A DNA stretch of 64,000 nucleotides from positions 22,444,001 through 22,508,000 of the forward strand of contig NC_079170.1 in NCBI RefSeq assembly GCF_947568905.1, written 5' to 3'. The stretch comes from Ostrea edulis. Taxonomy: Eukaryota. Position 1 is the stretch's first letter. Every line of letters begins with the position of its first letter. Shown piece after piece: positions 1 to 64,000 of this stretch. The notes under the pieces are model-generated. The model was given only the letters and a program-made list of their open reading frames with translations. It had not been told where the DNA came from and searched no databases. A program made the position numbers and the translations under genes.

Positions 1-169
1 GAACCTTGAAAGTATACAATATGACTTTATATTTCGTTCGATATGTCAGAGGTAACCAGTGAAGCGATTTGAGAATGGGTGTAATATGCTCATGTTTCCG
101 TGAACGTGTCACTAGCATGACAGCAGTGTTTTGAACTTTCTGTAACTTCTGCAAGGATGCTGAATTAAC

Positions 170-925
170 ACCATAAAGAAGTGCATCTCTATAATCAAGA
201 ATCCTCCGTTATAAGAGATCTAATTTTCCCGATATTTCGAAGTTGAAAATAACATGATTTAGTCAATGTACTTATTAAAACATCCCAAGATTTTTGACAC
301 ATGAAGCACTAGTGACGACAGATCCACCGAAAGCCAGTTGATATCCCGAGAATTCACTAGCTTTACGTTTTGGTATAAAGATGATAAGTTCTGTCTTTCC
401 CTGATTTAGCTTGAGTATGTTGTTTTGCATTCAGTTGTCAATATGAGAAAGACATCGTTGAAGTATGTCTGCAATGCTGTCCCAGCTGTCGTTCTGATCT
501 GTAGTAATCAAGTATACCTGAGTGGCATCCGCGTAGCAATGATAACACATGTTATGCCTCCGACAAATTTGTCCGATTGGTTTGGAGAACATACAATATA
601 GACAATAAAGTCCTAATAGAGATCCCTGTGGAACAACAAAGTGAATTAGGAACTCTTTGGATACTGTAGATCCAACAGAAATTTGTTTATTTCGACCAGA
701 GAGATATGACTTGATCCATGACAGAGCCGATCCCGTGATACCAAAAGCATACCCCATACGTCTGATCAGCATATTATGATCTATGACGTCGAATGCGGCT
801 GAAAGATCAAGCATCACGAGCGCAACACATGAATTCTCGTCCAATGCAGAAGTTATATCACGGTGAACCCGTATTAAAGAAAGCAAAGTATATTGCGTTT
901 GCACATGTATGAATCGTAGCACCCT
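170..925 (-). mobile_element. Decayed non-LTR retrotransposon RT fragment (L2/CR1-type)
   Basis: ORF 431-922 contains LDLSAAFDVIDH, VPQGSLLG and YADATQ (degenerate YADDTQ). A VKNLGMF-like segment follows downstream in a broken frame. Confidence 0.8.
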
Positions 926-964
926 TGTCTAGCCCAGCAGCCCAGAAGCCATAGGACGAATAAA

Positions 965-1100
965 TATGAGTTCCCATACCTATACTTGATTCTTAAACTT
1001 TACCAAAACCCTTAAAGAAATAACGGAGTTACATTGCTGGATCCAGTAAATTTTCTATCAAGTCTTTGCTCCTCACGAAAATATTAACTGCTGTGAAGTT
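965..1100 (+). mobile_element. Short internal fragment of the Penelope-like RT element
   Basis: Nucleotide similarity to the LPYLYWIPKLHKNP...IAGSSKCS...LLTKILTAVK region of the copies at 29140-29260 (minus) and 45600-45740. Confidence 0.7.
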
Positions 1101-3147
1101 GAAACCTCAAACAGACAGCAGACACATCAATTGATGAATTTCTTCTTCAGATGACAGAGCAGACCAGACTGGTATTGAACTGTGTGAACCCTTATCATTT
1201 CTATGCCAAACAAATGGTGCAGGCTTGTGTTGGTGGAGAACACAATCAAGACGTCATTGGTGAACCAGCTTACAATGAGAAGATGCTGTTAAAGTATGCC
1301 AGCGTATCAACGAAGAGCAGGATGTACATCATCAGTGCCTGCTGATTTGAAAAGCATTCCAACTGACCCAGGCATCTTGTTTTCAAAGAATACAGTGGAA
1401 TTGCACTCTGGTCCATACGGAATAGTGGTGAACAATGAGATTCTGGAGTCGAACATTTATGGCAGTTTACACGCCAAAGAACTGGAGTCTCTCAGGAAGT
1501 CCTTTTTTATCGAAACCATTGTCACCAGCTACTAGTAAGTACAAACTCCCAAAGAGGGAAATGCTTTTTCAAGATATAACAGCAACATCAAATGGAGTGC
1601 CCCGTTTCTTCGAGATAGAAAGTATGTTATGTCAGTGAAAATAAAGAGAAAGAAATGCATTATCAGCCATACTACAATGGTCTACTGAGTCTTTTTGGAA
1701 TCCGTGGCGGTCTTTTCTTTGCCTTATTGAGCAAATTCAGCTTCACAAAAAAACTATTCCGTCGGTACTCGTCTTGTGTCACCAGCGGATTCTTTAAATC
1801 TACTGCTTCAGACAACTGAAACATATTGAGACTTCTATTTTCCCCCATGATATTCATCTCGAAAGGCTGGAAAACAGAGACTGATGGAGATCAGCAGTCC
1901 CCTCCTGATATAGTTAAAAGCACCAAGATAAGGAAACAGAGGTCGGTTATGTGACTACCCTTATCTGTATGATCCAGATTGATTCGAAGGAAAGGACAAA
2001 CTCCCAAGAGAGGGTAGCGTTCTGGCCTCTGAGGTGTTCCAGGACACCTAACTCGTCCAGCGGGCAATCTATATAAATCAGATCCTACGATACGCACAAA
2101 ATCGCTATAATAGGATCTGACATAACCCCATAGGGGGTCATGTCCACATGACCCTTTGCTTGGAATATTCATGAGAACAATCAGCCAGTCAGATTGCGCC
2201 ATACAGACAATGATGGCTATTTAGGCGGATCCCGTCAATTCGTAAACAAGTTCCCGTAATCTCTCTCCCATGAAGTTTATTGCACACTATAAAATTGTAT
2301 ATTCTCACATAAGGATTTTTACACCTTTGCAATAATGCATAATCTATTCCGTTCATACAAACAACAAAACGTACAATACAAAATACACCTACATTAAATT
2401 AATTGTAAATTGCTATTTATGTATGAATATGGATGGGTATGATTTGAATAGTGTGCAAGATGGTTTACTTAAAGAGCTTCGCACCTGACATTTGGAGTAA
2501 TATCAATTTTTTGGGAAGTGTATTTTTGATTTCTACATTGAAGGAGAATTAGGAAATTAAAAAGAAAAACTGGGGTCACAACGCTTGTTATTGAGCTATG
2601 GTGTTCTAAACATGACCTTTTCTGCACTTAAAATTTAATCAATTAAACTTGATTTTTCTGTTGGTGTCAACACAACATAAGCAACACAAATCAATCATTA
2701 CATAAAATAGATACATAATCATGTCCTCTAACGCTACAGATGAAAAATGAAATTAATACTATTAAAGGAATTAAATAATGACCTTTTTGGACTTGATATA
2801 CGAAAAACTTCGTGATATCAAATTGAGAGTTTAAAAGAACATATTAGGAGTACTGTCAATTCCTAAAATTTTACATACTTATCTAGGTCTGGTCTTCCAG
2901 TTTAAAATGCAACTGAAAAAAGTGGGGTTTGGAGATCCAATTTTTGAATTATATGCGAAAATACTGAATTTTTATACAAAATTTCGAGTAAATTAATTAA
3001 AACTTTTTTAAGAATCGGTGTTCTGTTTGAAAAAAATATACCAAACAAGTTAATAAATTGCAACATTTGAACTAGTTCTAAGTCTCAACTACCTGTATCA
3101 TAAATCATAAAACTGAAATACACGTATAGGATTATAGAAATAGACGA

Positions 3148-3532
3148 TGCATCAAAATTGGTACCGTATAAGTTTTACATTATGACCCCTGGGTCGAGGC
3201 CTCTGCTGGTGGACTGTTAGTCCCCGAGGGTCTCTACAGCCCAGTAGCTTAGTACTTCGTTACTGGCTTGAAAATACGGATGTATATTTAATTGCTGTTC
3301 TAAAATTTAGAAATTCATTTCAAAATTAAGGATTATCTCCCTCGTGCATAGCTCTTATCCTTGGACGAATTTGACTCCACTTTTTTGGCACGCTGTTTTT
3401 GGCTACATTTAGCTCTAAAACTTCATAGTTATTTCGGATTTCAAACATTTCGGTTGAGCATCACTGAAGAGACATTATTTGTCGAAATGCGCATCTGGTG
3501 CATCAAAATTGGTACCGTATAAGTTTTACATT
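3148..3532 (+). mobile_element. ~350-bp hammerhead-containing repeat (non-LTR retrozyme-like), monomer plus terminal redundancy
   Basis: A 34-bp direct repeat TGCATCAAAATTGGTACCGTATAAGTTTTACATT lies at 3148-3181 and 3499-3532 (period 351). Homologous copies occur at 25280-25525 (minus) and 27001-27363. Confidence 0.7.
3464..3504 (+). ncRNA. Hammerhead ribozyme core (type I-like)
   Basis: CTGAAGA, stem II GAC-attattt-GTC, GAAA, stem III TGCGC-atctg-GTGCA, then TC (AUC triplet, predicted cut after 3504). Helix I pairing is not obvious by eye. Confidence 0.6.
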
Positions 3533-4104
3533 GGATGAAACAGAAACTGTAATACCATGCAGAATTAGAACTTTTTGATTAGTGAATCCTTCCGCCACAA
3601 AATATAGTCCCTGTCAAACCTTTCAAAATTTGAATTGACACAAAAATTTCCAACTGGATAGCCTTCAGCAATAGATGTGTAATAGATTTACACCAATGGG
3701 AACAGTATTGAACTAGTGATTACTTAGTTGTAGCATCCTGCGCAGTTGTACTCAAAAGCTCAGGAGCTAACTCCCTTAATGAACGCGAGGAATATAACCC
3801 CAGTCAACGTAAACGGTACATTGTGATGTCATTTCTAGCTGTGATGTGTTTTCTTTCAAACCAAACAATCCCTGTAATTTTCCTTGAATTGTGAACACCG
3901 TCAATTTCATAGGCGACGCGCTGATTGGCTAACATAAAGTTCACATGAAAATGACGCCTAGTTGGAATATGTCAGATCTTCTTACGCAAAGTATACGGCG
4001 CGTATCTAAGAAATCTGATTTTAATGGTTTACCGGCGTGGAGTTATCGGCTCTTTTCCGCTAGACGGCGCTATCACCGCATTGGTCCTTCACTTTTGCTA
4101 CGTC

Positions 4105-7100
4105 ATGACGAGCAGAAAGATGTACGGCGAAATGAGATTGCCTGAATTGCGCAGAGAGTTAAGAAATAGGGGTGCTAAGTTGTCTGGACGCAAGAATGAA
4201 CTTATAGAAAGGTAAATACAAATAAAGAACTACATTTTGGTGGCTTCTGAGTCAGGTAAACAGTGCAAGTGAAGTAAACAAATAGGCGTACGTACACACA
4301 CACAAACAAAATGTGTGCCGTCAAGAAGCGGTACATTGTTTCACTTGACATGTGTGTTGTAGGCGCACATGTGTAAACATAACAATATATGTAAATGGAA
4401 AAAACATGTATACATGCATATATGATGTATATTAATTCCAAAATACATTTATTTGCCAAAAATATCCGATATATATGTCAATGATTGAGAAGAGAGAGGG
4501 TGGTGGGTGGGGAGGGGGGTGTAGACTGTGTGTCAGCTACCATTAGGAATACAATCATTGTACAATCACTCTGACCACAGAAACTCTGCAGACGGCCCTG
4601 AGACATGCCCTGTGTGTATCAAAACTATATACAACACCCTGCTGTCTTGGTCATGTAAATTTCAGTTAAATAACAATGACCATAGATGGACTCCACCCAC
4701 ATCCACTCCAGTGATCGATGTAGAAACCATATGGTATTTTGGGTGGTCTTTCAGGGATGTATCCACTCCCCCTAAAATTGACGAACCAGAGGTTGATTTT
4801 TGATAAAATGTGAAACAGCCATTAAGTGCATGGTCACAAAATGTTTAACTTATTTCTGAGTCCAAAAAATGGGTAGTGAAATGTAAGGGCCTCGCTCAGC
4901 GAGTCCCTACCCACCACAGGCACCTGAAATATGGATAGCTTGTATAGATCTTATGTACATAACCCCATCCCTCTAGAATGAAAATATTTTATACAAAACC
5001 AAAAAGATATAAGTCGTTCAGAATAGTATGCTTCTACCTTCTGTTAGCTTTTGAGATGACCACATGTGAGATACTAATATTTCCCCACCGAAAAGCTCGG
5101 GTTCCATGAGATAAATGGCAGAATAAGACAAATAAAACGGATGGCATGGGATTTAGACGAGAGACACAAGTAGAACTACATTAGCCTGATGAGATATTGG
5201 CAGAAATTCCTTCGATAAAGTTGGTTTTTACCCCGAGAATCGGTCTCGAAGCAGGTAGCCCCCTGTTTGTTTACATGATTTGTTGCACACCTTTACATAT
5301 ATTAGTATCTCACAACTGACATAATACATTTTATTGTAAATTAAAATCGTGCTTTGGAAACAATAAGAAGCCTATTTAATACAACTTGGGTTAAGAGATT
5401 CTCAAGCACCATCCCCTAGTGTCCCTTGCACTTTGATGATCAACTTTTTAAATATAATCATTATTGTTATACATGTACATATAGCAATGGTACATGTGAT
5501 GTAAATGCACTACATCTAGTCATATTTTTCAGTCCCCAATCATTGTTACCAATAACTCCAATCAATCTAAATTGTATTGTAATCAAAACTTTGTTAAATA
5601 CATGTATGCTATGCATGTCTGTCTCTTGTATATGTCTTAAATCATAACTGTTCTTTGTATATTTGCCCCTTGTGCATCCATAATTGGTCAAAAATTGCAG
5701 TCTACCTTAGATATTATTACATGTATTATGAATCAGTGTTGTGCTGATGTGAGTGGGATCTGAATGCAAGGTGAAGATAACGAACAGTGATCAATCTCAT
5801 AACTCCTACAAGCAATACAAAATAGATAGTTGGGCAAACACGGACCCCTGGACACACCAGAGGTGGGATCAGGTGCCTAGGAGGAGTAAGCATCCCCTGC
5901 TTTATATTTTGGCACATCCAAATCATATTTTTCTTTTGTCAAACTGCAACATACCAGCTAATAAACAGTCAGTGAAATTTAAAATTTTTTTTATAGCCAA
6001 TTAGTCTTGTTCTAGATGCACAAGAATCGACATGCACTATTGTAAAATAAATAAAGAGCTACATATAGTACAATGTATAATAATATTCGTACACGTGTGC
6101 ATTTGACTGTATTTTAGAGAATTCAGTTTTGTGGTATAACAAAACAAAATTATACAAACACAGTATTATTGACTCTCATGCCTCAGTTCACATGTTTACA
6201 GTCAAGCTATCTATAAAACATTTAATTATTTTTAAAAAATTACGGAGGCAGGTGTTAGTCATATTCTGATACAGAATAGTTACTTTAAATTGTCTATTAA
6301 ATTTATATTTTTCCTTCCAGATTAGAAGCTTATGACCGCAATAAAAACTTTGGTGTCTGTAGCGATGATTTTCCAGAGTACAACATACAGCTACCTGACC
6401 CACTGAAATACAAGGATTTAAACAGTGATTGCAAGACCGTGTCAGTGGAGCTTAACCATGTGCATTCATATTTATCTGGCTTTGACAAAGTGCTTGACAA
6501 GGTTCCCATTGAACTGTACAATGAACAATATCTATGCTACATTAGAATGTTTTTAGATGAGGAAATGCGGTGTTTTTATTTTCGGTCAGCGTGTAGAGCT
6601 GCAATGAAGAAGAGTGTGTTCTACAATATAGATGTAAGCATATCAAGTGAAAGTGATATTTTAGAATGCCAATGTGAGTGTGGTGCCGGAATGGGACCTG
6701 GGGCCCATTGCAAGCATGTGTGTGCGGTACTGTATGCACTTGTTATGTTTTCTAAAACCAAATTTGTCATTGTTGAAAACACATGCACAGAAAAACTTCA
6801 GTCATTTCACAAAGTAAAGAAACACACAGGTTCGCCTGTAAAAATGGAAAATGTCAGCATGGGATCCTTTCACAGAAACTCTGTTCACTTTGATCCACGC
6901 CCAGTTGGAGCTCCAGGAACTGACCCTGAGGAATATCAGCAGTATTTTCGTAATGTTTGTTTGAATTTCAAAGGTATTTCCCAAACTCCAATATTTCAGA
7001 TCTTTGAACCAGCAAATGGTAGGGCCTTGGAACATGATCATGACCACTTTGAAAAGACCCCAGAGGACAATTTCTTGGAGGTATTTGGACTAACTTCACT

Positions 7101-7749
7101 TACACAAAAACAAGCCGAAGGTATTGAGTTGAAAACACGAGATCAAGGTGCTAATTCTATCTGGATGGATGAAAGACGGAAGCGCATACAGTCTTCAAAT
7201 TTTGGACGAGTGTGTAAAATGACAGAAAAGACCAATAGAGAGAAACTTGCATTTTCATTGATCAATCAGAAAGATTTTATTTCAAAAGCTGATGGGCGAC
7301 AGAATGAAGACAAAGCAGTAAGCATGTATGAAAGAACAACAAAGAGTAGTGTGACCAGATGCGGAATATTTGTCCCACAGAACATGCCATTCATTGGAGC
7401 AAGTCCTGATGGAATAGTGTCGGATGACATTTTATTCGAAGTAAAATGTCCATTTACAGTAAAGAACAAAGAAATTAATGTGAAAACCGTACCATATCTT
7501 ACGGAGGGAGAAGTTGGACTTGAACTCAACAAGACTCACAACTATTATTATCAAGTTCAAGGACAAATGTTTTGTAGTGGTCGACGTATTTGTCATTTTG
7601 TAGTGTACATCATATCGGACATCAAATGTGTGTGCATTGAAAGAGATGATAGCTTCATTGCGCAAATGTTGGAGAAACTCCATGCATTCTATACACAGTA
7701 CTTCAAAACAGCTGTTTTGGAAAGATATTTTTATCGTGACTTGTATTGA
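4105..7749 (+). CDS. SAP - SWIM zinc finger - YqaJ (lambda-exonuclease-like PD-(D/E)XK) protein, ISL2EU ORF2, ~511 aa, 2 exons
   Basis: Exons 4105-4211 and 6321-7749 joined by a phase-2 GT-AG intron give LRRELRNRGAKLSGRKNELIER/LEAYD (SAP), CQCECG...CKHVCAVL (SWIM), and WMDERRKRIQSS, GASPDG, EVKCP, YYYQVQGQM (YqaJ). The spliced frame has no stops. Confidence 0.85.
5765..5899 (-). mobile_element. 3'-terminal fragment of the Penelope-like element, inside the ISL2EU intron
   Basis: Near-identical to 27900-28035 (TGCAAGGTGAAGATAACGAACAGTGATC...GGAGTAAG). Confidence 0.8.
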
Positions 7750-8332
7750 ACGGAATTTATTCTTTGTACCATATGGTAGATGTAATTGCCAAGTATGTAT
7801 ACTACCTTGGAACTCCCTACCTGTATGTACTACTATTCACATACACTGTACATTACTATTCAGTATTCACATACTGGTACATTTTTGTACATAATTCAGT
7901 TTGTAGAATAATGTAATGTTATTGACAATATATTTAAAAGATGGATGATGCTAAAGAAAACATTGTAATAACACATTTGTTGTCAATTTTATTTTAAGTA
8001 ACATTTCAGTTGGAGATGAGTTTCCACAATACACATGAAAACAAATACCGTGTATCAGGTAATTTTGCTGTGCTGCAAAAGTTGGTTTTTTTTTGGGGGG
8101 GGGGGTGGATAAAACAAATGCCAAAAAATAAAGCGCCAATATTTCCATTAAGATTTTTCGGAGTTAGCAATAGCAATCTTTTTTTTTTTTCTTTTTAGGT
8201 AAAAATGCGCCAAAATATAAAAGACCAAAATTTCAAACTTTTTTGACATCAAATTTGCCAAATATTCACGACGCCAAAATTACCTGATATTCCGTATGCA
8301 TATGTATATATAGATGTCGAACTATAGGATCA

Positions 8333-10553
8333 TTAAGCATCCCGAGGAACTATACCAGTCCTAAAATTGCAAAGCATAAAGCATACAAAAATGATATAAG
8401 AACTTAAGCTAGCCTCTGTTACATTCATGGGCTCTGCCAAAATTTTGTAAGTCTTGGCCAACCCAATAATTCTCTCTATATGTACACGTTTGGTTGAGAT
8501 ACGTCTGTCATTCATAACAGTTTTGCCACAGAGACGGTTTTTCTTCTTAAAAAAAGTAGGGACATTTATGGTTATATTTCTTGGTGCGAAAATGTCTTGG
8601 ACATTAAATCCCTTATCAGCCATAATACTATCATATGGATCACAATTGTGGAGCAAAGAGCTGCGTTCAGTAATCTGTCTGTCGCTTGCACTACCTCCAT
8701 ATGCACTTGACACAAAGGAAACTAGTCCACCAGGTGTTGCACCAACAAGAACTTTGGACGTATTACGATTTTTATAAGAAGAAAAAGTTAACTGTTGTGC
8801 TTTCGGATTTTTTGGTTTTTTGATGGGACATTCTGTCCCGTCTATTATAACTCTAGTTTTAGGGTACGACCTTTTAAATCCAGACGGGGTAATATGGCGA
8901 ACTAGTTCTTGTATGGGCTAGATATATTTACTTGTCTCCATTGATGTGATAAGAAAATTAATCCACGTAATTATGATATTTTGAACTATGTTCTCCGATA
9001 TGCCAAACATGCGCGATAGCTCAAAATTTGTGGTATTTCTTCTTAATTTGATCAGCGAAAAAAAATTTGATTTGGAACATCCAACTTTACAACCTGGTTA
9101 TACATGTAAATGAGGCAATATGCTACAGGACCCAAGGTGTGTAAAACAAAATAATTTTTTTAATATCCTCTAAACCAGTGTAAAAATGTACACCAGCAGG
9201 ATCATTGTTAAAGTTTTCTATGCTGAACATGGGTAGTTTAGTTGTTTGAGTTTCTATGGACAACTGCGTTTTGTCACAATCACCACTATCAGTTACAACA
9301 CTGTTCTCTTGGCCCTCTGGTGTAGATATTATTATTTCTTGCTGACATTCCAAATGAAGTTCATCCTCCAAAATCACCGAAACAGATGCATCCTCGTAGT
9401 CATTTACACATATATCACTTGAAACATCAAACTTCAGGCATTTAGCTGATCTCGCAGTGTACCTCGATTTTCTCTTCTCGGTGTTTTCAGTGGAGGCCTG
9501 TTTGTGTAGGATGATAATTTTAGAACTAAAAACACATAAGAATTCCTTTAACTGGTTTAACAGGTATTAAACTTTTTGGTACTAATTCTAGAATACTCGA
9601 GCCATTTACCTTTGTCCAGGTAAACTGCGATGGTACTGCAGTTTTCTTTAACACGCGTCTCTCTGCAGTCAACCCTGTTTTTATTCAGAAAAAAGGTAAA
9701 TTATCCATTTTTAAAAAAAATCATTTCTGTTTTTATATTCGAACAAAATTAAAAATATCTATAAACTTTAAAACTACTTTTATATTCAAAACATATTAAT
9801 CAATATTCTTCAATTTTGCAATTCTATTATTAAATATGCTGAAGGGATAGGGGGGGGGGGGGTAGGTTAATTACATTATTTATCTAAAAAAGAAAACTGT
9901 TTTTAATATAACCAAACAGATGGTGTAAAAATTTCTATTTTTGTGAAGACTTTTGTAATATATAAAGCACTGTCTGCAAGAATATACAGGTTTTGTGGTG
10001 CGTCAACGCCTAGCTGACATTTTTTTGCTTTTTGTTTGTAGTACGTTTTCAGTAAAGATAGGCTAACTGCAGGGTCAGGAAGATGTATAGGTATACAAAT
10101 TTGATTTCTTTAAGCCTATCTGTATATATAATAATTAAAGGGGATACGGGAATCACAGCAGCATATCAGATCTATAAACCCAAAGAGTTCTCAAACAGGG
10201 CCCGGACGCAGCTATATAAAGTAGCCTAGTGTTGGACCGCTGTCATGTATTCTCTGCGTACACCTGATAATGATACATGTAGTATTTATATAATTAACTA
10301 CATATGTATCTGAATATAAAATATGTTATTTGTGAATAAATGCCAACCGTGATAAGTAACTCCGACATAATCATCGTCTTTGAAATGAGAACGGCAGATG
10401 TAAACAAATCTGCTAGGGGGTTCCCACTTTTGATACTTTTGTTTTCCCTCGCCGAATGGCTTGGATCCATGTATCCCTGCGATCCTTGTTTAAAGGAAGA
10501 ATGTGGTCACCTTTGTTTCTGCATTCAGGTACAATACAGCATGTCTCAGGCAT
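8333..10553 (-). pseudogene. THAP - HTH - DDE_Tnp_4 (HARBI1-like) transposase of the ISL2EU element, disrupted
   Basis: Exons ~10348-10553, 9610-9674 and 8333-9497. THAP (MPETCCIVPEC...W...ICRSHF...KTAVPSQF), LIKLRRN helix, IIDGTE / MADKGF / VHIERIIG triad. Frameshifts near 10440, 9150 and 9060 and an in-frame TAG at 8918-8920. Confidence 0.9.
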
Positions 10554-11605
10554 AATAAACAAGTTAAAACGCGCGTTACAACTTTTACATATTTTGTTTA
10601 CACAACGTCACCATAGGACTAATGCGGTGACAGCGCCAACTATTTATAAATCAAAGAACGATAACCGACGCCGTTACGCCATTAGATTGGTCCAGAGGCT
10701 TTCTGAATCCAACACGACTAAAGAGACTCCTCTAAATTCTACATGTAAACGTGTTTAAGGTTGATCGATCCTCATGTGATGTCATAGGTTTTTGCAAAAA
10801 TCTTAATAAATTAAACTTTGCACATGATACAAATATATCTTTCTGAGGAATTTTATTCACTGGATATAATAAAAAATCTGGTAAACTATTATTGCTGAAA
10901 ACGTTTATATTTTCCATAGATAATCAATTATTTATGATTTAAAAAATGTTGTGAAGGGCAATAACTCCTATGCTAGAATTTCCTCTACTGGATGTCTATT
11001 ATACATTGGTTTCCCTAATATCCACAATTAATCTATACATATTCATGAATTAGCAGTTTTTAAAAACTGTTGATATTTAAATTTTGTCATTTCAACAAGT
11101 TTTTATCTATTTTTATTATTCTGTTTAACGACAATGAGTGATTTTCTAATGTTGATGTATGCTTCTGTTTTTATATATCTGACATCTTTAAAAAGGTGGC
11201 AACATATACATTTGTTTGGTCATTAATTAAAATAAACTATATTGGGTGCAAATTGATAAAGTTTTTCCACTTTTAACCATTGATATTGATAAGTCACATG
11301 AGGATGGAGCTACCTTAAATACATATACTCCTTTCTTGCCTAGAATGTTGTTTCATACTTAAAAAAAGCACAGTTAACAGTGAGAATTATGTACTAGTAT
11401 ATTGATCTGTAATATAAAATTCATGTATGTGTTTGTTTGTTCACTAGTTCTATTTCAATGTAATGTAGATTGTAGTTAAGATTTAAAATATAAGGCATGT
11501 AAATGTGAGAACATAGAGAACATTCAGTGTTACAATGATACGAAATTTGTAATTCTAACCATGCTTATCATAATACGCCTTTGCTATAAGTTAGTGATAT
11601 TTTGA

Positions 11606-11745
11606 GTCGACATGGGATGTTTACTCCTCCTAAGCATCTGATCCCACCCCTGGTGTGTCCAGGGGTCCGTGTTTGCTCAACTATCTATTTTGCATTGCTT
11701 GTAGGAGTTATGAGATTGATCACTGTTCGTTATCTTCACCTTGCA
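11606..11745 (+). mobile_element. 3'-terminal fragment of the Penelope-like element
   Basis: Reverse-complement match to 27900-28040, ending ...TTATCTTCACCTTGCA. Confidence 0.8.
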
Positions 11746-12688
11746 TACGAAGACCTTGTTTTGACTTTAAATACATGCGGCCTGTATTCTAATTAAGTTC
11801 GCAAAAAAATCTTCAAACTTCATTTTTCAAACCTGGGTGAGAAACTATTGACTCTCTACCATCTGAGCTATCTGACCGCCAAATTCATGTATCTCCTTCC
11901 ATAAACTATCTTCACAATTTGAAGACATCAATCTAGAATCTTAATCCTGATCCCCTGGAAAGCATTTTCACCTTTCAGTTCCAGGGGCTGCCAGGTCTGC
12001 GGCACCAAATGTAACAGCAGGGGGAATTTAACGGAATTTAATTGGAAAAGATTCTGTCGAAACCACAGTTTTCTTTGGTATTCAGAAATAGTAGAACAAT
12101 ATTCGTTTTCTAATACATTGTCTATAATACCATGGCGCTTGTAAGCAAACAACAGCCGAACATTTGACAGTAAAGATATGGGTTTCCATACAACAGCCGA
12201 TCAGTTTGTGTAAAAAGATTTCCGCTAGTGTTGAGTGTAGTGAAATTTCGCTGTGTTTAATTTGTATACCCTCTGCCCAAGGGTGTGTATTTATATCTAT
12301 ATGCAATTTGAGGTGAAAATCCATATGACGTATATGATGTGGGTATTTATATCTATGCATTATTTGACGTGTAAATCCATGTGACGTTCATAGCATAATG
12401 ATATATTTCATCGACATTATCGATAGTCACAAGCTTAACTTCTAATCACTTTGGGAGTTTGTCATAAAACGAAATAAAAATACCGAGCATCTTTGACTTT
12501 TATTCTACCGTCAGTAAAATTAAATACTTGTTATTTTACCTTTATAAAACGTGACACTGTTCGTTATCTTCACCTTTCATTTGATACTTTAGTTTTAGAA
12601 CTTAAGGTTTCAATCGAAAGTTACATAATATTAATCCTGAAATATACAGAGTGTGTGAATTTTTTTATTTCGTATATCTTTTGTATCT

Positions 12689-12934
12689 GACACCTCCTTG
12701 GCCGAGTGGTTAGAGCACCGCGCTCAAAATCACACGGACTCTCACCTCTGTCGGCGCGGGTTCGAATCCCGCTCGCGCCGGTAAGTGAAAAGTTCCCCAG
12801 TTTACTTTCGGAAGGTCTGTGGTCTCTTCCCAGGTACATTGTATCTGGGTTCTCTCTCCCACCAATAAAAACTGAGCGTCACCAGATAACTGAAGAATTG
12901 TTGAGTGTAGCAAAAACATCAATCAATCAATCAA
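12689..12934 (+). mobile_element. tRNA-derived SINE
   Basis: Pol III A box TGGCCGAGTGG (12699-12709) and B box GGTTCGAATCC (12759-12769), an unrelated body, and an (ATCA)n tail. Confidence 0.85.
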
Positions 12935-23682: not shown

Positions 23683-24349
23683 TAGATATTTGATTTTATG
23701 TTGAGAATAGAAAATCAAAACAAGAGAAAAGAATTGTTTTTAAAAAAAATCAAAGCCGGCTGTGATTCTATGATATATACAACTTGTGCTGTACAATGAC
23801 AATGTGAGCATGTAGGTAAAAACTAATTACAGAATGTAAATATCTTATCACCGTAAACGAAAAATGTCCTCAGACCAAACCTCCTGCTTACAAATATTTC
23901 AAACCTAGCTCCATCACTGGATTTTATATATCAGCACTTAAAAATTTATTAAGATTAGGTATAGATGGTTTTAAATACCCCCCCCCCCCACCAAGCTGAA
24001 ATAGAATATTTTTCTCAGATAATATTACAATTCAATGCTTTGATTTCAATAACCTTATGATTATCAACAAACTATCAATTTATTCGTTTGCAAGTCTTAA
24101 ATCTACTGATAATTGATGATAATTTGAAAATAACATGATTTTTGTTATTTCATCGGAGTGGTTGCCATGGAAACACTTTGGTGGAATTTTTTGACTCATT
24201 TATTTAACTTCATTACTATCTAAAAGGTATTATAAAACAAAATACTGCAAAATAATTTTTTCATAGTTTTCGTAAATATCACTCCGATGATTGATGGTTC
24301 GTGTTATTGTCTGTTAAAAGGAGAATTTTGCTGACATTAGTAATTGAAA

Positions 24350-24470
24350 AAAACCCAGTTGTGACAAGATACCTCCCTGTTCAAACATAGTCCTAAATTT
24401 TGCAGACATTCACGGACAGTTGTGACGTCTCCATATGAGTGGAAAATTATTAGTAAACAATATACAACCA
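24350..24470 (+). mobile_element. Degenerate 3' part of the SINE-like element
   Basis: CCTAAATTTTGCAG...GTGACGTCTCCATATGAGTG...AAACAATATACAACC matches the reverse complement of 16200-16330. Confidence 0.6.
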
Positions 24471-24499
24471 AAAAATGCTGATGTATTTTATACCAATTG

Positions 24500-24629
24500 T
24501 TAGGTCGTTCGTGACACACTGATTTTGACTACGGATTATTCTATTTACCTGATCAAGATATAGGGTTTTTGGTGGATGTGACAGGTCAACAGGGGCTGCT
24601 TACTCCTCATACGCGCCTGATCCCACCTC
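24500..24629 (+). mobile_element. 3'-UTR fragment of the Penelope-like element
   Basis: CACACTGATTTTGACTACGGAT...CTGATCCCACCTC matches the reverse complement of ~27995-28120. Confidence 0.7.
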
Positions 24630-25279
24630 AGAAGAAGAAACAGAGTAAAAACAATATGTTCGCAAACTTCGTTTGCGGAAATTAATAAGCTTACCTCATA
24701 ATGATCATATGTAGAATGTATTCGAAATTGATGAAAATAGTTCATTTAAATACTTTTAAATGTAATCATTCAATGTTATCAATCCTAGCAGACTATCGTT
24801 ATGTAAATTGTGGATAAGCTGTCAACGTCATAAAACAATAAACATTTGTTCCAGAGATGTTGCGGGGTTTGTTAAATTATATGCTAGCAATTCAAGTGTG
24901 ACTCGAGTGGTACTTGTGCAACAAACTTGTGGGTTTTGAAGGAGATGGCTATAAATCATTTATCAGTGATGTGTGCAGCAGCTGTATCATATAAATTCTC
25001 TATTTAAATAATGAAACTCTGGGTTAGGTGTATCCTTATATAAATGGCATTTAAGAATTAGATTAATATTTACTTTTCCTCAAAACAATGTTACGACACA
25101 ACACCACTCAGAGGAACATCAAAAACCAATAAGTGAAATGACAGTATCAGTCAGGACAAAGTTACATAGCAATATTATAAGTGTATGTCTCAATAATCTT
25201 TTATATGTTCTCAAATTATTCCAAACAAATTCTCATTCATATGACACAATATTAGAAACACCTATCATCATATCGTATC

Positions 25280-25525
25280 AATGTAAAATTTATACGGTAC
25301 CAATTTTGATGCACCAGATGCGCATTTCGACAAATAATGTCTCTTCAGTGATGCTCAACCGAAATGTTTGAAATCCGAAATAACTATGAAGTATTAGAGC
25401 TAAATATAGCCAAAACAGCGTGCCAAAAAAGTGGAGCCAAATTCGTCCAAGGATAAGAGCTATGCATGAGGGAGATAATCCTTAATTTTGAAATGAATTT
25501 CTAAATTTTATAACAGCAATCAAAT
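25280..25525 (-). mobile_element. 5'-truncated copy of the hammerhead repeat (core at 25308-25348)
   Basis: Reverse complement of ~3290-3532 with the hammerhead core intact and the same 3' end (...TTTTACATT). Confidence 0.7.
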
Positions 25526-27000
25526 TCAATTGTTTTTCTCGACAACTTCAAACAATTCTAAATCATTTGATGAATTCTCATGTATATGCCTCACAGCATT
25601 CCAATGTTCTCAAATGATTCTAAAGGTATTCTTATTCGCATGATGAAATCTAAGAAATATATATATCATTATCTGAATCAAATCTAAATGTATAACCTTA
25701 TTATATCTCACATTCTAAAAGATTGTTACATAATGTATCTTGGTTTTTTAAAATTGTTTATAATTTCTAATCTACTTGTATTACACCTCTTAAACATGCG
25801 AAAATGCTTTTTCGTTTCTCAAGCAATTTCTTAATTATGTCTATAACTGATATTATAAATGAAATCAATCCATTGTGCCCTAAGTGAGGATTAAGCCCTT
25901 TTCGCACCTACTGTACATTACTAATATCTATATATGTTATGTAATATTATGTAACAATAACTCCTTTTTTATATGACATAAAACCTGGTATTTAAGGTGT
26001 TCTGGCCTCTAGTAGCGTAACATAGGGTAAACGATGACCTCTTGTGTGTAGAAATGAAATACCTCTAGCTCTGGGTTTTTAAAAAAAATATGTTTGTTTA
26101 CATAAAATATTGAAATCAAAGTTCTAAATAAGAATAGCATCGGATCCAATACGTTTCCCTGTTCCTAATCATACATGTACAAAAATATACTATATAACAT
26201 TATTTTCTGTCATAATAATTATTACATTCACATCTTTTTGTAATTACTGCGTGCTTCAAATGTGTTCAATCCGGGGGGCCCTGGCACTCTAAATAATCTA
26301 GGCGAGGATTAAAATGGGGTGTCAGCGGAGACTTTACCACGACCAGTCAATCTGTTACTTGATAATTAAAAAACAAAAAAGAAGGTTTAAATCTAAATAA
26401 TTTTGAATGCTTTCAAATAATTCCAAAACAATGTTGTGATTATCATTAATTTCTATGCATGTTAAATTTTATATTGGTTTTGAAAGTAAATTGTATCAAA
26501 ATCACATAACGTTATCGATCTCTATATGAAAAGTTTGGGTCTAAATATGCTTGCGTAGAATTATAATACAATACCAGTAAAATTGGATACATTTTGTTCA
26601 ATAGTTTAATAGAAAACAACGTTTACAGGCCTCATCACTGTTTTCACTTTCTTATCAATACAATGAATACATGTACGGTGTATGATAATGTGACATATCA
26701 ACAGACGTAGATTCAATCCATGTACACTCAACAGTTGATAATGTTAATAGGTATTCAGTAGTCTATTTCATCAGTCTCGCTTTCCCCAGTCTCTCGCGAC
26801 TTTGCACGAACGAGAGTCTGAAACGATTCCTATTAATTACTAGCAATAACAAATGGCAGTAGTCCGTTATGGACTGGATCGACTTCTTTTCGTTTCTTAC
26901 TTTTTAGGGTGTGGGGGAAAATTCATTATGCATGTAGCTGCTCGCTAATACATCTGTCAACGCTGGATTGCAAGACTATTGTAAACCGCTAATTGAATCC

Positions 27001-27363
27001 TAAGTTTTGCATTATGACCCCTGGGTCGAGGCCTCTGCTGGTGGACTGTTAGTCCCCGAGTGTCTCTACAGCCCAGTAGCCAAGTACTTCGTTACTAGTT
27101 TGAAAATACGGATGTATATTTAATTGCTGTTATAAAATTTAGAAATTCATTTCAAAATTAAGGATTATATCCCTCATCCATAGCTCTTATCCTTAGACGA
27201 ATTTGACTCCACTTTTTTGGCAAACTGTTTTTCCCTATAATACCTCTAAAACTTCATTGTTATTTCGGATTTCAAACATTTCGGTTGAGCATCACTGAAG
27301 AGACATTACTTATCGAAATGCGCATCTGGTGTATCAAATTTGGTACCGTATAAGGTTTACATT
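27001..27363 (+). mobile_element. Copy of the hammerhead repeat (core at 27295-27335)
   Basis: Colinear with 3168-3532. Short terminal redundancy TAAGTTTTGCATT / TAAGGTTTACATT (period 350). Stem II carries a mismatch (GAC...ATC). Confidence 0.7.
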
Positions 27364-27719
27364 AAAAAGACAACCAGTGATTTGTTACACAAGATTAATA
27401 GGGATTTAAAATAATATATGTAGCTAAGATATTTTTTCTTGAATTAGGCAAATACATTAATTTCATCAAAATCAAAATTTCTGGAATTTCTTTACAAGAT
27501 GTATCATAAATTGACTGTTTGTATAAAATTTTACAAAGTGTTTCACAATAATCTTGTAATTTCGGCATTATGATAGCAATACCTATGGACAGAGAATGGG
27601 AAGAATAAGATACGTGAATGATTTGCCAGAAGGACTTAACGCAACTGTAAGACGATTTGCGGACGAAACTATACATGTAGTTTATTGTACAGTTACTTCA
27701 TGCAGACGCCGGTACACTC

Positions 27720-27890
27720 CAGTCAGACTTGGGCAACCTTGGAAAGTGGGAGAAGTTATGTAAGACGGAGTTCCATCCTGGTAAATGTAATGTGTTTACC
27801 ATCAGCAGACGAACTGACACCATACGTCATCTATTCACGCTACATGGACATAAACTGGAATCCTTGGAAAGTGTAAAGTACTTAGACAGC
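27720..27890 (+). mobile_element. CR1/L2-like LINE remnant, part 1
   Basis: LGKWEKLCKTEFHPGKCNV...LHGHKLESLESVKYL is typical of the post-RT region. It continues at 30085 after the Penelope insertion. Confidence 0.7.
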
Positions 27891-27899
27891 CTTATAACA

Positions 27900-30060
27900 T
27901 GCAAGGTGAAGATAACGAACAGTGATCAATCTCATAACTCCTACAAGCAATACAAAATAGATAGTTGGGCAAACACGGACCCTTGGACAAACCAGAGGTG
28001 GGATCAGGTGCCTAGGAGGAGTAAGAATCCCCTGTTGACCGGTCACACCCGCCGTGAGCCCATATCCTGATCAGGTAAACAGAGTTATCCGCAGTCAAAA
28101 TCAATGTGCCAGAACGGCTTAACAATCGGTATGAAACACATCAGACAGCATTTGACCCAATGCGAGGTTGTATTGACGAACTAGATCGTTATAACGACCA
28201 TAGCATTTGCGAAATGCTGACTTCAATCGAGACTGTTGAAATCCCTGTACCATCAACTTGTTTGTCAGTAGCTTACCTCGATTTAAAAACTGACTATACC
28301 CAGAACAAGGTCTTGCATATCGAATCAGTTGAGATATATAAACACCATATGCAGGTGATAATGGAACATTGCTACATAAATGTGGGAAGTTGACGATGGA
28401 GAAGCTGAAATCATCCCGTTTGTCATACAGTTGAGTTGTCAGTTTGCCGTTAATGTCTACTTTCAATAAAATATCTAAGTATGAAGCAGAAGTGGACGAC
28501 TCTGTGGTGTCCTTTATTTCGAGCTCACAGGGATATATCAAATCGACATATGCATGAAAGCTATCATTGTTAATAGACAAAACGTCATCGATATATTTAA
28601 AAGTCGAATTGAAGGTCACAGCGAGAGTTTGTCTTCTCACATAGAAGTTTTTGAATAAATTCTGCTTCATATGAATATAAAAACAGGTCAGCTAACAAAG
28701 GAGCACAATTCGTGCCCATGGGAATTCCAACAGACTGTTGGAAGACCTGATTACCAAAGACCACGAAGATATTGTGAATGAGGAACTCTAGCATATATTT
28801 TATTTCAACTTCAGAGTACTTGTGCGTGGAATCAGAGTGGTGTTTACCAAAGTAAGTTTTTGAATGACTGATCACTAGATATGAATATTTCCGTTTTCCA
28901 TTTTTGTTGAAGAAGCAACTGTCTATGATGTCAAAAAGTCTAGTCTTTAATTTATCGTGAGGAATGGTCGTGTATAGTGTTGAAAAGTCATAGGTTTTAA
29001 TGCTATTGATTTGGGGAAAATTCTGTGATTTCAAGTTTACTAAAAGTTCTTTAGAATTTTTTAGAATCCACATTTGATTAACACCACTTCTGGAATATGT
29101 AGTCGCACAGTAAGTTTGAAGTTTCTCCTTCACAGCTGTTAACATTTTCGTGAGGATCAAAGATAGGGGCTTGGTAGAGCACTTACTGGATCCAGCAATG
29201 TATCTTTGTTTGCAAGGGTTTTTATGTAGTTTAGGAATCCAGTATAGGTACGGTAACTCATATTCATTCGACCCATTGACTGGAATATTAAATGTGTCTA
29301 AACTTGAAGCATGGTTTTGAAGAATTTCGTCTTTTGAAAGGGCAGTTGGAGTATAAGTATGATTACCAAAAGTGGAATTAATGCCAAGTTCGTTTAAAAT
29401 ACAGTTGTAATAATGAGCCTTACAAACAAAGACAATGTTGTTACTAGCTTTGTCAGCTGGAACCAAAACATATTCCTCATGTAACCTATCTAATTCTTTT
29501 ATCACTTCTGGTTTACTAAACACAGAAGGATAGATGGTACGTACTTTTGTTTTCATGTGTCTAATGCGGGATTTTAATATCCCTCTTATGCTTTTAACCC
29601 ATTCTGACAATGTATCAAGTTCTTCTTTTTCATATTTACCCCATCGTCTGGCATAATCTTCGACAGAACTCATAATAGAGATGAAGTTCTGTCGCCAATT
29701 AAAAGACCGAGGTTCTCTGTATTTAGGACCTTTAATAATAAGTGATTTGAGGTCCTCATTTTCAACTATATCAACATCACCAGTAATGACATGTCCAGCT
29801 GGACTGTAGTTGAAAGAAGATGAAGAACAAGAACATGTTGGTGGATTACGTATAAGATGATCTATATCTAAGCACTGCAAAGTTTGTTTATAATTAAAAA
29901 GTTTGGATGCAATAGTAGAAGTATAGCTGTAGGAAATACAGGGTGTAGACTTGAACTTGAAATAAGTTGGAATACATGACTGAACCCTTTTATGACGAAG
30001 AATGTTGCTGAAGTGGAGCGACCATAAAGATACAATATGTGGTAAAGCTAATACAATCTT
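27900..30060 (-). mobile_element. Penelope-like retroelement, 5'-truncated, with near-complete RT and 3' UTR
   Basis: WIPKLHK, YDFSTLYTTIPH, GIPMGTNCAPLLADLFL, YIDDVL and DFSFSIVNFP...AYGVYISQLIRY. No endonuclease domain is seen in the retained part. Confidence 0.85.
28119..30040 (-). pseudogene. Penelope-like reverse transcriptase with one frameshift near 28640
   Basis: ORFs 28597-29880 and 28119-28670 overlap and join into one RT. The N-terminal LRHKRVQSCIPTYFKFKSTPCISY segment reads upstream of 29880. Confidence 0.85.
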
Positions 30061-30084
30061 AGGTTTATTATATCCTATATCAGT

Positions 30085-30560
30085 TCAACATCTATCAACG
30101 AGAACGCTTACAAATCATTAATAAGACCCCTGGTTGAATGTGCTTCATCAGTTTGGGATCCATATCATCATAAAGACATCCACAGACTCGTCATGAAGAA
30201 GAGCAGCCCGTTATGTTAGCTACAGGTATGAGAACTGGTCTAGCGTGGATAGTATGATAGAACATATCGACTGAACACCACTAGAACATCGTCATAGACA
30301 CGCCAAACTCACCACACTATATAAAATCATAAACAATGAAATTCTTATTGACAAGAGCGATAGACTTCATAACATCCTTGCGCAAGATCAGGCGGCATTC
30401 TCACCATCTCGCCTTCCAAATTCCATCAGGCAATGCTTCCTATCGCAAATTCTCATTTTCCCCACGTTCCATCAGGGAATGAAACGCATTACCATCAGGG
30501 ATTGTCTCTTTCAAAAACACTTCAAACCTTCAGGGAGCAGGTATCCAAACAAAACTTTTG
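30085..30560 (+). mobile_element. CR1/L2-like LINE remnant, part 2 (3' end)
   Basis: AYKSLIRPLVECASSVWDPY...RRAARYV...TLYKIINNE and a FSFFPRS-like motif, with stops. Confidence 0.75.
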
Positions 30561-31322
30561 AAAAGTGGGTTTCTTTTTAACTTTCATTTAACGTATATTT
30601 TTTGGATCTGAAATCACTAATTTTAAAAGTCATCTGGATTGCATGCATCGTAGTGCACTATAACATAACTGTACCAATTGGTTTTTATGATCACAAAGGG
30701 TATCGTTTTTCGAGTTCAAATAAATATTCTTCTATTTCGGTAATATTATTATCTTTAAATTTTCATATTTCTGCGGCCTGAGACAAAGCCCTTTCTTGGC
30801 CCTTTCTTGGTAAGAACGGTTTCTGTATAATCCCGGGGTCTCCAGTATTGACAGATGTCAACACAAGGTATTCACCTACAGTGGCTCAATTTCCGTCGGT
30901 TTTCATTTGTAACATGAATTTCATGGAGATTGTCTTGCATTAGTTGGATAAACAATTCAACTGATTCTGAATTTTACAACATTTTATTACAGATACCGGA
31001 GAAATGCAATGTGCGATTCTTTGTTCATACAATAACATTCAAATCCAATCAGAATCTATCCTGACGTGTAGGTAAACCTCTTTTATACCGCGTCAAAGGT
31101 GTTATTATTAAAAATATCATTCGGGAGTTAAGCCACTATACATTGTATTTATGTATACTATTTTTTGTATGATTTTTCATTAGCGCTTGAAATCAACTTT
31201 CAAATATACTGGTGAGCCTCCATAAAATCGGTTAGATGAGAGGTCCAATGTTTACATCAAGTTCTACGGAAAATGAACTGGTACTCCTTTCCCTGTGTTG
31301 TTACCAAGGACATATTGTAATA

Positions 31323-32214
31323 TTTAGCTCACATGCGCTAAAAATCTCAAGTGAGCCATTCTGATCACTCTTTGTCCGGCGTCAGACCGTCTCTCTTTAA
31401 ACATTTAACCTTTTCGACTTGTTCTCTGAGGGCTAATTTCAACCAAACATACCACAATGCATGTTTAGGTAAAGAGGATTCAAGTTTGTTCAAATTAAAT
31501 GCCACACCCATTTTGAAGTGGAGACCATCCAGAATTAGAAAAACATATCGAATCTTTTTTTTTAAAAATCTTCCTAAGAATCACTATGCCAATTTTAATT
31601 GAAATTGGCACAAATCATTCTTCGGTGAAGGAGGTTCAATTTGTTTAAATGAGGGGCTATTGTCCCTCCAAAGGAGAGAAAATCAAGAAACCGCGAGAAT
31701 AGGCTGGGGTCATTTAAAATCTTCTGAAGAACCACTAGGACAGAAAAATTTGTATGCATGCTTTTTGACGTATATTCAAGTTTGTTCAAATCATGGTCCC
31801 AGGGGTAGGATCGGGCCACAGTAAGGGATCAAAGTTTTCCATAGTGATATATAGGATAAATCTTTTTAATTCTTTGTGAAACCTAATTAAACACATTAGA
31901 CAGTCGATTTTGATTATTAGAATTGAAAACCAAAATTTAAGGGAAAATCGTGAATCGATGCAAGCATCGAGATTAATCTGATGTAGTTCAGATTCAAATT
32001 TAATCCAATTGTGGTCCCCGGGGATAAAAGTTATATCTGGGAATATATAAGGATACATCTTTCAAAATTTCATACCATGATTTATTTATCTTGTGACATT
32101 TTGTCATGGTTTCTAGTGTGGCCCTATGGGGTTAGGTTTTAAAAATCACAACATCTTAACAACAGCAGAGCCAAGGTGACCCATGTTAACAATGTGGCCC
32201 ATGAGCCTCTTGTT
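31323..32214 (+). mobile_element. Helentron-associated non-autonomous element (HINE-like)
   Basis: 5' TTTAGCTCAC...CTCAAGTGAGC hairpin, central satellite-like units, and a 3' end GTGGCCCATGAGCCTCTTGTT. A truncated counterpart lies at ~13370-13725. Confidence 0.6.
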
Positions 32215-32385
32215 GCATCTACATCAGCCAGTAAATTCCAGAATTACAATATGACACCAAGCTAACTCTCTCAGAAGGCAGAGTTACATTAGTAGGGACT
32301 ACAGTCAAATCGCCAACATGTACTGAATAATAACAAACATACCACAACAATGAATTCAGAAGTAATGAAATCTTTTATTTATGTT

Positions 32386-33319
32386 TTACAACCGAAACCC
32401 AGAGAAGGAGCATCTATCCTGATAAGCGTACGTAGTCTTTCCAGAGTCCCGAGCCCTTATCCAGACTTTATCATTCTTCTCCATATTTATGATAGCTGTT
32501 GCGGATGCTGTTTCGTAATTGCTATACCTAGCTCCATTTACATGGTTAAAACCAACCATTCTACCGTTGATGACAATATCTGTGCTGAAATGGTTTTTAG
32601 CAATGGTTGCGATGGTCCATGTAAAGGAGTAGATCCCACTTTCGGGCGCTGTGAACTTTCCTGTCCTGGTGTCATAACCTCTTCCGGTATTTAGCGTTAC
32701 TTTCCCGAACACAACAACTGTATAGAGTGCCACATTTCGTAGAGCACTTGATGTTCGTGCATGGAATGCGATGATACCTGTAGGAATAACGGTCTTAAGT
32801 TAATGATACTACTTCAATCAATGTAATGACGATTTTTAACTATTTCGAAAAACACATACTCTAATATAAACCACATTGAAACATACAGAGATTTTTGGAA
32901 CCATAGGTAGCACAATTAAGGAATTTACAAATGAACTTAAGAGAATCTTGATGATATTTTCACGATTGAAACACATCCACACACAGAGAGATATATATCC
33001 TTATAAATAGTACCTAAACAAATATCGCACACCATGAAAAACGACAAATATTGTTAATCTACATTGTTAGCAAGAATTATACACTGGTGTTTATATTCCT
33101 CTGTGTGTAAACATTTCACGTCCTACCGTTTCTTTTACAGCCTTTGTCATCAAATCCCATCTTTCTACAAATAGTCCTTTGTTCGTCATATTTCCCAATG
33201 AAATCCAGATTATCTCTCTTTGTATGCACGTCAATCGGCATGATGAGGAATACGATGAAAATCACTTTGTGTGGTGAGACCCTAGTATACAGGAAAGTAT
33301 GAACATATTCACATGGCTA

Positions 33320-33371
<52 letters not shown>

Positions 33372-33531
33372 CAAGCAAGCAAGCAAGCAAGCAAATGAAT
33401 GAAAACTGTTTGTCTCAAGAAAATGAATTTACTGTTAATGATATCGACGTTATTGAATGAATTTTCGTCAAACACATAAGACTACATTGTACTTACATTA
33501 TTGCTCCTAAACCTGCTGAATGGCGCAACAT
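32386..33531 (-). CDS. Secreted C1qDC protein paralog B, 193 aa, 3 coding exons
   Basis: Exons 33497-33531, 33127-33281 and 32386-32777, with the same sizes (35/155/392) and phases as paralog A and an intact frame. Confidence 0.9.
33322..33392 (+). repeat. Compound (CT)n(AAGC)n microsatellite in C1qDC-B intron 1
   Basis: Directly visible. The paralog has only a shorter (CT)n at ~14827-14851. Confidence 0.95.
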
Positions 33532-34650
33532 GTACAAATTTAATTCAATACTGTTTTTACGAGATGTACTGGTGCTTATATATATAAACGTAGAGGTAAA
33601 CATATGCGCTCTCTCATTAAAAAGTAATACTAGTAGATACATGTTGTAGATCATAATTGATTTTCATCTTGAATTCTCGTCTAATAGAATGTTGAATAAA
33701 ATGATATTAAGTACAAAAAATAACTAGATACGTTTACTATGACACAAGCAAAATAAGATTTGCCAAGACTTTCACTACGTGCAACTTTAAGTATGTAACT
33801 CTAATTAATTTTATCGATCGTCATTGGTACTTGGCTATTCAGATGAAAGATATACTCCAATTGCAAGAAAAATGAATTGATTTACCTCTCCCCGCCAATG
33901 TAATATTTGTTGAAAGGAATTCTACCCCTTCTTAATATAATGAACTCTCCTGGAAACTAGGAGGGCTAGTTTGTTCGTTTTAAAGTCACCTGAGTATACC
34001 CAGATGAATTATTGCTATCTGCTTTATTAGTGCGTTAACATTTGAACATTTTCAAAATAGGTATCATGTCAATCTGTACGAAACTGACATGTGGAATTAT
34101 TGTGGTGAGTGGAATAAAAACTATGAATGTTGTGTGCGTTGCTCCCTTGGGATCTGATGGGAGGGGCCAAAACCTTAAAAAAAATCTATGATGCAATCTT
34201 GACAAATTCTTTGAAACTTTGTCGACAAAATGCAACAGTGCAACACTTTGTATGCGAACAATAAAAATATATAGGATAAATTTTCCACCTTTTTCCTAAA
34301 GGCATTGTTTACAACATTTCATAACCCATTTCCGTAAACATTTCATAGCATTATTTTCATAGCACTCCATAGACTCCGGTATTTAGATGGGATTTAAGAA
34401 AATCAATACTGCAAATGACCACTATTTGCATTCACACTAGTTGACAATCGACATGTGATTCATGTCACAAAGGATGCTATTCCGATGTTGGTTTAATTAT
34501 TGCCTAGAACTAACGTCACTGGCAAATTTGATAAGCAACGTAAACGTTTCTCAAATTCATTCCAGATATGTCGAGTGGTAATAAATCGGGATAAATCAGC
34601 TGTTCAAGACAAGACGTACACAACATCATTCTGCTGAGTAAGAACATCCC

Positions 34651-35074
34651 TAGCCTGGTACCTGAGGCCTTCCGATGTTCAAAGAACGAAGGCCAGGTAT
34701 CGGATGTCGAATGGATTCTTCCACTGATCAAAATCCAATATGGCGGACTCAATGGTAAGTAATGGGAATGTACGTAAATGAGCGTATCATGGCTTAATTA
34801 GCTGTGTCACTTTCGATTTTATGTCATTAGTTACCAGAGAGAGACCTTAGGAAATGTATAACACTTGGTTTTCCATGTGACACGCTTGTTTGATATAGTC
34901 TTATCCCTTTGTTTTCAAGTAAGTAGGTGATTCATCAACTCGCTCATTTACGTACATTCCCATTACTTACCATTGAGTCCGCCATATTGGATTTTGATCA
35001 GTGGAAGAATCCATTCTACATCCGATACCTGGCCTTCGTTCTTTGAACATCAGAAGGCCTCGGGTACCAGACTA
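34651..35074. mobile_element. MITE with 134-bp TIRs and a 9-bp TSD (Mutator-like)
   Basis: Arms 34651-34784 and 34941-35074; TSD GAACATCCC at 34642-34650 and 35075-35083. Confidence 0.85.
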
Positions 35075-35145
35075 GAACATCCCTGACTACAAGCGCGATA
35101 TCTGTTTTTGCATTGTGTGTCCTGCATTGAGATGCGATTTAAATC

Positions 35146-35322
35146 CAGTGGCGTAACAAGATTTGAAATATTTGTAAGCGGGGGGTCTAGGGGGCGGCAG
35201 CCCCCCCCCCCCCCCCCCCCCACCCCCCAGAAGCTGAGGACATTTTTCGTAATATGTAATGAAATTTAACGAAAATATTTGTAAGCACGTGCCTACAGTG
35301 CGACTGTGTAGCTACGCCACTG
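35146..35322. mobile_element. MITE with CAGTGGCGTA(A/G)C TIRs (hAT-like)
   Basis: Starts CAGTGGCGTAAC and ends GCTACGCCACTG; flanks AAATC/GAATC (4 of 5 match). Confidence 0.75.
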
Positions 35323-36298
35323 GAATCATTTCCTTGGAGATGACGTACACCTCTCAATTTTCCATTAACAATCTGTAGAGAGATCCTTCTACATACAGTG
35401 ATTCCACTCCACAACAGCGCAAACTCCTTCAAGCTGTCCTCCTACACAACACAAGTCCTCTGATACTGTTTCCCATGATCATGATACACTCTGAAACTGC
35501 TGTTCAAGTAAAATTTGGATTCGTCAGTGAAGAGAATACTAGACGTATTGATGTGATGATGTGCTCTTGCAGAAGATTACCTTCAGTTTTCGGACTGAAG
35601 AGTCGAACTCAAGGAATGCTATGAACAGTTTAAAAACGATTTCTGAAGGACGTTACTCTTATGTGGTTTCGCTGTCGGTGTGACATCACACGAGGACGAT
35701 ATGTGCGTGGTGGATCCAGATTGATGAAAACGTCTCCATGAATAATTGGTGTTTCGATGTTCTCTAAAGTATCTTACGATGATGTATTGTGCCATTCCAG
35801 CTTGAAGTATCCTGACAGCTCGATGACGTTGATTTTCGTTGAGTCGAGGCTTGAGAAAACAAAAGTGCTTTCCTTTTTCTCTTCTCTAATCCAAAGGAAG
35901 GGCGAGGAAAAATCATGTAGACACACAATTTAATTTAGGAACGGTGCATGTTCACTAAACGTGAATAACTCCTTGCAATTTTTTTCAGGTTCACACAACA
36001 TTTATTCACATATTGACAGTCAGGGGTTTAACATCATGCTCTTACAAACCCACCTGACTAGGGGATACAGGTATTTTATCTAGCATTTACTCACACATTC
36101 ATTCTAATAGGCACAAATTCAAAGAGAGAAGAAGAGGAAGAGGGTTAGAAAGGAATGAAGTTACTATGGCTTATCATATGTACACTGTAAAAGGTATTGT
36201 TAACTCCATGCATCTTAGTCGAGTACTACCCAATTATCTTCAAACATATTACCATCAATGGTTGTTTACATTTGATAAATATACAGACATTACATTAA

Positions 36299-36380
36299 TG
36301 AAAGGTGAGGATAACGAACAGTGATCAACCATTCTCATAACTCCTATAAGCAATACAAAATAGATAGTTGGGCAAACACG
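36299..36380 (-). mobile_element. 3'-terminal fragment of the Penelope-like element
   Basis: AAAGGTGAGGATAACGAACAGTGATC...GGGCAAACACG matches 27900-27977. Confidence 0.75.
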
Positions 36381-36413
36381 AAATAATATAATACAATTTT
36401 TGTGATACAGTTT

Positions 36414-36961
36414 TGTAGCGTGTATCCCTATTAATTCGCAAAATGCGGCGGTTGAGATCCCTCAGATAACTTGCTGAGGATTCTAGCAGTTCAATATATA
36501 CATATAAATGATTGAAGTAACGTATTTACAATTTTATTAATCAATTATGTACAAATCCCGGCTCTTGACTTTACTGTCATGGCTCTGTTTGGCTCCCGGC
36601 TCTTGGCTCAATCCGGCTCTGGTAGCTCGGCTCACTTTGGCTCCCGGCTCTTACAGCGCGGCTCAATTGGCTCTTTTGAGTCCCAGCTCTTACAGCTCGA
36701 GTTTTGATTATTACGATTAATTAAAACAGGAAAGACTTGTTCAGTCACGTCTGATTTTAATCAAAAGAAATAAACAATATGAATATTACCTTTTATCTAC
36801 GGTACTACCGATCTTCTCACTCTGGAGTCAAGTGCAAAAAATGATTATGAATCCACCGCCTCGCTTCTTTATATACCCTTTAGCGAGACTAACGCCACCT
36901 ATCGGTCATACTCCAAAATTGAATCCTACACGGTCGGAATATCTTTCTCCGGATCGTCTCA
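36414..36961 (-). repeat. Gypsy 3' LTR (548 bp)
   Basis: About 9 substitutions and one 7-bp indel (CGGCTCT) seen versus the 5' LTR. Confidence 0.95.
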
Positions 36962-37235
36962 TTACCCACGCGACCTCGCATGATATATATATCTATATAT
37001 TTTCTTTTTAAAAAAACAAGGTATACAAAATTAGCTATCTGCTTTTATGAGTATAAATTCCACAATATATATGAATATAACTTTCTCTCAAAGGTTCATT
37101 TATCTCTTTATTTAAATCAACAGTATTTCTCTCAGTTCTGTTTAACCGCAGAACTATATGAAAATTCACAATTCAAACTATGTTCTCCTTGAACACGAAT
37201 TAACTCTCTCATGCCTGTCTAATATCATAATTGTC

Positions 37236-37979
37236 TTATTTATCTTCCTCAATCATAACAATATGTTCAATGTCTTTGTTACCCTCTTTCCACTTTGTAA
37301 TGGTCCACTCGACCCTATGCACGCTCCTCCCTTCTGTCTGAGTACCTGTTTCCGTCAAATGTGGTCTTTTAATAATAGGTCGGGCAGGAACTCCGGTAGA
37401 AGATGATAGAGGTTCCTTCCGTTTTGGAGTTGTGACCGGTATGAGTGAAGTTGGCTTTCTCAGTACCCTTCCAACGTGTAAAGGGTTCTTTGCTGCTTCT
37501 GCCTCCGCGCTCAGCTTTTCATCCTTTCTAATGACGGTTACCTCCGCTTCAGATTCTGTTTCTGAAATTTCCCCTAATATACTCCGCAAATCTCCAGGAT
37601 CAGCATTCTCCCAGTCATCATCTGAAAGTTTTCTTCCTTCTATTGTGTCTTTAGATCCATTTGGCTTCTCCGAAACTTATGGCAGAGCTGATTCTGTCAT
37701 ACCCATCTCCTTTCCATTATCGCTCTGAGAAGCATTGGACAACGAAGTGGTAACTTTCTGTTGTTCCAAATCAAAATTTCTCTTCTTGTGTCTGTTGAGG
37801 TTCCATAGCTTATTAGTACTAAAACTGCATTCAACCCGATCACAAAGATATTTTTTTTGGTCCATCTGTTTTAGTCCACATTCAGTAATGTGCTTTGTGA
37901 TCTCCACCATATCAAAGCTCCTAAACCTGCACATGGGACACTTGTGTTCTTTACGTGGAGTTAACTTTGTTTGAGGCAT
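37236..37979 (-). pseudogene. Gypsy additional ORF3: two C2H2-like zinc fingers plus acidic/low-complexity region, one premature TAA
   Basis: ORFs 37677-37979 and 37236-37589 share a frame and the gap reads open (DDDWENADPGDL). CPMC...HITEC and CDRVEC...RHKKR motifs. A splice acceptor (TTTTTTTCTAATGCATTTCAG) lies 3 nt before the ATG. Confidence 0.7.
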
Positions 37980-38089
37980 CTTCTGAAATGCATTAGAAAA
38001 AAATACATAAAGAGCGTTACTACTTGGGGAATGTATAATATTTGTGTTACTGCATTTTGATAAAGGAAAACAATAAAATGGTTGCTATA

Positions 38090-41000
38090 TCAGAGGTCAA
38101 CAATGTAGTCTCCCAAATATTTCGGCCTACGCTGTTTTCGTTTTCCCCGAGCATTTTCTTGATCATGCTCATTGCCTTTTTCAAAGAGCTCTGTATTTTC
38201 TTCACTGGCATCATCTGTCACTGAACAAGTAGTATCAGCAACTACTTGGCTTTCACCTCTCAGAAGTTGAGGATGCTTCATTCTCATACGGTCTACATGT
38301 ATGATTCGAAATTTCCCATACGCACCAGTTTACTTTGTAGGTCACTTCTGAACACCTTTCTTCCACTACAAAGGGTCCTCGCCAAAACTGAGTCAACTTA
38401 GGAGACTTCCCAACTGCATATCGTGGGAAGTGTACATAGACTTCATCTCCGTTTTTAAAGGTTTGCCAATTTAATCTTGTGTCGTAAGGGCTCTTCTGCC
38501 TTAGCATGAAACCGATGGCATTTTCCCGCACAAATGAATTCGCCAATTCCAGCTTTTCCTTCAAACCCACTGTTGGACAGGTATTTTTTTCATAGCTGGT
38601 GGCATCTCAAATGCAATGTCAAGAGGTGTTCTGACCTCTCTTCCCAACAATAAATAATTGGGGCTGAATCCAGTGGACTCGTGTTCCACTGACCTATATG
38701 CCATCAGCACGTATGGTAACTGGTCGTCCCAGTTTGATTGGTATTTATCAACCAGAGTCTTTAGCATTGTCAACAGAGTTTTGTTAAATCTTTCCACGAG
38801 ACCATCACACTGAGGATGATAGGGACTTGTTCTGGTTTTCTTAATGTTCAAAATTTTACACATTTCAGTGAAAATCTTTCCCTCAAACTGTTTACCTTGG
38901 TCTGAGTGAATGGACACAGGCACTCCAAACTTTGATACCACCTCCTGATCCAACAACGAAGCAATGGTGATTGTCTCCATATTAGGCATTGGAAATGCTT
39001 CCACCCATTTTGTAAAATAATAACTATATACCGGTTGCCATTTTCTGTTTGGGGAAGCTCGCCAACTATATCCAGAGCTTTTCTCTCCATTGGCATTCCG
39101 GCTCCCAATGTTTGCATTGGAGCTCTTTTGTTTTGGGTTAGTGGCTTGGACCTGCAGCATACTTCACATCCTTTAATGTAATGTCTCACATCTCTTTGCA
39201 ATCCGGACCAGTAGAATTTCTGTCTTATTTTGCTCAATGTTTTCCTGACCCCTAGATGCCCAGACGTCTTGTGGTCATGGCAATAATCAAGGACTTTGCG
39301 CCTATTCGAAAATGTAATGACGGCTTGAAGTGTGATTCCTTTTTCATCTACCCATTTCCTGTATAATATTTCATCTTGAATCTCCAAGGATTGTCTTTGC
39401 GCCCACAGTGATTTCGACATAACACCACTGTAACTTAAATCGTTTTGTGTTAGTTTGGTACTACTTTTGAGCCATATCTTTACGAGGTTTATCTCTTTAT
39501 CATTCTTTTGCAAACATGCTAATGAAAGTTCGTCATCATCGCCATTTTGTTCACCACTAGTGTTGGCATTTTCATTTGCAGAAACAGTCCGTACATGTTT
39601 TTGATTCTTTTGGTCTTCTGTAGACCGAGCAGATTTCTCACAGCAAGGATCATCTTTACTCTTACTGCAGTGGCGTCTGCTGAGTCCATCAGCATTTCTG
39701 TGTTGAGATCCTGGGCGGTGCTGTATTGTCATGTCGTACATGCTCAGAATTTCGATCCAACGAGCAAGCTGACCTTCTGGTTCTTTAAAATTGAGGAGCC
39801 ACCTCAATGAACCATGGTCTGTACGAATTTTAAACCTTCCCCCATACAAATAATGTCTGAACTGTTTCACAAAATAGACAACAGCAAGAAGTTCTTTCTT
39901 AGTTACGCAATATTTTCTTTCAGACTTGCTAAGTGCCCTACTTGCACAGGATATGACTCTCTCAGACTCTCCCTGTTTCTGAGAAAGAACAGCTCCAATA
40001 GCCATATCACTGGCATCGGTGTCGACTATGAAAGTCTGGTTAAAGTCTGGAAAAGCAAGAATTGGAGCACTGATCAAATGTGCTTTCAACTTGTCGAAGG
40101 ATGACTGGCATTCATCTGTCCATTGAAACTTCACCCCTTTGTTTGTCAGTTTGTGTAGTGGTTTAGCTGTTTTACTAAAATCTTTAACAAATCTCCGGTA
40201 ATAACCACACAATCCGAGGAACGATCTTACGTCTTTTACAGAGGTTGGCTCAGGCCAGAATTTGATGGCTTCTACTTTCTTGGGATCTGTAGTCACACCT
40301 GATTCGGAGATAATGTGTCCCAAATACTCAACCTGCTTATCGTACAAAGTGCATTTCCTTGCCTTTAACTTCAGTCCAGCAGTATGGAGACGGTCAAATA
40401 CTTTCTGAAGACTATTTGTCATTTCCTCAAAGGTTTTGCCAAAGACAATAATGTCATCTAAGTATAATAGACATATCTCCCACTGAAGTCCACATAAGAC
40501 AGTTTCCATAAGCCTTTCAAAAGTTGAGGGTGCGTTACAAAGCCCAAAAGGCATTACTTTGAACTGGTATAGGCCTTTGTTAGTGATGAACGCAGTTTTT
40601 GGTCTATCGTCAGGCTCCATCTCGACTTACCAGTAGCCAGACGAGAGATCCAGAGTTGAGAACCAACGTGCTCCAGATAAGTGATCGAGTGTCTCATCAA
40701 TCCTTGGTAGAGGATAGGCGTCTTTGACAGTGATGTCATTCAACTTTCTGTAATCTACACAGAAACGAACGCTCCCATCTTTCTTCTGTACAGGACAACT
40801 CCTGACGCCCATGGACCTGCCGACTTTTCAATGACATCAGCCTTAAGCATGTCGTCCAACTGACTATCTATGTATCGTTCAGTGGCGTAGCTTCCATTGA
40901 GGCAACCGAGGCAGCTGCCTCGGTAAAAAAAAAAAAAAAACAACCACCTTCTACGTTGTTAAAATGTCGATAGCTTCTGGGGGGCGCAGCCCCCCAGACC

Positions 41001-41165
41001 CCCTGCCTCGGTAATATTCAAACCCAAGCTACGCCTATGTCGTTTCCAATGGACTGGAGTTCTTCGGAGGGGTTGTCGTATAGGAGCCTTTGAACCTGTG
41101 TTGATAGAATGTTTAATTACATCAGTTCTACCAAATCCTTTCATCTTTTGCAAATAAGTTAGCAT
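38090..41165 (-). pseudogene. Gypsy pol (RT, RNase H, integrase), disrupted
   Basis: [58 protein letters not shown] and GLVERFN, with frameshifts, a stop and a MITE insertion. Confidence 0.93.
40880..41039. mobile_element. MITE inserted in Gypsy pol (CA(G/T)(T/A)GGCGTAGCT TIRs, 5-bp TSD)
   Basis: Starts CAGTGGCGTAGCT and ends AGCTACGCCTATG; TSD TCGTT at 40875-40879 and 41040-41044. Confidence 0.85.
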
Positions 41166-43227
41166 TGCGCAAGAGCAAAGATTTTAATTCTTGCTTTTGA
41201 TCTGAGCTCAACCTTCCGCTTGATCGTTGTAATAGCTCCTCCAAGGCTGGTGAAAGTTCCTTTGATGACTCTGAGGGAGTTCCCATTTCTCCAACAACAC
41301 ATTGTACAGGAGTCAACTTCGCTACTATGGTTCCTTTGTAGATAGTCTGAACAACAAAAAGAGGGTTCATGAACCTGACAGGTACTGACTCTTTAGTGGT
41401 GACAAGCACTTTGCCAATTATACCTTTCTCTGATTTCAAAAAGTGTTCATCCCCTTCTATCAATGCAATACCATCAGTTATTTGTTCTTTGTTAGAGGTG
41501 CACACATCGCAGCTTGTAACAATTTCTGATCGGGGTGGTATGTGGACTGTAGCTGCTGTAGCAATGCGATAGCATCCTATATATCCTTTCTTTACGAGTG
41601 AAATGGGTGTTCCATCGATCCGTAATTCCATGGCACTCATAGCAATGACACATTTGATCTTTATCAGAAAGTCTAATCCAAGGATCGCGTCTACTGACAG
41701 ATTCATAACAATGGCCATCGTGTTGTATACAACATCATTGATCATAAACGTGGTTTTCAACTGTCCATGCGTAATCAGAGGATCTGAATTCGCTTGCAGT
41801 ACAGGCGAATTTACCTCTCGCAGTATATCTGTCGAGCCATTTCCGTAAATTCTATTAAATGCCTGTTTTGATAAGAGAGACAATGTAGCTCCTGAATCAA
41901 CTAAAAGGTGAAGTTCGAGCTCATTAACATATCCTTTAATGAATATTACCCCTTCTCCACTAACACCAACTTTTCCGGGAGGATTTTGCGGATTTAACTG
42001 CTCTGTTTTGCCAGATGTGTTCTGCAATGAGCTTGGTGTTGCAGAGCTGTTTGGTCTTACTGTCTTAGAGCGGCATTCTTTCTTTATGTGACCTTTCTTG
42101 CCACAGTTATAGCACTCTATATCTTTTCGCCAATTAGAATCTCTGCTGGACTTGCGATCTGTTCTTCGTCTTGTGTCTCTTTCTCTTAGTTCTTTCAGCT
42201 CCCGTGTGATTGTAGACATTGTTCTCTGGAGTTCTGTGATTGTGTCATTTACTTTACCCAATTCGTCGGCTACTGTACCAGACGAATCTTGTCCAACGGC
42301 TCTTATCAAAGAATTAGTATCCCCAATTCTTTGTTCAGTTTTCAAGAAAGCCTCTAATTCGATAGCATGCCTAAATGCTTCATTCAAATTCTTTGGTCTT
42401 GCCTGTTTAATACGCAATCGCTTATCTGAAATAGCTAGTGCCTCGATGAAATGATCCTTGGCAAGAGTCTCTTTTACATCTGCAGGAACTGTAGGGTATG
42501 CCAAATTTACCAGACGTCTAATATGCTGTCCTAACTCTGGAATGGATTCCGAAGCTCTTTGTCTGCGCTCTCTCAACTGCGTTCTGTATAAATCTATTTG
42601 ATCTGGTGGAGCGAATCTATCATCCAAAGCAGATACAAGCTGATCATAGCTCATTTCCCTACCATCATATATGTTTCCGAGAATACCTTGTGCACTTCCT
42701 CTGAATGATACGGAGAGGTATAGACCTTTTGTCGTCTCATCCCATTGGCACAGCTTTGCACACGCTTCAAAGTGTGATTTGTAATCTAGCCAAGATGTAG
42801 AACCATCGTAAGTCGCTGGCTTTATGTTCGGGATGCTCTGTCGTCCTTTTGCTGCATAGGAGCTGTGCGTCTCATATTTTGGTCTTGCACTGGAATACGA
42901 CTTATGAGCCTGAGGTCGTCTCATTGTTACATTTCTGTCTTCCTTATTAAGATAAGGGCTAAGGTCGTATTCATCGCGTTCTGTGTCTGTCTTGTGAATG
43001 TCTTGAGATGAATCTTCAAATCTCACAGATTTTCTCCTGGCTCCTGATTGCTCTTCTGGCTCACTGTCAGTAACTGTGCAAGCTGTTCTAAACCCGGAGT
43101 CCATTCCGATTTGGCTGGGTGCATTAACAGGTTTTAAAGGTGTCGAGTGGCTATGCCTAGACAACTCCAGTTCATAAGAGGCAATTTGCTGCTCAAGTTC
43201 CCTTATCGTGGCATTTATATCCTCCAT
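41128..43227 (-). CDS. Gypsy gag (CCHC knuckle) and protease
   Basis: First ATG after the PBS at 43227; IKPATYDGSTSWLDY, CYNCGKKGHIKKEC and LLVDSGATLS. Confidence 0.9.
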   Translation of the reverse strand: MEDINATIRELEQQIASYELELSRHSHSTPLKPVNAPSQIGMDSGFRTACTVTDSEPEEQSGARRKSVRFEDSSQDIHKTDTERDEYDLSPYLNKEDRNVTMRRPQAHKSYSSARPKYETHSSYAAKGRQSIPNIKPATYDGSTSWLDYKSHFEACAKLCQWDETTKGLYLSVSFRGSAQGILGNIYDGREMSYDQLVSALDDRFAPPDQIDLYRTQLRERRQRASESIPELGQHIRRLVNLAYPTVPADVKETLAKDHFIEALAISDKRLRIKQARPKNLNEAFRHAIELEAFLKTEQRIGDTNSLIRAVGQDSSGTVADELGKVNDTITELQRTMSTITRELKELRERDTRRRTDRKSSRDSNWRKDIECYNCGKKGHIKKECRSKTVRPNSSATPSSLQNTSGKTEQLNPQNPPGKVGVSGEGVIFIKGYVNELELHLLVDSGATLSLLSKQAFNRIYGNGSTDILREVNSPVLQANSDPLITHGQLKTTFMINDVVYNTMAIVMNLSVDAILGLDFLIKIKCVIAMSAMELRIDGTPISLVKKGYIGCYRIATAATVHIPPRSEIVTSCDVCTSNKEQITDGIALIEGDEHFLKSEKGIIGKVLVTTKESVPVRFMNPLFVVQTIYKGTIVAKLTPVQCVVGEMGTPSESSKELSPALEELLQRSSGRLSSDQKQELKSLLLRNANLFAKDERIW

Positions 43228-43262
43228 GATATAAAAAAAAATAATTGACACTGCTAGAATGT

Positions 43263-43281
43263 AATCCCACCGCTGCCACCA
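43263..43281 (-). other. Primer-binding site (tRNA-Leu type)
   Basis: TGGTGGCAGCGGTGGGATT on the minus strand, 5 nt inside the 5' LTR boundary. Confidence 0.85.
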
Positions 43282-43286
43282 AAATT

Positions 43287-43841
43287 TGTAGCGTGTATCC
43301 CTATTAATTCGCAAAATGCGGCGGTTGAGATCCCTCAGATAACTTGCTGAGGATTCTAGCAGTTCAATATATACATATAAATGATTGAAGTAACGTATTT
43401 ACAATTTTATTAATCAATTATGTACAAATCCCGGTTCTTGACTTTACTGTCGTGGCTCTGTTTGGCTCCCGGCTCTTGACTCAATCCGGCTCTCGGCTCT
43501 GGTAGCTCGGCTCACTTTGGCTCCCGGCTCTTACAGCGCGGCTCAATTGGCTCTTTTGAGTCCCAGCTCTTACAGCTCGAGTTTTGATTATTACGATTAA
43601 TTAAAACAGGAAAGACTTGTTCAGTCACGTCTGATTTTAATCAAAAGAAATAAACAATATGAATATTACCTTTTATCTACGGTACTACCGATCTTCTCAC
43701 TCTGGAGTCAAGTGCAAAAAATGATGATGAATCCACCGCCTCGCTTCTTTATATACCCTTTAGCGAGACTAACGCCACCTATCGGTCATACTCTAAACTT
43801 AAATCCTACACGATCGGAATATATTTCTCCGGATCGTCTCA
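43287..43841 (-). repeat. Gypsy 5' LTR (555 bp)
   Basis: Matches 36414-36961. Confidence 0.95.
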
Positions 43842-43859
43842 GTTTCATCTATCAAAAAT

Positions 43860-43965
43860 AATAGATGTTAGTAGTTAGATAGATAAAGATTGATTGATAG
43901 ATAGTCAGATAGATAGATAGAGATATATAGTTACATGTATATAGGTAAATAGAGAAAGAGATAGT
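43860..43965 (+). repeat. Degenerate (GATA)n microsatellite
   Basis: TAGATAGATAAAGAT...GATAGATAGATAG is directly visible. Confidence 0.8.
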
Positions 43966-44154
43966 GCAAAATAGTTTTGTAGAAGAAGCCATGGTCATGG
44001 AAGCTTCTTAATCAACCTTTAAAGCTATGCTTGTAACTTCAGAACAACGTATCGATATACATGAACGGACTAGGCTTTAATTTCACATTTGGTGTCCTAC
44101 TTATACTCCAACGTCCCCTTTAAAGCATGAATTTGATTAAAATCATGCTTAAAT

Positions 44155-44810
44155 TTTCAATACATATCCAGTCAATGGGACGATTGAATATGAATTACCG
44201 TGCCTATACTGGATTCCTAAACTTCATCAAAACCTTTACAGAGATACAAGATACATATCTGGAATCTGGATCCAGTAAATGTTTTACCAAACATCTATCT
44301 TTGCTCCTCACGACGTGAAGTAGAAACTTCAAACGCCTTGTGCCACAACAACAGAAGTGGCATAAATCAAATGTGGATTCTTCCAAAAAAATCATTCATA
44401 TGTGGATATATCCCAGTGAACTTGAAATAAAAGACACCACAGGGTTTTCCACATTTGCTTCGTACTTAGATATTTCATTGAACATAGATGTTAACGGCAT
44501 AGTATCAACTCAATTTTATGACAAACGGGATGCCTTCAGCTTCTTCATCGTCAACCTCCCATATTTATGTAGCAATATTTTGATTATCATCTGCATATGA
44601 TATTTATGCCTCTCAACTGATTAGATAAACACGAGTTTGCTCTGTGTATGATCACTTTTTAAATCAAGACAGACTATAGACAAATAAGTTAATGTTACAG
44701 GGATTTCAGTAGTCTCGTTTAAAGTCAGCCTTTCGCAAATTCTAAATAACGATCTAGGTTATCAACACAACCTGTCATTTGGTCAAATACTGTCTGACAT
44801 GTTTCATCCA
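44155..44810 (+). mobile_element. Internally deleted, decayed Penelope-like RT copy
   Basis: The LYWIPKLH...QMWIL region is joined directly to the IYPSELEIKDTT...DKRDAFSFFIVNLP region. Confidence 0.8.
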
Positions 44811-44904
44811 AGTCGTGCTGCCAGTTCCTTAAGTTCAAATTTACAAACAAATGAATAGATGCCGTCAACATAAGCAACATTTTTCGTGATAAAAAGTCCA
44901 ATCG

Positions 44905-46830
44905 TGTATTCCATCTTATTTTAAGTTAAAGTCTACACACTGTATTTCCTACAAATATACTTCAAACTTTTCAATTATAAACAAACTTTGCAGTGCCTAG
45001 ATATAGACCATCTTATAATTAATCCACCTACGTGTTATTGTTCTTCGTCTTCTTTCAACTATAGTCCAGCTGGACATGTCATCATTGGTGATGTTGATAT
45101 TGTTGAAGATGAGGACCTCAAATCACTTATTCTTAAAGGTCCTAAATACAGAGAACCTCGGTCCTTCAATTGGCGATAGAATTTCATCTCTATTATGAAT
45201 TTTGTCGAGGATTATGCCAGACGATGGGCTAAATATGAAAAAGAATACCTTGATACATTGTCAGAATGGATTAAAAGTATAAGAGGAATATTAAGATCCC
45301 GCATTAGACATATGAAAACAAAAGTACGTACAATCTATCCTGATGTGTTCAGTAAACGAGAAGTGATAATTTTTTTAAGATAGATTACATAAGGAATATG
45401 TTTTGGTTCCAGCTGACAAAGTTTATAAAAACATTGTGTTTGTAAGGTTCAGTATTACAACTGTATTTTAATAAGAAGTTGGCATTACTTCCACTTTTGG
45501 CAATCGTTCCTATACTCAAACTGCCCTTTCAAAAGACGAAATCCTTCAAAACCATGCTTCAGTTTTAGACACATTTAATATCCCAGTCAATGGGTCGGAT
45601 GAATATGAGTTACCGTAGCTATACTGGATTCCTAAACTTCATAAAAACCTTTACAAACAAAGATACATTGCTGGATCCAGTAAATGTTCTACCAAGCCCG
45701 TATCTTCGCTCCTCACAAAAATATAAACAGCTGTGAGGGAGAAACTTAAAACGCACTGTGCTACTACATTTGTCAGAAGTGGTGTAAATAGATGTGGATT
45801 CTAAAAAATTCCAAAGAATTTTTAGTAAACTTGAATCACGAAACTTTTCTCAAATCAACATCAAAACGTATTACTTTTCAACTCTTTAGACGATAATTCC
45901 TCGCGATAAATTAGAGACTAGACTTTTTAATATCATAGACAGTTGCTTCTTCAACACAAATGGAAAATGCAAATATTCCTATCTACTGATCAGTCATCCA
46001 AAAAATCACTTCGTTAAACACCACTCTGATTCCACGCACAAGTACTCTGAAGTTGAAATAAATATGCTGCAGTTCCTCATTGACAATATCTTCGTGGTCT
46101 TTGGTGGTCAGGTCTTCCAACAGACTGTTTGAATTCCCATGGCCACGGATTGTGATCCTTTGTTAGCTGACCTGTTTTTATAGTCCTATGAAGTAGAATC
46201 TATCCAAAATATTCTACGTGAGAAGAAAAAATCTCTTGCTGTGGCCTTCAATTCGACATTTAGATATATCGACGATGCATTATCTATTAACAATAATAAT
46301 TTTCATTCATATGTCGATTCCATATATCCGAATGAACTTGAAATAAGACACCAGAGTCGTCCAATTCTGCTTCATACTTGGATATTTTATTGAAAGTAGA
46401 CATTAACGGCAAACTAACAACTCAACTTTATGATAACCGGGATGATTTCAACTTCTCCATCGTCAACTTCCCACATATATGTAGCAATATTCCATTATCA
46501 CCTGCATATGGTGTTTACATCTCTCAACTGATTCGATAGGCTAAAGCTTGTTTTGTGTATGGTCAGTTTTTAAATTGAAGCAGGCTACTGACAAGCAAGT
46601 GATGGTGCAGGAGTTCCAACAGTCTCGTTGACAATCAGCATTTCGCAAATTCTATCGTCGATATGGCGATCTAGTTCTAGTTCGTCAATACAACCTATCA
46701 TAGGGTCAAATGCTGTCTGATGCGTTTCATACCGATGGCTAGGACGTTCTTGGCACACTGATTTTGACGACGGATAACTCCGTTTACTTGATCAAGATAT
46801 CGGGCTCACGGCGGGTGTGACCGGTCGACA
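44905..46830 (+). mobile_element. Decayed Penelope-like element copy (RT plus part of 3' UTR)
   Basis: Colinear with 28035-29990 in the opposite orientation, with many stops and frameshifts. Confidence 0.85.
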
Positions 46831-47887
46831 CCAACCCTATTTCCACTGCCTCTTAATTATCTCCCCTCGAAACGAGGAACGTCTACCACTTCAAGTCCTC
46901 TTCTACCAATGACATTTTTGGTACGTTCGGTTGAAATGTGTTCTTGAAAACTCAAAAAGATCACTTCATATCCACAAACGATGGACACTCACAAAAGTTC
47001 AGAGGAGCTACGATGGAGGCAATGAGAGTTGTGACACTGGATTTGGGATTTCCATTCTAAGATTCTACTCTAGAGCTAGTTTCCTGGAGGTTCCACTCAA
47101 TTTCTGCCGCCGAAAATATTGGGCATTTTACTCTATAAAGACGGCGACTAACGACTAGAAGTTCTGTTAATCTTAATGTGTGCGCGAACACGAGGCAGTC
47201 TTTCCGATGTAACATTCAGTAATGATAGAAATACAGTTTAAATCAACTTTTCAAAATTAACAAAAATCAATACGTATTTAAAGAGAAAAACACCAAGGTT
47301 TATTAATTAACTACATCATAAAAATCCGTTACAAATCTACACATATAAAATAGTACTATTTAACATTAAACTTTATGAAGACTATCTACAGCTTCTTTTC
47401 CCCCCATCAATTCATCAAAATTAAGATTACTTACTGCTACGCATGCGTGCATAGACTTTAAAAAGAGGTAAACTAAACAAAAAAGTGCTAGGCCTTAATG
47501 TGAGTAAAAAATAACTTTACAACATGAACTGACACCATTGGGAGCAAGATGTTCCCTGAAATTACCCACTGTATTTGTTGAAACTATAATGTAACGAGAT
47601 GGTGCTAGTAACAGCATGGCCATTTTTATTAGATTTTACTCGCTAAATATAAGTGTATCTGCATCACAAGGTATTCATCAGCTATAATGAATCATTAAAG
47701 CAAAAAACATTGAAATATCCCATGTACATTTATCTACTAAGCTACCTCTGCATTGTATTTATGAGGTAAAAAGAAAAAGAAAAATTCAGATGTCGTCTTT
47801 CTATATAATAATAAAAATATACTATATGATAGACCTTTTTATGGCACAATAATATCTGCTTCAGATCTAGCGTTCTGTATATGATAA

Positions 47888-60909: not shown

Positions 60910-62423
60910 TCTTATAGATATTGCAGGCTATCAGCTAACTCAAATCTGGACAACTGGGAATAAAGTTACACTTTTAACAAAATATGGATGCACATTGGTC
61001 TATGCAGCAAAATAACAATTCAGATCTTACATAATTCAGATCTTAAATAAAATTTACTTTACTTTTTTTTTTTACAGAATTTAATGTCCAGAAGAAAGCC
61101 AAGGCTAAATTAAGCATAATTGAAATTTAACCAGAAAATTGAAAATGTAAATAAACTACTATGTTAAATACAGGGACCCCCCCCCCTTCTTTTTTTTTTT
61201 TTTTTTTACTACAGGCAACCTAGTTTTATATCAACTTTAACTATGTGCTTAAATAGGTTTATATACAGGCCTACATCGATCCCATGTTTTCCACGATTTT
61301 AGCATTTGCTGGAGAAAACAGTGACACAAAATATTAAAAGTCTTAATAGAAAAGGAGGGAGGGGACGTCATTTTCCAGAACATAAAATAATTTGAACTTA
61401 TTTACTAAACTTATTTACCGTGCCTGCTGGGTATTAGCCTAATTATGAAGTACAACAATTAACCACGGGGTCGAAGTGCAGCAACTTTTAAAAATCAAGA
61501 ATAAAATTACATAGACGAAAATTCCAACAGATTGCTTCGCTCGTGAAGCCCACCACGGAATTTCTAGTAATATGTACTTTTATCATGATTTATTGATAAA
61601 ATTGCCGACTCCTGTGGTCTAACGTAAAATTAATGTGCATTTTATCACAATCATTGTAAATTATTTGAATTAAAGAATGATGATCATACCTTTCTTCATG
61701 TTATATGTAGCTACTCTCTTTCCAAAGCCCAATAAAAACGACAGAGTACTTTAACTGTCCGTGAACAAATAGTTTAGAAAGTTCGACAAATTTTTCTCCA
61801 TTTTCACCCACCATGCAGCATCATCAACAGATCGAGGCGCCCTCTGTATTTTCATAACTGTGGGAGTTATCGTCCTTCCCAAAAAAAGAAGAGGAAGAAA
61901 TGGAAAGAAAGAAAGAAAAGAAAAAAACAATTGTTTACCGCGAAATCGTGAAATGGCATAGCCAATTTCGATATATCAAATCTTATATTCGCTTTTCGGA
62001 AATATACCTTCTCCAAAAACAATTTCAGATTTATAAACTGGTGCCCAATGTATTTTCACTTTCATTTTATAGGTATAACACGCTTGTCGGCTGTGATCGG
62101 TTACCTCGGTTAGAAGCCAGACACATATGTAAATTCTAGTAGAAATGGACAATATATGCCGAAGATCATATTTACTACTTCAAAAACTCAGCAGACCGTT
62201 GATCGGTGGTCGGTAAGAATGACGATGTGATTTTAACTCGAGTTTTCTCTTCACCCAAACTCTACTGCTGAAAAAAGTATAATATTGCTTGATTCGAAAG
62301 CTCAAGTGAGCTTTTCAGACCCAAATTTTTTTTCTTTGATATCCTTATCAATAACGTTTTACATTTTTCTACTTTTCAAAAAATTATCGGGACAATTTCG
62401 TCCCAATCTCGGCTGAGATTAAT

Positions 62424-62560
62424 CACAGGAGTCGGCAATTTTATCAATAAAGTAGAAATATATGAGAAATGGGCATAAATACTACCACTGAGCTTCGCGA
62501 ACGTAGCGAGCCCATTTCTCATATATTTCTACTTTATTGATAAAATTGCCGACTCCTGTG
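62424..62560. repeat. Fold-back element with perfect 51-bp arms
   Basis: Arms 62424-62474 and 62510-62560. A partial related arm lies at ~61585-61615. Confidence 0.9.
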
Positions 62561-63398
62561 GATTAATTCATTAAAACTAAAAGTATCTGTGTGTCATATG
62601 TGTGGACAATCTTCAGGTTTCTTCATATGAACTGAAGGACTATGCCCCCTTCCAATTAATTTGAATTTAAATAATAACTGTTGGGGGGGGGGGGGGTCCC
62701 ATTTTATGCTGCTAATAACCAACATCTGACTAATAAATTGTCAATTTGAACATGGGATAATTTTATGCAATTACCATGTGATCAAATTGACTTCCTAACA
62801 CTATAAAGAAGCAAAAAGACTCTAAAAAACTAGACATTTTTGTCAAAATGATATGCAAACCAGGGCTCAAAATTAAATATGCCTAGTCCGTAACTGGTTA
62901 AAAGCCTGGCGGACTGACTGACATTTGTTTTAGTCAGTTCAATACACGTATCAACACTTCGCGAAAGTTACGTCCCTTGTCCGCCATCTCCCGGATAAAA
63001 ATCGTATTTCCCTACGTTGGCCTTTGTAATTTTCCTATCTGTAGCTTTGACATCTGTTATTTTTCCATCAATTACAGTCAACTACAATATGCCCCAGATT
63101 GGGGCAACCCATTAACTTGTGTGAAAACTTGGTAATTGGCTAAAATTCAAAGTAATAACATCTTACATTTGGTAAGGTAAAGAAGGAAAACTTGGTTTTT
63201 CACCGATTGACCTTTGGCTGACCCCGCAAAGGGACGTAACTCGCGGCGAAGTGTTGATAGGTGTATTCCAATGGGACTGGTCAATTTTCTAATACATCAT
63301 TTTGGAAAATCTACTAATCGAATCTATACACACATTTGGCATTCCTCAGTAGATAATTGATGCACCCAATTAGTAAATATGAATCTTGAATAAGTATT

Positions 63399-64000
63399 AG
63401 GCTAAAAATAAAAATATGTTTGTTTCCCCTTGCCCGTCCGGGTCTATAAAAAAGGGCCCGTGTCAAAAGTTTTTTTTACCCAAAAATCGCACGTTTTTTA
63501 AAAAAATTATTATTATTATTTCTGGAACAAAAGTCGTTCTGATATGTTATTAAAGGAAGTGAACATGAAAATGTGACAAAGGGTTTAGATTTGTCATTTT
63601 GATGTATATAATGAATTCTGAAAATCACTAAGATGTAACTTTCTTCAATAGGGAGATATTTTATAAAGATTAACTGATCTTTTCAACCATATTGAAAAAA
63701 TATTACCTCCCTGCTGGGTTATCTCTTAGCATCCGCTAGAGGGCAGCACTGATGCTGACATCAGTAGGACACATTGTGTGTATTTTTGGAACATTGTAAG
63801 CATCAACGTTAAAATGTCATCAGCAAAGAGTGAATTAGATATGGGATATCAGGTTGAACCTGATGTTACAGAGGAAGAAATTGTTTCTCAGAATAATACT
63901 TCTTCACCAGCAGTTGATTTTAATGAGAGAGGAATTTTCCTTAAATGGTGTGCTTGTGAAAATTGTACAATGTAGCTATGTACATTCAAGGGGTGTCTTT
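63399..64000 (+). mobile_element. Probable left end of a Kolobok-type (KolobokP-like) DNA transposon, running off the window
   Basis: TT|AGGCTAAAAATAAAAATATGTTTGTTTCCCC start, followed by a Cys-rich ORF start. The family call is from recall only. Confidence 0.4.
63814..64000 (+). pseudogene. Start of a P2X7-ballast-like / His-Me-finger-like Cys-rich ORF, with a stop at 63973-63975
   Basis: GYQVEPD...WCACENCTM*LCTFKGCL resembles the YQFEP...WCxCxNC..M...C motif. Confidence 0.45.

Follow-up and report, generated by a model that had tools for sequence, protein, structure and literature searches.

Accessory genes and histone mimics comparable to ORF3

In errantiviruses, retroviruses and rotifer LTR elements, a gene placed after pol and before the 3' LTR, env or an env-position ORF3, is expressed from a separate spliced message, as passages of PMC5408684 describe. 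The oyster gene considered here, also called ORF3, has the same position and mode of expression, but, unlike env, it lacks a signal and any membrane segment. For rotifer ORF3, these passages name the types env, TM, coiled-coil, GDSL and DEDDy and make no mention of zinc. Another Gypsy accessory protein made from spliced RNA is CERV of the C. elegans element Cer1, which is nuclear, has exons in common with gag, contains H, M and G domains and exports RNA, according to the relevant parts of PMC10309623. ORF3 differs from CERV in having an ATG of its own, a pair of fingers, a TQT motif and an H3-like tail.

Some host proteins are built in a similar way. SNAG factors (Snail, Gfi1) bear an H3-tail-like N-terminal peptide on a zinc-finger protein, as does ORF3; in the sections of PMC5066116 that deal with them they are host repressors with P-R-S-F, whereas ORF3 is encoded by the element and has x-x-T-K-x-T-x-R-K. 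The transcription factor ASCIZ/ATMIN (PMC5963919) and Panoramix (PMC7861614) resemble ORF3 in being disordered and having TQT motifs for LC8; as these sources partly describe, both are host proteins, and ASCIZ has many such motifs against one to three in ORF3.

Several proteins of mobile elements or viruses are aimed at host chromatin, as is proposed below for ORF3. VANC of plant VANDAL DNA transposons are anti-silencing proteins, and influenza NS1 is a viral histone mimic, as is SARS-CoV-2 ORF8 in the partial account consulted. None of these three comes from an LTR retrotransposon; their likeness to ORF3 would be one of role, and no sequence link is expected.

The retrotransposon and its third gene

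The window, that is, the whole stretch of DNA analysed, comprises 64,000 nucleotides of the Ostrea edulis genome (assembly GCF_947568905.1, contig NC_079170.1, positions 22,444,001 to 22,508,000). It contains a Ty3/Gypsy LTR retrotransposon, in which LTRs, a primer site and the order gag, then PR-RT-RH-IN, are all present. The LTR pair (43841-43287 and 36961-36414) is ~97% alike and flanked by a 4-nt target duplication, and ORF3 is located after integrase and before the 3' LTR. The features of the element are as follows.

43287..43841, minus strand: 5' LTR, one of the LTR pair
43747..43758, minus strand: TATA box of the 5' LTR; a TATA-like site was found in 24/26 ORF3 family LTRs tested
43670..43730, minus strand: predicted first exon (R region), short and non-coding, with no ATG and a start placed from TATA spacing
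43664..43672, minus strand: predicted splice donor (AAG/GTAATA), upstream of the primer-binding site; the corresponding donor is on record as used in another family, not in that of the window
43265..43281, minus strand: primer-binding site, a motif common to most families
41128..43227, minus strand: gag-protease, 3' end broken in the window copy
40874..41040, no strand given: small, very high-copy insertion of ~165 nt splitting gag-pol, with very high depth and skipped by contigs of 4/4 runs
38090..40626, minus strand: RT, RNase H and integrase, frameshifted or stopped in the window copy
37983..38010, minus strand: polypyrimidine tract and AG splice acceptor
37236..37979, minus strand: ORF3, 247 codons
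37677..37679, minus strand: premature stop, ORF3 codon 101
36414..36961, minus strand: 3' LTR with GAGCC array and AATAAA

A 247-codon frame with a single premature stop after pol and ahead of the 3' LTR, preceded by a strong splice acceptor 3 nt before the ATG, had been reported in the first-pass annotation. Both were confirmed, the frame at 37979-37236 (minus strand) and the acceptor as ...TTTCAG ending at 37983, so that the exon begins at 37982. The window copy is decayed: its gag-pol is broken and carries the 165-nt insertion, ORF3 has a stop, and the last His of finger 2 is gone.

A GAGCC/GGCTC array is situated in the LTR of this element. It was considered as a target of ORF3 and rejected as a general one because it is family-specific, being the top 5-mer in only 2/23 ORF3-bearing LTRs tested.

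Contigs from four runs of unrecorded kind cover the element evenly, in a DNA-like manner, with no joint at 37982, and have no bearing on expression. A database gene model matching the window copy (P0002) joins the integrase tail to ORF3, skipping the stop region, and is likely a prediction artefact. Elsewhere in the window, several copies of another repeat, 75-90% alike and in both orientations, lie at 28000-30000 and 44100-46800, and a 135-nt inverted repeat with arms 97% complementary and a short core between them (34650-35075) looks like a miniature DNA transposon.

Distribution of ORF3 among elements and species

A large group of oyster and scallop retrotransposons carries ORF3 as a conserved extra gene. 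Its first 100 residues match at least 118 places of the genome at 30-100% identity, and relatives were found at no fewer than 116 other places in O. edulis, in some 30 Gypsy families. Inspection of 118 stretches (all 116 other loci and 2 further ones) revealed a gag or pol domain upstream of ORF3 in 116, integrase within 1.7 kb in 99 and an LTR pair in 78.

As a control, 40 of the 83 listed RT matches away from ORF3 matches were picked by longest open frame. ORF3 is present in 24 of these 40 elements, picked by RT alone. Among the 16 without it, the place of ORF3 is truncated, deleted or unreadable in 3, 7 represent one short family, 2 look like nested loss and 4 bear other ORFs with finger-like motifs. 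In an RT-RNase H tree built from 97 copies by quick search, the presence of ORF3 is clustered, with 5 changes (0/500 shuffles as low), which does not prove a single origin of the gene.

One family (L184, L204) nested among ORF3 carriers has kept the LTR donor and has no ORF3. Distant Gypsy families without ORF3 contain other long post-integrase ORFs (L189:6471-8405, L190, L192:2306-3562 on the minus strand, L187:6750-7217). These ORFs (645, 419, 156 aa) have finger-like motifs, with weak Pfam finger matches in 2/3, and that of L192 has TQT-like motifs close to its end.

The nearest named proteins to the window ORF3 are labelled as belonging to Ostrea edulis and other oysters, and named relatives, in searches of proteins only, come from Ostrea, Crassostrea/Magallana, Saccostrea, Pinctada, Pecten, Argopecten, Mizuhopecten and Ylistrum. 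One relative labelled as a bacterial symbiont bin is likely host DNA, and a metagenome scan gave 597 pattern matches, none of them a relative. Many copies are labelled in databases as host genes (REST-like, ZNF407-like, hunchback-like, HIVEP3-like).

Selection on ORF3

The protein has been conserved while synonymous sites became saturated, which points to purifying selection. In 14 between-family pairs, the N-terminal 70 codons gave pN 0.09-0.29 against pS 0.55-0.94, and in 11 pairs the rest of ORF3 gave pN 0.29-0.46 against pS 0.55-0.95 (one pair of the set was skipped, and one was within-family); the RT pN is 0.10-0.20 for comparison. These values are given because exact dN/dS is not estimable at saturated synonymous sites. 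For young copies within families, the pN/pS of ORF3 is 0.58.

The absence or neutral evolution of ORF3 in sibling copies, and a recent one-off capture of a host exon with no spliced transcript, had been named in the first-pass annotation as outcomes that would tell against its reading. Neither was found: ORF3 recurs in some 30 families, pN is below saturated pS between them, and genomic copies of spliced RNA exist. It is true that many copies, that of the window included, are broken, as a neutral captured exon would be, but the saturated synonymous sites beside a conserved protein and the spread over several bivalve genera make this explanation extremely improbable.

Among 27 copies with a gag-pol frame of at least 1,550 residues, ORF3 has at least 190 residues in 18 and is shortened in 9, so that it is dispensable in cis. 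One and the same deletion in ORF3 is found in three of these, all young copies. Selected over time yet not needed in cis, ORF3 behaves as expected for a trans-acting factor.

Splicing to the ORF3 acceptor

A pyrimidine-rich YAG 0-20 nt before the ATG was found in 31/31 family representatives versus 529/3,206 gag-pol ATGs; this acceptor rule, like the donor window below, was fixed after inspection of the data. In 9 copies from six families, representing 6 junctions, all sequence from a GT to exactly the AG of the ORF3 acceptor is missing (L097/L099/L107, L114, L110, L090, L134 and the less clean L109/L131, with a weak donor and an 87% sibling). The junction ends share 1-4 bases. These copies are best read as spliced RNAs that were reverse-transcribed and reinserted, and they support the earlier proposal of a spliced subgenomic RNA with a working acceptor. 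About a dozen other deletions are not of the splice type, among them those of L096 and L146, with ends 81 and 86 nt ahead of the ATG.

The donors of the reinserted copies sit at different places in each family and hence are likely cryptic. The native donor likely belongs to the LTR and precedes the primer-binding site. A donor-like GT 55-95 nt after the TATA box occurs in 18/24 families versus 27/289 other LTR windows, three LTRs with no detectable TATA having been dropped; in ORF3-less LTRs, it occurs in 1/3. The predicted first exon has no ATG in 16/18 families.

In the copies L051 and L054, the 14 nt directly before ORF3 are identical to the end of their own LTR exon; in the LTR of most copies, GTAAGA follows this exon end. 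Nine of these 14 bases are also common to the protease linker; a protease-donor splice is rejected, no GT following at that point, and the LTR exon explains the structure instead. The two copies record LTR-exon-to-ORF3 splicing in one family, and by extension it is predicted in that of the window; their structure would fit a template switch between spliced ORF3 mRNA and full-length RNA. Together with the TATA-spaced GT, they agree with the prediction of a donor in the 5' LTR or leader. Pure LTR-spliced RNAs are not recopyable because the LTR donor precedes the primer site, which would also explain why no such reinsertions were seen.

Short LTR-gag-protease-ORF3-LTR derivatives recur in frame in several families (L051, L099, L107, L114, L090, L109, L131; P0156), and some of them have spread as several insertions. 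L110 is a mosaic, in which a splice to ORF3 after RNase H is followed by integrase sequence again before the 3' LTR.

A Gag-protease-ORF3 fusion may be supposed to be the working product, with a role in particle assembly, dynein-linked transport or integration targeting. All 5 protease-region junctions are in frame with the upstream protease-linker (the 2 later junctions are not), which a counter-silencing role does not fully explain, and a 793-aa Gag-PR-ORF3 protein is known elsewhere (P0156). However, the protease-region donors are placed differently in each family, the position-conserved donor sits in the LTR, and the ATG is kept right after the acceptor in all families. In addition, recopying is limited to RNAs that keep the primer site, which biases the junctions that are seen. 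In our opinion, this explanation is very doubtful.

Zinc fingers and other parts of the protein

The following parts were recognised in the ORF3 protein, with counts given for full-length clusters.

37950..37976, minus strand: histone H3 tail-like N-terminal peptide (PQTKLTPRK)
37878..37940, minus strand: zinc finger 1, C2HC
37776..37844, minus strand: zinc finger 2, of C2H2 type, without its last His in the window copy
37587..37622, minus strand: acidic W-x-DPG motif, 28/41 clusters
37449..37472, minus strand: basic R-K-x-T motif, 34/41 clusters
37332..37352, minus strand: LC8/DYNLL1-type TQT motif (ETGTQTE), 40/41 clusters
37239..37325, minus strand: predicted C-terminal beta-hairpin

In the structure model, the finger pair is ordered (residues 11-70, pLDDT >95), the middle is disordered and the C-terminus forms a hairpin. 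Two C2H2-like fingers had been expected. This holds for finger 2, apart from the last His in the window copy, and finger 1 turned out to be C2HC (CX2CX12HX3C); each pattern is found in 39/41 full-length clusters. PF00096 matches 18/22 at E<=0.1. Finger 2 has K/R at -1, N at +3 and R at +6, which we take to be a DNA-reading pattern.

Fold matches of the model are finger proteins, with none at E<=0.001 in the PDB and viral libraries. As to ZNF512-like proteins, the ZNF512 C2HC Pfam is not one of the 25 families listed out of 35, and Atlas rows gave 0.92-0.93 at low recognition, the shared features numbering 129-132. Ubiquitin binding of the UBZ4 type by finger 1, suggested by a weak TAX1BP1 fold match, is not favoured: it needs an Asp, which is absent here. 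An ORF3 subgroup (L115, L118 and relatives) has an extra H-H/C-x-C-C cluster directly before the TQT motif.

A 19-residue hydropathy window exceeded 1.6 in 2/52 clusters, with a maximum of 1.78. ORF3 thus has the spliced RNA to a post-pol acceptor that is characteristic of env, and by hydropathy and model tests no membrane anchor or fusion protein, in line with the first-pass view that it is not an envelope protein.

TQT motif and LC8

The TQT-type motif is located in a disordered region near the C-terminus. It fits the anchor for LC8, a dynein light chain, described in part of PMC6607443, where many TQT peptides are also stated not to bind LC8. A complex model of ORF3 with LC8 from the O. edulis genome scored 0.68, versus 0.12 for the best of 3 controls. 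The interface comprises residues 205-216, with runs agreeing in at least 88% of contacts and partner pLDDT of at least 55. The score mark was reached by 51/78 solved versus 2/108 mismatched microbial pairs, and by 39/65 solved versus 2/126 unrelated eukaryotic pairs. Because peptides lie outside this benchmark and like complexes have been solved, the model may show likeness to solved LC8-peptide structures, not binding.

The histone H3-like N-terminus

By its sequence, ORF3 is a putative H3 tail mimic, with five of nine positions in register. Compared with the genome's own H3 in 52 clusters, matches are found at T3 (44), K4 (48), T6 (49), R8 (36) and K9 (38), and almost none at R2 (0), Q5 (0) and A7 (2). 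The first residue is P, V or A in 49/52 clusters. Pro at position 7 in 27/52 yields TPRK, which also reads as a CDK site or nuclear signal. In likeness to the ORF3 N-termini, H3 was reached or beaten by 2/300,000 random 9-mers, 0/3,694 other Met starts and 0.1% of H3's own shuffles, in a test that was made post hoc and on clusters related to each other.

ORF3 may alternatively be a self-limiting repressor, which, in the manner of SNAG or NuRD-motif zinc-finger factors, brings a co-repressor to its own LTR. The SNAG layout, an N-terminal H3 mimic with fingers, is matched (PMC5066116, in part), and these factors, the closest host parallel, repress genes; the silencing complex PICTS also uses LC8 dimerisation, as noted in passages of PMC7861614; and young copies with broken ORF3 still spread. 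At the same time, the P-R-S-F motif is not found: R occurs at position 2 in 0/52 clusters, position 4 is K, not F, and H3's K4 is kept where the R, S and F of SNAG are absent. Retention over some 30 families would also be harder to explain by element-level selection. We regard self-repression as quite unlikely.

A factor like Rev or CERV, serving the export or protection of unspliced genomic RNA, is also unlikely, although it would have a task here: because the element has a donor near its 5' end and a strong acceptor, full-length RNA has to avoid being spliced. In Cer1, CERV made from spliced mRNA serves this purpose, as parts of PMC10309623 describe. The basic motifs and LC8 multimerisation would fit such a factor. 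On the other hand, ORF3 is unlike CERV in its domains as described, the H3-register N-terminus would be left without reason, and finger 2 has, by the recognition code, a DNA-reading pattern.

Proposed function of ORF3

Lineage-wide presence, selection, use of the acceptor, one native LTR-to-ORF3 junction and the motifs constitute the established part of the explanation. On balance, and with middling confidence, we suggest that ORF3 is a conserved accessory gene, spliced from the LTR, whose zinc-finger protein would counter host chromatin silencing via the H3-like N-terminus. This N-terminus and the LC8 motif give circumstantial support to a role as nuclear regulator or anti-silencing factor. 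The weakest step concerns the direction of the effect, which may be de-repression rather than self-repression.

In the proposed mechanism, a short LTR exon would be spliced to ORF3, and translation would start from its own ATG. Removal of Met would leave the H3-like tail free, DNA binding would fall to the fingers, and LC8 would pair two chains through TQT. The tail could then occupy an H3K4/K9 reader, writer or eraser. More tentatively, it may be supposed that, in a bivalve-wide lineage, an LC8-dimerised H3 tail mimic decoys or redirects H3K4/K9 silencing enzymes at LTRs, ORF3 being a counter-defence gene in the env slot.

Conclusions

Summarizing the comparison with known systems, ORF3 is expressed like env without being env; its build resembles that of SNAG factors and of ASCIZ, which also has zinc fingers, but it is neither; as an accessory protein, it has a parallel in CERV. 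No description of ORF3 was found in the literature consulted, including parts of PMC6238403, PMC9679248, PMC8556966, PMC10294476 and PMC7264820; Repbase, subscription papers and supplements could mention it.

The identification of ORF3 corrects annotation, many copies being filed as host genes, and reinserted spliced copies supply splice-site evidence without RNA data. The ways in which animal retrotransposons push back against chromatin silencing are largely open, and histone mimicry has been described mainly for viruses and host factors. Small and clearly bounded, the ORF3 gene consists of modules that can be separated and tested one by one, and it belongs to a repeat lineage that is dominant in farmed bivalves.
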